Virus record (IMG/VR): IMGVR_UViG_3300049988_000124 | Span: 224,001-288,000 of that record | Source: a virus | Taxonomy: Duplodnaviria; Caudoviricetes | Direction: 5' to 3' (one strand) | DNA length: 64,000 bases | In this document: positions 1-64,000 of the stretch, piece after piece | Layout: every line of letters starts with the position of its first letter | How positions within the stretch are numbered: position 1 is the stretch's first letter | The notes under the pieces: model-generated | Told to the model about the DNA's origin: nothing | Database searches by the model: none | What the model saw: only the letters and a program-made list of their open reading frames with translations | Translations under genes and position numbers: made by a program

Positions 1-2
1 AC

Positions 3-902
3 GTTCTTGATCCATCTGGTGGATACGATACCGCCAAGTATAAGAACCGTAAGGGTAGACTGCCCATCACTCCGTCTGTTAAGAAAGCAGTGGAGGATGC
101 GGCGGCTGAGTTTGGAGTTAGCCCGGTTGAACTTGCTGGACTAATGTCTTACGAGAGCGTTGGTTCGTTCAATCCAACCAAAACTGGTGGAGACGGTGGA
201 CGATTCCAGGGCTTGTTCCAATTCGGTCCTGATGAGAGAAGAGAGTACGGGGTAAACAATCGAAGTAGTTCTGAAGAGCAGATCAGAGCGTTTGTCAAAT
301 TTGCCAAGAATCGTGGTTTCAGAAAGGGGATGCCCTGGACTGATCTCTATACCACGATCAACGCTGGTGCTCCTGTTGGTACCAAAACAAGGCGCGGTAC
401 GGTGTCCGTTCACTGGCGAGACAGTAATGGTAGCCAGCTGGATCACTACAACAACATCAGGAAGCATCACTTCGGTAATGCGGCTGCTTGGTTGGAAGGA
501 GCGGGATCTAATCCCAACGCTCAGAGTAATGCTCCCAGATCTAAACCTGGGGGTAGCACACCGGCTGCGGGTGGGGGTGCTTCCAGTACACCTGCTCCTA
601 AATCTCAATCAGCTCCTGCTCCCACTACGCCTAAGAAGCCTGCGGTAAAAGCTGCGCCGAAGAAAGTTGAACCCGCACATGACATGAATCAGTGGGGTAA
701 GGCACTTGCTTCTTCGATGGATAACCACAGTAAAGCACTTCGTGAGCATGGTGATTTGGTCTCGAAGAACAGCAGTGGTGGTACTCCGAAGCCAAACAGC
801 CCCACTGTGATCAGTCCCATCATCGTGGGTGGTCAGAAGGGTGGTGGTGAACATTGGGCCGCTGCCAGCATGAAGAAGTCGTTGCTGGTGACTGGTAAGT
901 AA
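3..902 (+). CDS. C-terminal part of a probable virion-associated lytic transglycosylase (SLT/lysozyme-like domain) protein, 5'-truncated by the window
   Basis: The frame is open from position 3 (VLDPSGGYDTAKYKNRKGRLPITPSVKKAVEDAAAEF...), so GTG at 90 is not the true start. It has the SLT-like motifs LAGLMSYES and FQGLFQF, then a Pro/Ala/Lys-rich linker. Confidence 0.7.
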   Translation, partial: VLDPSGGYDTAKYKNRKGRLPITPSVKKAVEDAAAEFGVSPVELAGLMSYESVGSFNPTKTGGDGGRFQGLFQFGPDERREYGVNNRSSSEEQIRAFVKFAKNRGFRKGMPWTDLYTTINAGAPVGTKTRRGTVSVHWRDSNGSQLDHYNNIRKHHFGNAAAWLEGAGSNPNAQSNAPRSKPGGSTPAAGGGASSTPAPKSQSAPAPTTPKKPAVKAAPKKVEPAHDMNQWGKALASSMDNHSKALREHGDLVSKNSSGGTPKPNSPTVISPIIVGGQKGGGEHWAAASMKKSLLVTGK

Positions 903-907
903 TTTCA

Positions 908-955
908 ACAAAAAAGAAACTAGAGTAGAGAGGAGGGCTAATGCCCTCCTCTCTA
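908..955. terminator. Bidirectional hairpin terminator with ACAAAAAAGAAAC element
   Basis: 13-bp perfect stem tagagaggagggc/gccctcctctcta (926-955) with loop taat, between convergent genes. ACAAAAAAGAAAC lies at 908-920. Confidence 0.8.
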
Positions 956-966
956 TTTTGTCTCTG

Positions 967-1434
967 TTAGTCGATGGTGGTGCAGGCGTTGATCATGGTG
1001 ACCATGGCGCTGTAGCGAGCGAGATTCGCTTCGGTGAAGCTGACCGTGATCATGCGGTTGCCGCGCTTGAACGACTTGCTCCACATGTACTGGTCGAACT
1101 GCATGCCGGTCTCGATCACCCAGCCGTTACCAACGGTGGTCTGAACCATCTCGCGACTGGGATCGCGAACTGCCTTCACGTACTGGATCAGCGTGCGACC
1201 GCCACGATTGTTCTCGGCCGAATAGCCGAGCGTGCCGCTGGAGGAGAAGAACGCAGTGCCGCCCGCGTCGGTCGATTCCTTGATCTGCTGCATGCCGACC
1301 GGATAGCAGGACTTGTAGCCGAACTGGTTGTTGGAGTAGAGTTTCCAGCCACCGGGCAGCTGGGCTGAGGCCATCGAACTGATGCCCATGGTGACCAGGG
1401 CAACGGCGAGCATAATACGAGCAATCTTGAACAT
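967..1434 (-). CDS. Secreted hypothetical protein
   Basis: 155 aa with a Sec signal peptide ending MASA|Q. RBS-like AAAGGA upstream. Confidence 0.75.
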   Translation of the reverse strand: MFKIARIMLAVALVTMGISSMASAQLPGGWKLYSNNQFGYKSCYPVGMQQIKESTDAGGTAFFSSSGTLGYSAENNRGGRTLIQYVKAVRDPSREMVQTTVGNGWVIETGMQFDQYMWSKSFKRGNRMITVSFTEANLARYSAMVTMINACTTID

Positions 1435-1492
1435 GTTACATCCTTTCTAAAAAGTGCTGATAGGAAGATTAGGGCAACCTCATATCAACTGT

Positions 1493-1517
1493 GTAATATG
1501 CATGTTCATTTTGTTGA
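1493..1517 (-). promoter_or_regulatory. Variant early promoter (CATATTAC with upstream TCAA)
   Basis: Plus strand gtaatatg at 1493-1500 and ttga at 1514-1517, the same spacing as the other copies. Points into ORF 967..1434. Confidence 0.55.
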
Positions 1518-1533
1518 TGTTGGTTATTTCATA

Positions 1534-1827
1534 CTACCGACTGTCTCGCAGATGAGCTCTACCCTTCTCAGTGAGTCGGTAAGTTGGCTTGGGTGGGTTG
1601 GATAGTAACAACTTGGAGACCTCGATATATCCATTTGCTTCTAGACGATCGAGTGTGAGCTTAACCCTACCAATTGAGGGGTCGGTTTCAAACGCGTGAT
1701 AGATTTCAGCAAAAGTACTGTTTAAAGTACTGTTTGGTACCCCGTTTAGAATCTCCAGCATCTTGAGAGTGAAACGATCGTTGGGAAAGAACATCTTCTT
1801 CCAAGCGGCTTTGAATTTACTGAGCAT
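1534..1827 (-). CDS. PadR-like winged-helix protein
   Basis: Pattern LKMLEIL...EIYHAF...LTLDRLEANGYIEV...PTYRLTEKGR is typical of PadR-type wHTH. ATG at 1827 overlaps the upstream stop. Confidence 0.6.
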   Translation of the reverse strand: MLSKFKAAWKKMFFPNDRFTLKMLEILNGVPNSTLNSTFAEIYHAFETDPSIGRVKLTLDRLEANGYIEVSKLLLSNPPKPTYRLTEKGRAHLRDSR

Positions 1828-2536
1828 GTTCTTTACCCTTTTTTTCGTAATACTCACGAATGAGCTTGGGTCTGGCAATCCAGCGCTCTACGTCTTGTGT
1901 TCGGTAGCCGAATAACCCTCCCATGATCCTGTATTTATCCTCATCAGAAACCTTCATAGAGGACACATTCTCGTAAAGAGGAATACGCCAACTCTCGTGG
2001 GGTAGATAAACATAGGCGTTCTGGTGACCGTGCATTTCCCTTTGTTGGTAAGTCAGACCGTGCTTCTTACAAAACTCCAATCTCGATGTCTTGGTACCGA
2101 TGATAGCGAAAGGCTTGAGACCTGCTACCATCAAGGTGAGTTCACGCATCGAATGAGGAAGTCCCCAGTGATGAGGTCCAGGAAGCGTGACCCCTCTGTT
2201 GATCTGGTCCTGCCACCAGGGTTCATACGCGATGTGTCCGTAAGGATCATCACTGTATGCCTCGTCGTAAGAGATCTCCTCAACGAGATCCCAGGGTGAG
2301 TAATCGTTAGGGTCAACCGTTACTCTACCATTAGGGTGGTAAGAATAAGACTTACTACCCTCGAAGATCGTACCATCGATTTGAAGCTTGCGGTCTCTAG
2401 ATCGTTCAATGGGAACTCTTTTGCCCTCATGATCCACGAGGATTACACCCATGGTCTTCATGGGATTATACTCTCGCACGAATATGGCATCACCCATCCG
2501 GTCGCGATAGTAATGATTGTTTTTCAACTCGAGCAT
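1817..2536 (-). CDS. Hypothetical protein
   Basis: 239 aa ORF overlapping neighbours in a tightly packed minus-strand unit. Confidence 0.7.
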   Translation of the reverse strand: MLELKNNHYYRDRMGDAIFVREYNPMKTMGVILVDHEGKRVPIERSRDRKLQIDGTIFEGSKSYSYHPNGRVTVDPNDYSPWDLVEEISYDEAYSDDPYGHIAYEPWWQDQINRGVTLPGPHHWGLPHSMRELTLMVAGLKPFAIIGTKTSRLEFCKKHGLTYQQREMHGHQNAYVYLPHESWRIPLYENVSSMKVSDEDKYRIMGGLFGYRTQDVERWIARPKLIREYYEKKGKEHAQ

Positions 2537-2925
2537 GGGTCTGCTCCTTCTTGTGGCATCTTGCTAAGATCAGCCCCGGCTTCTATTCCTGCTTCATCGA
2601 GTAGCTTATTCTCGTATTCGGGAACGAGAACAACTGCCGGAAAAGGACCATAAATCCGAACTTCACCGCCGGGGTTAATCCCAAGAGCACGACTAAGGAC
2701 CATAGCCTCATCGATGCTGTCAGCACGGATGTAGCAACCACCCAACCACTGGCTACCTTTTGGTCTGTTACCATCAGCGAAGCTCAGGTAGAAAGCATTG
2801 TCTTTGCTGAAGCCCCCTCTGGCGTTGAAGTCGGCCATGCCGATTTCTCGTGAAGCGGCGATCCTTGCCCTGACTTCATCGTCGGTGTAGGGAGATCCTG
2901 GCCATTGACGATTAGTATCTGTCAT
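2524..2925 (-). CDS. Hypothetical protein
   Basis: 133 aa with RBS (aaggaag) and operonic packing. Confidence 0.7.
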   Translation of the reverse strand: MTDTNRQWPGSPYTDDEVRARIAASREIGMADFNARGGFSKDNAFYLSFADGNRPKGSQWLGGCYIRADSIDEAMVLSRALGINPGGEVRIYGPFPAVVLVPEYENKLLDEAGIEAGADLSKMPQEGADPCSS

Positions 2926-2936
2926 CGTACGCTTCC

Positions 2937-3758
2937 TTATACAGAGCTGATCTGAACGTTACCGTAGAATCTACATGCAGAGAGATCGCTCATCATCTTA
3001 ACGTAGACGTCGCGGGAAACGGTTGCTTTCAGAACAACGTGAGTGGTCGAATTATCTTGACGATTGAGATGGATCATCCCGTGAATGGTGACCTCGTAGG
3101 AAGGATCCAATCCTATTTGACAATCCACCGATGTTACGAGACATGGACCGTTGCAGATCTCCTGCGCTTTCAGGATCACTGCATCGTAGTCGAGTTCTTC
3201 CATGTCCCAAGAAACTTCAAGGGGAACCTCTCTTGGAGCAGGTGGTGTATAGCCACGAGTGATCCCGGAAGTCATCATCGTAGCCAAGAAGGAGAATATG
3301 TCGTCGACATCTTCTTGCGGTTCATAACCGAGAAGATCAACTACGCGCTGATGATGTTCTTGCCACGCTTTGGGGATGATGTGGCGATGAACAACCATCC
3401 CTTCCGCGTGCGTCTTGGTGTGATCATAGTCGGCACATTCGAATGGTTTGAAATCATGGATGGCGCATTTACCCTCCACGAACCACCGACATACTCCGCG
3501 AGGATCGCTCGGAAAACAGTCGCCCGGCTCGTGGTTTACTACAGCTGGACTGAGGATCAACACCTTTGGCTCATCGCCACCATGGTAGTTACCATCTGGA
3601 CCAGCGAGGTCGACGTAATCCACCATGAGGTGATTGTCGAATAACTCCTTCTCCGTTAGACCAAGATGATCAGCGAGTGGTTTAATTTGGTCAGGGAGAA
3701 ACCACCCGGGCTTATACGAGCAAGCCGATTTACACACATCACACGAGCATTCAGACAT
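2937..3758 (-). CDS. YkgJ/UPF0153-like CxxCxxxC Fe-S or Zn cluster protein
   Basis: N-terminal CSCDVCKSAC plus CRWFVEGKCAIHDFKPFEC, matching the C.FL...C.IY..RP..C pattern of the family. Confidence 0.7.
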   Translation of the reverse strand: MSECSCDVCKSACSYKPGWFLPDQIKPLADHLGLTEKELFDNHLMVDYVDLAGPDGNYHGGDEPKVLILSPAVVNHEPGDCFPSDPRGVCRWFVEGKCAIHDFKPFECADYDHTKTHAEGMVVHRHIIPKAWQEHHQRVVDLLGYEPQEDVDDIFSFLATMMTSGITRGYTPPAPREVPLEVSWDMEELDYDAVILKAQEICNGPCLVTSVDCQIGLDPSYEVTIHGMIHLNRQDNSTTHVVLKATVSRDVYVKMMSDLSACRFYGNVQISSV

Positions 3759-3778
3759 GCGTTTCTCCTTTGTCTTTC

Positions 3779-4207
3779 TTAGACGCTATCACCGACCGCG
3801 TCTTTAGACTCAGTGTAAGTTGCTTGATGAGCGTGAGCTTTGAGCCAACTAGCGGCAAGAGAAAGAGGCATGGTCTCTGCGCGCGATGGGTAATCCAAGC
3901 CCCCTACCGGTAAACCAACACCGTTTAGTAGCCGCGCTGTTCGGTACGCATAGTTCAACTCTGGTACTAACCACGGTAGACCTTTACCCAGTAACATCGC
4001 TGCGTCAGTATAACCACCTACCTCACAGAGTTTGTAATAAGGATTATATTTGTTCAACCAGTCGGTGAGTTCATCAGAACCACCAAGAACGCGTTCTGGT
4101 TTTGGACCATGTAGTGCTTCAAAGGCGGTACGAAAATTATCAAGATTGTGACCGGTTTCTTTCTCCAGCATTTCAGCCGTGTTAAGAAGTAGCTGCGATC
4201 TCAACAT
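3779..4207 (-). CDS. Hypothetical protein
   Basis: 142 aa, abuts the phosphatase gene. Confidence 0.65.
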   Translation of the reverse strand: MLRSQLLLNTAEMLEKETGHNLDNFRTAFEALHGPKPERVLGGSDELTDWLNKYNPYYKLCEVGGYTDAAMLLGKGLPWLVPELNYAYRTARLLNGVGLPVGGLDYPSRAETMPLSLAASWLKAHAHQATYTESKDAVGDSV

Positions 4208-4208
4208 G

Positions 4209-4928
4209 TTACGTTCCTTTACTGGTTAAGAAGGCGTCGACGTCCCACATGGTCAGAGTACCGCCAAAGACCGCACCAGTGTCAATCCATGAACGATTAC
4301 CACAGGTGAACGGAACAGCGATGGGAGTGTGTCCATGAAAGACATGGTCGATGTTGGCTACTTCTGCAAACGTAGCCGGAGGATCTTTCTTCGTAGCAGC
4401 TTGCATGTCCATCAGTCTCTTGATGGTTTCACGCGACCATAAGGACAAGTCGTACACCCACACTTTGTGCAGCTGATGAACATGGTGATTCCAGTCTCGC
4501 CCACAATCAGCGTGAACAACACCGATTCTACGACCACCAGGTGTAGTGATGGTAAGTGCCACTGGTGCATCCTCGAACTTGGCTGCGATCTGCTCGATTT
4601 CTTCTCGAGGTAGTTTGGTGAACCAACTTCCGCCGAAGTTCTCGTTCGCCATTACTTTATCGATTTGTCTGTCCAAGTACATCCTGGGAGCGATGTCGTG
4701 GTTACCAAGAACACGGTAAACCCAAGGGTTGTCAATGAAGTCGATCATGGCCTCGCTGTTGGGACCACGATCAGCTAGATCCCCCACGAGAACGAGGACG
4801 TCATTACTCTCGTTGAAGTTCTGCTTAGCGAGCTCGTCGAGGAGCATCTGATACTCACCGTGAATGTCTCCTGCGACAAACACGCGAGTCTTGTGGGAGA
4901 AGTCGAGAATCACGTGCTTGTCGGTCAT
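4209..4928 (-). CDS. Ser/Thr protein phosphatase (metallophosphoesterase, lambda NinI/PphA-like)
   Basis: Motifs GDIHG, GDLADRGPNS, LGNHD, VHA, FHGHT and IDTGAVFGGTLT. Confidence 0.92.
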   Translation of the reverse strand: MTDKHVILDFSHKTRVFVAGDIHGEYQMLLDELAKQNFNESNDVLVLVGDLADRGPNSEAMIDFIDNPWVYRVLGNHDIAPRMYLDRQIDKVMANENFGGSWFTKLPREEIEQIAAKFEDAPVALTITTPGGRRIGVVHADCGRDWNHHVHQLHKVWVYDLSLWSRETIKRLMDMQAATKKDPPATFAEVANIDHVFHGHTPIAVPFTCGNRSWIDTGAVFGGTLTMWDVDAFLTSKGT

Positions 4929-4948
4929 GGATTATTCCTTGTCTAAAT

Positions 4949-5968
4949 CTAAAGGGCAAAGCCCATTGTGGGACGGACCTTGGTTTGTGGTCCTGATTGG
5001 AAGAGCTGAGAAAGAGTTCTGGATTCACCCGGATCAGCAATACCCGCAGCCGCCGCTGCGCGCGTTACCTCTCTGGCAGTAAGCTCTCGGAAGATCAACG
5101 TCTCAAAACACCTTCCGGGGCGAATGAGTGCTGGATCAACCTCGTTCAAGTTAGTAAGGTTAGCGGTGAAGATAATCTTCTTCTTGGTCTGGACCAGTCC
5201 GTCACTGGCATTCAAGAGCTTACCCATGACCTTGTTGCCGCCTTCCCTGTCACGCAGGATAATGTCGGCATCCTCTACGACGAGTAGGTCGTAAGGCTTG
5301 TTCATGAACTCGATGAAGAACTTGTCCTTCTTCATGAGGTCCTCATCATACGTTACGGCAGCGGACAGATCGTTGCGGTTGATGAGGTCGCGCACGAAAC
5401 TGGTCTTACCACAACCAGGATCACCGATCATGAGAAGAACGTTTGCCGTGGAATCCAGGAACTGACGTTGGAACTCTGCAACAGAGGGTTGGATCCAAGG
5501 AACGTACTCGTCCTTCATGTCGTAATTGTGCGAAAGTTCAACCGTGGTCTTGTCAGGCTTACCGTCAACCGCGTGATACCAGTCTACGCTGTTGGACTTA
5601 GTTCGGGGATGCTTTTCCTCAAGGATACGGTGAACGCGAACAACTTCATCTATCTCCCCGTAAAGAATAACACTACCGGTCCGCTTTATTTCTTTCAAGG
5701 CTGTCGGGTAAGCGTAAATACTGACGACCAGTTCACTGAACTTAATGGTCAAGAATTGGCTGGTCGGTACTGTCTGAAGTGGCTGTCTTCCAACCGCTTC
5801 TGCGATAGACTTCATCAAGGCTGGAATGTTACCGAAGAATTCGATACGAGCAACACCCCTGAAGAGAAGGTCGATACCCAACTCCTCGGCCATCTTGGTC
5901 TCGATAATCGTCGCGACGCCAGAAACAGTATTGTACTGAGCAACATGTGTAAGATCCTGGTACAGCAA
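4949..5968 (-). CDS. AAA+ ATPase, paralogue 1
   Basis: Walker A GDPGCGKT, Walker B LLVVEDAD, LLNASDGL, and ALIRPGRCF (SRH). C-terminus PTMGFAL. Confidence 0.9.
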   Translation of the reverse strand: MLYQDLTHVAQYNTVSGVATIIETKMAEELGIDLLFRGVARIEFFGNIPALMKSIAEAVGRQPLQTVPTSQFLTIKFSELVVSIYAYPTALKEIKRTGSVILYGEIDEVVRVHRILEEKHPRTKSNSVDWYHAVDGKPDKTTVELSHNYDMKDEYVPWIQPSVAEFQRQFLDSTANVLLMIGDPGCGKTSFVRDLINRNDLSAAVTYDEDLMKKDKFFIEFMNKPYDLLVVEDADIILRDREGGNKVMGKLLNASDGLVQTKKKIIFTANLTNLNEVDPALIRPGRCFETLIFRELTAREVTRAAAAAGIADPGESRTLSQLFQSGPQTKVRPTMGFAL

Positions 5969-6001
5969 TGATATTCTCCTTCAAGGTGATGAGGGTTAGG
6001 G

Positions 6002-7027
6002 TTAAAGAGCGAAGCCCATTGTGGTGGAAGGCTTCGTGGTCGGGCCAGTGGAGAAAAGACGCGACAAGGTCGTGCGCTCTTCTGGCTCGGGAAGATTCAT
6101 CTCCGCTGCTACTGCTTTTGCCTCAATGAGAGACAATTCACGAAACATCAATGTCTCGAAACAACGACCTGGCCTGATAAGGGCGGGGTCAATCTCATTG
6201 AGACTAGTGATGTTAGCCGTCATCACGATCTTCTTCTTGAGTGAGATAAGACCATCACTGACGTTGAGGAGCTTGTTCATGGTCTTATTACCTTGCGTGC
6301 GATCGCGCAGCAAGACGTCTGCATCCTCGAGTACCAGAAGGTCATTATGACCCGTGACAAAATCAGCGAAGAACTGATCCGTCGCCATCATGTTGTCATC
6401 GTAGGTAACCGTGGTTCCCAGCTTCTGGCTATGAATAAGGTGCCGGATAAAGGTGGTCTTTCCGGTACCAGGTTCACCGAGTAGGAGGAGTATGCTTGCA
6501 TCGCTATCGATGTAGGATTGGACAAACGACGCAATACCCTGACCAATCCACGGGTAGAAACTATCACGAGGAGTGTTCTTGACTTCGAGAAGCACTGTTT
6601 TGGTCATCATTCCACGCTCAGTCATGAACGACCAGTGAACGTAGGTGTCTTGCTGTCGTACGTGCTTTCCAAGACGATCGTGAATTTTCTCGATTGTCTC
6701 ATATTCACCGTAGAGAAACACATGTGTATCTCTGTTGAAAGAATGGAACATCTTTCCTTGATGATCGATCTTGATCACCAATTTATCAAAGACGATCAAG
6801 AAACCGTCAAAGAAAGGTTCAGTGCGGATTAGTTTACTATCAACGTAACCGCAGATGAGATCGACGAGATCTTTGTACGTACCCTTGATCATTATCTCGA
6901 TGGACGCTATGAACAACTTCTCTACGTTTTGATCACTCATGATTTCACTGGCACGCAGGAAAGCCTGAGACATTCCAACACTGTTGGAAATACTAAATGA
7001 TGATTGAATGTTGGTCTTCATGATCAA
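6002..7027 (-). CDS. AAA+ ATPase, paralogue 2
   Basis: Walker A GEPGTGKT, Walker B LLVLEDAD, LLNVSDGL, and ALIRPGRCF. C-terminus TTMGFAL. Confidence 0.9.
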   Translation of the reverse strand: MIMKTNIQSSFSISNSVGMSQAFLRASEIMSDQNVEKLFIASIEIMIKGTYKDLVDLICGYVDSKLIRTEPFFDGFLIVFDKLVIKIDHQGKMFHSFNRDTHVFLYGEYETIEKIHDRLGKHVRQQDTYVHWSFMTERGMMTKTVLLEVKNTPRDSFYPWIGQGIASFVQSYIDSDASILLLLGEPGTGKTTFIRHLIHSQKLGTTVTYDDNMMATDQFFADFVTGHNDLLVLEDADVLLRDRTQGNKTMNKLLNVSDGLISLKKKIVMTANITSLNEIDPALIRPGRCFETLMFRELSLIEAKAVAAEMNLPEPEERTTLSRLFSTGPTTKPSTTMGFAL

Positions 7028-7034
7028 TACTTCC

Positions 7035-7358
7035 TTATTGATAGCAGAAGCGACTCGTAAGGTCGCTGCGGTCTATTGCCTGCTCAGGTGGTTTATTCTT
7101 GTAGGTAACGGTGTTGATCTTGACCAAGATTTGTTTACCGACCGGGAGTTCTTCTGGACCACTCGGACAACGCTTACTACCTAGCCTTTGTTCAGGCCAG
7201 CGCTTTCCATCCTCGGTTTCTAGGGAAACCCAGAACCGGCGGCTGAGACCACGAGCATCCACGACGGTGGCATTCACATTGATAGTGCTGGTCACTTGTC
7301 CCAAGTCACACGCCGACAATGTACCAACTAACAAGCACAGTGCGATGAGTTTTTTCAC
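7035..7358 (-). CDS. Hypothetical lipoprotein
   Basis: GTG start at 7358 with RBS. Lipobox VGTLSA|C. Confidence 0.7.
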   Translation of the reverse strand: MKKLIALCLLVGTLSACDLGQVTSTINVNATVVDARGLSRRFWVSLETEDGKRWPEQRLGSKRCPSGPEELPVGKQILVKINTVTYKNKPPEQAIDRSDLTSRFCYQ

Positions 7359-7439
7359 GTTACTTCCCTCTGTCTCATTACTAATCAATCGGTATCACTA
7401 TCTGGGTCACGACCCAGATAGTGATGTGTTGGTGGAAAT

Positions 7440-7808
7440 CTACTGCTTCTCTAGCAACCGTTTGATGTCTGCTAGTTGTTGTTTGAGGTTCTCTTGTTCC
7501 TCGTGGGTCCATGCATCTTTGTTTACATCAAGGAGTTGTACCAGTCGCACCACAATGAGGGGCACGATTAGGAACACACTAATCCCTGCTGTAACGAGTG
7601 CATCAAGTCGCCCTAGAAAGGTCACCGGACTAATGTCACCGTAACCGATCGTCGTGCTGGTCACTCCTGCCCAGTAGAAACTCTCACCCCATCCTCTACC
7701 TTCTGCGTGGACAAAGACTGCCGCACTAGAACAAAGGAGTACGATGTAGTAGCAAGCTACTTCTAAAAGACTGTCAGTGGCTGAGCGAAGTTTACTTAAC
7801 ATCACCAA
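7440..7808 (-). CDS. Two-TM potassium channel (KcsA-like)
   Basis: TM1, pore helix ESFYWAGVT, selectivity filter TTIGYGD, SPVTFLGR, TM2 and a C-terminal coiled coil. Confidence 0.92.
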   Translation of the reverse strand: MVMLSKLRSATDSLLEVACYYIVLLCSSAAVFVHAEGRGWGESFYWAGVTSTTIGYGDISPVTFLGRLDALVTAGISVFLIVPLIVVRLVQLLDVNKDAWTHEEQENLKQQLADIKRLLEKQ

Positions 7809-8085
7809 TTACTTTACTACATTTGGGCTTACCGTTCTCGTCCAAACGAGGAGTAATACCGTTCGCAAAGTTGTAGACTTCACCTCCTCGAGAATATTGA
7901 TGACTCTCATTGGTGGTGACATATTCACAACCAGTGTTTTTATCACGAACAGTTTGAACAGAACTTGCAGAACCGCCGCTAGTGTATACGTAGTCGGACT
8001 GAACGTTGCTCTCTACCGCTTGCGAGTTTGTTTTCCCGCAAGCAGTGATCAGCAGTACAGTGGTCAATACTAAAAGCTTCTTCAT
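7792..8085 (-). CDS. Hypothetical lipoprotein
   Basis: MKKLLVLTTVLLITA|CG lipobox. The ATG at 8085 is 4 nt after the GSP synthase stop. Confidence 0.75.
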   Translation of the reverse strand: MKKLLVLTTVLLITACGKTNSQAVESNVQSDYVYTSGGSASSVQTVRDKNTGCEYVTTNESHQYSRGGEVYNFANGITPRLDENGKPKCSKVIGDVK

Positions 8086-8089
8086 GTCA

Positions 8090-9244
8090 CTAATCCTGAA
8101 TGATGTGGGGAACAAACTGGGCGGTGTTACCCGTCACCAGTCCGTCTTCTCGAATACCCATGCCAGCTGGTTCACCGTCGATGACCCAAGAACCAATAAC
8201 GGGATACTTCCCGTCAAACTCAGGTAGGTCAAAGAGGTCCTGGTAGACGTGCCCCTCGGTGCCGTAGTCACCGCCGGTCTGGCCAATTGTCTGACCATTC
8301 TTGACGATGGTAACGTTTGCACCCTCACGACTGAGGAAGGGCTTACAAGCGTAGTTAGCGCTCGTGGTACTACCAATGGTTGCTGGTAGGAGATACTCGT
8401 TACTGGGATCAAAGGTGTAGAGAAGAGCCAGGATCGCCTTGTTGCTCCAGAGCATCTTCCAGATAGGCTCTAGCCACGTCGTCCGGGGTAGCTCCGCAAT
8501 CGCCTGCCTACCGTAGGCTTCGTTGGCCATCCACTCCCACGGGTGGAGCTTGAAGATCTGGTCGATCGGGTAATCTTCCAGATCCACGAATCGTCCCTCA
8601 GCAGTAATGCCGATATCGTCTATGGCGATGGGGAGCGTGGTAAAGCCAGCCTTCTCCGCAGTATCGCGCATGTAGGCCATGGTGACGGTGTCTTCACCGG
8701 TCGGCTCGACGACGTTGCTGAAGTAGAGCGGCTTATTGGGATCAAGCGCTGTTCGCAGATCTCGCCACTTGCCCACGAGCTTGTCGTGGATGCTGTTGAA
8801 CTGATCGTGCTGCGGGAAGACCTGCTCTTTCCATCGCCACTGGATCACGCTGGCCTCTAGGAGACTGGTTGGTGTATCGCAGTTAAACTCAAAGAGCTTA
8901 GGCGTTCCATTGGGCGCAAAACCAAAGTCGAAGCGACCAAAGTTCAGCGCCGGTGGCTCCTCATTCCAGGTATCGCGAATGGCTTGCTGGACGTACTCAG
9001 GAATCCCGAAGCGGTCCATCCAATCGTAGTCCTTACGCTCATTGACGAGCGCATCGCCTACTCGGATGAACAGCTCATAAAGCTCAGCCGTAGCAGTCTC
9101 AATGCGATCGATCTCGGAGCGAGTAAAGCTGTAATAGATTCCCTCATTCCAATAAGGCTGATTGTTCAGCGTGTGCCAGACAAGACCGTCCTGCTCCACG
9201 AGCTGACGCCAGTTGGGCCTGGCTGCTACGGCTAGACGCTTCAT
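8090..9244 (-). CDS. Glutathionylspermidine synthase family ATP-grasp protein (YgiC/YjfC-like)
   Basis: PYWNE.IYY.F, GRFDF, PKLFEFNCDTPTSLLEAS, IFKLHPWEWM, LEPIWKMLWSNKAIL, KPFLSREGANV, YPVIGSWV and GIRED. Confidence 0.93.
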   Translation of the reverse strand: MKRLAVAARPNWRQLVEQDGLVWHTLNNQPYWNEGIYYSFTRSEIDRIETATAELYELFIRVGDALVNERKDYDWMDRFGIPEYVQQAIRDTWNEEPPALNFGRFDFGFAPNGTPKLFEFNCDTPTSLLEASVIQWRWKEQVFPQHDQFNSIHDKLVGKWRDLRTALDPNKPLYFSNVVEPTGEDTVTMAYMRDTAEKAGFTTLPIAIDDIGITAEGRFVDLEDYPIDQIFKLHPWEWMANEAYGRQAIAELPRTTWLEPIWKMLWSNKAILALLYTFDPSNEYLLPATIGSTTSANYACKPFLSREGANVTIVKNGQTIGQTGGDYGTEGHVYQDLFDLPEFDGKYPVIGSWVIDGEPAGMGIREDGLVTGNTAQFVPHIIQD

Positions 9245-9247
9245 GAA

Positions 9248-9649
9248 TTACGAACTCCCCGAGAAGCCCCCACGGGCACTGGAACCAAAACCACCCCGGC
9301 TGACAGCAGCGCTGCGCGTTACCGTGGTTGATGCCGGAGCACGGTAGTAACTGCGACCAGGTGTCTGGCGAAAGCCACCACCACCCCGGTAGCGAGCCTC
9401 GCGAACACTGTCGCCGTAGTAAGGGATCGGTCCCCCACGATTGACGTAGTAAGGATAAAAGGCCCCGTTGCCCCCGTAGCCACGTCGACAATTGCTGTCG
9501 TCCACGCGCCGTCCCTGTTTGTCAACACAGACCGCTGTGTCACGGTCAGCGAACTCCTGGACATCATAGTCAGAAGTTGGACCACAAGCAGCAGTGACGA
9601 ACGCTAGCGCCAATGCTCCTGTGATCTTCAGATCGAAATCTTTAGCCAC
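9248..9649 (-). CDS. DUF1190/YgiB-like lipoprotein with Gly/Arg-rich tail
   Basis: Lipobox VTAA|CG, a Cys pair, and C-terminus VSRGGFGSSARGGFSGS. Lies directly upstream of GSP synthase, as in ygiBC/yjfMC. Confidence 0.8.
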   Translation of the reverse strand: MAKDFDLKITGALALAFVTAACGPTSDYDVQEFADRDTAVCVDKQGRRVDDSNCRRGYGGNGAFYPYYVNRGGPIPYYGDSVREARYRGGGGFRQTPGRSYYRAPASTTVTRSAAVSRGGFGSSARGGFSGSS

Positions 9650-9692
9650 CCTGTTATTCTCCTTCGTGGGTGTTTACTGAGCCAGATAGGTT

Positions 9693-10097
9693 TCAGGGAA
9701 CCATGCATCCGGCCTGGATGACACCGACGGCAAAGGCCATGCCGCCCACGTAGATGCCGCTGCTGGTGCAGTTGCTGGTGATCTTGGTACTGATCCCCTG
9801 CGAAGTCACCTGAACGATCCAGAACGTCAGTGACTGAACAACGAGAACGACCAGACCCCAAGCGACCATGTCGGAGAGGCTGACTGAGTGGCTGATGACG
9901 ACAGCGAAGGGAAGGGCAAAGCCCAGGACGCTGCCGATGAGCTGGATAGCAGCAGCTGTATTACCTTCACGAATGAGCGTGAACTCACGGTGCGGAGTGA
10001 TCATGACGTAGGCTAGCAGATAGCCCACCAGGAGAATGACGCCGATACCGAAGTATGCCAGGAAGTGAGGTAGTGTGTTAAACATGTGTTGGAACAT
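9693..10097 (-). CDS. DUF350 (YjfL-like) membrane protein
   Basis: Four hydrophobic segments and the family-typical ITPHREFTLIREGNTAAA motif. Confidence 0.88.
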   Translation of the reverse strand: MFQHMFNTLPHFLAYFGIGVILLVGYLLAYVMITPHREFTLIREGNTAAAIQLIGSVLGFALPFAVVISHSVSLSDMVAWGLVVLVVQSLTFWIVQVTSQGISTKITSNCTSSGIYVGGMAFAVGVIQAGCMVP

Positions 10098-10255
10098 GAT
10101 GAATTGAGTCCCTCTTTGGTACTGAGTGTGAGTAACTGCTCATTGATCTGATATCAACATTACTAGTTACCCAGATGATTGACATCCAGGATAACTAATT
10201 TGTTGTCTGCTTTTCAAGCTTGGTCGAACCTGAGTGAGTCGGATGGGTAAGCGCT

Positions 10256-10663
10256 TCACTCGTCCGGAAATGATTCTGGTTTGGGTCTGTTAAAGTCTAC
10301 ACCAAGGTCTTTCATTTGGTTGGCAATGATCAGATACACAGAAGTGGTAATCTGAGCGTAGACTTCTTCTTGGATTGGTTCTTCAAATTCTAAGCTCTTT
10401 GTTATCCTCTTTAGTACATGAACAGTTTCGTGGGCGATGGTTGCTTGAATGTATAATCCAGAACTCCACTCCGCATCTATCCAAACAACAATAGTCTTCT
10501 TGAGGGCAGGTACGGAATGATAGAAAAAGGTCGTACCAGCTACCTTTCTGTTGTTCGGAAGACGTTCTTTAGGTAGACCTTTTTCAAGAAGGAAATCTCG
10601 TAGTTTATCGTAGTCGATGAAAACTTTGATGTCGATGAACGACGTAAGAAGAGCAAAGCTCAT
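10256..10663 (-). CDS. HExxH-motif protein (possible zincin metallopeptidase)
   Basis: TIAHETVHVL followed by EE-containing helix IQEEVYA. Confidence 0.5.
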   Translation of the reverse strand: MSFALLTSFIDIKVFIDYDKLRDFLLEKGLPKERLPNNRKVAGTTFFYHSVPALKKTIVVWIDAEWSSGLYIQATIAHETVHVLKRITKSLEFEEPIQEEVYAQITTSVYLIIANQMKDLGVDFNRPKPESFPDE

Positions 10664-10676
10664 GATTGATTCTCCT

Positions 10677-11084
10677 TTAGTCTAGTTCCAGATCCTTCAG
10701 CCGAAAGGCTGGGGGTGGAACATAGAGACCATTTGGCTCAGTGTCTTCAGTTACAACACACCCAGCATTGATCACGCATCCTTCCCGAATAGTGACCCCT
10801 GGATAGATCGTTACCCCTGCCCCAATCCAACACCCACGCTCGATGACCACGGGGCGATGCCTGTCACCTGGTTTAGAACGTCTAAAGACGGAGCGACTGA
10901 TGTGGTGGGTGTTGGACATGATGATGCAACGAAAGGAGATGCGTACACCCTCCCCGATCTCGACGCCCCCTGTGGCGTCGATAAATCCCTCTCGGCTTAC
11001 ATACGCGCCTCGGCGAAGGATGAGACCTTGTGGATTGAGTACCGTGCAGCTGGCATCAATCTCAGCCCCCTCTTCAATCAACAT
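10677..11084 (-). CDS. Left-handed beta-helix acetyltransferase (maltose O-acetyltransferase-like)
   Basis: Hexapeptide repeats, including VEIGEGVRISFRCII and PVVIERGCWIGAGVTIYPGVTIREGCVINAGCVVTED. Confidence 0.85.
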   Translation of the reverse strand: MLIEEGAEIDASCTVLNPQGLILRRGAYVSREGFIDATGGVEIGEGVRISFRCIIMSNTHHISRSVFRRSKPGDRHRPVVIERGCWIGAGVTIYPGVTIREGCVINAGCVVTEDTEPNGLYVPPPAFRLKDLELD

Positions 11085-11105
11085 TTATTACGCCCCTATT
11101 TTCAC

Positions 11106-11552
11106 TTAATCGGGTTTGTGCTCACTCAAACCAATGAGAACTGTGGCTGCTTCATCAAACGATTCTTTATACTCTCCGAAGAAAGAAGGATCTACTTTCT
11201 GGTCGATCCAAGGCTGCTTCACCGCCAATAAAGCCGCTTCTTCCGAAGACATCGTTTTTAGATTTTCACGGTAATAACCGATGAGTCGCGCCCGGGTCTC
11301 CTCATCCATCTCTGGTTCAAGAACTACGACCTTATCACCGAATTGAGCGATGAGATCAGTTATTTCAGAAACAAAATCTATCTGCTGTTCCGGAGTGGTG
11401 TGATCCAGGATGAACTCGGTGCTGTCCTCAGTCAAGGTAGAGCTAAGGATTCGAGAAGCTTTCTCGCGAATACCTTTTTCCATATCCGACAACTTCTTCT
11501 GAAGCTGCATCTCTTTGCCGGACAAGATGTTTACGACGTTATCATCTGACAT
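11106..11552 (-). CDS. Hypothetical protein
   Basis: 148 aa with RBS aaggaa. Confidence 0.7.
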   Translation of the reverse strand: MSDDNVVNILSGKEMQLQKKLSDMEKGIREKASRILSSTLTEDSTEFILDHTTPEQQIDFVSEITDLIAQFGDKVVVLEPEMDEETRARLIGYYRENLKTMSSEEAALLAVKQPWIDQKVDPSFFGEYKESFDEAATVLIGLSEHKPD

Positions 11553-11617
11553 GGTTCGTTCCTTATGTTAACTTCCAACGACCTCGTTGAAACAATAGTA
11601 CAATCCTAGAACCTTAG

Positions 11618-11806
11618 TTACAAAACGGGATCACCCAAGCCGTTCTCTAGTTCAGCTAAGAGGAGTATCCACACTCGGTTAGCCTGATTGGCTTTTCGAA
11701 GAAGTGCTACTGATTCAGGTGAACCATGATCGCGCATTCCTGTTATCCAAGCAGCCGTGGGGTCTGCTCTACATCCGAGAATCTCTACGGCAGATTTCGT
11801 TGTCAT
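11618..11806 (-). CDS. Small hypothetical protein
   Basis: 62 aa with an ATGA overlap with the upstream gene. Confidence 0.6.
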   Translation of the reverse strand: MTTKSAVEILGCRADPTAAWITGMRDHGSPESVALLRKANQANRVWILLLAELENGLGDPVL

Positions 11807-12531
11807 GATGTTCCACCTGATTGTTTATAAGCTTGAAAAGCTTCATCGATCCCAACAGCAGAACTTGGATTACCTCTCTCATGAGTTGCTTGCCAATCGG
11901 CACCATCTTCAAAACCCGCTCTAAAAGCAGTTTCTCCGCTGGTGAAGTCGCAGTCTTTCAGTGCAAACTCTCTGATCTCGAACTTATCGAGGTCAAAGGC
12001 TGTCATGAGCATACCGGGTTCAGGATGCCAGTCAGTCTCACCCCAACGGGTCCCGAAAACGATAGCGTTTCTGACAGATGTCTCACCTCGGTAATTGGTG
12101 TAGGTGAACTTGATTGCCTTTAGACGTTCGGAGGTATCAGGTATTCTGGTACTATCTGACTGCTTGATATACTCCAAGATTGCTTGGATGGCATGGACAT
12201 GGTCATACTGTCCGCTCAGATATGCATCACGATCAGACTTAACGAGATGATCGTCGTCAGTCTTATTGTGGTGGTGTTGCTCACGAAGAAGCTTAAAGGC
12301 AATCTCACGAGCAACCTGTAGCTGTTTGTCTTTACAACTAATCGCGTCGTCGGGATTGATAATCTTCAGTCGCTCTGCGACCAATTCAACATCACTGAGA
12401 AGATCATCGATCTCTCCTTGATACTTGCGCAATGTGAGATCTTTCGTGTCTCCCAGGAGACTCGAGAACATGTCATGATGACCTGTGAACCTAAGTCCGA
12501 GTAGATAGTTACTATCGCGGTGAGCTACCAT
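11803..12531 (-). CDS. Hypothetical protein with WYL-like segment
   Basis: FTYTNYRGETSVR...WHPEPGMLMTAFDLDKFEIREFAL resembles WYL-type domains. Confidence 0.55.
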   Translation of the reverse strand: MVAHRDSNYLLGLRFTGHHDMFSSLLGDTKDLTLRKYQGEIDDLLSDVELVAERLKIINPDDAISCKDKQLQVAREIAFKLLREQHHHNKTDDDHLVKSDRDAYLSGQYDHVHAIQAILEYIKQSDSTRIPDTSERLKAIKFTYTNYRGETSVRNAIVFGTRWGETDWHPEPGMLMTAFDLDKFEIREFALKDCDFTSGETAFRAGFEDGADWQATHERGNPSSAVGIDEAFQAYKQSGGTS

Positions 12532-12534
12532 TGT

Positions 12535-13023
12535 TTATCCTCCTATTTCGTATTTCGTGATCGAGGAAACATCCCCCCGGACTGGCCAGAGTCCAAAGTA
12601 ATGTGCAATGATATCTGCAAGCGTAGATTCTCGCAACGATGCTGACAGATCTTCAAAGCGCTGAAACATCATGTTCATATCGGATATCACACCTGGAGTC
12701 AGCCGTATCCCTTCGTACTTACGAAAAACAACGTTCACCACCCAGATTATTCGATTTACATTTAGTGCCAGTGTCAAACGATCTTGGAAAACTGATGCGA
12801 GTTCTGTAGGCATACCTAGGGGAAGAAGAAGAGCGCAGGAAGTCTCCACCGTCACGTAAGGTAAGGGTAGTTTAACTTGAACGGTGGATGGATTCTGAGA
12901 ATCCATCTCCGCTATCAAGCCTTTTCCTCGAATACCATCAACGGCTCTTTGAAGAATCTCCCGACCTCCTTGCCACTTGGTCTCTTTCTCCCAGATCTGC
13001 TCATAGGGTTCGAAGTCTCTCAT
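12535..13023 (-). CDS. Hypothetical protein
   Basis: 162 aa with operonic packing. Confidence 0.65.
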   Translation of the reverse strand: MRDFEPYEQIWEKETKWQGGREILQRAVDGIRGKGLIAEMDSQNPSTVQVKLPLPYVTVETSCALLLPLGMPTELASVFQDRLTLALNVNRIIWVVNVVFRKYEGIRLTPGVISDMNMMFQRFEDLSASLRESTLADIIAHYFGLWPVRGDVSSITKYEIGG

Positions 13024-13038
13024 GATCGCTCTCCTAGC

Positions 13039-13611
13039 TCAGTTGTCGGGAAGTAGATCGGTAGCCGTACCCATCACCCAAGGAAGTTTGCTGTCTATCT
13101 TGGCAGCTACTCGTGCTCCCCAACGTTCGTCGTCAAGGTCAAATCTACCGATAATGTAAGCCACCACCACCCCAAACCGCATGATACTGTATGACAATTT
13201 GGTGCTATTAGGTTCGGCGGATTCAGGATCAGCCTTATCCAATCCTTGAATCTGACAACGCCCAATGATCGTAAAGCAATCACCTAAGACTTTCAAGAGT
13301 AGATTCAACGATTCATTTAAGTCGCGGTCTATCTCAAGAAGCTCATTCATACACCGGTCAATAGTTCCCTCATCACTGGTAACACGACCGCCAGATGCTC
13401 GTTGTATCATTGAAGCTACTGCAACACAGTCAGCCAGCTCATTCTCGAAGGATACCGTATCACGTGGACCTCTGCTAGTACGGAAGTTGTAAGTTTCAAC
13501 AGCTAACTCACCGCCTTCCTCGACGAACTTACCAAAAGCCTTCTGAAGCTTGATGTCAGTCTCAGGCTTCCAGTCACTGAGACGCTTGGTCTTGATCTCT
13601 TCATCGGTCAT
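13039..13611 (-). CDS. MazG-like all-alpha NTP pyrophosphohydrolase
   Basis: GKFVEEGGEL...FENELADCVAV matches the EExxE...ELAD acidic motif. Confidence 0.65.
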   Translation of the reverse strand: MTDEEIKTKRLSDWKPETDIKLQKAFGKFVEEGGELAVETYNFRTSRGPRDTVSFENELADCVAVASMIQRASGGRVTSDEGTIDRCMNELLEIDRDLNESLNLLLKVLGDCFTIIGRCQIQGLDKADPESAEPNSTKLSYSIMRFGVVVAYIIGRFDLDDERWGARVAAKIDSKLPWVMGTATDLLPDN

Positions 13612-13972
13612 GGCTGAACTTCTCCAAAGTTTCGTCGTTTATACTCAAAGAACCAAGAGCAAATTGATGACACTCACTGATGAACCTGTGACAGCTTTCC
13701 AATACGTCGGAGGGCTTATATCTCAATTCATCAGAAAGCCAAGATTTTGCCCCTTCTGGATCGAAATGAGCCAGAATGATCAGTCGTTGCTGTGGCCTAT
13801 CGACATCAGCGAAACCAGTGTTTACGCCATCGCAGAGATAAGCTGCCATGTCGTATTTTTCATACATACCTCGATAGTGTCCAGCATCGACAAGGTGATC
13901 ATGCCGATTGCGCCTTAACCACTTACGATGATATTTGCGAGCACGGTGGAAGTTGGAATAACGACGCTTCAT
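13601..13972 (-). CDS. Hypothetical protein
   Basis: 123 aa, overlaps both neighbours. Confidence 0.6.
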   Translation of the reverse strand: MKRRYSNFHRARKYHRKWLRRNRHDHLVDAGHYRGMYEKYDMAAYLCDGVNTGFADVDRPQQRLIILAHFDPEGAKSWLSDELRYKPSDVLESCHRFISECHQFALGSLSINDETLEKFSHDR

Positions 13973-14550
13973 GGTCTGTCTCCTGGTGAATTAAGAAAAC
14001 TAACGTCGACTCTGAGGTTATAGATACGACCACGCTTTAGACGTTTGTCGTTGAAGAATAGACACTCAAAGTAAGTTCCCGTTCGACTACGCTGTAGACG
14101 ACAGCGGTGGAAGTGGGAATCTACGTCATTGAGTAGGGTGCGCATGAAGTGCCTGGCTAGAATACCGTAGCCGGACTTCTTCTTGTTGAAAAGTTCAAGG
14201 TAGCTGTTGAGTTCGCGCAGCGGATCATCATCACTCCGTCTGGAGTTGGTGAACTGGTTATCCACAGTAGCGTTAAAGGATCTGGTGTAGAGCGACAAGA
14301 ACTGGTCGTTCACGCTCAGCTCTTGGTCAGGACTACCATTGAAGACGCCGACGCCGAAGAGGAAGTTTCGATCATCAACACGGTAGCCAAAAGTGATATT
14401 GTCGGTGAACCGACGAGACAGCGTGAAGGGAGCGTCCTCGGCTTTGAGACCGGTGATCAACTCCCTAACCACACCGTACATGTAGAAGTATTCAGAACGC
14501 GTCACAACCTCACTGAAGGATACCGGGGGTTCAGAGGGGCGATAGGTCAT
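13969..14550 (-). CDS. Hypothetical protein
   Basis: 193 aa with an ATGA overlap. Confidence 0.65.
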   Translation of the reverse strand: MTYRPSEPPVSFSEVVTRSEYFYMYGVVRELITGLKAEDAPFTLSRRFTDNITFGYRVDDRNFLFGVGVFNGSPDQELSVNDQFLSLYTRSFNATVDNQFTNSRRSDDDPLRELNSYLELFNKKKSGYGILARHFMRTLLNDVDSHFHRCRLQRSRTGTYFECLFFNDKRLKRGRIYNLRVDVSFLNSPGDRP

Positions 14551-14568
14551 GGTGAGAAGGTAGCCCTT

Positions 14569-14901
14569 TTACTTGAGGTATACGTTGACGCGGTATCGCT
14601 GAAACTGCTCAGCCTTGAATGACTTGAGGAGGTAGTTGGTTTTGTGGATAGAACCAGGTTCTGACTGTTTCTCCCCCAACGTACCAAACCCCTTCCTCTT
14701 GGTAAAGAGCACGCAGCAATTGGGCTCTATCCCCTCTCGTTTGTGACGAGGAGTGGGATCACGGTCATCGGGTGATCGTGGAGGAAGGCCGTTGTTGTTA
14801 TCCACCGGTATTGGACTGGGAGGCACATCAACGTCTCGCCAAGTGTTGTTACCACTTCGCTCCAATGGTCCTCTTGGATATCCTCGACGCTGTACCATCA
14901 A
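14569..14901 (-). CDS. Hypothetical protein
   Basis: 110 aa, overlaps the upstream stop. Confidence 0.55.
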   Translation of the reverse strand: MMVQRRGYPRGPLERSGNNTWRDVDVPPSPIPVDNNNGLPPRSPDDRDPTPRHKREGIEPNCCVLFTKRKGFGTLGEKQSEPGSIHKTNYLLKSFKAEQFQRYRVNVYLK

Positions 14902-15167
14902 ACTCCCTCCTCGGTCCTAAGTGGTTGAACAGATGCACACCAGTAGATCTCTTCGTTCAAATCGTTACGCAGGACTATTTCACGCTTTTCCGTTCGATCG
15001 CGTGGTTCAACCTCCCACACACCGTAGAGTCCGGTTCTCAGATCGTCGGGTAAATTATGATCTTTGGCAGCGTGTTTCGCGGCTGCTCCAAAGTTGGGAA
15101 AGATGCCGTGCACCTCGACACCTGCGGGGGTGGTGATGTTCTGACTAGTGAGAACGATGTTGTGCAT
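14898..15167 (-). CDS. Hypothetical protein
   Basis: 89 aa with RBS ggagg, first gene after the TATATTAC at 15193. Confidence 0.7.
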   Translation of the reverse strand: MHNIVLTSQNITTPAGVEVHGIFPNFGAAAKHAAKDHNLPDDLRTGLYGVWEVEPRDRTEKREIVLRNDLNEEIYWCASVQPLRTEEGV

Positions 15168-15192
15168 AAAGACCTCCGACTACATCAGATAG

Positions 15193-15200
15193 GTAATATA
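15193..15200 (-). promoter_or_regulatory. phiKZ-type early promoter core TATATTAC
   Basis: Plus strand gtaatata at 15193-15200, just downstream of a terminator and upstream of a minus-strand gene run. Confidence 0.7.
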
Positions 15201-15203
15201 GGG

Positions 15204-15253
15204 ACAAAAAAGAAAAGAGAATAGTAGAGGGAGGCGACTTGCCTCCCTCTACT
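15204..15253 (-). terminator. Hairpin terminator with displaced U-tract
   Basis: Stem agtagagggaggc/gcctccctctact at 15223-15253. ACAAAAAAGAAAA at 15204-15216. Confidence 0.8.
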
Positions 15254-15262
15254 GATCCTTAG

Positions 15263-15568
15263 TTACGCTGCCTTCAGGAGCGCTGGTTGTTCTTCCCCGA
15301 GCTCGACTGACGAGACGTGAAAGCGCCGACAGATGTGGCGGTCGACGTTGCGGCGGTGTCGGAAGCACTGCTGCGTCAAGAGCTCACCACGGTGGTCGTA
15401 GGTACGCACCGAGTAGCGCGCGCAACCGGTCTGCTGACGAGAGACGCTAGTGCTCTCGTAGAGGAAGACCTTCTGGCGACCGTTGTTCAGGTCACCCAAG
15501 AACCACCGCTTGGTTCCAGCAGGGTTAGATTCAGGCGCTGCGGTCCTCATGATTAAGGACATGGGCAT
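15263..15568 (-). CDS. Hypothetical protein
   Basis: 101 aa with RBS aaggag, ending at a terminator. Confidence 0.7.
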   Translation of the reverse strand: MPMSLIMRTAAPESNPAGTKRWFLGDLNNGRQKVFLYESTSVSRQQTGCARYSVRTYDHRGELLTQQCFRHRRNVDRHICRRFHVSSVELGEEQPALLKAA

Positions 15569-15580
15569 TCTCCTTAACTC

Positions 15581-16096
15581 TTACGTTTGAGGGGATTCTC
15601 CGTCTTGTGATTCGCCGGTGTATCCGGCACTTCCGAGTGCGAACATAGACGTGTAACCAATGATATTCGTGCCGTCTGCGGACATGTCGTGAAAGAAAGA
15701 AGGAGGAGAGAGGTTGCGGTGTGAAGCCACTGAACCGTCCAGGTGAAATACTTCTCCATTGTCCCAGTCAATGGGAGGTGATGTCAAACTGTTACCACTG
15801 TGAAGCGCTTCGTGGGGACCCCATGGTTTCATCCCTTCTGGAATAACCAAGGAGAAAACCTTTCGCCAGGTCATGGCGTCGCAACAATCAACCTTTCGGC
15901 TGGTAACGCGGCCTTCTTCGATCAGGTCGATAAGAATTTCATAGATCGAATCAAGCGGCATATAGCGGTCATACACCGAGAGGATGTTTGACTGAATGCT
16001 TATTCCGTAAGCCAGGTTGCCCAGATTCGCGATGGCTTGAAGAACAAGAATGCTTGCTTTGTCGGTGAAGATGGTCGGCGTTCTCAGTTCGGACAT
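15581..16096 (-). CDS. PadR-family winged-helix protein with C-terminal extension
   Basis: ILVLQAI...AYGISIQ...LDSIYEIL..L.EEGRVTS...RKVFSL matches the PadR pattern. Confidence 0.6.
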   Translation of the reverse strand: MSELRTPTIFTDKASILVLQAIANLGNLAYGISIQSNILSVYDRYMPLDSIYEILIDLIEEGRVTSRKVDCCDAMTWRKVFSLVIPEGMKPWGPHEALHSGNSLTSPPIDWDNGEVFHLDGSVASHRNLSPPSFFHDMSADGTNIIGYTSMFALGSAGYTGESQDGESPQT

Positions 16097-16602
16097 TTTG
16101 TTCTCTCCCTAGCACTTATTTGGTTCTGATTTTTCATGAAGTTGAAGAACGGCTCAAGCTTCATGCTGATCGCTTCGGCAGCGACGTTGTTCTTGGAATG
16201 GACGATGTAGACGAATGGACGGAATGTGACGTGTCCATCGAGGATGTTGTCGATGAGCCATTGGACGCAGTATCGACCTTCTCCGTTCCCATCACCTAGG
16301 TCATTGTCGAATGAGATCTTGTCAGGGATCCCGTTTGTTAAAATGTAATCTTCGAACTCTTCTTGTGTGCGCACAATCGTCCAAGGACCCAGACCGATGT
16401 CGATCCAGGTGACATCCTCAGGGCGACGTTCATCGTCGAGAAAGAGATTGCGAGGAACCGAGCGGAGAAAGATCTCTTTCGTGTTCCGCTCAATCTCTAC
16501 CCGAGCGTTGAAGTCACCAGCAGCATAACCCATTCGGTAGGCTACAACAATTGTACAGAGCACAGCGAGTGCGAGGACCAGTATACCTAGTATCTCATCC
16601 AC
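16084..16602 (-). CDS. Membrane-anchored cyclic-phosphate-processing receiver-like domain protein
   Basis: N-terminal TM, then LFLDDERRP, W.IVRT.EEF, ISFDNDLG and VHSKNNVAAEAI, matching the stand-alone receiver-like family seen in phages. Confidence 0.65.
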   Translation of the reverse strand: MDEILGILVLALAVLCTIVVAYRMGYAAGDFNARVEIERNTKEIFLRSVPRNLFLDDERRPEDVTWIDIGLGPWTIVRTQEEFEDYILTNGIPDKISFDNDLGDGNGEGRYCVQWLIDNILDGHVTFRPFVYIVHSKNNVAAEAISMKLEPFFNFMKNQNQISARERTKCPN

Positions 16603-16614
16603 GCAATATCTCCT

Positions 16615-18924
16615 TTACTTCTTGTTCTTGTTCAGTGCAGCCGCGAGGGCAGAACCCAGTGCACTAAGCGCTGGTTCCGGTTCCTTCTGCTCCTCACGCG
16701 GACGCTTTGGTTCAGTTCCGTAATTACCCGACATCATATACGCGTCATGGTTACGCTTGTACTTCTGTGCGTCGAACGGATCATCCATAGCACCCACAGA
16801 ACGACGGATTGTTCCGTACTTCGCCATCGACAAACCAGCACTGTCGTAGATTTCTTCGATCGTGGAAGCAAAAGAAGAAGGGCTAAAGATACTCGGCTCT
16901 TCCTTTCTCTTACCACTGAGGAAATCACCCAGTGCACTCTCACTAAGCGCAATAGCGGCAATACGCTCGAGTGCTGGACGACCGAACTCCTTGATGAGAT
17001 CGCGAACATCCTTCTCCGAGAAGCTCGTCAACTGCTCAATGACCGCGAACGGTCGCGCATCTGAGAAACCACGAGCCTTTGGTGTGACGATACGAATGGT
17101 GCCAGTGTAGAACAGAGCCTCAGAGACGCCTGCGACTGTCGTGGTGCGACTCTTATCGGCGGTGCGAAACTTCGTACCTTTTGACTCGGTTACTGGAATG
17201 GAGACACCTATGTAGCGCTGTGATGGGTAAGCATCGACGATCATGGACCGGAAGATAACCTGCTTGGTGAGCCGGTCGAACTCCTCGCGGTCTTCCTCTG
17301 CGATGGGAAGGTAGCATTCCCACTTCGCGCGCGTGTTGGTCTTGCGCTCGAGATCTTGGACGAGTGCCTTATACTCGAAGTACTTCTTCGAGCTGACGTT
17401 GAACGCGTCAGCGGCAACCATGATCTTCTTGCGATTATACCCGTTCTTGTCGACCGAGTAAATCTTCTGCGCGATCACCATAACCTGGGAAACGATGTCA
17501 GATGTACGCCAATCCGATGCGTACATCCCAATCCGGTAATCTTGACGCATGTCGCCCATGTCGATGGCCGCGATGAGCGGGAGCATCTCGGCTACCATGT
17601 GCAGCTTAACCGCCTGACACAGGGCAGCGGCTGCGCGGTAGCTGAGCGGGAGCTCTTGTACCATAAACCCATCAGCGGTCAGCTCGATTGCACCTTCATC
17701 ATTCTCACGAATAAGTCCGTAGCTAACAAGCGTGTCGACCGCCGAGGTGATGGCTCCTTCTTCCGGCTGCTCACGCGGGGTGAACTTCAGTTGCCGCACA
17801 TGAATGTCGGGGTAGCGCGTGCAGTTCATGACAAGCTCGGTCAAAGGCAGACGAACAATGTCCGGCTCTGCCATCTGAGGACGGGACTCGAGTGTGTCCT
17901 TGGCTGCGAGGATGAACACGCCAGGCGAGAAGCGTGCCACACGACCCATCTGCTGATGGATCCGCCAGCTAGGAAGATTCTCCTTGTGAAGACGACGCAC
18001 GTTGCCGCGCGCATACATCACCTTGGTGTCGCCTGAGGAGACACCTCCATCGACCCAGGAGAGGCTAACGCCTGATTCTAGGACGTTGGTACCAACGAGG
18101 ATCTTTACCCCTGACTCGCGGTCCTTGCTGGCAGCACGACGCTGCATACCCGATGAGTTCCCGTGAACGGTCTCGATCTCGAAGTCAACGTTGTCGTGGA
18201 AGAGCTGCCGGGAGATGTTGTCGACCGCATCCTCAATCTCCTCGACGCCGGAGACGAAGACCAGGATACCTTTGCGCTGATGCTGGGTGATGAGCTCGCT
18301 GACCGCTGCCTCCAGGGTGAAAGCTGGACGGTGAAGGAACTCTACCGGGAAGGCTGTACCCTTGGTGGTGAAGGGAATGGCATTGTCGCCCCAGTAGGTA
18401 AGCTCATTGGCAACATCGATCGTGGCGGATAGTTCTGCCAGGTTGATCTGGTCACCGCGCTCGAGCCGAGCGTGGAGGTACGCTTTGGCGAGCGACAGAT
18501 CAATCGATGTCTCATGCGCTTCGTCGAGAATGAAATTATGCTTGCTCGCCAAGATACCCGATGACAGCGCGTAGCCGACGGTCGTGAAGACGAGGCGGTT
18601 GTTCGGGTGAAGAGTTGAATCATCATCCGAGCGACTAGAGTTCTTGACGCCCACGAGGTCACGCTCGTCACCCAGAAGTGTCCAGAGTGCCTCGGCTGCA
18701 TTGTTGGAGAGAAAGCGCGTGGGCTGGAGAACGTAGACGACGTTGTCGATGGGGTCGTCCGCCAACGCTCTGGCGCAGGCTGCTGGAATCAACATGGTCT
18801 TGCCCGAGGCAACCTCGGAGGTGACGACCGGGATCATCTGATTGGTGAAATACTCAGCCACCTGATCACAGATGGTGGAGACCGGTAGGTGCTCGAGTTT
18901 CTTGAACAAACTGTCGAACATCAC
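16615..18924 (-). CDS. HrpA/HrpB-like DEAH-box helicase
   Basis: Motif I SEVASGKT, Ia QPTR, Ib TTVG, II LDEAHE, III LSAT, IV ILVFVSG, V GTNVLESGVS and VI QQMGRVAR. Confidence 0.85.
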   Translation of the reverse strand: MMFDSLFKKLEHLPVSTICDQVAEYFTNQMIPVVTSEVASGKTMLIPAACARALADDPIDNVVYVLQPTRFLSNNAAEALWTLLGDERDLVGVKNSSRSDDDSTLHPNNRLVFTTVGYALSSGILASKHNFILDEAHETSIDLSLAKAYLHARLERGDQINLAELSATIDVANELTYWGDNAIPFTTKGTAFPVEFLHRPAFTLEAAVSELITQHQRKGILVFVSGVEEIEDAVDNISRQLFHDNVDFEIETVHGNSSGMQRRAASKDRESGVKILVGTNVLESGVSLSWVDGGVSSGDTKVMYARGNVRRLHKENLPSWRIHQQMGRVARFSPGVFILAAKDTLESRPQMAEPDIVRLPLTELVMNCTRYPDIHVRQLKFTPREQPEEGAITSAVDTLVSYGLIRENDEGAIELTADGFMVQELPLSYRAAAALCQAVKLHMVAEMLPLIAAIDMGDMRQDYRIGMYASDWRTSDIVSQVMVIAQKIYSVDKNGYNRKKIMVAADAFNVSSKKYFEYKALVQDLERKTNTRAKWECYLPIAEEDREEFDRLTKQVIFRSMIVDAYPSQRYIGVSIPVTESKGTKFRTADKSRTTTVAGVSEALFYTGTIRIVTPKARGFSDARPFAVIEQLTSFSEKDVRDLIKEFGRPALERIAAIALSESALGDFLSGKRKEEPSIFSPSSFASTIEEIYDSAGLSMAKYGTIRRSVGAMDDPFDAQKYKRNHDAYMMSGNYGTEPKRPREEQKEPEPALSALGSALAAALNKNKK

Positions 18925-18954
18925 GAAACTCCTTCTTGGTGTGTGAAAGGTAAC

Positions 18955-19110
18955 TTACTGGTTGGGCGGCGAGAAGTCGTTGGTCACTACCCCTAAGGGT
19001 TGACCAGGTTTTAAGATACGAACCTTGACGGGGGTCTGCGTCATGGTAATGACAGTAACAGAGCTGCCGAAGAGAAATCGGTCAATGGCATCGGCGATCT
19101 TGATGATCAT
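18955..19110 (-). CDS. Small 51-aa protein missed by the ORF track
   Basis: MIIKIADAIDRFLFGSSVTVITMTQTPVKVRILKPGQPLGVVTNDFSPPNQ with RBS agagagga. Lies between an early promoter and the helicase. Confidence 0.6.
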   Translation of the reverse strand: MIIKIADAIDRFLFGSSVTVITMTQTPVKVRILKPGQPLGVVTNDFSPPNQ

Positions 19111-19226
19111 GGTGTCGTCCTCTCTTGATGCTAAGAGTTGAAGTCACCAGTGCTCTGCATTAAACATAGCACATGATGACGTAAGTGAAGGTTGAAAAAG
19201 ATGAAGGGATTCATCTTGTCACCTGA

Positions 19227-19251
19227 GTAATATATCGACGTACCGCGATGA
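19227..19251 (-). promoter_or_regulatory. Early promoter TCAT-N13-TATATTAC
   Basis: Plus strand gtaatata at 19227-19234 followed by tcga, and atga at 19248-19251. Confidence 0.75.
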
Positions 19252-19263
19252 CATAGGGACAAG

Positions 19264-19295
19264 TAGAGCAGGCCCCTTTACGGGAGCCTGCTCTA
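19264..19295 (-). terminator. Hairpin terminator
   Basis: tagagcaggc...gcctgctcta stem right after the stop of 19304..20212. Confidence 0.65.
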
Positions 19296-19303
19296 TGATG
19301 GTC

Positions 19304-20212
19304 TTAGTTTACCAACGACGGGGTGCCACTGGCATTCTGTGCCAGGATCATGGGATGGTTCGCGTAGCCGTGAAAGAAGTGATACAGCGCCTGGTAGGGA
19401 GCATGCAAGATCATCTCACACGGGGGATACATGGAGCCTTCGTGGAAGTACATGTGGATCCTCGAGAGGAACTCTGTAACATCCTTCTTGGTGGCATCCG
19501 GATCATTGACGACGTTCAGATAGTCCCACATCAGAACCGCAATGTCTTCTTTCGAGAGATCAAAGCAACCCATGACATTATCATCCGTCATGACAAAGGA
19601 GATAAAGGATGCGTGAATGAAACGTCGGAACGCTTTCAGGTAATCGATCCGCTCGGTGAGGACTTGCCAGCTAGGCTTCCAGAGGAGCCAGTCGGGCTTA
19701 TCAATCGCCGAGATCGACCGGGCTACCTTGTCGAGGAGAACAACATCCCCACTGTCAAACTCATAACGGTAGTTGGACATATACGCATTGTAGTGCGTAT
19801 TGAAATGCGTCAATCCACCAAAGTGACTGATGGGATTGCGTTTGTCGTTGATGTTGAGGGCGTAGATACACGACACCCCGTGCATCTTTTGCTGCTTCTC
19901 CTTGTCATCAGGGAAAAGGTGAGCAAGGCGACTAAAGGCCGCAACCGACAAGACCACATCATACACCCAAGCACGACAGAGGATCTCGGGGATCTTGTCT
20001 ACTTGACTGAGGTTGGTGAAGAACTTGCGGCAAATCTCCTTACCTGCTACCTTCTCAATCTCTGCGGCAAACGCGATTGGATCGTTGTCTCCAGCGGTCA
20101 CATCAACCAGGTTAACCTTGACCTGGTCAGACATGAGATAGCGAAAGAGACATGACGAGAAATCAGAAGGAGCTTTCAGGAGTGATTCGATACTGGGATT
20201 GGGGGTTTCCAT
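19304..20212 (-). CDS. Hypothetical protein
   Basis: 302 aa, predicted helical. Confidence 0.7.
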   Translation of the reverse strand: METPNPSIESLLKAPSDFSSCLFRYLMSDQVKVNLVDVTAGDNDPIAFAAEIEKVAGKEICRKFFTNLSQVDKIPEILCRAWVYDVVLSVAAFSRLAHLFPDDKEKQQKMHGVSCIYALNINDKRNPISHFGGLTHFNTHYNAYMSNYRYEFDSGDVVLLDKVARSISAIDKPDWLLWKPSWQVLTERIDYLKAFRRFIHASFISFVMTDDNVMGCFDLSKEDIAVLMWDYLNVVNDPDATKKDVTEFLSRIHMYFHEGSMYPPCEMILHAPYQALYHFFHGYANHPMILAQNASGTPSLVN

Positions 20213-20229
20213 GAGGGTGACCCTTTTGT

Positions 20230-20886
20230 TTAAAGCTGTGTGCCTTTGTGAGAAACGAACCGGTCGGTGTGATAGAAGATCTGTCGAAGCTGCTTTTCCA
20301 AGAAACCATTCTCATCGTCGATCAGAACAGCGCCTGTCTGGATCAAGCGGCGCATCACCATGGTGAGGGACTTAACTTCCTCGTGAGCAACGATGTAGTC
20401 ACTGAAACGAGGATCAGGCTTTACCCGTTCACAAAGGGAGGACAGGTTCAAGATAATCTGATACGCAGGATAGTTAATCGGCGTGTTGATGATCGGCTGA
20501 CTGTGATAGTCAGTGATCGCTAGGATGAGTTGTCCGACATCCTGGGTGAACTCGTTGTCAACATCGGCCATGACAGTTTCTCTTGACATAACGGGTCCAT
20601 GTTTTACTGCGAGCATGTGATCATAGACCACATCGGCGTATTTCGACAACCACAAGGCACGGCGGTTAACCATGAGGGAATCGTCGCAGGTTCGGTGGAG
20701 ATATTCAAAGAACCCGTTGACCAGAAGTTTGGTTCGTTCCTCTGGTTGAACTACGTCAAAAAATTCAAGGAGCTTCAAGATGCCCCCAATCCGTTCAGCG
20801 AGCTTTACTTTTAGCTCAACTGAACGAACCGTGGTGAGGATGTGATATCGCTCGGGCAGCTCCTTGATCAGGGGGAAGATAGCCAT
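20230..20886 (-). CDS. Hypothetical protein
   Basis: 218 aa with RBS gaagga. Confidence 0.7.
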   Translation of the reverse strand: MAIFPLIKELPERYHILTTVRSVELKVKLAERIGGILKLLEFFDVVQPEERTKLLVNGFFEYLHRTCDDSLMVNRRALWLSKYADVVYDHMLAVKHGPVMSRETVMADVDNEFTQDVGQLILAITDYHSQPIINTPINYPAYQIILNLSSLCERVKPDPRFSDYIVAHEEVKSLTMVMRRLIQTGAVLIDDENGFLEKQLRQIFYHTDRFVSHKGTQL

Positions 20887-20918
20887 CTTCTGATCCTTCT
20901 CAAGGGGTTGGTGTGGGT

Positions 20919-21098
20919 CTAGCGCTGCGGCTTACAGACCATGTTCTTCTTCTGTTTCTCTCGGACACGGTAGGGAGCAGCAGAGGCGGGCAGAGTCATA
21001 TCCTGCTTCATCTGCTGACACTGCGCGTTGGTGAGATCGCGAACGACGTAAGGGTCGGGTCCGAGAAAGTAGAACGTCCACAAGATGACGGTGCGCAT
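20919..21098 (-). CDS. Small hypothetical protein
   Basis: 59 aa from the ATG at 21098, RBS aaaggaag. Confidence 0.55.
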   Translation of the reverse strand: MRTVILWTFYFLGPDPYVVRDLTNAQCQQMKQDMTLPASAAPYRVREKQKKNMVCKPQR

Positions 21099-21123
21099 AA
21101 CAAAACTTCCTTTCGTTATGGGA

Positions 21124-21459
21124 TTACGAGAAGAGGTACGCGATGAGCTGGTGCGTGCTAACGCTGCGCTCAAGCTCGTCGAGTTCCTTCATATATCCGA
21201 CCTCCATCTTGATCAGTCGGACGTAGAGGATAAGCGCCGCAAGGACGCTGAGCTTGACGCGGTTGCGCGCGGCAATCTCGTTCAAGTCGGATCGCAGATT
21301 GCGAAACTTCACCATGTCCATCTGACTGGAACTATTGTTGAAGAGTTGCTTGGACTGATAGATGCCGATGACCTCCAGGTAGAAGTCGAGTTTGGTCTTG
21401 ATGCGGGTCTGGATCCAACCAGCAATCATCAGCACGATCGTGAGAATGATGTTCTTCAT
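21124..21459 (-). CDS. Hypothetical protein
   Basis: 111 aa with RBS aaagga. Confidence 0.6.
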   Translation of the reverse strand: MKNIILTIVLMIAGWIQTRIKTKLDFYLEVIGIYQSKQLFNNSSSQMDMVKFRNLRSDLNEIAARNRVKLSVLAALILYVRLIKMEVGYMKELDELERSVSTHQLIAYLFS

Positions 21460-21481
21460 GGTGGAAATCCTTTCCTTGAAT

Positions 21482-22063
21482 TTACGTCACGTCGGGAGCA
21501 GCAGAGGGCATGGTCAGCGTGGTCAGGTAACCAACGCAACCGACGTAATGCGCGACCAGAACAGTTTCGAAATAACCAACTGCCCATTCATCGAGATCGC
21601 GATCAACGTTCGTGCTACCGGCAACAAAGACACACTCGTTGCTCACCGGCTTCCTGGAAACAGACAGACCATCGAGAAGGTTCCTGACAGCGAACTGGGA
21701 AACGGTAAATGAACCGCTGATTACCCACCCACCGAGGATACCATTGACGATGACGCCGTCCTCGCCGAGCTCACCGATCAAATCACCGGTCTTGATTTGA
21801 TCGTACTTGATCATCGTGGCTTCCATGTTAACGAGACGCACGATGTCGGACGGAGATGAAACACTTCCCTCGTCCTTGGCAGTACCATCCTCGCGGTAGA
21901 GAATGTAGTGACGGGTCTTGTAGTTCAGAGAGCCCATCTTCTCAGTGACGCCCTCGAACTGAAAACCGGCATCATGACCAGGCTCTCCGGGGACGAGCTT
22001 AGACTCGATGGTGATGCGCTTACCGTCACGCGTGATGCCGATGGTTCCGATATCGATCTTCAT
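21482..22063 (-). CDS. Hypothetical protein
   Basis: ATG at 22063 with RBS gaggga, downstream of tandem early promoters. Confidence 0.7.
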   Translation of the reverse strand: MKIDIGTIGITRDGKRITIESKLVPGEPGHDAGFQFEGVTEKMGSLNYKTRHYILYREDGTAKDEGSVSSPSDIVRLVNMEATMIKYDQIKTGDLIGELGEDGVIVNGILGGWVISGSFTVSQFAVRNLLDGLSVSRKPVSNECVFVAGSTNVDRDLDEWAVGYFETVLVAHYVGCVGYLTTLTMPSAAPDVT

Positions 22064-22114
22064 GCGAAATCTCCCTCTTGTGAAAAACAACAACTGCGGG
22101 TGGTTGTCAAGTAA

Positions 22115-22139
22115 GTAATATATCGATGAGCTCGTTTGA
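22115..22139 (-). promoter_or_regulatory. Early promoter TCAA-N13-TATATTAC
   Basis: gtaatata at 22115-22122 and ttga at 22136-22139. Confidence 0.75.
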
Positions 22140-22171
22140 TTGAGGTACGATAGCCTGGCTCATTCATTTAA

Positions 22172-22197
22172 GTAATATAGCGATATACTTAGCATGA
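22172..22197 (-). promoter_or_regulatory. Early promoter TCAT-N14-TATATTAC
   Basis: gtaatata at 22172-22179 and atga at 22194-22197. Confidence 0.75.
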
Positions 22198-22230
22198 AGA
22201 GAGAGGCCGAAGCCCCTCTCCTCATTGTTC

Positions 22231-22998
22231 TTACTTAACTGATTTCTTCTTGAGCTTGCGTCTGATAAAGGCTACCATCAAGGTAAGGTCGAGGACCGTG
22301 ATCTGATCATCGAAGTGTAGCCAGCGTGCCTCGAACGAATTCAAGATGCTGTGGCCATTCTCATTGCGAATGAGCTGATCAACCAATCGCCTCGTAACAC
22401 CTTGGTTGTTGCGAATGTTCTTGTTGGGATCGCACAGATCAATGATCTTGGTGGCTGGGTTGTAACGCGTGAGGTTCAGATAGTTCATCACGGTCTGTCG
22501 CGCCTCTAGTCGTTCTTCTTCCTGGTTAAGGAAACGACTGAGCGAGACATTACTGAAGCAGCGAACACCGGTAAGCTCAGCACCTACCCAGATGGGTAAG
22601 GGGAGCGGTGTGTTGAAGGAGGGAAGCTCTACCTCGGCGATCTCTAAGCTAGAAAGCTCAGGGTTGCGGAAGTCGTCGAGTTCCCAAAGTCTGTCTTTAA
22701 CGATTTTGTGAAAACGTCGCTTATGGACACCAGTCTTGTGACACCGCTCACGCATGGTCACGAACTCGTCCTGGGTCATGGTGTTGGGAAGCTCTATAAT
22801 GTCGCGCTTCATGGTCTGGTCGTAGGTGGATTTGATTCCGACTCCAGGAATGGTGTCAGTCGTGATTCGACACCGAATCGTCCATGATCCAGTATTAGAC
22901 AGATACCACTGACTGACGAGCATACTGTTGTTTGACAACCGGTCAGGGCAGATCAATAGTTTAAAGCGTCGTTCGATCTCAATCCCACGTGTCGCCAT
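22231..22998 (-). CDS. CYTH-domain (triphosphate tunnel) protein with C-terminal extension
   Basis: EIERRFK (ExExK-like), RCRI, VHKRRF, WELDDF, IAEVEL and ELTG...FSNVSL. Confidence 0.85.
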   Translation of the reverse strand: MATRGIEIERRFKLLICPDRLSNNSMLVSQWYLSNTGSWTIRCRITTDTIPGVGIKSTYDQTMKRDIIELPNTMTQDEFVTMRERCHKTGVHKRRFHKIVKDRLWELDDFRNPELSSLEIAEVELPSFNTPLPLPIWVGAELTGVRCFSNVSLSRFLNQEEERLEARQTVMNYLNLTRYNPATKIIDLCDPNKNIRNNQGVTRRLVDQLIRNENGHSILNSFEARWLHFDDQITVLDLTLMVAFIRRKLKKKSVK

Positions 22999-23044
22999 GG
23001 TTGACATCCTTTCATAAAACATAGTGGTTCAAAGTTCATAAATA

Positions 23045-23072
23045 AGTAAGAGGGGCACTCGCCCCTCTTACT
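23045..23072 (-). terminator. Hairpin terminator
   Basis: agtaagaggggc/gcccctcttact 12-bp stem. Confidence 0.75.
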
Positions 23073-26000
23073 CACAATCCTATTCTCTCATCTTCTAGTT
23101 CGAGGTTAGCGCTTTCCTTTGATGCGTCGATAACTTGCTTATACTCACGCTCGTCAGGATCAGGGCCTGCGAAGTCTGCACCAACGATGCTGTTGATGAG
23201 TTCGCGCACCTCTGCTAGGATCTCGTCGGTACGAGATGACACGTTGGGAACACCGCCAGTATCAAGGGTTACCTCGATAATCGTGACCGGGTGAATCTGT
23301 CCCAATCGGTCCGCACGAGCAATCACCTGATCATAGGTAGCCTGCCGGTAGGGACGATTGAGTAGCACCACCGTCGAGGCGGCAATCACCGGAACGGCCT
23401 CTGAGAGCGACTGCATAGTCGCACAGATCGGATTTACATTCGGGTCATCAGTGAAGCGGTTGATGTTCTTGGTTAGGTCTGCGTTGGTATCAGCGTAGAC
23501 CATGAGGGGCTCAAAGCCCTGATCGGTCAGATGCTTACTCAAGACCTTAACCGGTAGCACTGAGGAGGCAAAGAAGAGTGTCTTGGAGAGCGACTCTTTC
23601 ATGATCACGTCGGGCTTACAGAACACACCCAAGGCTGCTGCACATTCTGATCGACGCTTAGCGAGGATCGTGCCCAATGCCTCGCCTCGCACCTTCAGCT
23701 TCAAGTTCTTCACAGCGGACAGAGCATTTCTGAACTCACTGCGATTGATCGGTGGAATTGACGGATAGAGTTTGGTCCGCTCGTAGGTACGACACGCAGC
23801 CATCTGGTCCGTCATCATGAGGTCAGGTGCTCTCATGATCATCTTGAGATTCTTCTGATAGGTGTAGAAAGCTTGACGGTCTTGACGAGATTCTAACTTA
23901 TTCTCGTGGTAGTTCATGTAAAAATCAACGAGCTTACGATAATGCTTGATGTTGTCTTTATACATGGTCAACTGCTTCTGGATGAACTCTTTCATCTCCT
24001 CCCTGACTGTTGACATCAGGAATTTATGAGCAAGGGCTGGAGGCAATCTGACGGGAAGTTCTTTTACCACAGGCTTGGTGGCAGAGAAAGCAGACTTACC
24101 GACCATGAAGGCCATCTGCTGACCCAAACGATGTTGGAAGATTTCGCCTGCCTTACCAGGAGACATCGTGAAGATCTGCTTGAAGCGTCGCTCTGCATCA
24201 GCATCGAACCGGTGGTCCGAGCATTTGAGAAACGAGACCATCTCAGCGGCACTCTTCAGGATCGGTGAGCCTGATGTCCACAAGAATAGAACATCGTCTC
24301 TTAGAGTCTGGAGCTTTACGAGCTGCTGAGTACGGTTGGAGCGCCAGTCCGCAAAGTTGTGGGACTCATCGACGATCACGAAATATTTGCGACCTTGAGC
24401 GTGGATCTTCTTGCCGAGTTCGATCGCTTTGTTGATCTGCTCGAAGTTGAAGATGTAATATTCGGTCTTCTTCTCTGGCATCGGTAAACCAGAGTCACAG
24501 CACCAGTAAGTCGGAGTCTTCTTAAAGACGCTGTTGATCGTCTTTTCCCAAACGAGGTGGAGTGCCTTCTTGGGAGAGATGATGATCTTGACATCAGCGA
24601 CACTGGGAGGAACCACGCATTCAGCGACGCAGAGATCAAGGAAGGTGTTGTGCGTCACGATGTAATCGTTCGTAATGTACAAACGATCAGGGTGATCAAC
24701 AGAGATACACTGGGCCTGCTTCTTACCGACGTAACGAATCTTTTCAATACGCAGGCGCAAGCTGTCCTTGTACTGGTAGTTCTCAGGAGTCAGCTCCTTC
24801 TTGCGAGGAAGACGGAAGAGGTCGGTAGGCTCGCGGTAGCGAATGTTAACCTGATAAGCAGGCTTACCTTCCTTGCGCTCACCCTTGTAGGTGTAGTGCG
24901 TCTGTTTAGTCTTGATGCGAGCAAGACCACCAATGCTGCGAATCAACTCCTGTATGTGCTTAGCGAGCTGTTCGCTAGTTGTGCAGAATGACGTACTTCC
25001 ATTCTCACTGACGGTTCCGTCCGAATCCATCAGACCTTGAATAAGCGCAAGCTTCTGAGAGAAGGAGGCATTCAGGTAGACATCCGGAACAAACTTGGTA
25101 TGACTACGAGTACTGTTGAGTTTGAGAGCATGAAGCTGATCAACCAACATCGATCTCGACCAACGCTTCTCCCGTGTCTTCTTCACGACTTGATAGTCGT
25201 ACGAAGACCTGGACTTATCGGGCCGGTACACCAACTCAGAATCGTCGGGAAGCAGATGTGAGACCTGGTCTACAATGAAGCCATCTGCCGAGGAAATCGA
25301 CACCGTTCCTTCACGGATGTGTCCATCACCAAGGATGATGCCGAGAAGGTAGGGATCAATGGATAGCTGAACGTCTTCCTTGATCTCTGGCTCGGGAAGA
25401 GGAACGTAGAGACGACTGGGTTCGAGTTGGTGATTGTCCATATGTAGACGAATGTCAATGAAGGGAACGACCTTCCAACCATCCACACGACCGTCCTTGT
25501 TGGAGCGTGCCCAATCCTTGTGTCGAACTTTCCAGAGGTGGTCATCACAGCATTCCACTGAACGACCGTCCTCAAAGGTTACTTCGTACATGTCGAGCTC
25601 ACCTTGCGGATAAACTCCAGTAACGAACGAGGTTCCACCATCGGGTGTAACAATGGGCTGACCAACGGTCATGTCACCATTGCGCATCCATCCTGACGGA
25701 GTACGAATGAGATCTTCTAGGCCTAGCGCTTTACCACCACCAGGGGCAAAGCCGATGATGTAACCACGCAAGTCATAGCGCGGCATCCGGTCACCGAAGA
25801 GATGAAGGAACTCAATCTGCTTGGGCATGGCCTGCCACTTCATCTGATTGAGACGCTTCATGTCGATGATTGACTTAACCTCGCCGGTACTAACCTTGAA
25901 CCACGTGTCCTCGAGGAGTCCTTTGACGATCTTGTCGATGGTGCGCTTACCCGACCACGTCGTGCGCTCATCGTGACGCAATTTGGCAAGCATGAAGATT

Positions 26001-26233
26001 AGGTCGGGGACGAAGAAGCGATTGAGCGTGAAAGCAGTGTCGGTGATGGAGGTAAACATCTTCTTGGCGATCACGTCTGTCTCAAAGAGAATCTTGAAGT
26101 GATTGCGTAAGATGAGACCGTCGACACCGGTAATCTTGACCAGGTTACCTGTCTCTTTAACACTGATCATTCCGAAGGCTCGGGCGAAATATTCCATGAA
26201 TTTCATGACGGTTCCTGTCATGGCTAATAACAT
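23072..26233 (-). CDS. SNF2-like SF2 helicase containing an intein
   Basis: Walker A APGGGK|T split by an intein, motif II VDESH, III SGSP and VI QVIARADRLGQ. Confidence 0.88.
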   Translation of the reverse strand: MLLAMTGTVMKFMEYFARAFGMISVKETGNLVKITGVDGLILRNHFKILFETDVIAKKMFTSITDTAFTLNRFFVPDLIFMLAKLRHDERTTWSGKRTIDKIVKGLLEDTWFKVSTGEVKSIIDMKRLNQMKWQAMPKQIEFLHLFGDRMPRYDLRGYIIGFAPGGGKALGLEDLIRTPSGWMRNGDMTVGQPIVTPDGGTSFVTGVYPQGELDMYEVTFEDGRSVECCDDHLWKVRHKDWARSNKDGRVDGWKVVPFIDIRLHMDNHQLEPSRLYVPLPEPEIKEDVQLSIDPYLLGIILGDGHIREGTVSISSADGFIVDQVSHLLPDDSELVYRPDKSRSSYDYQVVKKTREKRWSRSMLVDQLHALKLNSTRSHTKFVPDVYLNASFSQKLALIQGLMDSDGTVSENGSTSFCTTSEQLAKHIQELIRSIGGLARIKTKQTHYTYKGERKEGKPAYQVNIRYREPTDLFRLPRKKELTPENYQYKDSLRLRIEKIRYVGKKQAQCISVDHPDRLYITNDYIVTHNTFLDLCVAECVVPPSVADVKIIISPKKALHLVWEKTINSVFKKTPTYWCCDSGLPMPEKKTEYYIFNFEQINKAIELGKKIHAQGRKYFVIVDESHNFADWRSNRTQQLVKLQTLRDDVLFLWTSGSPILKSAAEMVSFLKCSDHRFDADAERRFKQIFTMSPGKAGEIFQHRLGQQMAFMVGKSAFSATKPVVKELPVRLPPALAHKFLMSTVREEMKEFIQKQLTMYKDNIKHYRKLVDFYMNYHENKLESRQDRQAFYTYQKNLKMIMRAPDLMMTDQMAACRTYERTKLYPSIPPINRSEFRNALSAVKNLKLKVRGEALGTILAKRRSECAAALGVFCKPDVIMKESLSKTLFFASSVLPVKVLSKHLTDQGFEPLMVYADTNADLTKNINRFTDDPNVNPICATMQSLSEAVPVIAASTVVLLNRPYRQATYDQVIARADRLGQIHPVTIIEVTLDTGGVPNVSSRTDEILAEVRELINSIVGADFAGPDPDEREYKQVIDASKESANLELEDERIGL
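24647..25729 (-). mobile_element. Class 3-type intein (361 aa) with LAGLIDADG homing endonuclease
   Basis: Begins ALGLED (Ala1) after GGGK and ends IVTHN before Thr+1. Has block B DHLW, block F QAQCISV, and LAGLIDADG-like motifs YLLGIILGDGH and ALIQGLMDSDG. Confidence 0.9.
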
Positions 26234-26253
26234 AGGATTTTTGATGAAAGAAA

Positions 26254-26281
26254 GTAGGAGGGGGCTGATGCCCCCTCCTAC
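26254..26281 (-). terminator. Hairpin terminator
   Basis: gtaggagggggc/gccccctcctac 12-bp stem. Confidence 0.75.
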
Positions 26282-26288
26282 CCCTTAG

Positions 26289-27806
26289 TCAGTACGAACT
26301 AGTACAGTGAAAGATCTTCTGCAAGATCTGGCGAATCTCACCGATCTTGAACGGCTTCTTCAGAACCGTATATCCTTCAAGCTCTGCACTGTCAGAGAAA
26401 CCAGTCACGAAGACCACTTCCAAATCAGGGTGAAGGAGCTTGGCTGAGCGGATGACCTGTGCTCCGTTCATAACGGGCATGGCGTAGTCAATGACGACCA
26501 GGTCAGGACGGTTGTCCTTCAGGTAGACCAATGCATCCATACCGTCGACCGCTGTCTTGACGTGGTGACCAAGAAGCGTCAAGATCTCCGAGAGCGTCTC
26601 CCGGACACCTGGATCATCGTCGACCAGGAGGATGTTCTTGGCCTCACACATCTGGATGAGATTACCGGCTACTACCTCTTCCTGGAAGATCGCTGCGTTC
26701 TTAACGACGGGCAGACTGATCGTGATCGTGGTACCCTTCTCCGACGTCTTCTTGATGTAGACATCGCCGCCTGACTGATTAGCCAGACCGTAAACCATGC
26801 TGAGACCAAGACCTGTTCCCTTACCAATATCCTTGGTAGTGAAGAACGGCTCAAAGACGCGCGCCGCAACATCGGCAGGAATACCAATACCGGTATCAGT
26901 GACGTTGATCTCAACCTCGTCATTCTCGATGATCGTGGAGATCGTGAGACTACCGCCCTCGGGCATTGCGTCGCGAGCGTTGACCGCCAGGTTCAAGATA
27001 GCCAGTTCAAGCTGAACCGGATCAGTGCGCACCACTACGTCGGTGATGTTGGAGGTGGAGATCTGAATGTCTGGACCGATGGTCCGGGTGATCAACTGCC
27101 TGACGTTCATGATGACCGGAGCCAGTTCCACTTCCTTGATCTGGAGCTTCTGGTTACGCGAGAACGTCAGGAGCTGTGCAGTCAGATGTGATGCTCTCGA
27201 TATTGCCTCAATACCAACACCCACCCAGCGCGGTACACGGTCACTGTGGGGATTACTACTGATGAGCTCGAGGCTACCACTGATGGCTTGGACGAGATTG
27301 TTAAAGTCGTGCGCAATGCCGCCTGTTAACTGGCCCACTGCTTCCATCTTCTGTGACTGGAGCAGGTGAGTCTGTGCGCGCTCTTTCTCGTCCTTCTCGA
27401 TCTTAAGCTCTTGGATCTTCTGCTCGAGCTGGCGATTAAGGGCATCAATCTTAGCAAAAGAAGGAAGCTTGATCGCTGTTGGAATAAGGAACCACAGACT
27501 ACCCAAGGCTAGAATGGAGAGAAGTGAGGAAATGAGTTGCATGGTGGGTGAGGGTGAGTGGTTCTCCACGGTCATCCCAAAAACGGCCCAGGCTCTACCG
27601 AGCGCACAAACAGCATTTGAGATCAGGAAGAACCAGATAAACTTGTTGTCGCGAAGGTCAGGGCGTTCCTTTAGAACCTTGGTCGACAACGTGGCATTAG
27701 TTGTGTGAAAAGCACCAGCGAAGAGATGGGTAAGAATGGAGGCAAGAACAGGCCAGGGATTCGGCCCGAAATACTGAACGGCTAATAGCCAAAAATCTGC
27801 GGACAC
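26289..27806 (-). CDS. Hybrid sensor histidine kinase-response regulator with ETR1-like three-TM sensor
   Basis: H-box [10 protein letters not shown]-box [12 protein letters not shown]1 [16 protein letters not shown]2 GTGLGL and receiver ILLVDDD...VIDYAMP...VTG...KKPF. The N-terminal TM region ends [24 protein letters not shown]. Confidence 0.93.
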
Positions 27807-27821
27807 GGGGATGATATTCCT

Positions 27822-28157
27822 TTAACCAGTATAAAGCGAGGGGCTGTATATATCGAAGGAATCGCCGCGTTGCTTAAAGGCACGACCATTCCAAGTCACT
27901 TGTTTTTGCAAGAACTTTTGCTTGTCAAAGACCACGGTGTCCCCGACCTTCATGATCTGCATGTCGTGGACTTGGGAGAGGTCTGGGTCACTAGCAAGGT
28001 GAACCGGCATTCCAGTTTTGTCGGCAACGTTGATGTAGAATGAATTCTGTTGTCCGGCAGGCAGATCAGTAATGATCTGAATGATCGCGCCGGAGCCCGG
28101 AGGCTCACGGTGAGTGTGAGTAAGTCGTTGGACTTGCGTGATCTTTGCCGTGCGCAT
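27822..28157 (-). CDS. Hypothetical protein
   Basis: 111 aa with RBS gagga, directly upstream of the kinase. Confidence 0.65.
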   Translation of the reverse strand: MRTAKITQVQRLTHTHREPPGSGAIIQIITDLPAGQQNSFYINVADKTGMPVHLASDPDLSQVHDMQIMKVGDTVVFDKQKFLQKQVTWNGRAFKQRGDSFDIYSPSLYTG

Positions 28158-28401
28158 AACGTCCTCGATAAAAGCGATAGGGGTTCATATCAGAGTCGGA
28201 CTAAATAGTCCCTAGAGGGCTAAATGAAATTCTTCTTTGTTGCTGTCTCTTGGTATGAGCCTTCTAAACTCCAGTAGAAAGAATCGATTACATGCTCTTC
28301 AGGAACATACACCACGAGAGAGTGTGGATCATATCGCTATTAACATTGTTCTGGGTTGGAGTGTTCGCTAAATACTACGGTTACTAAGGGGAGGGGTCCA
28401 G

Positions 28402-29289
28402 GTGACTCAGGAGATTCTACGCTCAAAGCAAGACAAGTCCATTAACTTTGTAACACACGCCGATGATGGTGGTAAGATCGAAGCTCGCTTTGTTCAACGC
28501 GAAGAAGACACGATCATTGTCTACCTCTCCTCGATGACGGGGTGCAACCTTAGTTGTCGTTTCTGCCATCTGACCCAGATGCACGAGACCACGATGACGG
28601 CCGTTGACATCGATGGGTATCTTACCCAAGCCCGCGATGTTCTGACGCTCGCTGCCAAAGAAGGCAAGCTTGCCAATGTTCAGACGGTGCATTTCAACTT
28701 CATGGCGAGGGGAGATGCTCTATCGAACATCTACTTTGTCAACAAGACCGAGTTGTTGTTCTACCGGCTAGATAGTCTCTCGGCTGAACATGGTCTTATC
28801 TCCAAGTTCAAGATCTCCACGATCTTTCCCAACACACTCCTGGATAGCTTCACCCTTCCTATGTTGAAAGAATGGGTGGAGCAGGTCTACGATCTTCCCT
28901 ACGACGTTGAGTTCTATTACTCCCTTTATTCACTGGACGAGGCGTTCAGGAAGAGGTGGATTCCCAAAGGAATGGATCCCGAACGTGTCGGTTATCTCTT
29001 TGAGGGAACAGAGGGAAAGCTTCGTCTCCATCACGCCCTGATCGACAAAGAGAATTGCTCACTGGCTAACACCAATCCGATCAAGAGTTGGTTGGTCAGG
29101 TATGACATCAAATGTCGTTTAAACATCGTACGCTATAATCCTTTCAACAACGGATCAGGTGTAGAAGCCTCCGACGGGGACATTCGCACTTATTGTGGTA
29201 TCATGTCATTGTGCCCCAATATCCTGGGTACTTACGTAGTCAGTCGCGTCGGTCTCGACGTCAAAGCTAGTTGCGGAACATTCGTGTGA
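28402..29289 (+). CDS. RlmN/Cfr-like radical SAM enzyme
   Basis: KIEARF, SSMTGCNLSCRFCH (CxxxCxxC), HFNFMARGDAL, YSLYS, NIVRYNP and C-terminal DVKASCG (RlmN IDAACG equivalent). Confidence 0.85.
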   Translation: MTQEILRSKQDKSINFVTHADDGGKIEARFVQREEDTIIVYLSSMTGCNLSCRFCHLTQMHETTMTAVDIDGYLTQARDVLTLAAKEGKLANVQTVHFNFMARGDALSNIYFVNKTELLFYRLDSLSAEHGLISKFKISTIFPNTLLDSFTLPMLKEWVEQVYDLPYDVEFYYSLYSLDEAFRKRWIPKGMDPERVGYLFEGTEGKLRLHHALIDKENCSLANTNPIKSWLVRYDIKCRLNIVRYNPFNNGSGVEASDGDIRTYCGIMSLCPNILGTYVVSRVGLDVKASCGTFV

Positions 29290-29294
29290 ACACA

Positions 29295-29326
29295 CTAAGA
29301 GGGAGGGCATTAGCCCTCCCTCTTAG
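29295..29326 (+). terminator. Hairpin terminator
   Basis: ctaagagggagggc/gccctccctcttag 14-bp stem. Confidence 0.75.
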
Positions 29327-29431
29327 GTCTGTGTGGCTATCTGAATTATGCTCTTTTTTCAACCCAAGTTGGTTTTAATTAATCGTGTTATGGTGTGTAG
29401 TTAAGGCACTAAAATAAGGGAGTTTTTAAGC

Positions 29432-29998
29432 ATGAGATTTGTACTGAGATCTGTAGTTACATTGGCATTGTTGGTGACGGGAAGTCCTGCTGTTAGTCAG
29501 GTGCGACCCACGATCCGGGTGCCAATGTGCCTTCAATATCCCGACAGTAAGACCTACGTTCCGTGTACCGGCATGGTACCGGTTGACAAGACGACGGGTG
29601 AACCACTTGATTGGACGGCGGTGTTCAAGGGTTCGCCTAGTGACCCCATCTATACCCAAGAAACGACGCGCCGCACTCACTGGGCTGAGACTTCCTCGCC
29701 CCTGAGTGCCGGTCAGCAGTTCACTGGCGTAACGCACGACGACGGCGGTGCTTACAATGGTGGCTCGACGAGGTCGACGTCTTTCTCCTGTTTTGCCGTT
29801 ACTGATCAGTCAGGTACGCTTAGCATCCAAGGATCAGATAACGCCAGTAATTGGGTAACGTTTCAGTCACGCCCCCTGGTACCAGACACGGGCACCTATT
29901 TGGTTCAACCCCTCTTTACGCGCTATTGGCGTTGCGTGGTCGTTAATGGTGGAGCTGCGCAAGGTAGTCTTGTTGTTAAATCTGCGTTCGGAATGTAA
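29432..29998 (+). CDS. Signal-peptide-bearing hypothetical beta-rich protein
   Basis: MRFVLRSVVTLALLVTGSPAVS|Q, RBS aaggga. Confidence 0.75.
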   Translation: MRFVLRSVVTLALLVTGSPAVSQVRPTIRVPMCLQYPDSKTYVPCTGMVPVDKTTGEPLDWTAVFKGSPSDPIYTQETTRRTHWAETSSPLSAGQQFTGVTHDDGGAYNGGSTRSTSFSCFAVTDQSGTLSIQGSDNASNWVTFQSRPLVPDTGTYLVQPLFTRYWRCVVVNGGAAQGSLVVKSAFGM

Positions 29999-30001
29999 GT
30001 C

Positions 30002-32014
30002 ATGGTACGAAAACTAAAGCATGTAGCGATGCTCCTTGGAGCATGTATTTTTACACCCACTGAATCTCTGGCCCAGTGTTTCCAGAACGGTATTCCTTGC
30101 GGACAATCTACCACCGCCCCGTCAACAGGAACAACCACCCCAATCACGCCGGGTAGTAGTATCTTGATGGAGGGAACCAACGGTAGCAATACGGTTCCAG
30201 TGCTGACCGACTCTAATGGTCGCATCATCACCAACATCAACTCCCTTCCTGCTCTTCCCAACGGAATGAACACGATCGGTAAGATCAGTAACACGGTGTT
30301 TGATGTCACCCAGTCGGGTACTTGGAATGTGGGAGTAACTGGACCGGTGTCGGTGACTGGTCAGTTCTACCCATCTGTTCAATCTGTCTCCCAATCAGGT
30401 AGCTGGTCAACGACACTTACAGGAACGCTTCCCGCGTTTGCCGCAACACCTACTGTTAACCTCGGCACCATCGGCTCCATCGCTACCGATGACAGTGTAA
30501 AGGAAGTGACAACGGCCTTGGGCACGCCCTTTCAAGTTGGAGGGACGATTGGAAACACTTCCTTCGGCGCGGCGCAGACCGGCTCCTGGACCGTTGGTCT
30601 TAGTAGTGGCACGAATACCATTGGTTCAATCGCTAACACTGCGTTTGGGATTACTGGTACGCTTCCAGGATTTACAACCCCGCCGACCGTCAACATCGGG
30701 AGTACCGCAGGGCTCGCGTTAGATAGTTCGCTGGGCGGTCTATTCAAAGCGGGTCAGTTGATCGGTAACACCAGTTTTGACATCAGTGGTACGCTCCCTG
30801 CCTTTGCGGCTACACCAACCTTTAATGTTGGTACAACAAATGGTCTAGCACTCGATACTAGCGTGAATGGACTCTTTAAGGCGGGACAAAGTATCGGTAA
30901 TACCTCCTTTGGTATTAGCGGCACGCTTCCGGCTTTTGCTAGTACGCCTACGGTAAACATCGGAAGCTCTCCAGTAATCACCACCTACCCCACCGCAATG
31001 GTGGCAACCTCTGCTCCTTCTTTCATCAGTGGTACTTACCGCCAGCTGAGTATGACCTTGGCTGGAGCCTTGCGGGTTGACAATAGCGGAGTTACCCAAC
31101 CAGTAACTGGTTCGGTGACGGCTAACATCGGTACCGTCAACGGACTAGCCTTGGATACCACGGTCAATGGTTTGTTCAAAGCTGGACAGAGTATCGGTAA
31201 CAGCTTCTTTGGCGCACGACTCCAGGATGCAAGTGGTGCAGCTCTTGGAACAAGTGGGAATCCCGTCTACGTTTCTGGTGGCGGTGGCGGTGGCACACCA
31301 ACTGGCACTGCTGGTACGCCCAATAGCGCCGTTGTGTCTGTTCAGGGAATCAGTGGCGGTACACCACTGCCTGTGCAGAACACTGCTGCCCTTCCGGCGG
31401 GCACGAACACGATTGGTAACGTGAACATCAATGGTACGGTTCCAGTCTCTGGGACATTCTACCAGGCAACCCAGCCCGTTAGTGTTGCTAGTCTTCCCCT
31501 TCCCTCAGGTGCTGCCACCAGTGCCCTTCAGGGGACGATGAACACCAACCTGACAACCCTGGTCACCAACACCACTGGTGCCTCTACAGCAGCCCTCCAG
31601 ACGAGCGGTAATGCTAGTCTGACAACGGTGGCGGGAACTGTCTCTGCTGCTGGCACTCCTGCTAGTAATGCCGTTACGGTACAACAGCTGACCATGGCAG
31701 TCGCCCCGACTACGGTGGCTGGTGCATCAAGTGCGGTACTAAAGGGATCAGCCGGAACGCTCTACTCGATTAATCTCGAGAATGCCTCTACTGGTGGATA
31801 CGTAATTGCCTATGATGGAGCTGTTCCATCTAGTGGTGCGTCGATCACGGCTAGCCTCATTCGGTATCATTACGCCATCCCGGCTAATGCCCCGTTTGAT
31901 AAAGTCTTTCAAATGCCCGCTGCCTTTACGACACAGATCACCATTCTGTGTTCATCCAGCTTTACCACTTACACCCCGATCACATGTTCGCTCATCACTG
32001 GTCAGGCTAAGTAA
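30002..32014 (+). CDS. Thr/Gly/Ser-rich repeat protein with signal peptide (fibre- or adhesin-like)
   Basis: 670 aa, signal ending ESLA|Q, with internal 44-aa repeats and xQ(S/T)G(S/T)W repeats. Confidence 0.8.
   Translation: MVRKLKHVAMLLGACIFTPTESLAQCFQNGIPCGQSTTAPSTGTTTPITPGSSILMEGTNGSNTVPVLTDSNGRIITNINSLPALPNGMNTIGKISNTVFDVTQSGTWNVGVTGPVSVTGQFYPSVQSVSQSGSWSTTLTGTLPAFAATPTVNLGTIGSIATDDSVKEVTTALGTPFQVGGTIGNTSFGAAQTGSWTVGLSSGTNTIGSIANTAFGITGTLPGFTTPPTVNIGSTAGLALDSSLGGLFKAGQLIGNTSFDISGTLPAFAATPTFNVGTTNGLALDTSVNGLFKAGQSIGNTSFGISGTLPAFASTPTVNIGSSPVITTYPTAMVATSAPSFISGTYRQLSMTLAGALRVDNSGVTQPVTGSVTANIGTVNGLALDTTVNGLFKAGQSIGNSFFGARLQDASGAALGTSGNPVYVSGGGGGGTPTGTAGTPNSAVVSVQGISGGTPLPVQNTAALPAGTNTIGNVNINGTVPVSGTFYQATQPVSVASLPLPSGAATSALQGTMNTNLTTLVTNTTGASTAALQTSGNASLTTVAGTVSAAGTPASNAVTVQQLTMAVAPTTVAGASSAVLKGSAGTLYSINLENASTGGYVIAYDGAVPSSGASITASLIRYHYAIPANAPFDKVFQMPAAFTTQITILCSSSFTTYTPITCSLITGQAK
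30635..30967 (+). repeat. In-frame 132-nt (44-aa) tandem repeat, about 2.5 copies
   Basis: Units start at 30635, 30767 and 30899 (NTxFxIxGTLPxFxxTPTxNxG..GLALD....LFKAGQxIG). A further partial copy lies at about 31125-31210. Confidence 0.9.
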
Positions 32015-32022
32015 GGGAGGAT

Positions 32023-32997
32023 ATGACCATGCGCTTTTTACTCACTCTTCTCACCTTTGTTCTTTGTTTCAACATCTCATCACCTGCTATTGCACAAACG
32101 TCGACCAATCAGCAAGTCACCGTTGCTCCTGCAACCTGGGGACCAACGACGCTTACCTTGACAGGGGCTAGTCAGACACAGACCATGACACTACCTGGAT
32201 CATCCTCCTTGGTGATGCGGGTGGCTGGGTCATGCACTGATACCAATCCAGCCGCTATCATCTTTGGGAACTCTCCCGATGTCGGTGGACCAGTACTGGG
32301 AGCGGCACGCCTCTTTAAGTCAGGAGTGGGATCGCTTGGTCGAAACTCGCTGATGTGTAATGGTACCATCTCTGGTGGCTATCGTCTAGTTACCGGTGGT
32401 AGTCAGATCAGTGTGAGTACGAGCTCGACCTTCTCAGGTTCGGTAACGCTCACGATCTTTGCCACTCAGTCTAGTGAGCTGGTGTTCATCAATGGTCCAG
32501 TGCATACTTCTGAGGAAGAGGCACTGCGAGCCGGGCGTGCATGGATTGTCTCCACGCAGCTTCAAAGTGTGGCATCGGGTAATTCGATCATGGCCACCTT
32601 GTCCAACCCTGCTGGGTCCGGCGTGAACATGTTCATCGTCATGCGCGTGTTCGCGTGTAATGGTACAACCGGAACGACACCACAAGAATGGACAACCTAC
32701 GCCAATCCAACCAATACACTGACGACGCAGATCAACCTAGCCAACCGTAAACCAAATGACACCACCGTATTTATCGGAACATTCCGTTGGCAGATGGGTA
32801 CTGGTAGTTTTACCGGTGGTACCGCTGGTGACAGTGGTCCGGTGGTAACGGGTGGTGGTTACGACGCTATTCCCTATCTATCGATGCTGACCCCTGGTAA
32901 CACAGCAGCAGTAACGATTGCAGGGGCAGGTGGTGGTCTGGCTGCTACTGCGCGGTGTAAGATCACCTATCTCGGTTACGACGAACCAATCAACTAA
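32023..32997 (+). CDS. Signal-peptide-bearing Thr/Gly-rich hypothetical protein
   Basis: MTMRFLLTLLTFVLCFNISSPAIA|Q, RBS gggagg. Confidence 0.78.
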   Translation: MTMRFLLTLLTFVLCFNISSPAIAQTSTNQQVTVAPATWGPTTLTLTGASQTQTMTLPGSSSLVMRVAGSCTDTNPAAIIFGNSPDVGGPVLGAARLFKSGVGSLGRNSLMCNGTISGGYRLVTGGSQISVSTSSTFSGSVTLTIFATQSSELVFINGPVHTSEEEALRAGRAWIVSTQLQSVASGNSIMATLSNPAGSGVNMFIVMRVFACNGTTGTTPQEWTTYANPTNTLTTQINLANRKPNDTTVFIGTFRWQMGTGSFTGGTAGDSGPVVTGGGYDAIPYLSMLTPGNTAAVTIAGAGGGLAATARCKITYLGYDEPIN

Positions 32998-33007
32998 ACG
33001 CATCTTG

Positions 33008-33035
33008 GTAGGTAGGGGCGTTAGCCTCTACCTAC
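33008..33035 (+). terminator. Hairpin terminator
   Basis: gtaggtaggggc/gcctctacctac stem. Confidence 0.7.
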
Positions 33036-33088
33036 TGGTTGTAATTTATAAAGTTCCCGATGATATGACCCTATCGTCAGGAGTTTTT

Positions 33089-33793
33089 ATGACAGTCAAC
33101 ACCCATTTCATCGACATGATCGATGCAGCTTTCCTCAAGATTGTTTGTCCTGAGCGAAAGCTGTCTGAGCTCGAAGTTCTGGTAGAGCCGTTCAAGAAGG
33201 CGTGCGTTAAGTACGAGATCGTCAGCATCCGCCGGGTCGCTGCTTTTATTGCACAGATGTCGACTGAGAGTCTACTCGTCTACGACGTTCAGGAGAATCT
33301 CAACTATTCAGCGGACGGTCTGGCTGCAACCTGGCCTAACCGCTACGCGATCAATCCTAAATCCACTGGCAAGAAGATCCCTAATGATCTGGCTAAGAAG
33401 CTTCACCGTAAGCCCGAGGCTATTGCCAACAACGTCTACGCTGATCGCATGGGTAATGGCAACGAAGCATCAGGTGACGGCTGGCGATTCCGGGGTACGG
33501 GACTCAAGCAGCTAACAGGTCTGCGGAACTGGTATCTCTTCGGTCTCACCGTCATGATGACGGCGTTGGAAGCTATTGTTTACGGTCGCACCCTTGAGGG
33601 TAGTGTAATGTCGGCTGCCTGGTTCTGGAATACCAATGGCTTGAATGATCTGGCTGAGACACCTGGTGTAGAAGACGAGACCAAGCGGATCAACGGTGGC
33701 TACAATGGTCTCGAGGACCGTCGTACTCGTTTCAACAATGGTGTAAATGAACTCCTGCGTCGTGAGCGTCTGGCTCGCGGGATTATCAAGTAA
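33089..33793 (+). CDS. Glycoside hydrolase family 19 endolysin
   Basis: AAFIAQMSTES, ENLNYS, ANNVYADRMGNG, GDGWRFRGTGLKQLTG..N, SAAWFW and TKRINGGYNGLEDR. ATG at 33089 with RBS caggag. Confidence 0.9.
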   Translation: MTVNTHFIDMIDAAFLKIVCPERKLSELEVLVEPFKKACVKYEIVSIRRVAAFIAQMSTESLLVYDVQENLNYSADGLAATWPNRYAINPKSTGKKIPNDLAKKLHRKPEAIANNVYADRMGNGNEASGDGWRFRGTGLKQLTGLRNWYLFGLTVMMTALEAIVYGRTLEGSVMSAAWFWNTNGLNDLAETPGVEDETKRINGGYNGLEDRRTRFNNGVNELLRRERLARGIIK

Positions 33794-33810
33794 GAATAAG
33801 GTTTTTACAC

Positions 33811-34155
33811 ATGACAGAAGGTGCCTACCTCGAGCCTACTCGGCTCAGCCGCCAGTGGTTGCGGCGCTTTAATAACGGACTATGTCCTCTCAAGGAGGGC
33901 GATCTATCCTACCATGAAGCGCGTACCGAGATCGGGGTAGGACCTGCTGATCAAATCACAGGTGATGTGTACCCGCACGAGGATTCTAGATGGCCCACCA
34001 AGTGTGGCTGCGGTTACCCGTTCACCGACCGTGATTCAAAGCAATTGTACGCTGAGCGAATCTATCGACGCTCAGATACCGGTGAGGAGCTATTACTCAA
34101 GGATGCTCCTGTCGGTATGGTAAGGAGACACTATCATCAAGGTCAATTCTCATGA
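33811..34155 (+). CDS. Hypothetical protein
   Basis: 114 aa with an ATGA overlap with the next gene. Confidence 0.65.
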   Translation: MTEGAYLEPTRLSRQWLRRFNNGLCPLKEGDLSYHEARTEIGVGPADQITGDVYPHEDSRWPTKCGCGYPFTDRDSKQLYAERIYRRSDTGEELLLKDAPVGMVRRHYHQGQFS

Positions 34156-34607
34156 TCCCTGTTTATCAAACCCTTACTGTGAAGAACGACGGGGTGGGTA
34201 ACTGCTTTAATGCGTGCGTTGCCTCCATTCTCGAACTTCCCCTTCGCAAAGTAGCCAACATCCTACCTGGAGAAGAAGGTTCCTGGATGCACCGCTGGCG
34301 GCGCTGGTTGGGGGATCATGGGTACCGTCTCGTATACAGTGATGAAGCCTGTCCGCCGATGGGGTACAGCATCGCCACGGTACACACCGAGCGTACTTAT
34401 CCGGACGATCATCCCAGACGTCCAGGGGTGCTCATTGCTCACTCGTGTGTAGCCTTTGACGGCGTGATCGTTCATGATCCGTATCCCCTGAAAAGTGCGC
34501 AGCGAGACATTCGTTACTACACCCAGCTTGTTCCATTAACCGATGCCGAGAAGCGAGCACACCGGCTAATGGTGGCCAGAGAAGTCGCCTACAGTGACAA
34601 GTTATAA
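34152..34607 (+). CDS. Papain-fold/C39-like protein, paralogue 1
   Basis: GNCFNACVASIL...AHSCVAF...VHDP, a possible Cys-His-Asp triad. Confidence 0.55.
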   Translation: MIPVYQTLTVKNDGVGNCFNACVASILELPLRKVANILPGEEGSWMHRWRRWLGDHGYRLVYSDEACPPMGYSIATVHTERTYPDDHPRRPGVLIAHSCVAFDGVIVHDPYPLKSAQRDIRYYTQLVPLTDAEKRAHRLMVAREVAYSDKL

Positions 34608-34837
34608 TTTATTTTAACATTCTATGGTCTTTAATCAAAAAAAGACAATACGGTTCTTTCGGTTTGAGTCAGCATGTCTGTAGTTACCAAAAACAGGTGC
34701 TGTTGTTTAGACTAGATTTGCGGCTCATAACCGCCCAATAATGCACGGTGAGACCGATTGGCAAAGATCAGTCGGACTCGGTTTTTACAAGAGTAACAGT
34801 CACATGCAGCGTTTATCAAGAACGGTGGGGCTTAAGC

Positions 34838-35470
34838 ATGCCTGACATCCCCCACACTACCCCTGCTACTACCCCTCCGCCTGTAGAGCATCAGCCCACG
34901 AGCTCTGCCACGACGCAAGTCGTGATTCCTTCCAACCCAGCCCAGCAGCGTAACCCGTATCTGGAATGGGACGGTGTCGTCTTCGTCATCGGCGGCATCT
35001 TTGCTGCCATGCTAGTTCTCAAACAGCTCCTAGAGTTCGGCAAGTCTATTGGCGAGTTCTTGGATCGTAAGAAGAAGAGTGCCCTGGAACAAGATGCACC
35101 CTTGGCTGCTCGTATTGCAGCAGTCGAGGATGTGGTCAAGTCGTTCCGAACAAGGGATGATCTAGAGAGAGACTTTGGTATCTTGAAAGGAGACATCCGG
35201 CACATCAAAGCAAACTCCGAGCAGTCTAACCAATCATCCGCTGATCGCTTTCGCAAGATTGAGGGTCAGTTGACGGAAGACCGATTGGAGCGTGCTCGTC
35301 TTGAGGCAAAGGTCGATGGCATGTCTGTCAACTTTGCTCGAGTCGAGGGTGCAGTGGAGCGACTAGGAGAGCGAGTGGAGGATCGTCTTGATAAGATGCA
35401 AGAGTTGATCACCTTAGCTGTTACTGCTCGCTCTGGTGCTAGTAAACGAACCACCAGTAGTAATGACTGA
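34838..35470 (+). CDS. Membrane-anchored coiled-coil protein (holin/XhlA-like candidate)
   Basis: Single TM GVVFVIGGIFAAMLVL followed by a long heptad-rich segment. Confidence 0.6.
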   Translation: MPDIPHTTPATTPPPVEHQPTSSATTQVVIPSNPAQQRNPYLEWDGVVFVIGGIFAAMLVLKQLLEFGKSIGEFLDRKKKSALEQDAPLAARIAAVEDVVKSFRTRDDLERDFGILKGDIRHIKANSEQSNQSSADRFRKIEGQLTEDRLERARLEAKVDGMSVNFARVEGAVERLGERVEDRLDKMQELITLAVTARSGASKRTTSSND

Positions 35471-35475
35471 TTCTA

Positions 35476-35509
35476 TCTAAGAGAGAGCCCTGATAGGCTC
35501 TCTCTTAGA
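35476..35509 (+). terminator. Hairpin terminator
   Basis: tctaagagagagcc/ggctctctcttaga 14-bp stem. Confidence 0.75.
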
Positions 35510-35670
35510 GGTTATGGTCTTGACACAAACATGATAGTGGATGAATACCTCTTTATTTTTTGAGAGGTTTGTATCTGTTATGAAATGATACAAACACTTC
35601 TCTTAACTCTTAAGGGGATGTTTGTATTGGGGGATGGTGGGAAAAATAACTCATAGATAAAGAGAGATAG

Positions 35671-35692
35671 AGATATCCCTTAAGGGATATCT
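35671..35692. repeat. Perfect 22-bp palindrome
   Basis: agatatcccttaagggatatct is its own reverse complement. Confidence 0.95.
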
Positions 35693-35732
35693 ACTAAGAC
35701 TCTATGGTATTTTGAAAAACTTTGAAATTTCG

Positions 35733-35793
35733 ACAAAAAATTTAACCTGACCAGATGGGTCTAATGAGAGAGCCTTTTGGGCTCTCTCATTAG
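35733..35793 (-). terminator. Hairpin terminator with displaced U-tract
   Basis: ctaatgagagagcc/ggctctctcattag at 35761-35793. ACAAAAAA at 35733-35740. Confidence 0.75.
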
Positions 35794-35803
35794 AGTTATG
35801 GGT

Positions 35804-36880
35804 TTATGCTAGCTTCTCGAGGTAGAAGTCAACGAACCTGGAAAGGTGATGAGCTTCTCTTGCTTTAGAAGTGTCGGTCATGGCATTCATCACGAGGGTG
35901 ACAAACTCCTTGTTGATGTTGTAGTACCGCTCTACCTCATCTGGAATGTTGGTTAGGAAACCGACATACTGGTTCCATTCTTCCTTCCAGCGAGCATCGA
36001 TGATTTGTTTGATGCTCTTCATGAGGATTTTCAGGGGATCACTGTGGATCGTTGCCCTTACCTGTCCATCGTGGGATTCGAAATAGAAGAACGACTCACC
36101 AATAGTCTTAGTGATGAATCCGTTAACTTCATACGTTCCTGCAACTCCCTTATAAAGGAGTCCATCGTAGGTGACCTCATTGAAGAGATCTACGTCCAAT
36201 GGGTAGCCGTTATTGCCGCGCAGGTGAACGTTGAATTGTTCAGTGATACTGAGCGGTTCTTTGAAGGTTGCAAGGTAGAAGGAGAAGTATTTGTCAGGCA
36301 ATTCCTGTCCCGCAACAAGTCCTGTTTCCGACCCCGTCAGAGGCTCCATCTTGGTGAGGCTTGGTACCTTGATCAAGACGGTCTGGTTATCGAACCAAGC
36401 GGGGAACCTGAGCTCTCGAGGATCGTAATTATCGAGACTTCCTCCTCCCTGGAAAAAAGCCTCGTTCTTGAAGATGATTCCCTTACTCAGCGTATTCTGC
36501 CTAGTCCGGTGGACGTCGGTCATCATCACCATCCGCACCAGCTCACCTTCACCGTTGGTGATACGCAGGACGTGGTTGTTGGCACCGAACATGGAAGTGA
36601 TCGTGTAGTTCTCGAACCTTCCTGATCCCTTGATGGACTTACGTAGACCGGGTGACGCCTTAATCATCATCTCGGTAACATCCATCCAATTCTTCTCATC
36701 GACCACGTAGTCCGACGGGGTCGTGGTAGTGAGACGCATGATGGTCTCACCACTGGGCTCGATCAGATAGATGTTGGTGCGATAAGCATTCTCTCGCCGG
36801 AACTCTAGATGAAGTTCCTGGACGTCCCCATCAATGTGAGTCTTTGAAACTCGGGCTCCGTAGATGCCTTGCGTTTGCAT
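35804..36880 (-). CDS. Hypothetical protein, paralogue family member A
   Basis: 358 aa. Shares VDEKNW and FFYFESHDGQVRATI patterns with 39609..40595. Confidence 0.75.
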   Translation of the reverse strand: MQTQGIYGARVSKTHIDGDVQELHLEFRRENAYRTNIYLIEPSGETIMRLTTTTPSDYVVDEKNWMDVTEMMIKASPGLRKSIKGSGRFENYTITSMFGANNHVLRITNGEGELVRMVMMTDVHRTRQNTLSKGIIFKNEAFFQGGGSLDNYDPRELRFPAWFDNQTVLIKVPSLTKMEPLTGSETGLVAGQELPDKYFSFYLATFKEPLSITEQFNVHLRGNNGYPLDVDLFNEVTYDGLLYKGVAGTYEVNGFITKTIGESFFYFESHDGQVRATIHSDPLKILMKSIKQIIDARWKEEWNQYVGFLTNIPDEVERYYNINKEFVTLVMNAMTDTSKAREAHHLSRFVDFYLEKLA

Positions 36881-36945
36881 GGTATTTCCTTATGGGTTTT
36901 TAGGTTAAGGTCGATCAGCGTAGACGTATCGTACTGATCAATAGG

Positions 36946-36986
36946 GTAATATAGCGATGAGGAAGATTTGATAAATACTTTTGAAA
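36946..36986 (-). promoter_or_regulatory. Early promoter TCAA-N14-TATATTAC with extended upstream element
   Basis: gtaatatagcga at 36946 and ttgataaatacttttgaaa at 36968-36986. Confidence 0.8.
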
Positions 36987-37002
36987 TTTGAGGGGGGCTA
37001 GT

Positions 37003-37443
37003 ATGATCTATTTATCTTTTCACCCCTATGGACCGACTACCATGATTCCTGTGTATCAGTCTAAGTTTATCCACATCGATGGTATGGGAGATTGTTTCAA
37101 TGCTTGTGTCGCTTCTATTCTTGAGCTACCTATCAGAGACGTCAGCGAGGTTCTACCAGACTCTCCTGGGGTCTGGTATCGTAATTGGCAGAAGTTTCTA
37201 AAGACTAAAGGATATGAGCTAGAGGTCTGCAGTTTGGATGATCCGCCCTCTGGGTACAGTATCTTGTCTGTTGAGACCGAGAAGCAGTTTCCAGAAGGTC
37301 ACGCGCTTGCCGGACAATATGTCATTCACGCTTGTGTAGCGTTTGGTGGATCGATTGTTCATGATCCTTATCCCATTAACGTCAGTATCAGACGACTCCT
37401 TTATTACCACACCCTAACCCCTATTTCTCTTTCCACAACCTAA
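37003..37443 (+). CDS. Papain-fold/C39-like protein, paralogue 2
   Basis: MIPVYQ...GDCFNACVASILELP...HACVAFGGSIVHDPYP, colinear with 34152..34607. Confidence 0.6.
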   Translation: MIYLSFHPYGPTTMIPVYQSKFIHIDGMGDCFNACVASILELPIRDVSEVLPDSPGVWYRNWQKFLKTKGYELEVCSLDDPPSGYSILSVETEKQFPEGHALAGQYVIHACVAFGGSIVHDPYPINVSIRRLLYYHTLTPISLSTT

Positions 37444-37461
37444 CGTAAAGACCATGCCGTC

Positions 37462-37746
37462 ATGTGTTTAAACATTTCATTGGTAACCCAGGACTTGAGT
37501 GCAGACCATCCTCGCTGGAATGATGCCAGCATGCACGGGGATAAGCTCATTGGTAAGTTACTGGCTCTTCCGTGCATCACCCACCGAATCGATGATACCA
37601 CCAGTGTGTGGCGACCTGAGGACTTCTCGCAGTGGCGCGCACTAGTGAATAGTTGGCCCCAGGACCGGGGTAATAGTGATCGCTTTCCACACATGCTCAA
37701 TATCCTGGAAGAAGATCAGGATTATTGGATCTATCTTTCTACGTGA
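37462..37746 (+). CDS. Hypothetical protein
   Basis: 94 aa ending before a terminator. Confidence 0.6.
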   Translation: MCLNISLVTQDLSADHPRWNDASMHGDKLIGKLLALPCITHRIDDTTSVWRPEDFSQWRALVNSWPQDRGNSDRFPHMLNILEEDQDYWIYLST

Positions 37747-37769
37747 TCTTTTCTACATACATCTGTTAG

Positions 37770-37803
37770 CTATACTCCTCTCCCGTGTGGGAGAGGAGTA
37801 TAG
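37770..37803. terminator. Bidirectional hairpin terminator (pyrimidine arm first)
   Basis: ctatactcctctccc/gggagaggagtatag 15-bp stem between convergent genes. Confidence 0.8.
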
Positions 37804-37813
37804 GGTTTATGGG

Positions 37814-38821
37814 TTACTTACTGTCAGCTAGTTCTTCGCGGCGGCGCGAGATTCTCTCCAGCATCTGGATACTATCACTAACGATAGCTTTCTCTCGCTC
37901 TTTACCTTCGTAATTGGTGGTGCACCTAGCTAACCACTCTGAGTAAGTGAGTTCGATAGGTCTACGCTCGTCAGTGGGTAGATCTTTTAAACTATCAAAA
38001 ACAGCTTGCATGGCTGACATCACCACGTCTTTGATAACGGTGATAATTAGCTCGCTACTCGGTGTTCTCAGATACCAGAAACCTGATGGATGTTCTACCT
38101 TGATTAAACGATTGGGATCGTATCGTCCTGGATGTCCAGCAAAATTACTAGGGTAGCTGTAATAGGATTTGGTTAGGAGGAGTTGCCTGGCGCTGATTTC
38201 TTTTGGGGTTGGTGTATGAACAAAAGGAATCGAGTAAACGTTGTTCTCATCTTCTCTCCGTTTGAAAGAAATCTCCAATCCAGTTTCATCAATACCCGCT
38301 ACCCAAGGGGTATGTTGGAAGCCTGAGGGACTTCTGACAATTAGGAGTTCTGGTACACTGTGCCGAATGGGCTCACCAATCCAACTCTCACCATGCGAGG
38401 TGAAATGGAAGGGAGGACTGTTATGTTTTTGGATAACAAAGTACCTACAGCCTACCGCTCGCTTCGTGGTAAGAGAGAACGAGAGGTATGAATTTTCGAG
38501 ATTGTCTACCACAACGGTACGGTCGTATGGACTATGCCCCTCGAGTACTCCGGTTTTACCAAAGTTACTGACAATATATTCCATCAGATCAATCACATTG
38601 CTCTCATCAACAGTCATGTTGAATGGAGCAGGAAGATAAATCTGAGCAGCAATTTTATCTGCTTTGTCAGATTCTGGATTTGAGAACACAACGTTGTGTT
38701 TGGGCCAATCTTTCTGAACTGCCTCCATTCCGTCGACTGACTTGTACACACTAACTGATACCGGAAAAAGCGCCTGCTTATCCTTAGGGCCGTCCTTGAT
38801 AACTCCGTACAGATGTGACAC
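37814..38821 (-). CDS. Hypothetical protein, paralogue family member B
   Basis: 335 aa. PFNMTVDESN and FWYLRT...IITVIKD patterns are shared with members A and C. Confidence 0.72.
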   Translation of the reverse strand: MSHLYGVIKDGPKDKQALFPVSVSVYKSVDGMEAVQKDWPKHNVVFSNPESDKADKIAAQIYLPAPFNMTVDESNVIDLMEYIVSNFGKTGVLEGHSPYDRTVVVDNLENSYLSFSLTTKRAVGCRYFVIQKHNSPPFHFTSHGESWIGEPIRHSVPELLIVRSPSGFQHTPWVAGIDETGLEISFKRREDENNVYSIPFVHTPTPKEISARQLLLTKSYYSYPSNFAGHPGRYDPNRLIKVEHPSGFWYLRTPSSELIITVIKDVVMSAMQAVFDSLKDLPTDERRPIELTYSEWLARCTTNYEGKEREKAIVSDSIQMLERISRRREELADSK

Positions 38822-38901
38822 GGTAATTTCCTTTACTCATAATGGACCATTCGTCCACATCATCGAAGAACACTGGTTAGAAAATAAATCCACGATTAGT
38901 C

Positions 38902-38910
38902 TGTTATACT
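38902..38910 (+). promoter_or_regulatory. Possible extended -10 (TGnTATACT) upstream of tRNA genes
   Basis: tgttatact ends 7 nt before the tRNA-Ser 5' end. Confidence 0.35.
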
Positions 38911-38917
38911 GTGCAGC

Positions 38918-39007
38918 GGAAGTGTGGCTGAGCGGTCGAAGGCTCCCGACTTGAAATCGGGCGTACCTTTGCGGGTATCCAGGGTTCGAATCCCTGCGCT
39001 TCCGCCA
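38918..39007 (+). tRNA. tRNA-Ser(UGA)
   Basis: Acceptor GGAAGTG/CGCTTCC, anticodon arm cccga-cTTGAaa-tcggg with anticodon TGA at 38952-38954, long variable arm, GGTTCGAATCC, discriminator G and encoded CCA. Confidence 0.97.
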
Positions 39008-39031
39008 ACAAATTTACCTAGGGTCTTTTAT

Positions 39032-39220
39032 ATGCAAGTCACCGAAGATCAGCTCCAGACACTAGCAGAGCGTTTCTGCGCTGCGCCTCTTCCCAAGAGC
39101 GTGTGCAGTGATGGATGCGTTACTGATCCCAATTATCCCCATCCCCGCTTCGGTACCAATCTACTGACCGTGGCTGAGGCTAAGGAAGTACTCAGGGAGA
39201 CCTTGAAGGATCCTCTCTGA
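39032..39220 (+). CDS. Small hypothetical protein between the tRNAs
   Basis: 62 aa from the ATG at 39032 (MQVTEDQL...GTNLLTVAEAKEVL). Confidence 0.6.
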   Translation: MQVTEDQLQTLAERFCAAPLPKSVCSDGCVTDPNYPHPRFGTNLLTVAEAKEVLRETLKDPL

Positions 39221-39229
39221 GATCAACCC

Positions 39230-39317
39230 GGACAGGTGGGTGAGTGGTTTAAACCAACGCTTTGCTAAAGCGTCGTACCTCCGGGTACCCCGAGTTCGAA
39301 TCTCGGTCTGTCCGCCA
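39230..39317 (+). tRNA. tRNA-Ser(GCU)
   Basis: Acceptor GGACAGG/TCTGTCC, anticodon arm acgct-ttGCTaa-agcgt with anticodon at 39264-39266, long variable arm, GAGTTCGAATCTC, discriminator G and CCA. Confidence 0.97.
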
Positions 39318-39343
39318 TACTTCTCAAACAAGGAGCATGACCC

Positions 39344-39541
39344 ATGGAAGTCGTCGTCATGGTGTTCTGGGTCATAGCGGTATTTTGTTGGTTGTTCAAC
39401 GCTTCAGGTTTTGCGCTGGGTCATACCTACGATTACCAAACCAGGCGTCGAACTCACCACGGTACCAAAACGATGTTCTGGACAACAGTGCTCGTGGTCA
39501 TGTATTACATACCCTGGCAATCCTGGGGTATCTTTGCGTAA
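39344..39541 (+). CDS. Small two-TM membrane protein
   Basis: 65 aa with two hydrophobic segments and RBS aaggag. Confidence 0.65.
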   Translation: MEVVVMVFWVIAVFCWLFNASGFALGHTYDYQTRRRTHHGTKTMFWTTVLVVMYYIPWQSWGIFA

Positions 39542-39551
39542 CGTCTTTTTC

Positions 39552-39602
39552 ACAAAAAAGAAACAGGTTATAGAGAGGGAGGCATCAGCCTCCCTCTCTA
39601 TA
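39552..39602. terminator. Bidirectional hairpin terminator with ACAAAAAAGAAAC element
   Basis: tatagagagggaggc/gcctccctctctata at 39569-39602. Motif at 39552-39564. Confidence 0.8.
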
Positions 39603-39608
39603 GTGCCT

Positions 39609-40595
39609 TTATTGTATCTTGGTCATCACGTCATCAGATTCGATCAGCTCGATTACTTTCAAAAGAGTTTTCCGGTCATTACTGGCCAGTATTCCACCCA
39701 AGATGTAATCAACTAGAATTCTCGAATACTGAATCTCCACTCTCTGCGCTCTCTCAGACTGACCAATCTTAACCAGATCTTCAGTAAACCACCGCAGTGC
39801 CTTGTACGCTATAGACACCGGATTTTTTTGAAGGGTAAGGATGACCTTCCCATCACCTGACTTGAAATATTCGAAATTACCAAACTGGTAAGGAATGAGT
39901 GCTCTATCCAGGGAGAGTGAGCGATGCTCATATTCTTCCTTATTCAAGAAGTAATGCCCGCCAAGTAGGGAACTTTCAACTCCATCCAGAATGAATCGCA
40001 CTTCTTCCTTGGGTGTAAAACGTTCACGTCGGTGGGCAAAGTAAGCACCATCATCCACGACGGCATCGTTCATGTTGGTCACCAATATTCCTCGATTGTT
40101 GTAAACAATCATTTGGTTCTTGGTTGTCGAGTACTCACTGGGATGAGACACGACAAGTCCGTTGGGGTGATTGCGATACTTCGTTCGAGCTTTTGCTGGT
40201 CGATCTATGATCAGCGCGATCGATTCAGAGCCAGTATTAATCTCGAAGTAGAATCGACCAATTGTGGGGTGTGATTTAATCGAGACTACGTTGTGTCGGT
40301 AGGCGTTCTTGAAATGCTTCTTCATTCCACCTTCTTGGACGTAGAGATTCAAGTACAAGTAAGACGCCCAATTGGACTCGTCAATCTCTACACCAAAAGG
40401 GTGATAAACAGGAATCTCACAAAGAAACTTGTGGTTACTAGAGGCATCATGTTCCTTTGCTCGACTCAACTGCACATAAGTAACATCATTATTCTTGACC
40501 TGGTGGAGGACATCCACTATCACATCAAACAAACCATTAATGTGAGTACCGTTTTGGTCTTCAACGATGTAGCTAGCTTGAGTAACGATCGTCAT
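39609..40595 (-). CDS. Hypothetical protein, paralogue family member C
   Basis: 328 aa with PFGVEIDESNW and FEYFKSGDGKVILTL. Confidence 0.75.
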   Translation of the reverse strand: MTIVTQASYIVEDQNGTHINGLFDVIVDVLHQVKNNDVTYVQLSRAKEHDASSNHKFLCEIPVYHPFGVEIDESNWASYLYLNLYVQEGGMKKHFKNAYRHNVVSIKSHPTIGRFYFEINTGSESIALIIDRPAKARTKYRNHPNGLVVSHPSEYSTTKNQMIVYNNRGILVTNMNDAVVDDGAYFAHRRERFTPKEEVRFILDGVESSLLGGHYFLNKEEYEHRSLSLDRALIPYQFGNFEYFKSGDGKVILTLQKNPVSIAYKALRWFTEDLVKIGQSERAQRVEIQYSRILVDYILGGILASNDRKTLLKVIELIESDDVMTKIQ

Positions 40596-40648
40596 TTGTT
40601 CGCTCCTGATTTAGCGAGTTTATACCAAGCTTCATTCTTGGCATAAGA

Positions 40649-40691
40649 GTAATATAGCGATAGGTGAGACTTGATAAATACCATTTTGAAA
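40649..40691 (-). promoter_or_regulatory. Early promoter TCAA-N14-TATATTAC with extended upstream element
   Basis: gtaatatagcga at 40649 and ttgataaataccattttgaaa at 40671-40691. Confidence 0.8.
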
Positions 40692-40758
40692 AAGGCCCAT
40701 CAGGGCTTCATTGGCGACTCTCTTATGATCCCTTGCAGCAACACCCAAAAGGCCTCCT

Positions 40759-41106
40759 ATGACCCTTTCCACTCGTCACATCAAGGCAATCATTGTCGGG
40801 GTAATCGCTATCGTTCTAGGATCAGTAGGTGGATCTATCTGGTACTTCAAGGATAACATCCGCACCGCTATCTATCGACCTTTCCGACAAGCCGCAACAC
40901 TGAGTCAAGCCAAGTCATCGCCTCCCACTCAGATTACCGTGAAGCAGACGCTTCTGAATGCACCAGTTACTAAGTCTACCCCTGAGATAGTCAGGGTAAC
41001 CAAGGTGCGCGAAGTTCACGTCGTCCAGCCAGTGATGACCAAGCGTAAGCTCAGTTCTTTTTGTAAGTATGACGCCTACAAGGATACACCCAGATGTCGA
41101 AAGTAA
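40759..41106 (+). CDS. Inner-membrane protein, i-spanin (Rz-like) candidate
   Basis: N-terminal TM, overlapping the start of a downstream lipoprotein gene. Confidence 0.5.
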   Translation: MTLSTRHIKAIIVGVIAIVLGSVGGSIWYFKDNIRTAIYRPFRQAATLSQAKSSPPTQITVKQTLLNAPVTKSTPEIVRVTKVREVHVVQPVMTKRKLSSFCKYDAYKDTPRCRK

Positions 41107-41423
41107 CACTCGCTGCTCTCCTGGTCGCCTCCCTTAGTCTCAGTGCGTGCGTCACTAGTCGCTATGAGATCCACTACACCAAGCCGTGTAGCACAGTGGT
41201 GCCCGATGACAACAAGAAGGCTGTACCCGGTGCTCCCCTCCCCACGATTGGTGATGGTGAGAACCTCCTGAAGTTCGGGGCTGATCAGACGGGTCAACTC
41301 GACAAGGCTAACAAGCTCAACCGGGACAATCTACAGATTGTCACCAAGTGTGAGGAACATGATCGCTCAGCAGTGATCGTTCCCAAGCAGAAGGTGATCG
41401 GCATCGCCATCAAGAAAAAATAA
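41094..41423 (+). CDS. Lipoprotein, o-spanin (Rz1-like) candidate
   Basis: Lipobox SLSA|C, a Pro-rich segment, and FG..QTGQLDKAN...IVTKCE with two periplasmic Cys. Confidence 0.6.
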   Translation: MSKVTLAALLVASLSLSACVTSRYEIHYTKPCSTVVPDDNKKAVPGAPLPTIGDGENLLKFGADQTGQLDKANKLNRDNLQIVTKCEEHDRSAVIVPKQKVIGIAIKKK

Positions 41424-41433
41424 AGCAGGTAAC

Positions 41434-41463
41434 AGTAGGGAGAGGCGAGTACCTCTCCCTACT
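41434..41463. terminator. Bidirectional hairpin terminator
   Basis: agtagggagagg/cctctccctact stem between convergent genes. Confidence 0.75.
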
Positions 41464-41471
41464 ACGTAGTG

Positions 41472-42335
41472 TTATCGTCCCTTGGACGGAGGAGGACTTC
41501 CAGGTATAGAAGCATGTTCGTATCCAGCTGCTATGGCAGCAAGAATGACCATCTTGACCTCTTCACCTGTTCCGTAAGGTACGTAGAACTTGATGTCTTG
41601 TCCCACGAAGTGAATCGTATCATCGATCGCAGCGGCGGGTGTGTTCTTGGTGACGATGTCGATACCGTTCAAGACTCTGGTACGGGTACCCTTCCTGATC
41701 CACAGACCACCTGTGTATTCGTCGTCAACGTTACTAAAGACTCTGGGACCTATACAGTCTTGCTCCATTGAGCTGGCATAAACTTCGTACCGACTTCCCT
41801 CTGGTGGAGGAATGATCTCGAAACCTCCTTTTCGGTACTTGCTGTACTCACTAACGTCGAAGACTAGGTTCATCGTACCATCATCGCGAACAATATTTAG
41901 TGAGTAATAAGTCTCACCTCGAAGAGCAACGGGACGACCCGGAATGACATTGAAGGCACCGTTCAGAGCAAGACTAATTGCGGTACTGAACCGAGTCTTG
42001 TACTTCTGACCATCTGCTCGATAGTAGGTAGCGTTGTATTCACGGATAATCATCACCGACAACCAGTCGCCTAGCCGCTGCGCGATGAACTGAAAACCTT
42101 CTACCTGACCTTTATGGTCGTTGTGAAGCTCTTGGAGAAGGGTGTCTCTCCGCTTGAGTACTTCATGTTCTTTCTCGAGAACAAGGTTACGAAGGTGAGT
42201 GGTGTAGTAATCTTCAGGAGGAGTGGGTTCCGGTTTCACCTCAGTGGTTGAGTCGGTAGATGAGGTGGGTTCTTGATTACGCGCTATCGAATCAATCTCT
42301 TTACCAGCACCGCGTAGACGATCAATCCAATTCAT
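41472..42335 (-). CDS. Hypothetical protein
   Basis: 287 aa with RBS aaagga. Confidence 0.7.
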   Translation of the reverse strand: MNWIDRLRGAGKEIDSIARNQEPTSSTDSTTEVKPEPTPPEDYYTTHLRNLVLEKEHEVLKRRDTLLQELHNDHKGQVEGFQFIAQRLGDWLSVMIIREYNATYYRADGQKYKTRFSTAISLALNGAFNVIPGRPVALRGETYYSLNIVRDDGTMNLVFDVSEYSKYRKGGFEIIPPPEGSRYEVYASSMEQDCIGPRVFSNVDDEYTGGLWIRKGTRTRVLNGIDIVTKNTPAAAIDDTIHFVGQDIKFYVPYGTGEEVKMVILAAIAAGYEHASIPGSPPPSKGR

Positions 42336-42357
42336 GGTTTTATCCTTTCCTTATTTC

Positions 42358-43020
42358 TCAAGTGAAGAGAGGGTATTCTTGCTTGGCACTCTCGCCACCC
42401 ATCTTCTCGCGAATGACGTTGTCCACCACTGCCATCACCGCGCCCTTCACGACCATCATGTCTTTGGTAAGCTTAGGTGGTTTTGGTTTCTGGGGATATT
42501 GGGAGTTGAGCTTGACCACGATCTCTAGAAGACTAAACCAGAGTAAGTCCTCACCCTTGTTCTGTTTGGACCAGTAAGCATTGATCTCTGCTCGAGAAGG
42601 TTCAGTGTAAAGGAAGCCGAGAAGTATGTCGCGGTCGGCGTTGGGTTCATCGCCAGATCCCCCATCGGTCATCCACCAACCAGATTGAAGACATACCGGA
42701 GTATATCCGATCGTGAGTTCATTGTTCTGATCAGGCTGAATGATTACCTTCCACACTCTTCCTTGGTGATCCACCAGGACGTAGCGCCTTAGTGGATGAT
42801 TAGCCCTTAGAACATCTGAGTGAACTGGAAACTCATCATCGGCTAATACGTGAAAAGGAACAGTGTTAGGGGTGAGAGGGTAGGCAAATCCGTAATGGGA
42901 GAAGAATATCTCCAGTGATGGTTTGGTGTAGTTGGTGGCAACACTCAGGGGACTGAGTTTTGGAGCGGGCTTAACGATAGCGAGAGACTCACAATCCCCG
43001 AAAATACGAAAGCCGGTCAT
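42358..43020 (-). CDS. Hypothetical protein
   Basis: 220 aa with an ATGA overlap with the upstream gene. Confidence 0.7.
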   Translation of the reverse strand: MTGFRIFGDCESLAIVKPAPKLSPLSVATNYTKPSLEIFFSHYGFAYPLTPNTVPFHVLADDEFPVHSDVLRANHPLRRYVLVDHQGRVWKVIIQPDQNNELTIGYTPVCLQSGWWMTDGGSGDEPNADRDILLGFLYTEPSRAEINAYWSKQNKGEDLLWFSLLEIVVKLNSQYPQKPKPPKLTKDMMVVKGAVMAVVDNVIREKMGGESAKQEYPLFT

Positions 43021-43637
43021 TCCTCTGTCTCCTCGGACTTGTGTGCCTTTGCTCGCCCTACTTTCATCTTCTCGTAGAGACCCTTATTCAGTAAGAGTGA
43101 TGAGATGGGAACAATCGTGTGTTCCTTAGAACTGTAATGATCGAGTTCGTGTAGGACTCTGAAGACGTCCTTGAGCTTCGGCGTACGCATAGCGAGACCG
43201 GCAGCGATCATTCCTCCAGTACCGATGCCAGCGTAATCACCGGCGATCCTGACTTGGAGTTGCTTATACTGACCAACGTACTTAACGACGAATCGATAGT
43301 AACGGTCAACGATGAACAATCGTCCATCGCGGTCGAAGACCTTCAGATAGTGATCGAGTATCTTCTTGTCGTCTAGTGGAATACCTCCGTTAGAGAAACC
43401 ACTATTCACGTGGTGAGCTAAAGCTAATGAGAAGATCGTGGCGACGAGATCCCAAGTCTCTTTCTCATTAACTCGCTCGGGGAGAAACTCACCACACAGA
43501 CCGATCATGAAGAATCGGTGAGGGGCCACGAAGATCTTCGGGTGATCAATGTCGACGACATACTTGTGTGGAAAATCTAGGTGAGTGACAGCATGGTCTG
43601 AGGCCATGTGCGTGGGGGTCAGGACCACGGTTGACAT
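43017..43637 (-). CDS. HslV/proteasome beta-subunit-like Ntn-hydrolase fold protein
   Basis: True start is the ATG at 43637 (RBS ggag). MSTVV..ASD, KIF, MIGLCG, YAGIGTGG and LD.YSS parallel TTI..AADS/KI/G.AG/IGSG/D..T of beta subunits. Confidence 0.6.
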   Translation of the reverse strand: MSTVVLTPTHMASDHAVTHLDFPHKYVVDIDHPKIFVAPHRFFMIGLCGEFLPERVNEKETWDLVATIFSLALAHHVNSGFSNGGIPLDDKKILDHYLKVFDRDGRLFIVDRYYRFVVKYVGQYKQLQVRIAGDYAGIGTGGMIAAGLAMRTPKLKDVFRVLHELDHYSSKEHTIVPISSLLLNKGLYEKMKVGRAKAHKSEETEE

Positions 43638-43722
43638 CGATGGTCTCCATATAGCTTGAGATAGGCTAAAGCCCTCTAGACGGCCTTGGAGGCCGTCTAG
43701 GAGGTACTCTAAGAAACAGGGA

Positions 43723-44046
43723 TCAGAAGTTGTTGGAAATCTCGAGCGGACGAGCGCAGCCGTTGCCAGCAGAACGCAGCGGTGCTGCCTTCTTGGGCGC
43801 TGCCTTCTCACCGACCTCCAGGGTGAAGGTACCATCGGTGGCACCGTCGATCGGCTTGATGGTGACCTGCGTATCCTTCTCGATACCCAGCGACTTGGCC
43901 GACTGCTCACCCAGCGAGATCTTGATGTTGGGCAGCGCGTCCAGTACGATGGACGACTTCTCATCGGGGTTCACCACCTTGGTGACGACGGTCTTGAACG
44001 ATGTGTCAAACGTGATGCCAGCGGCGCTGAGCGTGATCGACTTCAT
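43723..44046 (-). CDS. Hypothetical early protein
   Basis: 107 aa with strongly C/G-ending codons and RBS gaggga, first gene after the promoter at 44136. Confidence 0.8.
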   Translation of the reverse strand: MKSITLSAAGITFDTSFKTVVTKVVNPDEKSSIVLDALPNIKISLGEQSAKSLGIEKDTQVTIKPIDGATDGTFTLEVGEKAAPKKAAPLRSAGNGCARPLEISNNF

Positions 44047-44135
44047 GGTTAATGTCCCTCGGTTTGTTCTATATCAGACTAGCTGACAGAGTAACAATTT
44101 ATATACGACCAGATCGTGATTGCCTGATCATTCTG

Positions 44136-44161
44136 GTAATATAGCGATAGAAGCTTTATGA
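44136..44161 (-). promoter_or_regulatory. Early promoter TCAT-N14-TATATTAC
   Basis: gtaatatagcga at 44136 and atga at 44158-44161. Confidence 0.78.
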
Positions 44162-44189
44162 GATGGAGGAGGGTTTCCCCTCCTCCATC
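44162..44189 (-). terminator. Hairpin terminator
   Basis: gatggaggaggg/ccctcctccatc 12-bp stem. Confidence 0.75.
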
Positions 44190-44213
44190 ATCGTAAGGAA
44201 AGAGCAGTGACGC

Positions 44214-44789
44214 TCAGGCTGGCATGACGACCTTGTCCATCGGCTTCAGGCTCTGGTCCACCTGGTCCAGGGGGATCTCAGCACCGCCCATTGCCGACTC
44301 GCCCTGGGTGCGAATGACGTAGGGTTCGGTTGGTTTGCCGCTGGTGAACTCGTGCGTGTTGGCGCTGGCGTTGTCGCCGCTGTTCTGCTTGACTGTGTCG
44401 AACACCATCAAGAGATGCGGGTCGGTTGCACCGCGCTCCATTCCTTCCTCCAGCGTGATGCTGGCCGAGATCTTGGCGCGCAGGAGCGTGTCATCATCGC
44501 TCTCGTGGCGTGAGCGGTAGAAGCAGACGGTCTTGCCGTCGATGTTGCTCATACCGATCAGGACGAGGGGAATAAGGAATGAGTTGGGAGTAGTGCTCGG
44601 GTCGAAGTCAGATCCCTCGATCACACTCAGCTTGATCTGCTGATTGTTGGCGTTGCTGTTCTCGAAGGCGGTCGGCAGGTTATTCGTCGTGAAGTTCACG
44701 TCCCAATGCGCGCCCGCATCCTTGTCCAGCTGGTTCAGCCGCAGCGTCTTGCTGTTGCGAGGATCGTTGTTCCTGGTAAGCTCGATCAT
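44214..44789 (-). CDS. Hypothetical protein
   Basis: 191 aa with strong codon bias and RBS aaggag. Confidence 0.8.
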   Translation of the reverse strand: MIELTRNNDPRNSKTLRLNQLDKDAGAHWDVNFTTNNLPTAFENSNANNQQIKLSVIEGSDFDPSTTPNSFLIPLVLIGMSNIDGKTVCFYRSRHESDDDTLLRAKISASITLEEGMERGATDPHLLMVFDTVKQNSGDNASANTHEFTSGKPTEPYVIRTQGESAMGGAEIPLDQVDQSLKPMDKVVMPA

Positions 44790-44942
44790 GAGATGCTCCT
44801 TTACCCGATGTTTGGTTTGTGGTACGAATGTTCCACAGACTATAGTCTATAGCAGGGTTGTTAAAAAGAATCTAACTGGTAGTATTTGTTTTCTACTATC
44901 ATGTGACTACGCATCTATTTTTATACATCAAGGATTATCGGT

Positions 44943-45212
44943 ATGTTTCTCGACATTCAGGACTATGGTGGTTTCTCGTTCGGCGCAGGAACCGGCGATG
45001 CCAAGAAGGCATTGGTGGTAGGGTTAGATGGTGAACCCACTAATCCATCCCACAGACGCCATCAGCAACGACTAGCGTTCGCTGAATTCTACCGAAAGCA
45101 GAATGCGCGTCTTCGTAAACCTTGTCCTAAATGCGGAACACTGGTGCAGCCTAAGCTCTTAGGTCAGCACTATGATGCTTACCATCCCGGTACCGCCCAC
45201 CCTTCTAACTAA
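44943..45212 (+). CDS. Small protein with possible zinc finger
   Basis: CPKCG...HYDAYH pattern, RBS aagga. Confidence 0.55.
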   Translation: MFLDIQDYGGFSFGAGTGDAKKALVVGLDGEPTNPSHRRHQQRLAFAEFYRKQNARLRKPCPKCGTLVQPKLLGQHYDAYHPGTAHPSN

Positions 45213-45226
45213 GGAGTTACCCGGCG

Positions 45227-45637
45227 ATGGGTGAGAAGATTCAAGTCGGACCAGAGAAGCTTAAAGTCTTCGCGGTCATGATCCACGAGGCCAACAAGGT
45301 CCTCTGTGAGTCGCAAGGCGACAACAGCCAGGAGCATTGGAACGAAGCTCCCGGATACAACCACCAATCAGCCACGCTGACCGTGCGGGCTCTTTTCAAG
45401 AATCCCGACCTTACCCCGTCTGATCTCCACGATATCTGGATGGATGGTAAGAAGGCCGACGGTTGGTCCTACGGTGAGACCAAGGACCGCGACAAGAAGA
45501 CGCATCCCTCAATGATCCCGTACGCTGACTTGAGTGCACTCGAGAAGTATAAGGATCGCCTCGTCCTCAACATCGTCTTGAGCTACATCGATGAGATCGG
45601 GAGGGAGAGCTATGTCTTGGTTGATAAGGATAGCTAG
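45227..45637 (+). CDS. RyR-domain-containing protein
   Basis: HDIWM..KKADGWSYGETKDRDKKTHPSMIPYADLSALEKYKD matches the RyR repeat consensus. Confidence 0.85.
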   Translation: MGEKIQVGPEKLKVFAVMIHEANKVLCESQGDNSQEHWNEAPGYNHQSATLTVRALFKNPDLTPSDLHDIWMDGKKADGWSYGETKDRDKKTHPSMIPYADLSALEKYKDRLVLNIVLSYIDEIGRESYVLVDKDS

Positions 45638-45905
45638 AACAATAGGCACAGCCTTCCTGTTCGTCCTGATTCTACTGTGCGTGAATGTTGCTGCTAGTGC
45701 CTTGATTGTTCTATCAGCAATCACGCTTCTGTGCGACATCGATCTCCTGGTTCGTTTCGTGTTCCTACCAGGAGTAGCACCTATCCAAGGGCTCCCTCTT
45801 CTTGGACTGAATGCGCTATTGATTACCACTGCTCTATCTGGTTGGTTAGTTTACACACTTTCTACATTTTCCGACGCACTTGATTTCTCGTTTGATACAT
45901 TGTGA
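45612..45905 (+). CDS. Small membrane protein
   Basis: ATG at 45612, about three hydrophobic segments. Confidence 0.55.
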   Translation: MSWLIRIARTIGTAFLFVLILLCVNVAASALIVLSAITLLCDIDLLVRFVFLPGVAPIQGLPLLGLNALLITTALSGWLVYTLSTFSDALDFSFDTL

Positions 45906-45907
45906 GT

Positions 45908-45936
45908 AGTAGAGGAGGCGTAATGCCTCCTCTACT
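45908..45936. terminator. Bidirectional hairpin terminator
   Basis: agtagaggaggc/gcctcctctact stem. Confidence 0.78.
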
Positions 45937-46283
45937 CACTTACCCATATGTACTTCTGTGGCGCGAAGCATCTCGTCGGTGACTTGTTTTACCGGCAAGA
46001 CCGTGATACCTTTTCGGTGGTACCGAGTGAGACGGTGGAGACCATCCACGACGGCCCACTTACCCCGGTAGCGAGCAACCAGGAGAGGGTAGCGGAGTTT
46101 GGCCATGCGTACGCGCTCCTCATCGGCAACGTCGTGCTTTAAGACCCAGATGAGTTCACTGGTGTGAAGAAGGAAAGCTTTCTTGGGTCTAACCAGAAGC
46201 CTTACCTTGGATAGATCGTAGACCTTACCGTTATGTGTAAAAGTGTCGTGGGGTGCGTCCATGATGATAATCCTGCTGGTCAC
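45936..46283 (-). CDS. ParB/Srx-like N-terminal domain protein
   Basis: YPLLV...WAVVDGLHRL matches the ParB-like DGxHR motif. Confidence 0.65.
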   Translation of the reverse strand: MTSRIIIMDAPHDTFTHNGKVYDLSKVRLLVRPKKAFLLHTSELIWVLKHDVADEERVRMAKLRYPLLVARYRGKWAVVDGLHRLTRYHRKGITVLPVKQVTDEMLRATEVHMGK

Positions 46284-46293
46284 AGGATAGTGG

Positions 46294-46340
46294 ACAAAAA
46301 ATAACCTAAAGCTAGAGAGGAGGGTATTACCCTCCTCTCT
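46294..46340 (-). terminator. Hairpin terminator with displaced U-tract
   Basis: agagaggagggt/accctcctctct at 46314-46340. ACAAAAAATAACC at 46294-46306. Confidence 0.75.
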
Positions 46341-46625
46341 TCACTGATTGACTAAGCTTCGGTACAAGTGATCAAGGACCTCGGTAGGGAGAGTTTTAAG
46401 CTTCTCTCGTTCCCATTCCCATTTCTCATTGTGTTGATTACCAGTGAACTTCATCAACCCTCGGCGCACCAGCGCATCTGATTGAGTCATTCCCGGTTGC
46501 TTGTGACATCCACAGATGGCGTCAATGGTTTTATTGCGCTCGAAGGTGGACGGATCATTAACGGACAAGTTCGTATTCTTTTCTTTTGAGCCAAATAAGC
46601 TTCTTGACTTCAAAGATAAGTTCAC
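46341..46625 (-). CDS. Hypothetical protein (start uncertain)
   Basis: Ends at the terminator. Its N-terminal part overlaps the upstream ORF. Confidence 0.5.
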   Translation of the reverse strand: MNLSLKSRSLFGSKEKNTNLSVNDPSTFERNKTIDAICGCHKQPGMTQSDALVRRGLMKFTGNQHNEKWEWEREKLKTLPTEVLDHLYRSLVNQ

Positions 46626-46842
46626 CGATGACCGAGTCTTTCTGATCGAGTAATCGAGTGACCACGTTCACCGGAAACTGTATACCAAATCTCTGTTCGA
46701 GATCATTGCGTATACCAGAAGTGCTACCCCCCAGTTGCATTAGTTGAGCAACTTCACGAGCAACAACACGGTGTAACGTTTTCATACTCATCGGGCGAGG
46801 AGTGAACCCTAGATTATAAATCGCACTCATGGCGTAATCCAT
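46558..46842 (-). CDS. Hypothetical protein
   Basis: Starts just after the ACP stop codon. Confidence 0.55.
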   Translation of the reverse strand: MDYAMSAIYNLGFTPRPMSMKTLHRVVAREVAQLMQLGGSTSGIRNDLEQRFGIQFPVNVVTRLLDQKDSVIGELIFEVKKLIWLKRKEYELVR

Positions 46843-46855
46843 TCTTGATGTTGTA

Positions 46856-47104
46856 TTATACCCCACCGGCCTTGGTCTTGTCGGCCACATACTCGACGAC
46901 ATCCTTGACGGTGCTCATCTGATCAGCATCCTTGTCAGGAATCTCGATCTCGAACTCTTCCTCGATCGCCATCACGAGTTCAACGATGTCGAGACTGTCG
47001 GCTCCCAGATCATCGATCAGGTGTGAGTTGTCGTTGACGACCTTCTCTTCATGAACGACGTGCTTACTAATAAGCTCACGAACTTTGTCTGCAACATCTG
47101 CCAT
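46856..47104 (-). CDS. acpP: Acyl carrier protein
   Basis: DDLGADSLDIVELVMAIEEEFEIEIPD with the phosphopantetheine-attachment Ser in DSL. Acidic, 82 aa. Confidence 0.95.
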   Translation of the reverse strand: MADVADKVRELISKHVVHEEKVVNDNSHLIDDLGADSLDIVELVMAIEEEFEIEIPDKDADQMSTVKDVVEYVADKTKAGGV

Positions 47105-47122
47105 AGTCTTAGCCCTTTTCTA

Positions 47123-47539
47123 CTAAGCAGTAGCGAACTGCTCTGTGGTCTGTTCTTGAATACCGTGAAGATTGAACGAGTAGCTCAGCTTGCCCGAGTG
47201 CGACCCGTACATTCCAACAACAACAGTGCTCAGTCGGTCACGTTCTGCTTGCGTGAGCTCTCGAACCTGGGGAACGGTGGTCATCACGTGCATGAGACCA
47301 AGACCCTCTACGAACTGTCCCCATACCAGATCACCTTTGCGCAACTGAGCGATGAAGAGTTCCCATGACTGATCATCGACACGCTCGAGGTGAGTGGTGT
47401 GGATTGCCGTACCATCCTTGATCGTCTTGTGCGTCCAGTCTCCCCTGATCGCGACATAGTGTCCGCCCTTGGGAATCTTCTCGACTCCTTCGACCAAAGT
47501 GGGGTCGGGGTACCCCAGTGTTGGATCAACCCATTCCAT
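47123..47539 (-). CDS. Hypothetical protein
   Basis: 138 aa with RBS aaagga. Confidence 0.7.
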   Translation of the reverse strand: MEWVDPTLGYPDPTLVEGVEKIPKGGHYVAIRGDWTHKTIKDGTAIHTTHLERVDDQSWELFIAQLRKGDLVWGQFVEGLGLMHVMTTVPQVRELTQAERDRLSTVVVGMYGSHSGKLSYSFNLHGIQEQTTEQFATA

Positions 47540-48149
47540 GATCTAATCCTTTCCTTGAGATAGTAACCGTGTGATTGATAAAGCGCGGCGGAAAAGGAGG
47601 TGTCCATTCTAAGCTAATGGTTCTGGGAGCGTGCTTACGCTTCCAATCACGTCTCGTTCCTTTGCGTCCCGCTCGTTTGCTAGGAATTCGTCCGTAGTTC
47701 ACCTTCATCGAACAATGACGGTAGTTGCTCTCCGTTCTCACGATGGCCTCACATAGACCAAGAGTTTGCGCCATTATCTTTTTGAGTTGGTCTCTGTCGA
47801 GAAGCTTCGACCATTCCACGAATATTCGTGGAGTAGACAGAAACTTATCTTCCAGAGTTCCCGGTAACATCCCTACTGGATCGTTGGTCACGGTGTGGAG
47901 TTGACTTCCATCCGGAAAGACAGTGGTTAAACAGGTGACGTCTGGCGATGATGAGTAATCGACACTGTACTCGTGATCATCGTAGTAAACCAATGGGGCT
48001 GTGTGACCGCGCATTGGTTTAGGCAATTCGGCGACCGCCTTCTGAATAAAGGAGACGGCGGTTGCATTGGGATCACCTCCTTGATACAGCGAGGGATGAC
48101 CATCGAGAAGTCCATCTTCATTGAGTTCAGGTGGTTTCGACACGATCAT
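47526..48149 (-). CDS. Hypothetical protein
   Basis: 207 aa with RBS aggag. Confidence 0.7.
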   Translation of the reverse strand: MIVSKPPELNEDGLLDGHPSLYQGGDPNATAVSFIQKAVAELPKPMRGHTAPLVYYDDHEYSVDYSSSPDVTCLTTVFPDGSQLHTVTNDPVGMLPGTLEDKFLSTPRIFVEWSKLLDRDQLKKIMAQTLGLCEAIVRTESNYRHCSMKVNYGRIPSKRAGRKGTRRDWKRKHAPRTISLEWTPPFPPRFINHTVTISRKGLDHGMG

Positions 48150-48152
48150 CTC

Positions 48153-48467
48153 CTAATGAAGTTCGTGGGACATATTGGGATATTGTAGGTTATCCAGCCA
48201 TTGACGATTCAATCGACGAAGTGTCGGACTATCGCGCGGATCCATTGCCCACCGGAAGTCAGCACCTTCTGTGTTAGCGTTATTGGCGAGCTTGCCTTTG
48301 AACTTACCTCGCTCAACGCTGAATCCTCCCCAAGCAATCAATTGCCCGTAGAGATTACGCACAACAACAGCGTCCACAGTGTTACCGAGAACAGTAACAG
48401 TACCGTAGCCTACAACTTTGGAGGAAGAATGAAGTCCCTTGACGAACTCATTGATAAGATCGTTCAT
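48153..48467 (-). CDS. Hypothetical protein
   Basis: 104 aa with an ATGA overlap. Confidence 0.65.
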   Translation of the reverse strand: MNDLINEFVKGLHSSSKVVGYGTVTVLGNTVDAVVVRNLYGQLIAWGGFSVERGKFKGKLANNANTEGADFRWAMDPRDSPTLRRLNRQWLDNLQYPNMSHELH

Positions 48468-48742
48468 GTTACTGGCTCGCTAACCTTCTTGTCTCTCTCC
48501 ACTACTTGAGGAGGAATCCGCTTGAAGTTACATTGAGGCCATGCCGCCGATCGTTGCATACCCTTGGTGATGAAGGATAATACGCGGTTGTTCTTCTCGT
48601 CGTAGTAGAAGCCGACCTCCCAGACTTCATAGACGTCACCTACAGTCGGGTTATAAGGTACAGGTATCTTTCGACCACAACAAGTACAACGATCACTGAT
48701 GCAGACGACCTTCTCACCCGGATTGAATGGGTCTTCCATCAC
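48464..48742 (-). CDS. Hypothetical protein
   Basis: 92 aa with a CxCC motif and RBS ggagg. Confidence 0.65.
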   Translation of the reverse strand: MMEDPFNPGEKVVCISDRCTCCGRKIPVPYNPTVGDVYEVWEVGFYYDEKNNRVLSFITKGMQRSAAWPQCNFKRIPPQVVERDKKVSEPVT

Positions 48743-49119
48743 TAACCTCCGTAGCCTGGGATGCGTTCGCGCGCAATCCGATAAACTTCCTCAGCCTGAC
48801 AGGCGTGACCTGATTTCCCAAAGATATCAGAGAAACCACCGTACCCGGCGATAACGGATAAGAGCTGTGGATTTTCATTAAAGTAATCATCCCAGAGCAT
48901 CGAGTAGAAACGACGGCAGTCTTCGATGTTGATGGGTTTCTTGCCTTTGGCCTCCTGGATGGAGAGACCAGAGACATTACCCTCGAACAGCTTGCGTGCC
49001 TGGTATAGCTCTTCTATTGACTTGTTCTGACGAAACCTAATTCGGGCAAAGAAGGCACTGAACCTTTTGTCGCCCTTAGAAGAGCACTCGAGGATAGGAG
49101 CTTGGCCGAATGTGACCAT
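48742..49119 (-). CDS. NADAR-like protein (putative ADP-ribosylglycohydrolase fold)
   Basis: LECSSKGDKRFSAF...SIEELYQARKLF...EAK resembles NADAR FS.F...E..YQA.KF. Confidence 0.5.
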   Translation of the reverse strand: MVTFGQAPILECSSKGDKRFSAFFARIRFRQNKSIEELYQARKLFEGNVSGLSIQEAKGKKPINIEDCRRFYSMLWDDYFNENPQLLSVIAGYGGFSDIFGKSGHACQAEEVYRIARERIPGYGG

Positions 49120-49328
49120 GACTTTTCTCCCTCTATCTGAATAGGAGGTTTCCGCTTCTCGACCTGCTTAACAATTTTAGGATCGAAGATGTCAACCATC
49201 TGACCGAAATTGTCTCTGTGAAAGAAGCTATTTATTTTACCGAACATTCCATCCTGCCTGAGCTTATCAATGAGCTCATTGATGGCTTGGTACTGCCACT
49301 CGGCGAATTGTGGTGGATGTGCTAGCAT
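49014..49328 (-). CDS. Hypothetical protein
   Basis: Starts right after the stop of 49331..49969 but overlaps the next gene by about 105 nt. Confidence 0.45.
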   Translation of the reverse strand: MLAHPPQFAEWQYQAINELIDKLRQDGMFGKINSFFHRDNFGQMVDIFDPKIVKQVEKRKPPIQIEGEKSWSHSAKLLSSSALLRATKGSVPSLPELGFVRTSQ

Positions 49329-49330
49329 GA

Positions 49331-49969
49331 CTACCTCGGTGTTAGAACGTCGTTCTTGAGCTCACCTGCTGCCCAGCTGAGCGCTTCTGCGATCGTGCCT
49401 TCTCCGGTCAGATCAAAGCTGATGTCAAACTCGCTGTCATCCACGCGCTTACCACGGATGGAACAGTCAGCGGAACTATCACAAGAGCCGATGTAGATCT
49501 CCTCGATCTGGTGACCTCGCGCCTCGACGCTTTTCACATCTGCCAAGAAGTTCTCATAGATCCGCTTGAGGATAGTCAGATCAGCCTCTGACTGCTTGCG
49601 ATAGGCAAGCGGTAAGGTCTCAATGATCCGACCTCCGTTGGCCCGTATCTCTTCCAGACGATCAACGCTATTGAACGAGATCGTGAACGTGTCGATATTC
49701 TCAATGAGATCTGCCTCATCAACAACACCAGGCTTCACGTCGTGAGAGTAACTGGAACCAGTATCTCCTTCCCTGGTCATCGCCCATGCGACATCTGCCT
49801 TTAAGGGACAGTTGCGACCAGGACCCATGTTCACGAAGATGAGATCACGCCGTTGGGAAAGGCTCCACCACCAACCAGGATATCCCTTCTCGATCATGGT
49901 CACACAATCGATCAGTGCCTGCGGGGAAAGAAGACAGAAACCGCTCTTGGTTACCAAAGGAAGTGTCAT
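49331..49969 (-). CDS. Hypothetical protein
   Basis: 212 aa with RBS gagga. Confidence 0.7.
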   Translation of the reverse strand: MTLPLVTKSGFCLLSPQALIDCVTMIEKGYPGWWWSLSQRRDLIFVNMGPGRNCPLKADVAWAMTREGDTGSSYSHDVKPGVVDEADLIENIDTFTISFNSVDRLEEIRANGGRIIETLPLAYRKQSEADLTILKRIYENFLADVKSVEARGHQIEEIYIGSCDSSADCSIRGKRVDDSEFDISFDLTGEGTIAEALSWAAGELKNDVLTPR

Positions 49970-49988
49970 TGATCAATCCTCTTCTGTG

Positions 49989-50624
49989 TTACGGTGTTTT
50001 CCCAATCTTACCATGCCACTTAAGGCAGCTGGCTTTGTTCCAGGTGTCAGCAGTGCCACCATCCTTTAGTCCCCCAGCCTCTGCCTTCACACTTCCCTGT
50101 GAGGGCCTAAGACTCCACTCTCGTTGATCAGAGTTAGGGTTACCGAAGGTAAAGGCTAGGAGTAGCCCATCGGGTGACACTGCTTTTGCAACGGAACTGT
50201 TACGCTGAAAGAAATTACCAGTACCTGGATCCAGAAGAGCTCCCATGCTCCCAACCTCTAGGATCTGATCCACCGTATTGGCCGACAATTGGTCGGAGAA
50301 ATACTGGTGGTAGTAGTTGCAAGTACTGGCCGTCTTACTTGACTTATCGTCTTGTCCAAAGAAACCATTCTCTCCCACCTCAGTGGGAAGGAACAAGGTA
50401 ACATTCTCCGCCTTCACGTACCGAAGAAGGATTAATGTCACGACCACGTGATCAGCCCAAGCCGCACCTCCTGAGTAGAGTTTCAGCTCACCTAGGTCCA
50501 CGTTCAAATGGTCAAGGAGTCGCATGGTGGCTTGGACCATGCGGTTGTAGTGCTTTAGCGTGAGATACTGTTTGTCCTCCTTTCGTCCAGCCGTTCCAAT
50601 CACCGCGAGCGAAGGGTAGGACAT
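49989..50624 (-). CDS. SLOG superfamily (DprA/YspA-like) protein
   Basis: LAVIGTAGR, SGGAAWAD, FQRNSSVA, LLAF and GGTADTW match the SLOG motifs. Confidence 0.75.
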   Translation of the reverse strand: MSYPSLAVIGTAGRKEDKQYLTLKHYNRMVQATMRLLDHLNVDLGELKLYSGGAAWADHVVVTLILLRYVKAENVTLFLPTEVGENGFFGQDDKSSKTASTCNYYHQYFSDQLSANTVDQILEVGSMGALLDPGTGNFFQRNSSVAKAVSPDGLLLAFTFGNPNSDQREWSLRPSQGSVKAEAGGLKDGGTADTWNKASCLKWHGKIGKTP

Positions 50625-50628
50625 GATC

Positions 50629-51150
50629 TTACCCCTTCACACCACGAACCATCAACCACATCTTCTCCATCATTCGGTGAAGTACTTGACGGAAAGACGA
50701 GGGACGTGGTGGATTGTAGAATACGCGAATGAAATTGTCGGAACTGACGATGATGGTATTCAGATTGGTGAGGTCAACTGGTACTGCTCGCTTATCATTC
50801 CAAGCACAGGCATTGTCTAGATACATACCAAGCCGATCAACGTAGCTAACCAGGTCGGGACGCATTTCGCTGACCAACTGGTCATGTTGGACGTAATTGG
50901 TCATGAACAGATTGTTAATGAAGTACAAGTAGGTCCTTGTAATCTTCAAATTGGTATGATCGACCTCACTAAGACCAACCGCGTACTTGAGCACATAGTC
51001 AATTTGACGAACGGCGTTGGACAAACTCTTCAGGAACTTCTTCTGATGATCTTCCGCGATGCTGTGGCCCATGTCGTCCATGTTAGCCATTGTCCGGTCG
51101 CAAATTTCCTTCATCACTTCCTTGGTTTTGGATCCATCATTCTTGACCAT
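50629..51150 (-). CDS. Hypothetical protein
   Basis: ATG at 51150 with RBS ggag, first gene after the promoter at 51188. Confidence 0.7.
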   Translation of the reverse strand: MVKNDGSKTKEVMKEICDRTMANMDDMGHSIAEDHQKKFLKSLSNAVRQIDYVLKYAVGLSEVDHTNLKITRTYLYFINNLFMTNYVQHDQLVSEMRPDLVSYVDRLGMYLDNACAWNDKRAVPVDLTNLNTIIVSSDNFIRVFYNPPRPSSFRQVLHRMMEKMWLMVRGVKG

Positions 51151-51187
51151 GGTAAAATCTCCAAATGAGTAGGGTTTACTCAACTGA

Positions 51188-51213
51188 GTAATATAGGGTT
51201 TGTAGCGTCATGA
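51188..51213 (-). promoter_or_regulatory. Early promoter TCAT-N14-TATATTAC
   Basis: gtaatata at 51188-51195 and atga at 51210-51213. Confidence 0.7.
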
Positions 51214-52140
51214 GAACTGAAGGCAGAAGCACGCAAACTTAATTGCCGCCTCTTCTGAATCTGCCAACACCAAGAACCCATTGTGATGAACGTAGGAGAC
51301 ACCCTCGATCCGAGTGAGATCCTCGATCATCTCTCGTCTAGCGCCTAAGAGAGATAAAGGTACCGGTGTCTTGGCACTACGCTGACCCTCCCGAGGAATC
51401 GGCCTGATGATGTAGTTATGCTCCAGCCCTTCTGCCCTGAGAGAGGGATGAATAGCAAAGTGAGCATCAGTGGATGAGTAATGGCGATAGCTCGGAATGA
51501 TGTGATCGGACACCACGATCTTGCCGTCATTAAGGAGGCGCTTCTCTGTGACCATGTGCTTGGTCTGCGCGATGGTGTGGTCAGCTGCGTGAAAGCAAGA
51601 GCGCTCGAAGAGCAGGGACACCATGGATACTGTTTCTAAGAACGCAGCATCGTAGGTCGCTCTAGATTTCACAGGGTCGGTCGGACGCATGGCTTGTACT
51701 ACCACGCTGATCGGGGTGAGTTCATGGCTGACCCCGTTGTCGCTGCGATCAATGGGCTCTATCCACTGGCTGCGGATATGCCGCTCTACCGCAGAGAAGA
51801 GATCAATCGTCGTACCCCCGAACTCGTAGCGCCTGGGTAGTCCAATCTTGTCTAGGTAGACTTGCGCGTAATGCCGCCACACTAGACCAGCACTGGAATA
51901 GATGTGATTGTCTCGTCCTCTGGGAGGATGGGCCATGTGGTGATCATAGCGCTTATGGCCGTGGTCGTAGATACCACCCACATCAACAACGATGTCCATC
52001 CAACTTAGTGTGTCCGGGTCTCTAGTGCGAACAACATGATGGTTGGGGTGAATGGTAGAGAGAATAGCGATCGCCAATACTTCATCGGCGTGAAAGGAAC
52101 CATCGTGAGTCCCGATTCTGATGGGGTGGTCACTGGTCAT
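51208..52140 (-). CDS. MYG1 (UPF0160) family DHH exonuclease
   Basis: IGTHDGSFHADEVLA, VVRTRDP, IVVDVGGIYD, RYDHH, SSAGLVWRHY, IDRSDNG and YVHHNGF. ATG at 52140 with RBS ggag. Confidence 0.92.
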   Translation of the reverse strand: MTSDHPIRIGTHDGSFHADEVLAIAILSTIHPNHHVVRTRDPDTLSWMDIVVDVGGIYDHGHKRYDHHMAHPPRGRDNHIYSSAGLVWRHYAQVYLDKIGLPRRYEFGGTTIDLFSAVERHIRSQWIEPIDRSDNGVSHELTPISVVVQAMRPTDPVKSRATYDAAFLETVSMVSLLFERSCFHAADHTIAQTKHMVTEKRLLNDGKIVVSDHIIPSYRHYSSTDAHFAIHPSLRAEGLEHNYIIRPIPREGQRSAKTPVPLSLLGARREMIEDLTRIEGVSYVHHNGFLVLADSEEAAIKFACFCLQFS

Positions 52141-52228
52141 GGTGAGTCTCCAATAGTCATACATAATGGCGCCCAGGGTTATATTGTTAACCTTGATGAT
52201 ATGACCACCCTTTAACCAGCAAGGAGCT

Positions 52229-52531
52229 GTGTTGATTATGAAGGACATTCTAGCGAACGCGACATTCGTGGTAGATATCGTCAATCATCTACTACCGGTG
52301 ATTATCTCAGCCGTCGTGATCTTTGGTACCTGGGTTGTTCGTACGTATTTTCCACAATTGAAGTATATTGCTCTTCTCACCGAAGCAACCAATGATGCAG
52401 GCATTATCAAGCTGGCCAAGTACATGGCAACCAAGAATGGTGGCAAGCACATCAAGACAGACCACCTCTGGGAATCATTCGTTCCAGCAGCGCGTGCTGT
52501 TAGTGAGCGATACCGTATGAAGATCGATTGA
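52229..52531 (+). CDS. Small membrane protein
   Basis: 100 aa with one TM segment, followed by a terminator. Confidence 0.6.
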   Translation: MLIMKDILANATFVVDIVNHLLPVIISAVVIFGTWVVRTYFPQLKYIALLTEATNDAGIIKLAKYMATKNGGKHIKTDHLWESFVPAARAVSERYRMKID

Positions 52532-52534
52532 TTA

Positions 52535-52568
52535 CTAATAGGGAGAGCCAGATGGCTCTCCCTATTAG
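52535..52568. terminator. Bidirectional hairpin terminator
   Basis: ctaatagggagagcc/ggctctccctattag 15-bp stem. Confidence 0.8.
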
Positions 52569-52576
52569 ACTTGATC

Positions 52577-53083
52577 CTAGACGCGTCGTGGTTCAACAGG
52601 CTCAGTGCTTTGATCTTGATACTTGCCTTCGTACTGGGCGGGTTCGGTGACCTCGTGAAAGACGGCCTGAGCAATGCCGCATCCGGCCGGAAGGTGGAGT
52701 TCACCCTCACCATGAAAGACGAGCTCGAGGGTCAGACCACCTCGCCAACCAGGCTCGAGTACTGTGTTGAAAACAGACAAACCATACCGTGCCCACGTGC
52801 TCTTGTCGTGAACGATCCCCATCAGATTAATAGGGATCTGAAACACATCCACTGCTGAGGCAAGCGTGAAACGACCGGGCTTCTCGACCCCGTCGACGAC
52901 CACGACGCGCTTGGTGAGAAGACCAAAGAACCAGCGTTTGGTGGTGAACCTGACGTCTTGGCGCAAGCGAAGATCATAACCCACTTCTGCTAGACCATGA
53001 GATACGCCGTGACGGCGAACCTTTTCTGCTAGCATGTCCTTGATGGGAGCAAGTTCCAGTAGCTTTTTCCCATTGATAACCAT
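52577..53083 (-). CDS. dcd: dCTP deaminase (trimeric dUTPase superfamily)
   Basis: GYDLRL, FTLASA, IPINLMGIVHDKSTWARYGL, TVLEPGWRGGLTLEL, IAQAVF and YEGKYQDQ. Confidence 0.88.
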   Translation of the reverse strand: MVINGKKLLELAPIKDMLAEKVRRHGVSHGLAEVGYDLRLRQDVRFTTKRWFFGLLTKRVVVVDGVEKPGRFTLASAVDVFQIPINLMGIVHDKSTWARYGLSVFNTVLEPGWRGGLTLELVFHGEGELHLPAGCGIAQAVFHEVTEPAQYEGKYQDQSTEPVEPRRV

Positions 53084-53195
53084 GTGCTGCCTCCCTTTAT
53101 AGGCGATCGATCTCATATACTAGCACGAAAGAGTGGCGATATTATTGACCCCATAGGCAATAGCCGAACTTATCTTAGAAAAGGATTATCCTGTC

Positions 53196-54617
53196 ATGGC
53201 CAGTGGTGCAACCAACGCGACCATTGAGGGCTTTGTTACAGATCTGGCATTCACGGATCAGACCAAGAATGTTAGCGACCTGTTTCCAGGTGGTACGGCC
53301 AATGTCGCCGAGCTCTCCTCCAATGCACTCTCCTATTTCGGCGCACCTGCCGCTGTGGTTGATAAGCGCCCAGCCTCTGAGCGCTTGGTCAACTGGGCTG
53401 CCCAGACGAGCTCACGCATCGTCGTCGATGAGGAAGTCTTCTCCTCGTTCATGGGTACGATGGCAACCCTTCCGGTCGCCACGATCAGCAAGCTCTTTGC
53501 AATCACCGACAAGCTCCTCTTTAACTACCTTCCCAGCGAGTCGCACGCAACCGTCGAGACGTTCCTGACGACCAACGCTGCCACCAAGGACATCTACGTC
53601 CCTGGTACCTTCAGCGTGTCCTCGCGGATCGTGTCTGACTCGGTCTACGTGGACGGCGCTCCTGTAAAGTCTGTGTCGGTTCCCTCCTACGCAGCCTTTG
53701 ACATCACTGTTCCCTCAGGGGCCACCACCAAGACCTATCAGCTGAAGCTCTACGCTGGTATTGAGGCATTCCTCACAAGCTACAGCCAGTCGATTATCGC
53801 CGAGGTCATTCCGCCGCTTCCCTACGACAAGCTCTTTGGTGAGTCACTGCGGACGGCAACGGACAACATCTTCACAACGGCATCCCTCACAGCGCAGCTC
53901 AGCTACAACAACATCCAGGCCCGACTGAAGAACACTTCTGTCTCTGGTATGTTCGAGTTCCGTGCTGTTCTCGCTGACACCAACAACACACTGGGCGTTC
54001 CCTTTAACATTCTCTACAAGGGTCGTGTTCCTACCCTCTTTGAGATTCGTACCGCCATCAAGCAACGACTCCTCGATAGTGGGGTAAGTGATGAGGCAGG
54101 GTGGAAGAAGCGTATCCCAGGCGTGTTCGTCTCTGGTCGTTTCTACGTGGTACCACTCTGGGACAAGACGTTCTCGAAGCCTGATCAGCAGATCTTCCCC
54201 AACGTGCTTCGCTTCGATGACGTTGCCAAGACTGCCGATAAGATCCTCTCCACGGTAGGCTACGCTGACATCACCGAGTTCATGGACGTGATCACGGCCT
54301 ATTACAACCGGATGTCGGCTGCAGTGGTGCCTGATCTCTCGGGCGTGGTGGACATCAAGCGCTTGAGTGAGATCATTCCTGACTACCAGAGCTACTCGGT
54401 CAGTGATGCTGAGTTTGCCTACATGCAGGACAACACCAAGGCTTTCGTGCGCGAGCTCAATCAGGTTCTGGCGATCGCCACAGAGGGGTCAACGTCGTCC
54501 GTCTATGGTCCCAACACCGAGGGGCTCTTGAGCTTCTACAGCTTCACGGCTGGCACCTACGAGGTGTGCGTGATTACCAGGTCGTCTTACGAGACCATCT
54601 TGGAGAGTGAGCAATGA
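53196..54617 (+). CDS. Probable virion structural protein
   Basis: 473 aa, first gene of a co-directional highly codon-biased block. Pattern recalls conserved phiKZ-like virion proteins (inference). Confidence 0.65.
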   Translation: MASGATNATIEGFVTDLAFTDQTKNVSDLFPGGTANVAELSSNALSYFGAPAAVVDKRPASERLVNWAAQTSSRIVVDEEVFSSFMGTMATLPVATISKLFAITDKLLFNYLPSESHATVETFLTTNAATKDIYVPGTFSVSSRIVSDSVYVDGAPVKSVSVPSYAAFDITVPSGATTKTYQLKLYAGIEAFLTSYSQSIIAEVIPPLPYDKLFGESLRTATDNIFTTASLTAQLSYNNIQARLKNTSVSGMFEFRAVLADTNNTLGVPFNILYKGRVPTLFEIRTAIKQRLLDSGVSDEAGWKKRIPGVFVSGRFYVVPLWDKTFSKPDQQIFPNVLRFDDVAKTADKILSTVGYADITEFMDVITAYYNRMSAAVVPDLSGVVDIKRLSEIIPDYQSYSVSDAEFAYMQDNTKAFVRELNQVLAIATEGSTSSVYGPNTEGLLSFYSFTAGTYEVCVITRSSYETILESEQ

Positions 54618-55228
54618 TCCCAGACGTCGGTAGTACGGCTCTTTTCACATTCAAGGCAAAGTTCGATACACTAAACGGTGTTTACCGTATTCGAGCCGAG
54701 ACGACGTTCCGGGACGCGGTTGCGGCTGGGGTAGACTTTGTTGCTAATCTGTACAACCCAGCCGGGTTGAACACCAATGATTTCAACGCAGACTTCCCCA
54801 GCTACACGAGCGACAAGGTGGTGATGCTGGAGTCAGTAAAAGATTCCAGCGTTGTCTATCAGGTTCCTGAGTCGGCGTTTCTGAATGTTCCTGATCCCAC
54901 CATTCAGGAATACTTCCCGCTCATCGCGGTGATTAACTTGGGCGTTCACCAGAATACCCAGGCAATCTTTCCGCTCCTTGACCAGATCAAGGATATCGTT
55001 CAGGCGTCCTTGGGTGTCACAGACCCGCTCAACATCGTAACCAATCCGGACAACAAGGTCTATCTGACCGATGCCGACTATGAGCAGCTAAAGCTGGTCA
55101 GGGAAGCGAACATCCGCAAGCTCAAGCCGCTGAGTGTTCAGCTCGCTGAGGCAAACCGGGACATCGTGCTCCTGCAAACCAAACTGGCCCTCTACGAGAA
55201 GCGCATTATCACCCAGGCAGGCGGTTAA
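54614..55228 (+). CDS. Probable virion structural protein
   Basis: 204 aa with an ATGA overlap and a C-terminal coiled coil. Confidence 0.65.
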   Translation: MIPDVGSTALFTFKAKFDTLNGVYRIRAETTFRDAVAAGVDFVANLYNPAGLNTNDFNADFPSYTSDKVVMLESVKDSSVVYQVPESAFLNVPDPTIQEYFPLIAVINLGVHQNTQAIFPLLDQIKDIVQASLGVTDPLNIVTNPDNKVYLTDADYEQLKLVREANIRKLKPLSVQLAEANRDIVLLQTKLALYEKRIITQAGG

Positions 55229-55259
55229 GGCGCGGCGCGGATAACACAAGGATTACTTC

Positions 55260-57203
55260 ATGTCGACAACCTATAGTCTACCCGACTTGACGGGCAAGAA
55301 TCCCCAATACGCTCAAGTCAATCTTCCTTTCTACATCTACGAGAACAACATCAAGCTTCGGTTTGAGAACTCCCCTGTTTTCGTCTCCTCGATCCGCATC
55401 GTTCTGACCGATGGTTCCTACGCTGTTCTTCAGAAGGACGTTCACTGGCGCATCGAGCCCAGCGACATCGACCAGACCGCCATGTCCAAGGCGTTCCTCG
55501 AGAACAATGATTTCAAGGAAGTGCTCGCGCGCTCGGTAACCTTTATCTCACCCACCATCGTGGGTAAGCAGGTTGCCGTCAACGTGCAGCAGTTCTACGA
55601 CACGGTTCCAGGGCGCTTCTTCGATGATGGTGCACCGCTTGAGGTAACCCCTGGTCTCATTCGTAGCCTGATCTCAGGTTTGGCTGATGTGCGCCAGCAG
55701 GTCGCCAAGGTTCGCTCACCCGTCACCCCGACCGATACTGCGCCTGCGCTTCTTGCTTTTGATATCAACAAGGAGTTCAGCGACAACGAGATCACTGGTG
55801 AGAAGATCACCATTAACACCGTTGCCGGTGGTAAGATCGTCCGCCTGACCCAGGGTGCATTCTTCGCTAGTGGTTTGGTCGTCAAGAAGGCAGACGGGAC
55901 GCTTCTTAGTAAGACCACCGACTATCTGCCGGTCATGGTATCCCCGCTCACCAAGCAGACCACGAGCAAGGATGGTATCTACCAGTACCTCCTGATTCGC
56001 ACTCCCATCACTGGTGATCTCTTCTTCGATTACCACGCCGTGGGTGGTGAGGTTCAGCAGGATGATATCAGCTCTCTTTACGAGCTCGCGATCAGCCTGA
56101 AGACGTTCCTCAACGAGCAGATCTTCGTTACCGCCGACACCATTTCCGAGACCGCTGCATTCCGCGCGTTGCACGCTCGCACACAGATTCTGGAGACCGA
56201 AATGCGCAATCTACTCTCAGGTCCGCCGAGCTACGGTGATGCCACCGCGCATCAGGTCGTACGGCGTCCTATTGCTGCCCCCGATGCCAAGTTCCACTGG
56301 TATTCCATTGCCAGCCTGTTCAAGGTTCAGGGCTCAACCGACGTTGTTCTCACCGACCAGTTCAAGGGCCGCGTGTTCTTCCCCGGTGCCAAGGTCGCGC
56401 TGTCGTTCACGGTTGATGTGAACTTCAACCAGACCCGCAACCCGGTGACGATCACCAGCTCTAACCTGGTCTTCAATCCGCTCTACTCACTCTTTGCTGA
56501 CATCGATGTCTCAGCGCCGGTGTACCCGATGCTGCGCGTTGTCAACAACAAGATCTCCGATGGTCTGTCAGGGGCAGTACTCCAGGTCGGTATCCCGCTT
56601 CTTGCCAATAGCGATCAGATGATCGTTGAGGATATGTCCACCGTTGAGTCATGCTGGCTCCTCGATAAGACAGGTGCTGTTCCGGCTAACCCAACCCCTG
56701 CGGTCAATACGCCCAAGGACAGCGGCTTCGTTCTTCCCGATGGCCTGGCGGTCTGGTCGGACGTCTCATCGTCCTCGCAGCGCTTCGTGCATATCCCGAA
56801 CTACCGTCAGGGCTACCTGATGTACTCAGGCTCCACGGTTCAGCTCTCGCAGCTTAATTACGGTGCCAATGCAGAGAAGCCAACGACGGCGGGTAACTCC
56901 ACCAAGAACCTGTTCAACATCGTTCTGCCGACCTACGTTCCCCAGACGCTCCTGAGCTCGATCCTGGTGACGATGGCATCACCTGATGCTACTTCGATCT
57001 ACGACATCGACATTCCCCTGGCGCTCTTGAACAACGGTACTCGTTTTGGTAAGGTTAGCTTTACTGACACGAACGGTAAGCGCATGACGATGAGTGCAAC
57101 CGTGGCCCAGGACTCCAGCGGTGCCATCACCGTGTCGCTCAACACGACGGATACCCCCGGCACGATCATCGACATCGTACGCTACATTCGAGCAAAGGTG
57201 TAA
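55260..57203 (+). CDS. Probable virion structural (baseplate/tail-associated) protein
   Basis: 647 aa, beta-rich, in the same operon. Confidence 0.65.
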   Translation: MSTTYSLPDLTGKNPQYAQVNLPFYIYENNIKLRFENSPVFVSSIRIVLTDGSYAVLQKDVHWRIEPSDIDQTAMSKAFLENNDFKEVLARSVTFISPTIVGKQVAVNVQQFYDTVPGRFFDDGAPLEVTPGLIRSLISGLADVRQQVAKVRSPVTPTDTAPALLAFDINKEFSDNEITGEKITINTVAGGKIVRLTQGAFFASGLVVKKADGTLLSKTTDYLPVMVSPLTKQTTSKDGIYQYLLIRTPITGDLFFDYHAVGGEVQQDDISSLYELAISLKTFLNEQIFVTADTISETAAFRALHARTQILETEMRNLLSGPPSYGDATAHQVVRRPIAAPDAKFHWYSIASLFKVQGSTDVVLTDQFKGRVFFPGAKVALSFTVDVNFNQTRNPVTITSSNLVFNPLYSLFADIDVSAPVYPMLRVVNNKISDGLSGAVLQVGIPLLANSDQMIVEDMSTVESCWLLDKTGAVPANPTPAVNTPKDSGFVLPDGLAVWSDVSSSSQRFVHIPNYRQGYLMYSGSTVQLSQLNYGANAEKPTTAGNSTKNLFNIVLPTYVPQTLLSSILVTMASPDATSIYDIDIPLALLNNGTRFGKVSFTDTNGKRMTMSATVAQDSSGAITVSLNTTDTPGTIIDIVRYIRAKV

Positions 57204-57210
57204 ACGCACC

Positions 57211-57435
57211 ATGTTCTTTGTCCGCATCGATGCTGTTGACACCAGAAACGTTACCGGCTTTGAGTGTGGGACCAGGGCCGAGTTCGATAAGCGCTGGGGC
57301 GGTAACCCACTATGGGCTTTCGTAGACTCAGACGTCGTGCGAGCTGGTATCAAGGTCAAGGAGTTTCTCCTAACCCCGACCAACTACACGGTAAATACCC
57401 GAGGGATCTTGAAGAAGAAACCAAAGGTCGTTTAG
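57211..57435 (+). CDS. Small hypothetical protein
   Basis: 74 aa from the ATG at 57211, ending before a terminator. Confidence 0.6.
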   Translation: MFFVRIDAVDTRNVTGFECGTRAEFDKRWGGNPLWAFVDSDVVRAGIKVKEFLLTPTNYTVNTRGILKKKPKVV

Positions 57436-57437
57436 CG

Positions 57438-57487
57438 ACAAAAAAGAAACAGTAGTGTAAGAGGGAGGCAATCGCCTCCCTCTTACA
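57438..57487. terminator. Bidirectional hairpin terminator with ACAAAAAAGAAAC element
   Basis: tgtaagagggaggc/gcctccctcttaca at 57456-57487. Motif at 57438-57450. Confidence 0.8.
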
Positions 57488-58508
57488 TCAGTTGTGAAAA
57501 AGATCGTGTGACGTCTGCTTTGTTCAAAGCGTAGTGATAGAAGATGTCGTGAATCTCGTACCGCCGATGGTGAACTTCACGAACAATGGCAGCGGCCTCT
57601 ACTGGATGGAAGTCCAAACCAATAAGGGTGCGCTGATTGGTTAGTATAGCAGCGAACGATACCGCCGGATCGTTAAGTGCCATGTCCATCTCTGCGGCCA
57701 TCAATCGGTCAAAGAAGATCGGCTTGAGTGCTTCAATACCAATCGACCAAAGGAAGGCCTGAATAAGTCTGTTCTGCGAGATCGAGTAATAGTCCCGCCG
57801 ATTAATGGTCTCTGTCATCCACGCGTAGAAACGCTGTGCCCCTGCGATCCCCATTTGGACCATGTAGTTGTTGGAAGGGAGACTATCCAAGAACTGAGCA
57901 AAGAGCGGCTCCACTAGGAAGGTCGCAATATTGGGTAGGTCCATGCCGCGCCGCAAGAGAAGCTCTTCTACCGAGCCACCTGGTACACCCCAGAACAAGC
58001 CCTGAGTCACGCACATGAAAGGTTGGGCATAACTGGTTTGCTCGTCGGGACCAAAGCCGATCTCAATCAACTCACCACTACTGGTGACTGATTCGAAGTC
58101 GAAGAACTCTGTGTTACCCAACCGGTCCAGTCGTGCAGCCAGTGTCATGGGGCAGTTTAGATTCGGGCAGTGGATATCGAACCCGTCCGACACCAACGGT
58201 GTTCCGCAGCGACAAACAGCGTCACGGTTATGTGTGTCGGACAGGTTCTGATCGAAGTCGCCGTCGAAGACAACAAAACCACCATTATGGAGTAAATTTT
58301 CTGCCAATATCCCTCGGTGGACAACAACCTTGTCCATGGGTGATACCGTAGCGAGTGCTAGTTTGGTCTCCGGAGGCATCCACGCCGGACTGATCCTGTA
58401 AAGAGAGTTGATGGTCTCATCACTGGCTCTGGTGGTGACGTAGAAGGATTTCTTGCTGGCGCAGTCGTTTCGCTCTATGACATCGAGTACTTCAATAACG
58501 TCAGCCAT
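57483..58508 (-). CDS. Zn-finger protein resembling the non-catalytic OB/Zn-finger region of NAD-dependent ligases
   Basis: ATG at 58508 with RBS gaggagg. CRCGTPL...G...HCPNLNCP. Confidence 0.55.
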   Translation of the reverse strand: MADVIEVLDVIERNDCASKKSFYVTTRASDETINSLYRISPAWMPPETKLALATVSPMDKVVVHRGILAENLLHNGGFVVFDGDFDQNLSDTHNRDAVCRCGTPLVSDGFDIHCPNLNCPMTLAARLDRLGNTEFFDFESVTSSGELIEIGFGPDEQTSYAQPFMCVTQGLFWGVPGGSVEELLLRRGMDLPNIATFLVEPLFAQFLDSLPSNNYMVQMGIAGAQRFYAWMTETINRRDYYSISQNRLIQAFLWSIGIEALKPIFFDRLMAAEMDMALNDPAVSFAAILTNQRTLIGLDFHPVEAAAIVREVHHRRYEIHDIFYHYALNKADVTRSFSQLM

Positions 58509-59187
58509 TCCTACCTCCTCGGTAGTGGATTTCATCGACGAGTTTAGACAGATCGTAGAAATTGTCAGCAGCACGAGCAAGTGACTTGCTCATCCCCTTC
58601 CAATTCTCACCACTAATCCCCAGTACCGATACCCGTCGAATAGGATCCTCCTGAAGCTCGTGAACGAGCGGCACGAAGTCCCCGTCGCAGGTACCGATAA
58701 TCACGTGCGTGAATCCATGTGAGAGTTTCATGGCCGAGATTGCGATCTCGATATCCATGTTACCCTTCATGACCTGTCGACCGTCATCACCGGTGTAGTT
58801 GATCAGGTCACGGTTGATGATGTCGTACCCTACATCGTTCATGTACTTGAGCCAGTCGAGTGCTTCTGGATCATCACGGTCCACTGCACTGAAGGCGGCA
58901 GCGTAGCGAAGATCACACCTGGCTCTTAGGATGTTGATGAGGCGAAGATAGTCGATACGAAAGTTGTTGTCGCGCGACCGACGGTATAGATTGTTGATGT
59001 CGAGTAAGAGGGCCGTCGGCTCGTGGAGCTTCAGGCCCGGAAGGGCTTCATTGATTGCTAGTTCGGAGTGCACGGTGCGCACGACGGCCTGGCTAACATG
59101 AGCGGGTGGGGTGATTTCTACGATCTCGCGACCTGGTGCCTCGAACGATGCATCGGGTGGCTCGTGAAGAGCGTGATCCGTATTCAT
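58501..59187 (-). CDS. NYN-domain (LabA/DUF88) PIN-like ribonuclease
   Basis: LLLDINNLY, KGNMDIEIAI, IGTCDGDFVPLV, VSVLG and LARAADNFYDL. Confidence 0.9.
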   Translation of the reverse strand: MNTDHALHEPPDASFEAPGREIVEITPPAHVSQAVVRTVHSELAINEALPGLKLHEPTALLLDINNLYRRSRDNNFRIDYLRLINILRARCDLRYAAAFSAVDRDDPEALDWLKYMNDVGYDIINRDLINYTGDDGRQVMKGNMDIEIAISAMKLSHGFTHVIIGTCDGDFVPLVHELQEDPIRRVSVLGISGENWKGMSKSLARAADNFYDLSKLVDEIHYRGGRNG

Positions 59188-59244
59188 AAGCTGCTCCTAA
59201 GTGTAGCTACGCTGAATCTTTCTCCTCTCGTATGAGTTAAGATG

Positions 59245-60750
59245 TCAGATGGTGCGATGCTTGAATGTCTTTGCACGAGACCCCAGCAAAAGCGCGCGCT
59301 TCTGATGCACGCGGGCGTGCGCTGGGATGGACATGAACGACACGTAGCAATACTCCGGTGTGTTGAGCATTTGGGGAGGACCGCGAAGACGCCCAATGAA
59401 CTGAAGGTTGCGTGTCTCAGAGTCAACACTCTCGAACACGAAACACGTCCTTAGGCCCTTGATGTCACGACCTGTTCCACTACTACCTGGAGTGGACAAG
59501 ATCATGTCATATTCCTTTAGCACCGACTCAGGAACACCTGAGTAGAATGCAATCACCTTCTTATCGGGAAACTGTCTGGCAAAGATGTTCACCAGATGGT
59601 CACACAATTTGGTGGAGGAACACAAGAACAAGAACTTCTCGCCTGGTTGGGCGATGTTGATGTAATGTTCGCGGATGATGGGGATGAAGGCGTCTTGTAC
59701 TAGATTATCCAGTATCTTACGACCACGGTTCAGTAGCCACTTCTCGAAGATCTGTTGGCTATAGCCTCTAGGACTCTGATAAGCGAAGGTCTGGATAAAT
59801 GGACTACGATATTGATACGCGGTCACAGCCACGTACTTCTCGTAGTCTCCCCCATAGAACTGAACCTCTCGGGGTACAAATTTATCAAATACAGACTTGA
59901 CGAAAGGATCACTCGCCAAGAAGGTGGCGGTGATAGGAATGAAGAGAGCGGGATTGAGCATGATCCCGATCAGGAAGTTCGTGTAGAAATGCTCGTGGTA
60001 CTCATCGGTACCAACGATACCGATCCCCAGCTGCTCACACATCAACGACGGATGCGGGAGATGTTGATAGGTGGGACCATATTCGATGTAATTGCGAATG
60101 GTCTTAGCCGAGGCTAGGATGACCTTGGGAAAGATCGTCTTGTCAATCTGCGTGAACAACTTCGTGAGCGAGGCAACGCCTGCCACGATATAGATGTCGT
60201 CGGGATCAACAGTGGTATAGGCACCGAACTCGCGCACCCACTGATCAAGCCGTGAGGTCATGGTCGTGAGTGAGCGAACACCTAGCTTTTGTAGAGACCA
60301 GATATAGGCAACGGTTTTACCCTTACCTGTCTGGAGCGCCACTGCTCGCTGTGACCCGCCTTCCTCCTTCGTCAAGAACTCCACGCAACCACGCTGTGCA
60401 TCGTTCTTATAGTCGATGTGGGGAAGCATCAAGAACTCGACGTCCTTGCCTTTCTCCGCAGGCCTGACCTTGTTGGTCCACGTGACGTGATTGGCCTTCA
60501 GGAAGTCCTGGAAACCCTCCAAGTCATAGCGCGGGAAGTAGCAGGTCTCGTGATCGATGTCGAAGTAGAAATACTCTCCTACCACGACCCGGTACCCGAG
60601 CTGCTGGTCGTATTGAATGTTCTTGAAACGCTGAACGTAGTTACTGATGTAGATGTGGGGAGCATCTAAGAGCTCCCCACGCTTATTCACCTTAACGCTG
60701 AACCCTAAGGTCGTCAGCGTAATTGCCACTGTTGCCATGATCCTCATCAC
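59245..60750 (-). CDS. SF2 helicase (phiKZ gp75-like)
   Basis: LQTGKGKT, TDEYHE, ITAT, STPGSSGTGRDI and QFIGRLR. Lies directly after the beta-prime-like gene. Confidence 0.88.
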   Translation of the reverse strand: MMRIMATVAITLTTLGFSVKVNKRGELLDAPHIYISNYVQRFKNIQYDQQLGYRVVVGEYFYFDIDHETCYFPRYDLEGFQDFLKANHVTWTNKVRPAEKGKDVEFLMLPHIDYKNDAQRGCVEFLTKEEGGSQRAVALQTGKGKTVAYIWSLQKLGVRSLTTMTSRLDQWVREFGAYTTVDPDDIYIVAGVASLTKLFTQIDKTIFPKVILASAKTIRNYIEYGPTYQHLPHPSLMCEQLGIGIVGTDEYHEHFYTNFLIGIMLNPALFIPITATFLASDPFVKSVFDKFVPREVQFYGGDYEKYVAVTAYQYRSPFIQTFAYQSPRGYSQQIFEKWLLNRGRKILDNLVQDAFIPIIREHYINIAQPGEKFLFLCSSTKLCDHLVNIFARQFPDKKVIAFYSGVPESVLKEYDMILSTPGSSGTGRDIKGLRTCFVFESVDSETRNLQFIGRLRGPPQMLNTPEYCYVSFMSIPAHARVHQKRALLLGSRAKTFKHRTI

Positions 60751-60800
60751 CTTTCTGGTTAGTCAGTGGTAAGAAAAACAGCAGGTGCTAGTTTAACCAC

Positions 60801-62798
60801 TTAATCGATGGGTTCCATCTGGACCGGTGAACCTGTCACCACGGGCCACACATCGTCACGACTGATGATATCGTGATACCCCATAAATTCGTCCATGATT
60901 CCGTGCAACTTTGGAATCATATACGTTGCTGGGTTGTTCGTCGCCTGATCGATATTCTGATAAGCGAGAAGCGCACCAATGGAGCGCATCGGAATGATGC
61001 GGTTAAGGGAGCCGAACATGACATTGTCAGGATCGGTCACGACGGGAACGTGGAAGTCATTGCGACTGGTGATCAAGCATGAGCGCACCAGGCATGACAT
61101 GTGGGTGACGTGGGTTGGAACCTTGCCCTCTTCCCAGACCAGGCGGCTGAGCTGCGCCATGAAGTGGTTGAGGGACTTGTAAGTCTCCACCTTCTTGGTG
61201 ATGAGATCCGTGAAGTTCTTCACGAACCGGCGAATGCTGTTGTTCACCACCGTGCACTGCATGACCGGCAGATTGGGGTCGATGTTGCGCAAGACCAACC
61301 AGTCGAGACCATCCTGCTTGATGATGTCTTTGCGACTGTTCTTCAGAAGATTCAAGATCTCCGAGGAGAGATGGGGATAGTTGTTGGAATCCCCCTTCAT
61401 CGCGGTCCTGGCCGTTACCCTGGTGATCGTCCCATCGGGTTTCAAGTGACCCACCGACATGTACTTGATCTCGGAGAAATATGCTCCGTGGAGCTCACCC
61501 TCGTCGACGATATACTTGAGGTCGTTGATCCTCGAGATATCACCTGGCTGGAAGCCGAAGGCGAGTGTCCCGATCGTCTTTCTAACCGCAGGCACCAGGT
61601 AGATGTCATTGGTCACCGAGTGCAGGAGGTTCTGCAGCTCGTCAGGGATATTGTACTCGGCTGCATTGGTCGTCGTCAGATGCTTGGTCGAGAGCACCTG
61701 CTGTGCAACAGGAGCACCAGTGTTGACGTTTGCCAGGAAGCCGACGTTGCCGTTCTTGGAGAACGACTTGGTAATCGTACCACCACAAGTCTCGCAATAC
61801 CCATCGGTCCACAGACACATGGGAACATCGCGCATCTTCAAGGTCTTGCCGATTACCTCAGCGAAACGCTCACGCGTCAGCTCGATGAGTTCACCGTTTA
61901 GACCAAAGTAGAACTTACCCAGGTACCGCTCCACCGTACGGTGGTTAGGTGTGTAGGTCATGTAACCAGTGGAGCCACAATCACCCGGATACAGGCGCCA
62001 GCTGGCACTGCTCTGGATGTGGATCTTGCGGTTGTTATACTGGGTCAGCGCCATCTGCGACTTATTGTAGTGCGTCGCCTTCGAGGCCGAGCGGCTCTCC
62101 AGTGCCATGTCGACGATGTCGGTCATGCCCGACAAGAAGCCACCACGGACGGGTCGGCGGAAGAGATGGTCATCGGTATCCGTGCGCGGCCCCGCCGACA
62201 TCACGAACTGAACGAACTGGCCCTCCTTTAGTGCACCGCACAACAGAGGTGCCCGGAAGACATTGACCGGAAGACGCGTGCTCTTCAGGGTCTCGATGAC
62301 CTTGGCTGCCTGCGTCTTGAAGATGTCCTCCATCCGGTTGATGTTACCATCATCGATGTCGCCGTAGTCGATCGTACAGACCGCCCTGGCTTCAGGATGA
62401 CTCAAGGTCTCCGCGATGCCGAAGATGTCCATGGTCTGGACGTGGTCACCCAGATGCGTGTAGCACATATTGTGTGCATTCATCACCGTCTGGATCATGT
62501 CATGACCCAGTTCCTCTCGGGTGTAGCCCATATCCTCCAGCGTCTGACTGATGACGGTCAAGACACGAGCATGCGAGGCGGCACCGTAGATCTCATCGAC
62601 GTGTAGGTGTTTACGACTGATGGGACGCATACGGTTGGTAAGCGGCATGGTGAGAAGAATGTTCAGCAGCATGTCGGAGCCGTAGAGTTCTACGTTACCA
62701 TCGACACATTCGAGAGTGAAAAGATCGTTTGCTCGTTCTATGAAATACGTACGCCAATCTTCGGTGCGAGCTCTTTGTGGATCGTACAGTTCTGACAT
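60801..62798 (-). CDS. Non-virion RNA polymerase beta-prime subunit, C-terminal part (phiKZ gp74-like)
   Basis: GFLSGM...ESRSASKA, DCGST, RDVPMC...GYCETCGG (Zn site), NVGFLA and AQQVLSTKH (trigger-loop-like). Confidence 0.88.
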   Translation of the reverse strand: MSELYDPQRARTEDWRTYFIERANDLFTLECVDGNVELYGSDMLLNILLTMPLTNRMRPISRKHLHVDEIYGAASHARVLTVISQTLEDMGYTREELGHDMIQTVMNAHNMCYTHLGDHVQTMDIFGIAETLSHPEARAVCTIDYGDIDDGNINRMEDIFKTQAAKVIETLKSTRLPVNVFRAPLLCGALKEGQFVQFVMSAGPRTDTDDHLFRRPVRGGFLSGMTDIVDMALESRSASKATHYNKSQMALTQYNNRKIHIQSSASWRLYPGDCGSTGYMTYTPNHRTVERYLGKFYFGLNGELIELTRERFAEVIGKTLKMRDVPMCLWTDGYCETCGGTITKSFSKNGNVGFLANVNTGAPVAQQVLSTKHLTTTNAAEYNIPDELQNLLHSVTNDIYLVPAVRKTIGTLAFGFQPGDISRINDLKYIVDEGELHGAYFSEIKYMSVGHLKPDGTITRVTARTAMKGDSNNYPHLSSEILNLLKNSRKDIIKQDGLDWLVLRNIDPNLPVMQCTVVNNSIRRFVKNFTDLITKKVETYKSLNHFMAQLSRLVWEEGKVPTHVTHMSCLVRSCLITSRNDFHVPVVTDPDNVMFGSLNRIIPMRSIGALLAYQNIDQATNNPATYMIPKLHGIMDEFMGYHDIISRDDVWPVVTGSPVQMEPID

Positions 62799-62880
62799 GG
62801 GTAGGATCCTCCTTTATGTATTCTTACACAATGAGGGGGAAAGCCTATTCTCTCCCCCTCGTGAACGTACTAGCACCGTG

Positions 62881-64000
62881 TTAGTCGACCTGACTCTCGA
62901 TCTCATCCAAGGTCTCAAGCTCGAGATCCAAGGCTTCATCGTCAGTGTCGTTCTCCATCTCCTCGAGCATGCGCTGGATCTTCTCCTTCTTCTGGGTCGA
63001 GCGCTTGGTAACGCCACCCTTCAAGTCAGGAGCATCGGGATCCTTGATCGAGACGATGTCGGTCTTCCAGATTGCATCGGTCAGCTCTTTCGACTCAGCC
63101 AGCAACTGGAAGAGGTTGTTCGTGAGCGTGTCATCGCGCGTGCCCCTGGTCTCCACACCCAGCGTTGCTGAGGTATTGTGGAAGAGGTTCAGAATCGCAC
63201 TAGTCTCCGCCAGCTTACCGTTACTGATCGGAATGCGCTTCACGCGAGTGGGCTGCTCGGTCAGGAGGATAGTCCTGATCGTTGTCTCCACACCCAGAGG
63301 GGAATTGGCCAGAAGGTTCTGGAACCGAGTAACCTCGCGAATGTCCGAGTCCATGCTCATGACGCGCAGCTCGTCCTCACCGTAGCGATAAGGATTGACC
63401 GACACCGGATAGTCCTTGCCCGAGAAGGTAGCCTTGGTCGGCACACCGATGTGGTTAACCGATGCTGGTCCAGGTGCGAACTGTTCCGGGATCTTGTGCA
63501 ACTGGAAGATGTACTTGGAACCAATCGAGAACAAGGCCTGGGTCTTGAACTGCTTATAGGTTCCATCTGCCTGCAGCGAACTGTAGGTCACAGGCGAGGG
63601 ACGCACCCCCCACTTCTCTGCCCACAAGCGCATGTTGGTGAGCGCATTCCAGAAGTCATCGTCACTGGGCGTGAGCTTATCGAGGAAGGGAGGGACGTGG
63701 ACCTTGGGTCCAGTCTTGATTGCATCATCGACTAGGCCCTGCTTGTCCAGCTGGGTGGTGAACTTGCCGCGCACCAGGCGAGCGTAATTGGGGTTCACGT
63801 CATTGAACCAGTCCGTCAGTGTGGTGAATGCTGCATCCACCCCGACTTCTTCCCGCTTGGCCTGGACTGCACGCCGGACGAACTCACCGATCCGGTTGAA
63901 GCCCGTCTCATAGAGCTGACCTGGATTGTTACGACCAACAGGCGAGTTCATGTCGATCATCATGTCGGCACGAATACCGAACTCGTCGACGGGCATGCAC
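62881..64000 (-). CDS. Non-virion RNA polymerase beta subunit, C-terminal part (phiKZ gp71-73-like), truncated by the window end
   Basis: MPVDEFGIRADMMIDMNSPVGRNNPGQLYE, IGSKYIFQLHK and PYRYGEDELR correspond to conserved beta regions. Confidence 0.9.
   Translation of the reverse strand, partial: CMPVDEFGIRADMMIDMNSPVGRNNPGQLYETGFNRIGEFVRRAVQAKREEVGVDAAFTTLTDWFNDVNPNYARLVRGKFTTQLDKQGLVDDAIKTGPKVHVPPFLDKLTPSDDDFWNALTNMRLWAEKWGVRPSPVTYSSLQADGTYKQFKTQALFSIGSKYIFQLHKIPEQFAPGPASVNHIGVPTKATFSGKDYPVSVNPYRYGEDELRVMSMDSDIREVTRFQNLLANSPLGVETTIRTILLTEQPTRVKRIPISNGKLAETSAILNLFHNTSATLGVETRGTRDDTLTNNLFQLLAESKELTDAIWKTDIVSIKDPDAPDLKGGVTKRSTQKKEKIQRMLEEMENDTDDEALDLELETLDEIESQVD

Follow-up and report, generated by a model that had tools for sequence, protein, structure and literature searches.

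A DUF350–lipoprotein–ligase–K+ channel operon, probably of sphingomonad origin, in a phiKZ-like phage

A 308-kb phiKZ-like phage, whose genome (G000) was rated 100% complete by CheckV, carries a four-gene operon encoding a DUF350 protein, a tailed lipoprotein (LP1), an ATP-grasp ligase and a pore-only K+ channel. Synteny and trees argue strongly that the phage captured it from Sphingomonadaceae. Within the window, the 64,000-nt stretch of phage DNA that we analysed, gene calls placed six intact ORFs on the minus strand of positions 7035–10097, all of them genuine genes. From 10097 downwards they encode DUF350, LP1, the GSP_synth ligase, a second lipoprotein (LP2), the channel and a third lipoprotein (LP3). 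The locus is not an assembly artefact, because an identical sequence was present in a separate assembly (L142). DUF350 and LP1 are separated by 43 nt, LP1 and ligase by 3 nt, and ligase and LP2 by 4 nt; LP2 and channel overlap by 11 nt, 81 nt separate channel and LP3, and 13 nt lie between LP3 and a gene for an AAA ATPase. An earlier note on this DNA had described six linked minus-strand genes. The ORFs and the three central junctions were as described, but since LP3 is nearer to the AAA ATPase gene than to the channel, the right-hand limit of a 'six-gene module' is arbitrary. A promoter and terminator scan of the locus gave matches at chance level.

The further proposal that the six genes form one system did not survive comparison. 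The 141 comparison loci contained no homologue of LP2 or of LP3, and both were missing from two related phages. LP3 (7035–7358, minus strand, 107 aa) is an orphan predicted lipoprotein for which no Pfam, PHROG or NCBIfam match was obtained and a protein search returned LP3 alone; it is a neighbour outside the module. LP2 (7792–8085, minus strand, 97 aa; PF20037, E 2.9e-8) is a DUF6440 lipoprotein and a later, lineage-specific insertion into the captured operon between ligase and channel; its GC3 is 0.41 versus 0.66 for the ligase. That is, the six genes are not one system, and the core consists of DUF350, LP1, ligase and channel.

The same four-gene order was found in host operons L012, L013, L017 and L030–L034, and in Sphingomonadaceae such as Sphingomonas koreensis and Allosphingosinicella (operons L012, L013, L017, L031 and L033 among others) each gene was 42–57% identical to the phage copy. 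In a quick tree of the ligase, the phage copy fell inside a clade of 24 rows, most of them sphingomonad (SH-aLRT 99), sister to Sphingopyxis (93); the channel tree was weakly supported. The DUF350/YjfL-type membrane protein (core gene 1; 9693–10097, minus strand, 134 aa) scored 115 bits against the PF03994 gathering score of 26 (E 2.8e-33) and was 47–56% identical to the Sphingomonadaceae operon copies and 65% to that of the related phage L028. Unlike the host operon, the phage copy has LP2 before the channel, a TTIGYGD filter (S/T-T-GYGD in the host orthologues) and no conserved M2 His. Foreign GC as a mark of recent transfer was ruled out, with the ligase GC3 inside the genome range (0.63 ± 0.08). 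The system is phage-borne, as the earlier note held, but as a captured host operon rather than a phage invention.

The bacterial module with its channel has already been published as the CesT/Tir-PspA 'third group' operon (Ravi et al. 2024, PMC11237479), which shares an ATP-grasp ligase, DUF350, a lipoprotein and a K+ channel with the phage locus. In contrast to that operon, no CesT/Tir or DUF2491 gene lies beside the phage ligase, the phage genome gave no PspA match, and the 120-aa channel is pore-only, without an intracellular ligand-sensing domain, as in the host operon. The phage locus is the sphingomonad form of the operon, which is reduced. The lack of PspA (PF04012), noted earlier for the locus, held genome-wide in G000, with control genomes positive; Band-7 was likewise not found genome-wide. 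The E. coli systems YjfL-YjfM-YjfC (yjfIJKLMC) and YgiB-YgiC (PDB 7UK6/7UK7, 7UK8/7UKA) also run from DUF350 through a lipoprotein whose Gly-rich tail is of the RGGFG type to a synthetase-only ligase, and a yjfL-yjfM-yjfC-like arrangement in the phage was borne out by PF03994, the tailed lipoprotein and the YgiC-type ligase in that order. However, phage LP1 is shorter than its E. coli counterparts, does not reach the cut-off for DUF1190 and has Ser in place of GG at its end, and the phage-borne locus lacks YjfI, PspA and YjfK and has a pore-only channel after the ligase.

Among 49 viral ligase clusters, the partner lipoprotein occurred in 43, the channel in 9 and DUF350 in 9; judged from sequence, ligase and tailed lipoprotein are the core of the module. 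Two clusters (the phage studied here and L127) held all four genes, about 80% had no channel, and four loci (L038, L042, L102, L110) had no partner nearby. The tailed lipoprotein adjoins the ligase, as here, in the gsp loci of phages Aeromonas LAh_9, Achromobacter Motura and Ralstonia RSL1; a channel is adjacent in LAh_9 and DSS3_VP1, and DUF350 is present in Motura. By tree these four cultured phages represent separate acquisitions, and none has all four genes. Such repeated capture by unrelated phages implies that the module helps infection. L028, a close relative, keeps the trio of DUF350, lipoprotein and ligase but has no channel adjacent to it, and LP2 and LP3 are missing in two relatives. 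Three phages that carry this kind of channel lack the ligase altogether. Against L028, pS was 0.61–0.78 and pN 0.12–0.22; with pN so far below pS, purifying selection has acted within the phage lineage.

The ligase (core gene 3; 8090–9244, minus strand, 384 aa) matched PF03738 over positions 1–371 of 371 (E 2.7e-129), a full-length, synthetase-only GSP_synth domain. Compared with PDB entries, YgiC was the best match (7uk8, over the full length, E 2.5e-85), followed by YjfC (1.8e-73) and GspS (1.7e-31). With GspS the phage protein shares the ATP-grasp catalytic motifs and, presumably, a reaction that runs through an acyl-phosphate and has a polyamine as acceptor, but unlike that bifunctional enzyme it has no N-terminal amidase domain, and its 142.5 bits fell below the PRK10507 cut-off of 882. 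Residues R104, D106, E119, N121, D123, K269, K301, R306 and R365 are present and conserved in 79–80 of 80 rows; by analogy with GspS, they are the metal, ATP and acyl-phosphate residues. We therefore regard the protein as a YgiC/YjfC-type, predicted peptide-polyamine ligase. YgiC and YjfC are widespread enzymes with solved structures and test-tube activity as peptide-spermidine ligases whose natural substrate is not known; YgiC does not act as a GSP synthetase (PMC11762307).

LP1 (core gene 2; 9248–9649, minus strand, 133 aa, GTG start) is a YgiB/YjfM-like predicted lipoprotein and the proposed substrate of the ligase. Those of its 219 homologues that bear names are sphingomonad. The protein comprises a lipobox Cys22, a Cys41/Cys54 pair that is likely a disulfide, and an Arg/Gly/Ser-rich tail; C22, C41, C54, R118, G119, G120 and G122 are invariant in the homologue alignment. 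Hydrophobicity of the middle segment is too weak for an ordinary transmembrane helix, and net charge is −2 on its N-terminal side and +8 on its C-terminal side. The earlier DUF1190 (PF06693) label was not upheld: LP1 reached 11.1 bits versus a gathering cut-off of 22, over the tail region alone, and gave no match in the Pfam search. The lipobox, the RGG(F/L)G tail and the position directly before the ligase are all present, and the closest of the DUF1190 clusters in the Atlas stood at 0.88, which is a lead only. LP1 is a DUF1190-like positional analogue that scores below the family cut-off. Sequence searches found no solved structural relative. The last 17 codons (9251–9301, minus strand) encode the predicted docking motif SRGGFG (residues 117–122) and a tether to Ser133, and the distance from the RGG(F/L)G-type motif to the C-terminus was 12–19 residues in 72 of 76 homologues. 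Partner lipoproteins ended in G, S or A in 70 of 80 cases and in E in 10. A ubiquitin-like requirement for C-terminal Gly-Gly was ruled out, because Ser is the last residue in 109 of the 120 members of the LP1 clade. A small last residue is itself weak evidence for modification, since the tails are G/S-rich throughout.

The predicted complex of ligase and LP1 scored 0.82 (best control 0.02), which expresses the confidence of the model in binding, not in catalysis. The mark for this score was reached by 58 of 80 solved pairs and 2 of 110 mismatched pairs in a calibration, whose runs differed from ours in that ours used both ADP/Mg and purpose-made alignments. Runs shared at least 92% of contacts, with a partner pLDDT of at least 82. 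In the model, RGGFG is docked on the ligase, the SRGGFG motif making contacts at ligase residues 208–217 and 241–245, and the final LP1 residues are placed against the catalytic motifs; the whole interface including these residues takes in 124–126, 177–185, 233–235 and 306–307.

From this docking we lean, by a narrow balance, towards attachment of a polyamine to the LP1 C-terminus by the ligase. The ligase would bind the RGGFG motif, and the fixed-length tether would let the free C-terminal carboxylate reach the ATP-grasp site. ATP would then yield an acyl-phosphate on the LP1 C-terminus, just as GspS forms one at the terminal Gly of its glutathione substrate; attack by a host polyamine would leave LP1 amidated with that polyamine. 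The polyamine must be host-derived, because neither spermidine synthase nor homospermidine-synthase-type (PF03435) families were found in G000. In phage Motura, a homospermidine synthase directly precedes the lipoprotein-ligase pair (cf. PMC9992855), which speaks for the polyamine reading. Of the options that the earlier note gave for the ligase, tail modification is thus the one favoured by predicted docking, the 43/49 partnership and motif spacing. Against it counts that LP1, with its lipobox and likely disulfide pair, should be exported, at odds with the need of the ligase for ATP. The Ser instead of Gly at the LP1 terminus, the missing covariation between terminal-residue class and interface residues, the loci with no partner nearby and the many viral clusters that lack the channel also count against it.

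Possibly, though with clearly less probability, the tail is instead a docking anchor or pseudo-substrate regulator that tethers the ligase to a membrane complex or keeps it off, the real acyl donor being a small peptide or another protein. The lowest-error predicted contacts all come from LP1 117–122, on a surface apart from the catalytic motifs, and the terminal residue varies (G, S, A, E) without covariation with the ligase interface (1 of the top 20 columns versus a 9% background). A pure anchor, however, does not need a fixed distance of 12–19 residues to the C-terminus, and LP1 128–133 also lie in the confident interface, which takes in the TPT, ED and RE motifs. We consider it unlikely that the ligase works on its own in metabolism, making a small conjugate such as glutathionyl-(homo)spermidine, and that its neighbours are incidental. 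Its phage homologues are annotated as glutathionylspermidine synthase, and glutathionylhomospermidine has been proposed for hss-gss clusters (PMC9992855); yet the ligase is far nearer to YgiC/YjfC than to GspS, YgiC lacks the corresponding activity, and the lipoprotein accompanies the ligase in most viral clusters.

The channel (core gene 4, an accessory in the family as a whole; 7440–7802, minus strand, 120 aa; PF07885, Ion_trans_2, E 4.1e-13) was modelled as M1, pore helix, M2 and a short C-terminal helix, with no RCK domain, and its fold matched MthK/KcsA pores best (E about 1e-3). Sequence and model agree with the KcsA/MthK-type succession of M1, pore helix, TxGYGD filter and M2, as predicted for a 2-TM K+ channel; the minimal TTIGYGD channel of the earlier note (filter residues 50–56, codons 7635–7655, minus strand) stands. 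It was 42–48% identical to host operon channels and, as their fourth gene, belongs with the trio. The locus also yields a bacteriophage K+ channel of 120 residues whose host origin can be traced and whose filter has changed. A peptide-pattern search of viral contigs gave no confirmed match, and no functional work on a K+ channel encoded by a bacteriophage turned up in a literature search.

The module may be linked to K+ flux. Speculatively, modified LP1 or the drain on polyamines may tune the linked channel, and with it inner-membrane K+ or potential, during infection. MthK, a prokaryotic channel, is blocked by spermidine (PMC7335011). A self-contained channel regulator is a rather doubtful extension: the ligase would polyaminate membrane-anchored LP1, DUF350 would keep the basic tail cytoplasmic, and the tethered polyamine would block or gate the cognate channel. 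With its own canonical-filter channel copy, a lytic phage would then set host K+ and membrane potential. This would be both a hitherto undescribed kind of protein modification in bacteria and a new mode of channel regulation.

That all six genes instead form one phage system acting through K+ flux against depolarising anti-phage effectors or superinfecting phages seems improbable. The central junctions are tight, two related phages still have a canonical filter, and unrelated viral contigs repeatedly place a channel, of one of three architectures, next to the ligase. However, LP2 and LP3 are not conserved, the link to the channel is inherited from host operons, L028 has the trio with no channel next to it, and LP2 gave weak matches to Cor/spanin profiles (E 0.005–0.05), mostly over the signal-peptide end. 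Matches to Cor/Eex-type lipoproteins were likewise weak and confined to the N-terminus. Recent hitch-hiking of host DNA that does nothing for the infection is very improbable and, on pN/pS, already largely refuted: the operon is patchy in the host family (16 of 151 genomes) and the channel was lost in one relative, but the operon is retained in three diverged phages and many unrelated phage groups carry the lipoprotein-ligase pair.

If polyamine attachment to the tail is correct, it would name a natural target for the YgiC/YjfC family and define an enzyme-catalysed polyamination at the C-terminus of a bacterial lipoprotein, for which a Gly-Gly ending is not needed. The locus supplies a precise handle for tests in its tail of 17 residues, where a predicted docking motif stands at a fixed distance from the terminus. 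Elsewhere in the phage genome, two candidate ORFs for chimallin gave no match when compared with PDB entries, and a two-piece tmRNA is present.

Six intact ORFs occupy positions 7035-10097 of the minus strand of the window. They encode a DUF350 protein (9693-10097), the lipoprotein LP1 (9248-9649), a GSP_synth ligase of the ATP-grasp type (8090-9244), the DUF6440 lipoprotein LP2 (7792-8085), a 120-aa K+ channel (7440-7802) and the lipoprotein LP3 (7035-7358); all but LP1 and LP3 were assigned by family search. In this order the junctions measure 43, 3, 4, -11 and 81 nt, only 13 nt separate LP3 from an AAA ATPase gene, and the identical six-gene sequence is present in a separate assembly. The earlier note had described these genes as one envelope module. 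Its anatomy largely stands, but the six-gene boundary does not, as LP2 and LP3 matched none of the 141 comparison loci. By profile search, LP1 does not score as a member of DUF1190, the family named before, and neither PspA nor Band-7 was found across the entire phage genome, which extends the reported lack of PspA genome-wide.

A Sphingomonadaceae operon shows the same order of DUF350, LP1, ligase and a pore-only channel of 124-128 aa. This operon is patchy (ligase match in 16 of 151 Sphingomonadaceae genomes). In a quick tree the phage ligase falls within a clade made up mainly of sphingomonads, with Sphingopyxis as its sister. Identity between the phage channel and the operon channels is 42-48%, and they have an N-terminal motif in common. 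Synteny in related phages is conserved in part: one carries the channel directly 3' of the ligase and neither LP2 nor LP3, and another keeps the trio of DUF350, LP1 and ligase with no channel adjacent. Together with the operon synteny and the missing LP2 and LP3 matches, these layouts identify the unit as four captured genes, LP2 being an insertion and LP3 only a neighbour. Compared with a 282-kb relative, the trio has a pS of 0.61-0.78 and a pN of 0.12-0.22, so selection on it within the phage lineage is purifying. Ravi et al. reported a similar bacterial operon in which PspA, the ligase, DUF350 and DUF1190 occur together with a ligand-sensing K+ channel (PMC11237479).

The structure model of the channel displays M1, a pore helix, M2 and a C-terminal helix, with the MthK and KcsA pores as best fold matches. 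Host operon channels combine an S/T-T-GYGD filter with a conserved M2 His, the filter being non-canonical in sphingomonad operons (L031:7576-7962; L017:6146-6520; L033:7548-7931). The phage channel and that of its relative have the canonical TTIGYGD and lack the M2 His.

The ligase (384 aa) matches YgiC and YjfC, not GspS (glutathionylspermidine synthetase/amidase), over its full length, and sequence comparison revealed that the conserved catalytic motifs are retained. In the study of peptide ligation by YgiC/YjfC, triglycine was reportedly the model peptide. These enzymes lack GSP synthetase activity and ligate spermidine to peptides, their natural substrate being unknown (PMC11762307; PMC12568646).

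Viral ligases of cultured phages and IMG/VR formed 49 clusters at 70% identity; part of the IMG/VR contigs may represent proviruses or flanking host DNA. Within 2 kb of the ligase, a tailed lipoprotein lies in 43 of the 49, a K+ channel in nine and DUF350 in nine, and all four genes come together in only two. Among 80 dereplicated partner lipoproteins, 76 contain an RGG(F/L)G-type motif, which starts 12-19 residues before the C-terminus in 72 of these 76 (16 in LP1). Ligase-linked channels are pore-only, of the longer voltage-sensor type, or combine the pore with a long cytoplasmic (RCK-like) domain; the pore-only family was found in 36 of 50,697 phage records. The channel-ligase link is real yet optional, three phages with a channel carrying no ligase.

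Several individual loci vary this layout. In the near-identical IMG/VR contigs L072-L085, a longer voltage-sensor-type channel gene lies between lipoprotein and ligase (~3370-4065; 1130-1825 in L072). In a 151-kb phage contig (L002:5001-6144) the ligase is broken by a frameshift near residue 96 (error or decay) beside an intact lipoprotein and channel. In phage DSS3_VP1 (L038:1996-4155) a channel with a long cytoplasmic domain is immediately upstream of the ligase, and no tailed lipoprotein was seen among the translated genes of the flank. Bacillus phage PJN02, Delftia phiW-14 and Pseudomonas phiPMW have highly divergent ligases, each still preceded by a lipoprotein that ends in GG but lacks the RGGFG motif (L041:2515-2904; L039:1741-2466; L040:1822-2391).

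The complex of the ligase with ADP/Mg and mature LP1 was modelled with a score of 0.82, against 0.02 for the best control. In calibration, 58 of 80 solved pairs and 2 of 110 mismatched pairs came up to this mark, counts that hold only roughly because the ligase-LP1 model used custom alignments and added ligands. Runs shared at least 92% of contacts with a partner pLDDT of at least 82, and a search of solved structures found no LP1 relative that the model could recall. LP1 117-122 is predicted to pack against ligase residues 208-213 and 239-244, and LP1 128-133 also falls within the confident predicted interface, whose ligase side includes the conserved active-site motifs 124-126, 184-185 and 306-307.

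Binding of LP1 by the ligase is a prediction of the model, and catalysis on its tail a candidate reaction. We infer that the Ser133 carboxylate would be activated as an acyl-phosphate and the tail then transferred to a polyamine supplied by the host. A genome profile search detected no polyamine synthase in the phage; in Achromobacter phage Motura a homospermidine synthase is located directly ahead of the lipoprotein-ligase pair (PMC9992855). As a lipoprotein, LP1 should be exported away from ATP, and its tail would either be modified before export or be retained inside. Many LP1 homologues run from an acidic part through a short hydrophobic segment to a basic tail; in LP1 itself this segment is too weak for an ordinary transmembrane helix. 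In the alignment, no covariation of terminal lipoprotein residues with the interface was found. A K+ flux step might conceivably follow, the hints being gene linkage and, by analogy, the block of MthK by spermidine (PMC7335011). The anti-defence role proposed earlier found no support.

Our literature search turned up no publication that describes the four genes in a phage, treats the lipoprotein tail as ligase substrate or reports the function of a bacteriophage K+ channel. DUF350 has been reported near phage PspA (bioRxiv 10.64898/2026.10.24.761521), and gsp genes are annotated in >100 phage records. New here are a complex model run with controls, the fixed spacing between motif and C-terminus, the inclusion of tails that end in Ser and the tracing of the channel to a host operon; the open question of the natural YgiC/YjfC substrate becomes directly testable at the four-gene phage locus.

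The virus record is 307,821 bp long and complete by CheckV. Its genes include those for split multi-subunit RNA polymerase beta subunits and phiKZ-type virion proteins, and it has a two-piece tmRNA (302824-303274 of the genome) and nine tRNA calls. The polymerase, virion genes and tmRNA are consistent with a phiKZ-like jumbo phage of an alphaproteobacterial host. A nuclear shell gene was not confirmed, two candidate ORFs yielding no match against the PDB. Directly after LP3, two paralogous 339-aa AAA ATPases (phrog_14322, 42% identical) lie in tandem (4949-7021, minus strand), and a weak third paralogue is found near 98579-98941 of the genome; in Mycobacterium phage Phabba, too, a related AAA gene lies two genes after the pore-only channel. 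A short hexapeptide-repeat gene resembling WcaF/maltose O-acetyltransferase is located at 10677-11084 (minus strand), and a related phage contig likewise carries such a gene, a few genes ahead of its DUF350.

Follow-up and report, generated by a model that had tools for sequence, protein, structure and literature searches.

Why does a bacteriophage encode a histidine kinase whose membrane sensor resembles an ethylene receptor, and what can such a sensor read when most of its copper/ethylene pocket has been replaced? The question is raised by a gene in the 64,000-nucleotide stretch of phage DNA analysed here (the window), positions 224,001 to 288,000 of the IMG/VR virus record IMGVR_UViG_3300049988_000124. 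The ethylene receptors of plants are a textbook signalling system, and bacterial ethylene receptors (SynEtr1, AzoEtr1) have been proven functional only recently. The control of kinase output by the copper pocket is a standing problem in the ethylene-receptor field, and the full-length receptor has defied attempts to crystallise it (PMC12643061). A virus with a complete ETR1-family kinase, in a phage of leaf and phyllosphere metagenomes, suggests phage interference in plant–microbe signalling.

The kinase gene and its product

The coding sequence (P0001; 26289..27806, minus strand) specifies 505 amino acids in the ORF list and translation. The start codon is GTG, with an in-frame TAA just five codons upstream, and the two closest relatives of the kinase (P0016 and P0017) likewise begin with V. 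Three domains each exceed their Pfam thresholds, all on the minus strand: HisKA/DHp (residues 158-219; 27150..27335; 31.3 bits against a cut-off of 26.9), the HATPase_c catalytic domain (residues 262-367; 26706..27023; 84.7 bits, cut-off 26.4) and a receiver, Response_reg (residues 392-495; 26322..26633; 68.3 bits, cut-off 30.2). The phospho-accepting His166 (codon 27309-27311, minus strand) lies in the H-box HDFNN and is invariant in the alignment. The N-box (N276), G1 box (DTGIGI, 304-309), F-box (318-325) and G2 box (GTGLGLS, 330-336) are intact and supply the ATP-site residues D304-G306-G308, F318 and G330-G332-G334. The receiver has D397/D398, T468, K484 and, within VVIDYAMP, the phospho-acceptor Asp440 (codon 26487-26489, minus strand). 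Throughout the phage clade H166, N276, the G1, F and G2 boxes, D397, D440, T468 and K484 are invariant, and position 398 is Asp or Glu. The complete hybrid kinase that the original prediction placed here is thus borne out by the ORF, the three Pfam domains and the presence of all the motifs it named. With these residues intact, the gene is predicted to specify a hybrid histidine kinase that is anchored in the membrane and competent for catalysis.

A suggested link to CckA and the ChpT-CtrA pathway is not supported. The CckA- and PRK13557-type HDFNN hybrid kinases of the Alphaproteobacteria have a similar kinase core and receiver (298 bits for PRK13557 and 264 for the Brucella-type CckA model), but these scores fall far short of the curated thresholds (631 and 1000), and the phage sensor comes from another family. 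An identity as CckA was rejected on the scores of 264 and 228.5 bits against the equivalog cut-off of 1000 (NCBIfam NF046020 / NF046026); the matches are restricted to the kinase–receiver part, and Pfam finds no PAS domain in the kinase. Moreover, the nearest relatives of the phage protein in cells are themselves orphans, ETR1_N kinases that have no partner gene beside them.

The gene belongs to the phage and is not host contamination. The IMG/VR record is 307,821 bp long and 100% complete by CheckV, and it encodes a phage multisubunit RNA polymerase beta and virion proteins. The gene order radical-SAM-like protein, protein of about 110 residues, kinase and SNF2 helicase recurs in five further contigs, 12-254 kb long (L006, L007, L008, L012 and L014), and identical contigs from a second leaf-metagenome study (run X2) bridge the kinase to both its neighbours. 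Shared order and bridging contigs both speak against contamination, a possibility that the original prediction had itself raised.

The membrane sensor

The N-terminal membrane domain (residues 1-116; 27459..27806, minus strand) is, by Pfam, phmmer, hhalign and the table of functional sites, a divergent homologue of ETR1_N. Pfam ETR1_N (PF25487) matches residues 1-140 with 21.4 bits (E = 3e-4) and the whole protein with 16.9 bits, under the gathering threshold of 27 bits; sub-threshold matches to this family also occur in 10 of 14 control genomes in the same search. Intermediate phage relatives do pass the threshold. All 14 phmmer matches at E < 1e-3 among 1.84 billion representative proteins have ETR1_N, scoring 99-141 bits and aligning in register, and hhalign pairs the sensor with ETR1_N over residues 42-143 at 99.2% probability (E = 9.6e-20). 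The best protein-language-model matches are ETR1_N clusters (0.94, 0.92 and 0.91), and a word-indexed search with residues 1-140 returned the query alone. The relationship to ETR1-type domains proposed earlier is supported by the Pfam match, albeit sub-threshold, together with phmmer and hhalign; the alignments and hhalign also confirm the proposal that TM2 and TM3 align to such domains without gaps. The phage sensor is colinear with that of a sphingomonad homologue (P0024) from the Asp25 equivalent to the Asn after TM3, at a constant offset of 8 residues. As the local hhalign alignment spans only residues 42-143, the register of TM1 rests on this colinearity and on the intermediate sequences.

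An alignment-based AF2 model (pLDDT 91, from an alignment dominated by canonical sequences) places helices at residues 17-47, 55-81, 87-113 and 117-149. The first three, all on the minus strand, would be the sensor helices: helix 1 (27666..27758), helix 2 (27564..27644) and helix 3 (27468..27548), the last of which keeps the LW.LIP...LPS motif. The fourth belongs to a helical linker between sensor and DHp (residues 117-157; 27336..27458, minus strand) with conserved N124 and L127. A single-sequence AF2 model of the whole kinase was unusable (pLDDT 40). The original description of three hydrophobic segments holds for TM2 (56-78) and TM3 (88-116), and not for the first segment, which is only weakly hydrophobic: TM2 and TM3 reach a mean Kyte-Doolittle value of 1.4 over 19 residues, no window before residue 56 does so, and residues 18-36 average about 1.0 by manual sum. 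The weak hydrophobicity of helix 1 makes the three-helix topology uncertain. In a Foldseek search of Swiss-Prot models, plant ethylene receptors make up about half of the best 30 rows, aligned over the binding domain (E = 0.3-1.2, TM 0.39-0.50); with individually insignificant E-values and an AF2 alignment rich in canonical sequences, this result is consistent with homology rather than independent proof of it.

The copper/ethylene pocket

The eight functionally defined residues D-Y-I-P-I-C-H-K of the canonical domain correspond in the phage kinase to H27-H34-N37-A38-N64-C67-R71-Q90, so that seven of the eight are replaced and only the Cys is kept. On helix 1, H27, H34, N37 and A38 replace D, Y, I and P (Asp25, Tyr32, Ile35 and Pro36 of ETR1); on helix 2, N64, C67 and R71 stand for I62, C65 and H69; and on helix 3, Q90 occupies the Lys91 relay position. 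The copper-ligand pair Cys65/His69 is therefore incomplete, Asp25 and its relay partner Lys91 are both absent, and six of the seven canonical ethylene-binding residues are altered. This site table agrees in each respect with the earlier reading of the pocket (copper-binding Cys kept, Arg at the His69 position, His at the Asp25 position) and with the claim that the ligand site has been changed. The canonical set is found in 24 of 24 cellular homologues examined. Tyr32 was reportedly among seven residues required for ethylene binding in an alanine scan of 2006.

The replaced residues are of known importance in plants. In ETR1, the binding of copper and ethylene involves D25, C65 and H69, models put the helix-1 Asp25 beside Cys65 and His69, even conservative changes of D25 nearly abolish copper binding, and K91 relays the signal (PMC10266040). 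I35, P36 and I62 are essential to ethylene binding (PMC6586836). Mutants that lose binding, etr1-1 (C65Y) among them, are dominantly insensitive to ethylene, the receptor being stuck ‘on’ with no switch to ‘off’ (PMC10266040). The phage sensor is homologous to that of Arabidopsis ETR1, and its changes hit residues whose mutation abolishes copper/ethylene binding, as in the dominant insensitive alleles (etr1-1 C65Y; D25A; PMC10266040). Unlike ETR1, the phage protein is a hybrid kinase of the bacterial type, whose H-box is HDFNN and which lacks a GAF domain, and it carries a coordinated set of pocket changes rather than one.

The H-H-N-A-N-C-R-Q type of pocket is common to the kinase and two orthologues. 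Their N-terminal parts are only 35-48% identical among the three, and 6 of 8 pocket sites are invariant against 24 of 118 positions overall (hypergeometric p = 8.5e-4). His34 and the Cys are invariant in all three, and one orthologue (P0017) has Gln rather than His at the Asp25 position. Pattern scans of IMG/VR and JGI metagenome contigs confirmed no further relatives, so the subclade with the H-H-N-A-N-C-R pocket stays at three proteins.

Phage relatives and evolution of the sensor

Nine proteins from phage-like contigs, including the kinase, form one clade (SH-aLRT 98 for the nine, 100 for a core eight). The first branch within the core eight is P0019, a protein with a canonical domain that keeps all of D-Y-I-P-I-C-H-K as well as PHGYC, the N-terminal PHG.C motif that is missing from the kinase. 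Across the phage copies the Cys65 position may be Cys, Tyr, His or Arg. A positive charge recurs at the copper site: five phage proteins have R or K at the His69 position and two others have R at the Cys65 position, P0022 being one with Arg there. P0020 has a natural Tyr at Cys65. The rewiring is specific to one branch of a phage gene family that also holds a canonical copy and differently altered ones. This family amounts to a natural series of pockets, one of them changed at the etr1-1 (C65Y) position, and with a highly conserved, intact kinase attached to every one it offers ready-made structure–function material. P0019 and P0022 are tandem paralogues on a 32-kb contig (L007), 51% and 44% identical to the kinase by whole-length alignment, and lie in the same neighbourhood, with a gene for about 110 residues and then an intein-bearing SNF2 helicase; L007 differs from this phage in having two kinase copies rather than one.

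The pace of change in the sensor differs between cells and phages. In 271 of 276 cellular pairs its conservation exceeds that of the kinase core (medians 70% versus 56%), and in all 28 phage pairs it falls below (medians 23% versus 62%); sensor identity between phage orthologues is 26-50%. The sensor is the best-conserved part of the cellular homologues but the fastest-evolving part of the phage proteins, a reversal that clearly marks a host sensor as repurposed after capture. Nevertheless, purifying selection acts on the new sensor in the single close variant analysed, a 93.5%-identical phyllosphere sequence (one contig, depth about 7.5) that covers residues 46-143, so that helix 1 falls outside. 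Within this region there are 24 synonymous and 7 conservative codon changes, with N64, C67, R71 and Q90 unchanged.

A megablast of 14 kb around the kinase gene found no match among GenBank phages, and tblastn of the kinase against phages gave matches to the kinase core alone, at less than 33% identity and many of them in mislabelled bacterial records. Other viral histidine kinases do exist: Clostridium difficile phage phiCDHM1 has an AgrC-like kinase and Ectocarpus virus has hybrid kinases (both cited in PMC6324907), and Microcystis phage MaAM05 has a kinase annotated as sasA, which matches in the kinase core alone at 30% identity. As here, each of these viruses carries a two-component kinase but not a complete pathway to go with it. 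None of the kinases is reported to have an ETR1_N-type sensor, and the literature searched contains no report of a phage-encoded ETR1-type kinase.

Cellular homologues and origin

Full-length cellular homologues occur in the Sphingomonadaceae. Those with a named source come from Sphingomonas, Allosphingosinicella or Sphingomicrobium, and the homologues are 37-42% identical over some 88-97% of the kinase. They share its whole ETR1_N-HisKA-HATPase-REC architecture, are 520-553 amino acids long among the matches listed, and have a sensor that is colinear without gaps. AzoEtr1, a bacterial ethylene receptor proven by experiment in Azospirillum brasilense (PMC11819568), and the sphingomonad kinases (e.g. 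P0056, Sphingomonas glaciei) resemble the phage protein in joining a three-helix ETR1_N-type domain through a helical linker to a histidine kinase. They differ in keeping D-Y-I-P-I-C-H-K where the kinase has H-H-N-A-N-C-R-Q, and the kinase is further set apart by its phage-encoded gene and weakly hydrophobic helix 1. In the sphingomonad homologue P0024, D35, C75 and H79 bear the numbers of the AzoEtr1 residues in PMC11819568 and map to positions 27, 67 and 71 of the kinase.

Derivation of the phage gene from a cellular gene of this architecture is likely, though not proven. The phage proteins branch outside the clade of sampled cellular sequences rather than within it, and as the tree is unrooted we infer the direction of transfer. 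The idea that the phage captured a host ethylene/copper-type sensor gains from the homology, from the sphingomonad genes of the same architecture and from the canonical phage relative P0019, but needs amending in that the whole hybrid kinase, not the sensor alone, would have been taken. With that amendment, the identity and origin of the protein as a captured ETR1_N hybrid kinase can be held with high confidence. From the nearest cellular homologues of the kinase alone, we infer that the host is sphingomonad-like.

The genes around two of these homologues, in Sphingomonas glaciei and a Sphingomonas sp. MAG, include no adjacent Hpt or response regulator and so do not point to a downstream pathway. 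A response-regulator gene lies beside that of AzoEtr1 (PMC11819568) but not beside that of the phage kinase. A cognate response regulator was said to be lacking from the window; the statement can be widened, since HATPase_c and canonical Response_reg each occur once in the entire phage genome and Hpt not at all. The phage also has cREC_REC proteins, which were weighed as possible partners but set aside: according to PMC7824862, histidine kinases are never found with this receiver family.

Possible signalling roles

The reading favoured here, with a probability of about 0.45 for the statement as a whole, is that of a captured ETR1_N hybrid kinase that has become ethylene-blind and feeds a host phosphorelay. 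A jumbo-phage lineage in leaf metagenomes would have taken the kinase from a cellular ETR1_N-HisKA-HATPase-REC gene of the AzoEtr1 kind. The kinase would no longer read ethylene in the canonical way; instead, the remodelled polar helix bundle, with Arg71 at the site of the copper-ligand His, would hold it in one signalling state. The logic of such locking would be that of plant ETR1 binding-site mutants such as etr1-1 (C65Y), which are unable to go from ‘on’ to ‘off’, although this plant analogy may not transfer to a bacterial hybrid kinase. Autophosphorylation at His166 would be followed by transfer to the kinase's own Asp440. As the phage itself lacks both an Hpt and a second canonical receiver, the phosphoryl group would then pass to an Hpt or response regulator of the host, presumably the one served by the host's own ETR1_N kinase. 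In this way the phage would fix the output of a plant-signal pathway in its host during infection, irrespective of ethylene. The ‘ethylene-blind, ligand-independent’ mechanism, taken by itself, is put forward a shade more tentatively.

The pattern of residues fits a locked and a re-tuned sensor equally, because two His, two Asn, Cys, Arg and Gln conserved in a membrane pocket would equally suit a new ligand site. A pocket of H27, H34, N37, N64, C67, R71 and Q90 might bind a different ligand, such as an anion, a metal ion other than copper or a small polar molecule soluble in the membrane, and the kinase would then be ligand-regulated, with an environmental or host-state input of its own. The substitutions fall exactly at the ethylene/copper pocket positions, are polar and are largely invariant in the three orthologues; the pocket is unchanged in a natural variant under strong purifying selection; the sensor outpaces the kinase core in phages only; and pocket sets differ between phage branches, as diversifying specificity would give. 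On the other side, a candidate ligand is absent, the Arg speaks against a cation site, a buried polar network may be conserved for structure alone, and several phage branches have changes that abolish binding in plant ETR1, such as the Tyr at Cys65 in P0020. A re-tuned sensor is thus considered rather unlikely. A rearranged copper site is possible, since Cys67 is kept and a His stands at the Asp25 position. Cu(I) would be coordinated by Cys67 with His27 and/or His34, and ethylene would still be sensed, perhaps with altered affinity. The Cys is the sole canonical residue retained and is invariant in the subclade, as is His34; the position modelled beside Cys65/His69 (PMC10266040) is now His; and ethylene is a plausible signal for a phage from leaf and phyllosphere metagenomes. 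However, the six altered ethylene-binding residues include the site-lining I35, P36 and I62, the orthologue P0017 has Gln at the Asp25 position, Arg71 sets a positive charge beside any Cu(I), and even conservative D25 changes nearly abolish copper binding by ETR1 (PMC10266040), all of which make continued ethylene sensing improbable.

It is far less probable still that the gene has no working phage function, as mis-assembled host DNA or as a decaying passenger with a drifting sensor. The sensor is, indeed, the fastest-evolving part in phages and has slipped below the Pfam threshold, and a search for runs with the kinase gene listed no RNA run among the holders. Yet the five contigs with the same gene order share several more genes with the window, the bridging contigs come from another study, and the G+C content of the 26001-28000 bin (0.513) is inside the range of the window (0.46-0.56). 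Moreover, the catalytic residues are all kept across phage proteins 44-57% identical, and the sensor changes of the close variant are synonymous or conservative.

A broader scenario, which must be regarded as doubtful, is that phyllosphere jumbo phages took over a leaf bacterium's ethylene receptor kinase and re-engineered its copper pocket repeatedly. Here the His/His/Asn/Asn/Cys/Arg/Gln pocket would sense a new cue or mimic a copper-free, ‘always unliganded’ state, and the virus would read or override its host's plant-hormone signalling. If this were true, the phage family would be a natural mutational series for ligand–output coupling in the ethylene-binding domain, running from canonical to variously altered pockets.

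Neighbouring genes

A gene for a 111-residue protein of no known family lies 15 nt upstream of the kinase (27822..28157, minus strand). Its orthologues (39-54% identity) adjoin the kinase in all five related contigs, and the gene always adjoins the kinase in the related phages examined; in L006, L007 and L012 there is a 4-nt overlap between its start and the stop of the kinase gene. Family searches with the 111-residue protein gave no match, and a predicted complex with residues 140-505 of the kinase scored 0.00, the fold of the partner being uncertain. An Atlas search gave a PmrD/IraM-like fold (TM 0.48), a weak lead.

The outer neighbours are syntenic markers. The divergently transcribed gene for a radical-SAM-like Fe-S protein (28402..29289, plus strand; phrog_27142, with Radical_SAM below threshold) has orthologues in L006, L008 and L014. 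On the other side, the 55-nt gap 3′ of the kinase stop contains a terminator-like GC hairpin (26259..26275, minus strand), picked out by a consensus scan only, and is followed by the gene for an SNF2-type helicase with an intein (23072..26233, minus strand; PHROG DNA helicase). The orthologues of this helicase in L008, L012 and L014 (683-684 residues) are without about 300 internal residues; that in L006 (825 residues) also aligns in two pieces, and that in L007 (1039 residues) retains the insert.

The kinase and its sensor domain

The hybrid histidine kinase P0001 is specified by an open reading frame of 505 codons (window 26289-27806, minus strand) that begins with GTG. AGGA lies 11 nt upstream of this codon, five codons separate it from an in-frame TAA that ends the preceding 111-aa gene, and no in-frame Met occurs before residue 78, within TM2. 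Valine is also printed as residue 1 in P0016 and P0017, the closest relatives of P0001. HisKA (residues 158-219), HATPase_c (262-367) and Response_reg (392-495) all score above their Pfam thresholds. The catalytic residues of the kinase core are complete (H166 in an HDFNN H-box, N276 in the N-box, G1 DTGIGI, the F-box and G2 GTGLGLS), as are those of the receiver (D397, D398, D440, T468 and K484), and the kinase and receiver residues are likewise preserved throughout the eight core phage-clade proteins that were examined.

The original prediction assigned the N-terminal membrane segments to the ethylene-receptor (ETR1) type. The Pfam family ETR1_N (PF25487) matches residues 37-114 at 21.4 bits, under the cut-off of 27, so that this match alone is no proof. 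However, a profile built from P0001 and its two closest relatives aligns over residues 42-143 with one of 18 canonical domains (hhalign, 99.2%, E = 9.6e-20), giving the predicted assignment its profile match. A phmmer search with residues 1-145 against all 1.84 billion cluster representatives gave 14 matches (E = 1e-5 to 9e-4), every one of which carries a bona fide ETR1_N at the corresponding position (99-141 bits), and the best matches in an ESM Atlas feature search are ETR1_N clusters (0.94, 0.92 and 0.91). An AF2 model from a 43-sequence alignment (pLDDT 91) has helices at 17-47, 55-81, 87-113 and 117-149; in Foldseek, about half of the top 30 rows are plant ethylene receptors, matched through their binding domains; this result is weak (E = 0.3-1.2) and, like the model, depends on the sequence alignment. 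Judged by its sequence, the sensor is a relative of ETR1_N.

The proposed CckA-like output into ChpT-CtrA fared less well. P0001 scores 264 and 228 bits against CckA equivalog cut-offs of 1000 and is rejected as a CckA; Pfam finds no PAS domain in it, and no link from it to ChpT-CtrA was found.

Bacterial ETR1-type receptors are known already, as are histidine kinases encoded by viruses (cited in PMC6324907), but no report of a phage-encoded ETR1-type kinase was found in the literature searched.

Remodelling of the pocket

Among the 18 canonical domains aligned, D35, Y42, I45, P46, I72, C75, G76 and H79 are invariant (numbering of the sphingomonad homologue P0024), equivalent to D25, Y32, I35, P36, I62, C65, G66 and H69 of ETR1; D35, C75 and H79 have identical numbers in the alphaproteobacterial receptor AzoEtr1 (PMC11819568). 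From the Asp position to the end of TM3, P0001 is colinear with the canonical domains, its numbering shifted by 8 throughout, which fixes the register of helix 1 although the hhalign alignment excludes that helix.

At the equivalents of ETR1 D25, Y32, I35, P36, I62, C65, H69 and K91, the phage-contig protein P0019 and 24 of 24 cellular homologues have, in that order, D Y I P I C H K. P0001 and P0016 have H H N A N C R Q, and P0017 has Q H N A N C R Y; the other relatives read N Y I P N H R K (P0018), N Y I P N Y K R (P0020), D Y I S L R H K (P0021) and D H I P I R H K (P0022). The Cys retained, the His replaced by Arg and the Asp replaced by His are thus as first called, but the alteration of the ligand site is much larger than first noted: seven of the eight functional pocket/relay residues of P0001 are replaced, Cys alone being kept, and the N-terminal PHG.C motif of bacterial domains is also missing from P0001. 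Ethylene binding requires, among other residues, I35, P36 and I62 (PMC6586836), and the D25A change in ETR1 abolishes binding (PMC10266040). AzoEtr1, which binds ethylene, keeps all seven required residues (PMC11819568), unlike P0001. On residue identity, P0001 fails the criteria for a functional ethylene receptor, yet it remains a homologue of the domain.

In P0020 (L014:1072-2577), the Tyr at the Cys65 position is the same substitution as in the dominant Arabidopsis allele etr1-1 (C65Y; PMC10266040); Asn stands at its Asp25 position and Lys at its His69 position.

Relatives, gene order and origin

The whole-protein search returned two layers of relatives. The first comprises eight proteins of 46-56% identity (BLASTP), three on contigs of 127-283 kb and the others on contigs of 3.7-56 kb. 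The second comprises dozens of proteins with 37-42% identity over about 90% of their length and the architecture ETR1_N-HisKA-HATPase-REC, 520-553 aa among the matches listed; source names, where given, are Sphingomonas, Allosphingosinicella or Sphingomicrobium. In a maximum-likelihood tree from a quick search, the nine proteins on phage contigs fall into a single clade (SH-aLRT 98, and 100 for the core eight), P0001, P0016 and P0017 group together (support 99), and P0019 is the first branch within the core clade, at a support (89) that is not decisive. The tree is unrooted; transfer from cell to phage is suggested by the wide occurrence of the canonical architecture in cells and by the canonical domain of P0019.

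The window shares with five of the first-layer contigs the gene order radical-SAM-like (opposite strand), ~110-aa gene, kinase, SNF2 helicase, with neighbour proteins 39-79% identical to those of the window (P0023's 3.7-kb contig was left out of this comparison). On the 32-kb contig L007, tandem kinase paralogues lie either side of the ~110-aa gene (L007:8023-11548): in P0019, which lies downstream, the ethylene-binding domain is canonical throughout, whereas P0022, upstream, carries Arg in place of Cys65. Other contigs retain just one of these two positions, upstream or downstream. P0016, which is closest to P0001 (56% identity) and has the identical remodelled pocket, lies on a 282.6-kb contig (L005) where none of eight window neighbours tested was found within 10 kb of it; either the gene has moved or this phage is organised differently. 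NADAR, RyR and PP-binding genes surround it.

The runs holding the kinase gene are labelled leaf metagenomes, and the present DNA may derive from one of them. A second leaf run, from another study, contains 94% of sampled words, and its contigs are identical over window 26000-27334 and 27385-28400, linking the kinase to the genes on either side. Two more leaf runs gave short pieces, identical or near-identical, and a 2018 phyllosphere run gave a 93.5% variant. Counting the 2025 leaf studies, which may be one campaign, as one, there are at least two independent sources. Sphingomonas is a common leaf-surface genus. The appeal of the system lies in this leaf habitat and in a natural series of pocket variants on a conserved kinase.

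Selection and possible function of the sensor

Although the N-terminal parts of P0001, P0016 and P0017 are only 35-48% identical, six of the eight pocket/relay positions are invariant among them, against 24 of 118 positions overall (hypergeometric p = 8.5e-4). The 2018 contig is 93.5% identical over window 27340-28400; in its codons 46-143, 24 codons differ synonymously and seven carry conservative replacements (K46R, V66I, A74V, V75I, N82S, L99M and E137Q), a roughly ten-fold silent excess in a single contig over a region with helix 1 outside it. N64, C67, R71 and Q90 are unchanged. Of 276 pairs of cellular homologues, 271 have a sensor better conserved than the DHp and catalytic domains (medians 70% vs 56%), whereas in the phage proteins it is far less conserved in all 28 pairs (23% vs 62%). 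The sensor clearly came under a different selective regime after the gene's move to phages.

For three reasons we favour, with a probability of about 0.4, a sensor that would be blind to ethylene and would keep the kinase fixed in a single state. Seven of the eight functional residues are lost. The site has been broken differently in different phage branches, a pattern that speaks for selection to discard the ancestral function and not for adaptation to a single new ligand. Arg or Lys occupies one of the two copper-ligand positions in seven of eight derived phage-contig copies, the positive charge being reached by two routes (His69 to Arg or Lys, or Cys65 to Arg); it may be speculated that a tethered charge substitutes for the metal. 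The main rival, possible though less probable, is that the pocket has been re-tuned to bind another ligand, which accounts for the conserved polar residues equally well. A rearranged copper site, built in P0001 from the retained Cys67 with His27 and His34, seems unlikely. Contamination or decay is very improbable, since the second-run contigs and the gene order common to five other contigs tie the kinase to its neighbours, and the invariant pocket sites, silent excess and intact kinase and receiver residues argue that the altered sensor is functional rather than decaying.

P0001 would sit in the inner membrane, autophosphorylate on H166 and transfer the phosphoryl group to D440, from which it might pass to a host Hpt or regulator.

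Genomic surroundings

The IMG/VR record (307,821 bp, of which the window is 224001-288000; CheckV completeness 100%) has phage-typical genes, including a multisubunit RNA polymerase beta (phrog_3015), virion structural proteins and several helicases. The absence of a cognate response regulator, first noted for the window, extends to the entire genome: its one HATPase_c and one canonical receiver both lie within the P0001 gene, and the domain scan found no Hpt. P0001 is thus an orphan that would need host proteins as targets if it signals; two cellular homologues examined are themselves orphans.

Three phage proteins carry cREC_REC (PF20274, 'cyclic-phosphate processing receiver'; 67.6, 53.7 and 43 bits), encoded at window 16084-16602 (minus strand) and, outside it, at G000:C1:104764-105066 and 104292-104573. 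The first gene shares the strand of the kinase and lies some 10 kb downstream of it, and one is similarly placed in contig L008. As the family is reported never to be associated with histidine kinases (PMC7824862), its presence in a genome that has an orphan hybrid kinase is noteworthy.

The 111-aa protein (window 27822-28157, minus strand) adjoins the kinase in every related contig examined, with orthologues 39-54% identical, and has no family match. In three contigs there is a 4-nt overlap between its gene start and the stop of the kinase copy lying upstream, an arrangement suggestive of translational coupling. An Atlas structure search gave it a weak PmrD/IraM-like match (TM 0.48); PmrD and IraM bind response regulators. 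Divergent from this pair is the gene for a 295-aa Fe-S/radical-SAM-like protein (window 28402-29289, plus strand; phrog_27142, Radical_SAM below threshold), which is conserved at this location in L006, L008 and L014 (54-65% identity).

Downstream of the kinase, the SNF2-type helicase (window 23072-26233, minus strand) has an insert of ~300 residues (roughly 231-529) that is missing from orthologues of 683-684 aa (L008, L012 and L014); the 825-aa L006 orthologue aligns in two pieces, and the 1039-aa L007 orthologue keeps the insert, with a weak LAGLIDADG_3 match. This fits a putative intein with a homing endonuclease, polymorphic in the lineage. Elsewhere in the window are an auxiliary metabolic gene for glutathionylspermidine synthase (8090-9244, minus strand; phrog_6215, E = 1e-114) and two adjacent paralogous ATPase-like genes (4949-5968 and 6002-7027, both minus strand; 339 and 341 aa), both matching phrog_14322 (E ~1e-51).

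Follow-up and report, generated by a model that had tools for sequence, protein, structure and literature searches.

The gene at positions 28402-29289 on the plus strand encodes a 295-aa radical SAM protein (P0001) in which a tyrosine, Tyr41, occupies the place of the resolving cysteine of RlmN (C118) and Cfr (C105). The same tyrosine is carried by a large family of proteins from giant phages and bacterial chromosomes, and this Tyr family is an undescribed variant of the class A radical SAM methylases. The preferred reading, held tentatively and with a probability of about 0.4, is that the protein is a compact class-A-type enzyme whose turnover is resolved by Tyr41 and which acts on a nucleobase-type substrate, most likely tRNA.

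The window, i.e., the whole 64,000-nt stretch of DNA that was analysed, spans bases 224001-288000 of a virus record that is 307.8 kb long and is rated as complete. Within the window the open reading frame of the radical SAM protein is intact and begins with GTG. The family alignment begins at residue 4-8 of the 295-aa product, so this start is taken to be correct. The features of the gene and its surroundings, in window coordinates, are the following:

28386-28396, plus strand: strong Shine-Dalgarno-like sequence, AAGGGGAGGGG, 5 nt ahead of the GTG (from the sequence).
28402-29289 (including the stop codon), plus strand: coding sequence of the Tyr-type RlmN/Cfr-like radical SAM protein (PHROG 27142, E = 1e-68; AF2 model, pLDDT 97.7).
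28480-28482, plus strand: Glu27 codon (in KIEAR), equivalent to RlmN E105 and Cfr E91 and invariant in the family (from the alignment).
28522-28524, plus strand: Tyr41 codon (TAC), where RlmN (C118) and Cfr (C105) have the resolving Cys (from the alignments).
28543-28566, plus strand: cluster motif C48-x3-C52-x2-C55 (from the sequence and the family alignment).
28702-28719, plus strand: MARGDA (residues 101-106), an altered form of RlmN MGMGEP (176-181), the GGE-type SAM motif, with M101 equivalent to RlmN M176 (from the alignment).
29272-29274, plus strand: Cys291 codon (in DVKASCGTF), the methyl-carrier Cys equivalent to RlmN C355 and Cfr C338, invariant (from the alignments).
29290-29334, plus strand: strong stem-loop directly 3' of the stop codon, lacking a U-tract (-33.4 kcal/mol, z = -6.0).

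The upstream neighbour (27822-28157, minus strand, 111 aa) is divergent from the radical SAM gene. This 111-aa protein had no PHROG match, and the spacer upstream of the radical SAM gene contained no recurring promoter word. The first-pass annotation had described a divergent gene with its own terminator. The divergence from the upstream gene was confirmed and a strong hairpin follows the stop codon, but the hairpin has no U-tract and was consequently not called by a simple terminator scan. The stem-loop is likely a transcript end or a stabiliser.

The protein matched PHROG 27142 (‘Fe-S-cluster redox domain-containing’) end to end (E = 1.1e-68), with residues 7-295 aligned to positions 10-299 of the 300-position profile. 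The radical SAM motif and fold are present, and the match to Pfam Radical_SAM (PF04055) was sub-threshold, at 24.4 bits against a gathering value of 29.5. The best NCBIfam match was RlmN (TIGR00048), with 43 bits against a cut-off of 290, and the Cfr models gave approximately 22-24 bits against cut-offs of 468-550 (NF000424, 23.7 against 530; TIGR04432, 21.8 against 550). No Pfam match to RlmN_N (PF21016) was found in the 295-aa protein, the start of which corresponds to approximately residue 80 of RlmN.

In total, an exhaustive search returned 592 family clusters at 50% identity (E ≤ 1e-3), 212 of them with E ≤ 1e-30. Atlas clusters of the Tyr family were approximately 75% viral. Cultured relatives with 33-43% identity were found in Pseudomonas phages: 201phi2-1 (gp434), Phabio, Psa21, D6, RVTF4, and Viktualia; and in Caulobacter phages: CcrColossus (gp283) and CcrPW. 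Brevundimonas giant phages also contained relatives. The Tyr clade spans cultured giant phages of these three hosts as well as bacterial chromosomes, and therefore offers culturable phages for target finding. The N-terminal extensions of the few longer homologues contained no Pfam domain, and none of the relatives found exceeded 517 aa, which speaks weakly against fusions.

Tyr41 lies seven residues ahead of C48. In phmmer alignments to PDB chains, IIVYLSSMTGC was aligned to RlmN TLCVSSQVGC and VKASCGT to RlmN IDAACGQ, so that C291 corresponds to C355. A profile of 140 family members matched Cfr (E = 2e-23), RlmN (2e-17), and 6fz6 (2e-14); the matches spanned the whole catalytic cores in the same register and put Tyr41 at RlmN C118 and Cfr C105. 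Among distinct family sequences with the motif, 314 of 317 had Tyr at the -7 position and none had Phe, Ala, or Ser. All motif-carrying copies from cellular genomes (78 of 78) had Tyr at this position. Of 120 aligned sequences, 119 had the cluster ligands C48, C52, and C55 and one row was gapped; in the 140-sequence alignment these ligands were invariant. C291 was present in all 120 aligned relatives. No other cysteine able to replace C118 was conserved in these 120 relatives, where only the cluster ligands and C291 were invariant.

The replacement of Cys by Tyr is far beyond chance and is not a one-off loss. Exchange of Tyr for Phe is an easy substitution, and its complete absence from the family argues that the hydroxyl of Tyr41 is needed. 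Terminal branches in the Tyr clade are approximately 0.6 changes per site. The first-pass annotation had read several of these features from the single sequence: the CxxxCxxC motif and the C-terminal DVKASCG, the Tyr seven residues upstream of the first cluster Cys, the retained Cys355 equivalent and upstream Glu (KIEAR), and the change of MGMGEP to MARGDA. Each of these was borne out by the alignments, with C291 and E27 both invariant. A different Cys at the C118 site had been named as a point to check, and as none is conserved at the level of the family, the claim of a missing resolving Cys survives.

The AF2 model (pLDDT 97.7, pTM 0.94) predicts a fold that is RlmN-type, i.e., a partial barrel with a beta extension. 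Foldseek TM scores were 0.72-0.75 to the RlmN-type structures 6fz6, 3rfa, and 5hr7, 0.61 to Cfr, and approximately 0.5 to other radical SAM enzymes. A maximum-likelihood tree was built from 38 members of the Tyr family together with seven RlmN and three Cfr sequences and two odd phage proteins; in it the Tyr clade lay on one side of a branch with 100/97 support and a length of 0.98. The RlmN and Cfr group had 100/99 support. Because of this placement the Tyr family is regarded as a third branch beside RlmN and Cfr, and not as a degenerate form of either. The original description of an RlmN/Cfr-like enzyme without the resolving Cys is thus apt for the fold and the motifs but not for the lineage, which is a separate, mostly viral sister clade that is neither RlmN nor Cfr.

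RlmN (E. coli YfgB; 23S m2A2503 and tRNA m2A37; PDB 3RFA, 4PL1, and 5HR7; TIGR00048) has the same fold as the phage protein and the same CxxxCxxC motif, and the two have the SAM/5'-dA pocket, the C-terminal Cys loop, E105/E27, and M176/M101 in common. They differ in that identity is approximately 21%, the phage protein is without the N-terminal RlmN_N domain, C118 is Tyr, MGMGEP has become MARGD(E)A in the family, R206, R274, and R344 are gone, and E111, N172, and V174 are replaced by R, H, and N, respectively. Cfr (23S m8A2503, PhLOPSA resistance; PDB 9P0P; NF000424) was the best match of the family profile and was matched over its full length. A strand motif, N-(L/I)-(I/V)-R-Y-N-P, and the methyl-carrier Cys are common to Cfr and the Tyr family. 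In the Tyr family, however, C105 is Tyr and the C8-specificity residues of Cfr are replaced (Y97 by R, W101 by Y/T, S103 by I, Q329 by R, and F330 by V), the N-domain is absent, and the sequences fall outside the Cfr clade.

Tunturiibacter phage Tunturi_5 gp170 is RlmN-like and is also without the N-terminal domain, but its -7 residue is still Cys and its GVGEP motif is canonical, and in the tree its long branch fell with RlmN and Cfr. Klebsiella phage 05F01 gene_104 (‘radical SAM protein’) came out as the closest outgroup to the Tyr clade. It shares an HLTQ motif and an SSCGMF tail with this clade, but differs from it in having Val at -7 and Cys at -4, an identity of 26%, and a very long branch. 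Gene_104 adjoins nrdD and an ADP-ribosylation gene.

A published Cfr structure gives the 5'-dA pocket and the A2503-proximal residues with their RlmN equivalents (PMC12887959). Both sets, the second comprising residues no more than 5 Å from A2503, were taken from this source and transferred to the family. The 5'-dA pocket was retained: F54, C55, M101, V243, C291, and G292. Also retained were E105 (E27) and M176 (M101), both invariant, and S213, S233, N286, N307, and N312. Other positions contained new, near-invariant residues: V107 was replaced by R29, E111 by R33, C118 by Y41, N172 by H97, V174 by N99, M178 by R103, H235 by Y176, and T346 by R282. The arginines R206, R274, and R344, which are invariant in the sampled RlmN and Cfr sequences and in the Cfr-rRNA model are located at the RNA, were lost in the family, where the corresponding residues were P/A/V, mostly non-basic, and V/I, respectively. 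The residue map indicates that the SAM/methyl-Cys half of the active site is intact and that the substrate-holding half has been rebuilt.

The defining feature of class A radical SAM methylases is a pair of conserved Cys residues; C355 is methylated, a Cys-S-CH2 radical is formed, and this radical is added to an adenine carbon (PMC9692996). In RlmN, C118 points straight at C2 from the opposite side, where it is the general base that triggers fragmentation, and it possibly also tames the resulting thiyl radical (PMC9692996). In the phage enzyme a first SAM would methylate Cys291. A second SAM would yield the 5'-dA radical and from it the Cys-S-CH2 radical, which would then add to a carbon of the substrate that is sp2-hybridised. 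Tyr41, at the point where C118 faces the attacked carbon, would carry out the resolving step, either as a proton abstractor or as a hydrogen-atom or electron relay to the Cys291 thiyl, and with this step performed the enzyme would turn over. Position and conservation make Tyr41 the putative resolving residue, and the proposed methyl-Cys/Tyr41 chemistry is judged likely on sequence grounds. The first-pass annotation had offered three options for an enzyme without C118, namely: another residue or chemistry, a substrate that is not RNA, and a stable cross-link that might act as a poison. The first of these is the best supported of the three because the Tyr is invariant and never Phe. Mutation of the second class A Cys leaves RlmN and Cfr trapped on their RNA. 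For enzymologists the family provides a natural experiment in how a protein-substrate adduct is resolved when the second class A Cys is an invariant Tyr.

The genomic context in phages was determined by clustering the ORFs of 80 IMG/VR loci. No partner was found in more than 18 of the 80 loci, and the recurrent neighbours were lineage-specific and functionally mixed: UvsX/gp32/terminase, SbcCD, RtcB, DNA ligase, PARP, PheRS, Thg1, RlaP, and Dam. UvsX/gp32 was found in 17-18 loci, SbcCD in 10, an NAD-dependent DNA ligase in nine, and PARP in six. A role in NAD salvage was considered and found no clear support in the Tyr clade, the PARP and ligase loci being the only hints. RtcB, AbiEii, and a further radical SAM gene were all absent from the 308-kb genome of the phage itself. 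This genome encodes nine tRNAs (Leu, Ala, Ser, Ser, Lys, Thr, Cys, Asn, and Tyr) and a tmRNA-like gene. None of these tRNAs is known to be of a kind that E. coli RlmN modifies, which is an argument neither for nor against a tRNA target.

A scan of species genomes gave 80 cellular loci. In 38 of these an AbiEii-family nucleotidyltransferase (NTase) adjoined the radical SAM (rSAM) gene. The identity of the AbiEii protein was supported by Pfam (E = 1e-25), by PADLOC (E = 5e-49), and by its nearest PDB entry, 9hlo ‘AbiGII’ (E = 1e-22), and the conservation of its catalytic Asp residues makes it probable that the toxin of the cassette is active. AbiEii-linked loci were mostly from Planctomycetota and Myxococcota, with complete chromosomes among them. 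A ribonuclease-inhibitor-like LRR gene was found in 36 of the 80 cellular loci, normally next after AbiEii, and a sulfotransferase-like gene in 22. The usual layout of the cassette is divergent; one rearranged locus (L119) has the rSAM gene followed by AbiEii on one strand, 4 nt apart. The flanks vary by locus and no AbiEi antitoxin gene was found in them, indicating that the cassette is a self-contained island. None of the PADLOC models covers the rSAM, LRR, or sulfotransferase-like proteins. The rSAM proteins of the cassette formed one clade (FastTree support 1.0) inside the otherwise mostly viral family. They retain the same pocket residues and are approximately 33-39% identical to the phage protein. 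The bacterial subclade thus adjoins a bona fide AbiEii-family NTase, as in AbiE/MenAT toxin-antitoxin systems, but the cassette differs from those systems in being without AbiEi/MenA and in having the LRR, sulfotransferase-like, and rSAM proteins as partners. The phage copies are solo, and no AbiEii, LRR, or sulfotransferase gene was found in the 80 viral loci or in this phage. A literature search found no paper on the Tyr-type family or on the rSAM-AbiEii cassette.

Those AbiEii/MenT toxins that have been characterised attach nucleotides to the acceptor stems of tRNAs (PMC7450476, PMC10435456). The AbiEii cassette was the only consistent association found, and it suggests that the target is tRNA or the toxin itself. 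Under the preferred reading the substrate would be a nucleobase-type ring, bound in a manner unlike A2503 or A37 and most likely located in tRNA. tRNA is favoured because a bacterial subclade with the same pocket is tied to an AbiEii/MenT-type nucleotidyltransferase, a class of tRNA 3'-end modifiers. The lost arginines and the absent N-domain argue against an RlmN-like grip on RNA, and DNA, nucleotides, or protein are conceivable as substrates. The second of the earlier options, a substrate that is not RNA, or at least one that is differently bound, gained support from the missing N-domain, the lost equivalents of R206, R274, and R344, and the re-lined base pocket. As a rough split over targets, 35-40% is assigned to tRNA or other RNA, about a fifth to a nucleotide or small molecule, some three parts in twenty to a toxin or anti-defence target, and the rest, between a quarter and three-tenths, to other targets.

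The same methyl-Cys chemistry could instead be applied to a free nucleotide or small anionic metabolite (a dNTP or NTP, an NAD-related compound, or a signalling nucleotide). This is unlikely, although it would suit a compact enzyme without an RNA-binding N-domain from which the shared RNA-contact arginines are gone and in which the new invariant pocket residues are R29, R33, R103, H97, N99, and R282. Nucleotide-using or NAD-using neighbours were present in some lineages (thymidylate genes in L007, NAD-dependent ligase, PARP), and the bacterial cassette couples the rSAM protein with a nucleotidyltransferase and a sulfotransferase-like protein. However, no neighbour was common across lineages, and no nucleotide-binding domain was found fused to a family member. 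The median pI of the family, 6.5, is in keeping with a metabolite substrate, but that of E. coli RlmN is 6.6, and substrate classes therefore cannot be told apart by charge.

The cassette also suggests an anti-defence function. Here the rSAM protein of the cassette would be an enzymatic antidote to AbiEii, either modifying the toxin or shielding tRNA, and the phage copies would neutralise AbiEii/MenT-type toxins of the host. MenT/AbiEii toxins are known to be under the control of enzymatic modification (PMC11375011; bioRxiv 10.64898/2026.01.19.700257). The lack of an AbiEi gene in the flanks, the probable activity of the toxin, and the nesting of the cassette clade within a mostly viral family are all consistent with such a role, as is locus L119, where the rSAM gene lies directly upstream of AbiEii in the usual antitoxin-toxin order. 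Against it, the rSAM protein could equally be a co-effector, with the LRR or the sulfotransferase-like protein as the antidote; the rSAM gene is divergently transcribed in most loci; and the support comes from the bacterial loci alone, AbiEii being absent from all 80 viral loci. An anti-defence function is accordingly considered rather doubtful. In its broadest form, to which similarly little weight is given, the Tyr-type enzymes would be a new enzymatic partner of AbiEii/MenT toxins: the rSAM-AbiEii-LRR cassette of Planctomycetota and Myxococcota would be an abortive-infection or toxin-antitoxin module, and the solo copies of giant phages would be a catalytic anti-defence that disarms the toxin or its tRNA target by Tyr-resolved methyl-cysteine radical chemistry. 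If the AbiEii link is functional, a radical SAM enzyme enters toxin-antitoxin and phage counter-defence biology.

Spore photoproduct lyase (SPL) uses a Cys/Tyr pair as a hydrogen-atom relay. The role of the critical Cys in SPL has been described (PMC9692996). Cys291 and Tyr41 might likewise form a hydrogen-atom relay in an enzyme that would be a radical lyase or isomerase, or would carry out repair, possibly with DNA as its substrate, and would not be a methylase. The Cys and Tyr face the substrate site as a pair, and in several phage lineages the gene is located among recombination and repair genes (UvsX/gp32, SbcCD, DNA ligase). This synteny is lineage-specific only, however, the whole methyl-carrier loop of RlmN (D-x-x-A-S-C-G) is retained together with the residues that set the 5'-dA/Cys geometry, and the predicted fold is RlmN-type and not SPL-type. 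Such a reaction is therefore thought quite improbable.

Ordinary RlmN or Cfr activity, i.e., formation of m2A or m8A at 23S A2503 or modification of tRNA A37, is about as improbable, if anything slightly more so. RlmN was the best NCBIfam match, family members in phages D6, Psa21, and Marchewka are labelled RlmN in GenBank, and the RYNP motif is held in common with Cfr. The bit scores, however, fell below the cut-offs (RlmN, 43 against 290; Cfr, 24 against 530), the Tyr clade lies outside RlmN and Cfr and is without C118 and the N-domain, and most of the mapped residues within 5 Å of A2503 are altered. In databases the label RlmN is not appropriate for the gene, and no result here indicates Cfr-like resistance activity.

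The last of the three earlier options, a suicide cross-linker that for want of a resolving Cys stays covalently on host RNA or DNA as a stoichiometric poison, is disfavoured and highly improbable: RlmN with C118 changed to Ala does remain cross-linked to its RNA substrate (PMC9692996), but mere loss of function would allow Ala, Ser, or Phe at this position, the invariant Tyr across the 317 sequences argues for a catalytic hydroxyl over mere loss, a stoichiometric suicide protein fits poorly with so deeply conserved a catalytic pocket, and the same enzyme is retained in bacterial chromosomes.

Loss of the N-terminal domain and the Cys-to-Tyr swap at the resolving position of RlmN (C118) are separable, because one phage RlmN-like protein, Tunturi_5 gp170, has lost the domain yet retains both catalytic cysteines and GVGEP, the canonical counterpart of MARGDA in the window protein. 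In a distant relative from Klebsiella phage 05F01, gene_104, Val replaces C118 and a Cys lies 3 residues downstream; this gene is flanked by an 'ADP-ribosylation' gene and nrdD, and a phosphoribosyltransferase gene is close by.

L009:3989-4987, RlmN-like protein gp170 of Tunturiibacter phage Tunturi_5
L008:3851-4780, gene_104 of Klebsiella phage 05F01

The atlas structure search revealed a Bacillota cluster of 491-aa proteins in which an RlmN-like core (TM 0.83 to the window's radical SAM protein) is fused to a deaminase domain of the cytidine/tRNA-adenosine type. Such a fusion may hint that RlmN-like cores lacking the N-terminal domain act on nucleotides or tRNA.

Radical SAM genes of the window's type, with Tyr at the C118 position and no N-terminal domain (Tyr-type), also occurred at two further loci.

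L007, Tyr-type locus on a 526,847-base contig (NCBI GCA_034680565.1)
L005, Tyr-type locus on a 1.37-Mb contig of the Agrobacterium rubi isolate genome GCA_013320875.1

At L007, ribosomal protein genes (L11, L1 ... L10) lie on both sides of the Tyr-type gene, SecE and NusG adjoin, and genes for thymidine kinase, dCTP deaminase, thymidylate kinase, ThyA, DHFR, and SHMT follow directly. The contig also encodes BipA and a PAS histidine kinase, and resembles DNA of a huge phage, or of a tiny symbiont, within a eukaryote assembly. At L005, the Tyr-type gene has Omp85/POTRA and IS605 TnpB genes as neighbours within an extended stretch of genes without Pfam matches, and the region resembles integrated giant-phage-like DNA. 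Close to the radical SAM gene copy in the bacterium Acidiphilium sp. C61, a 639-aa ORF (L172:692-2611) shared 58% identity over 610 residues with a gene of the phage whose genome contains the window (G000:116851-118653); this likeness could be a host clue or reflect a common cellular homologue.

Planctomycetota and Myxococcota chromosomes carried an island of four genes that includes the Tyr-type gene (L113, L144, L148, L119, and 34 further loci).

L148:4789-8852, example of the four-gene island

Divergent from the Tyr-type gene in the usual layout are genes for a sulfotransferase-like protein, a ribonuclease-inhibitor-like LRR protein, and an AbiEii nucleotidyltransferase; AbiEi was absent from the island at these loci, and the flanks varied between loci. 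Among the island's components, PADLOC models cover AbiEii alone. Its genes may together form a defence or toxin-antitoxin module that has yet to be described.

Full-length, host-type rlmN was found in three records filed as phage.

L093, Acinetobacter phage MD-2021a
L094, Klebsiella phage ST512-KPC3phi13.3
L095, Staphylococcus phage SA 1306 Kay

The first two, in which the chromosomal neighbours ndk or rodZ lie beside rlmN, look like bacterial DNA within the phage collection. The third is an unverified 386-kb record.

Outside the window, ARAGORN annotated a tmRNA-like gene adjoining a group of five tRNA genes close to the end of the phage genome.

G000:C1:302824-303274, tmRNA-like gene with a 27-residue tag
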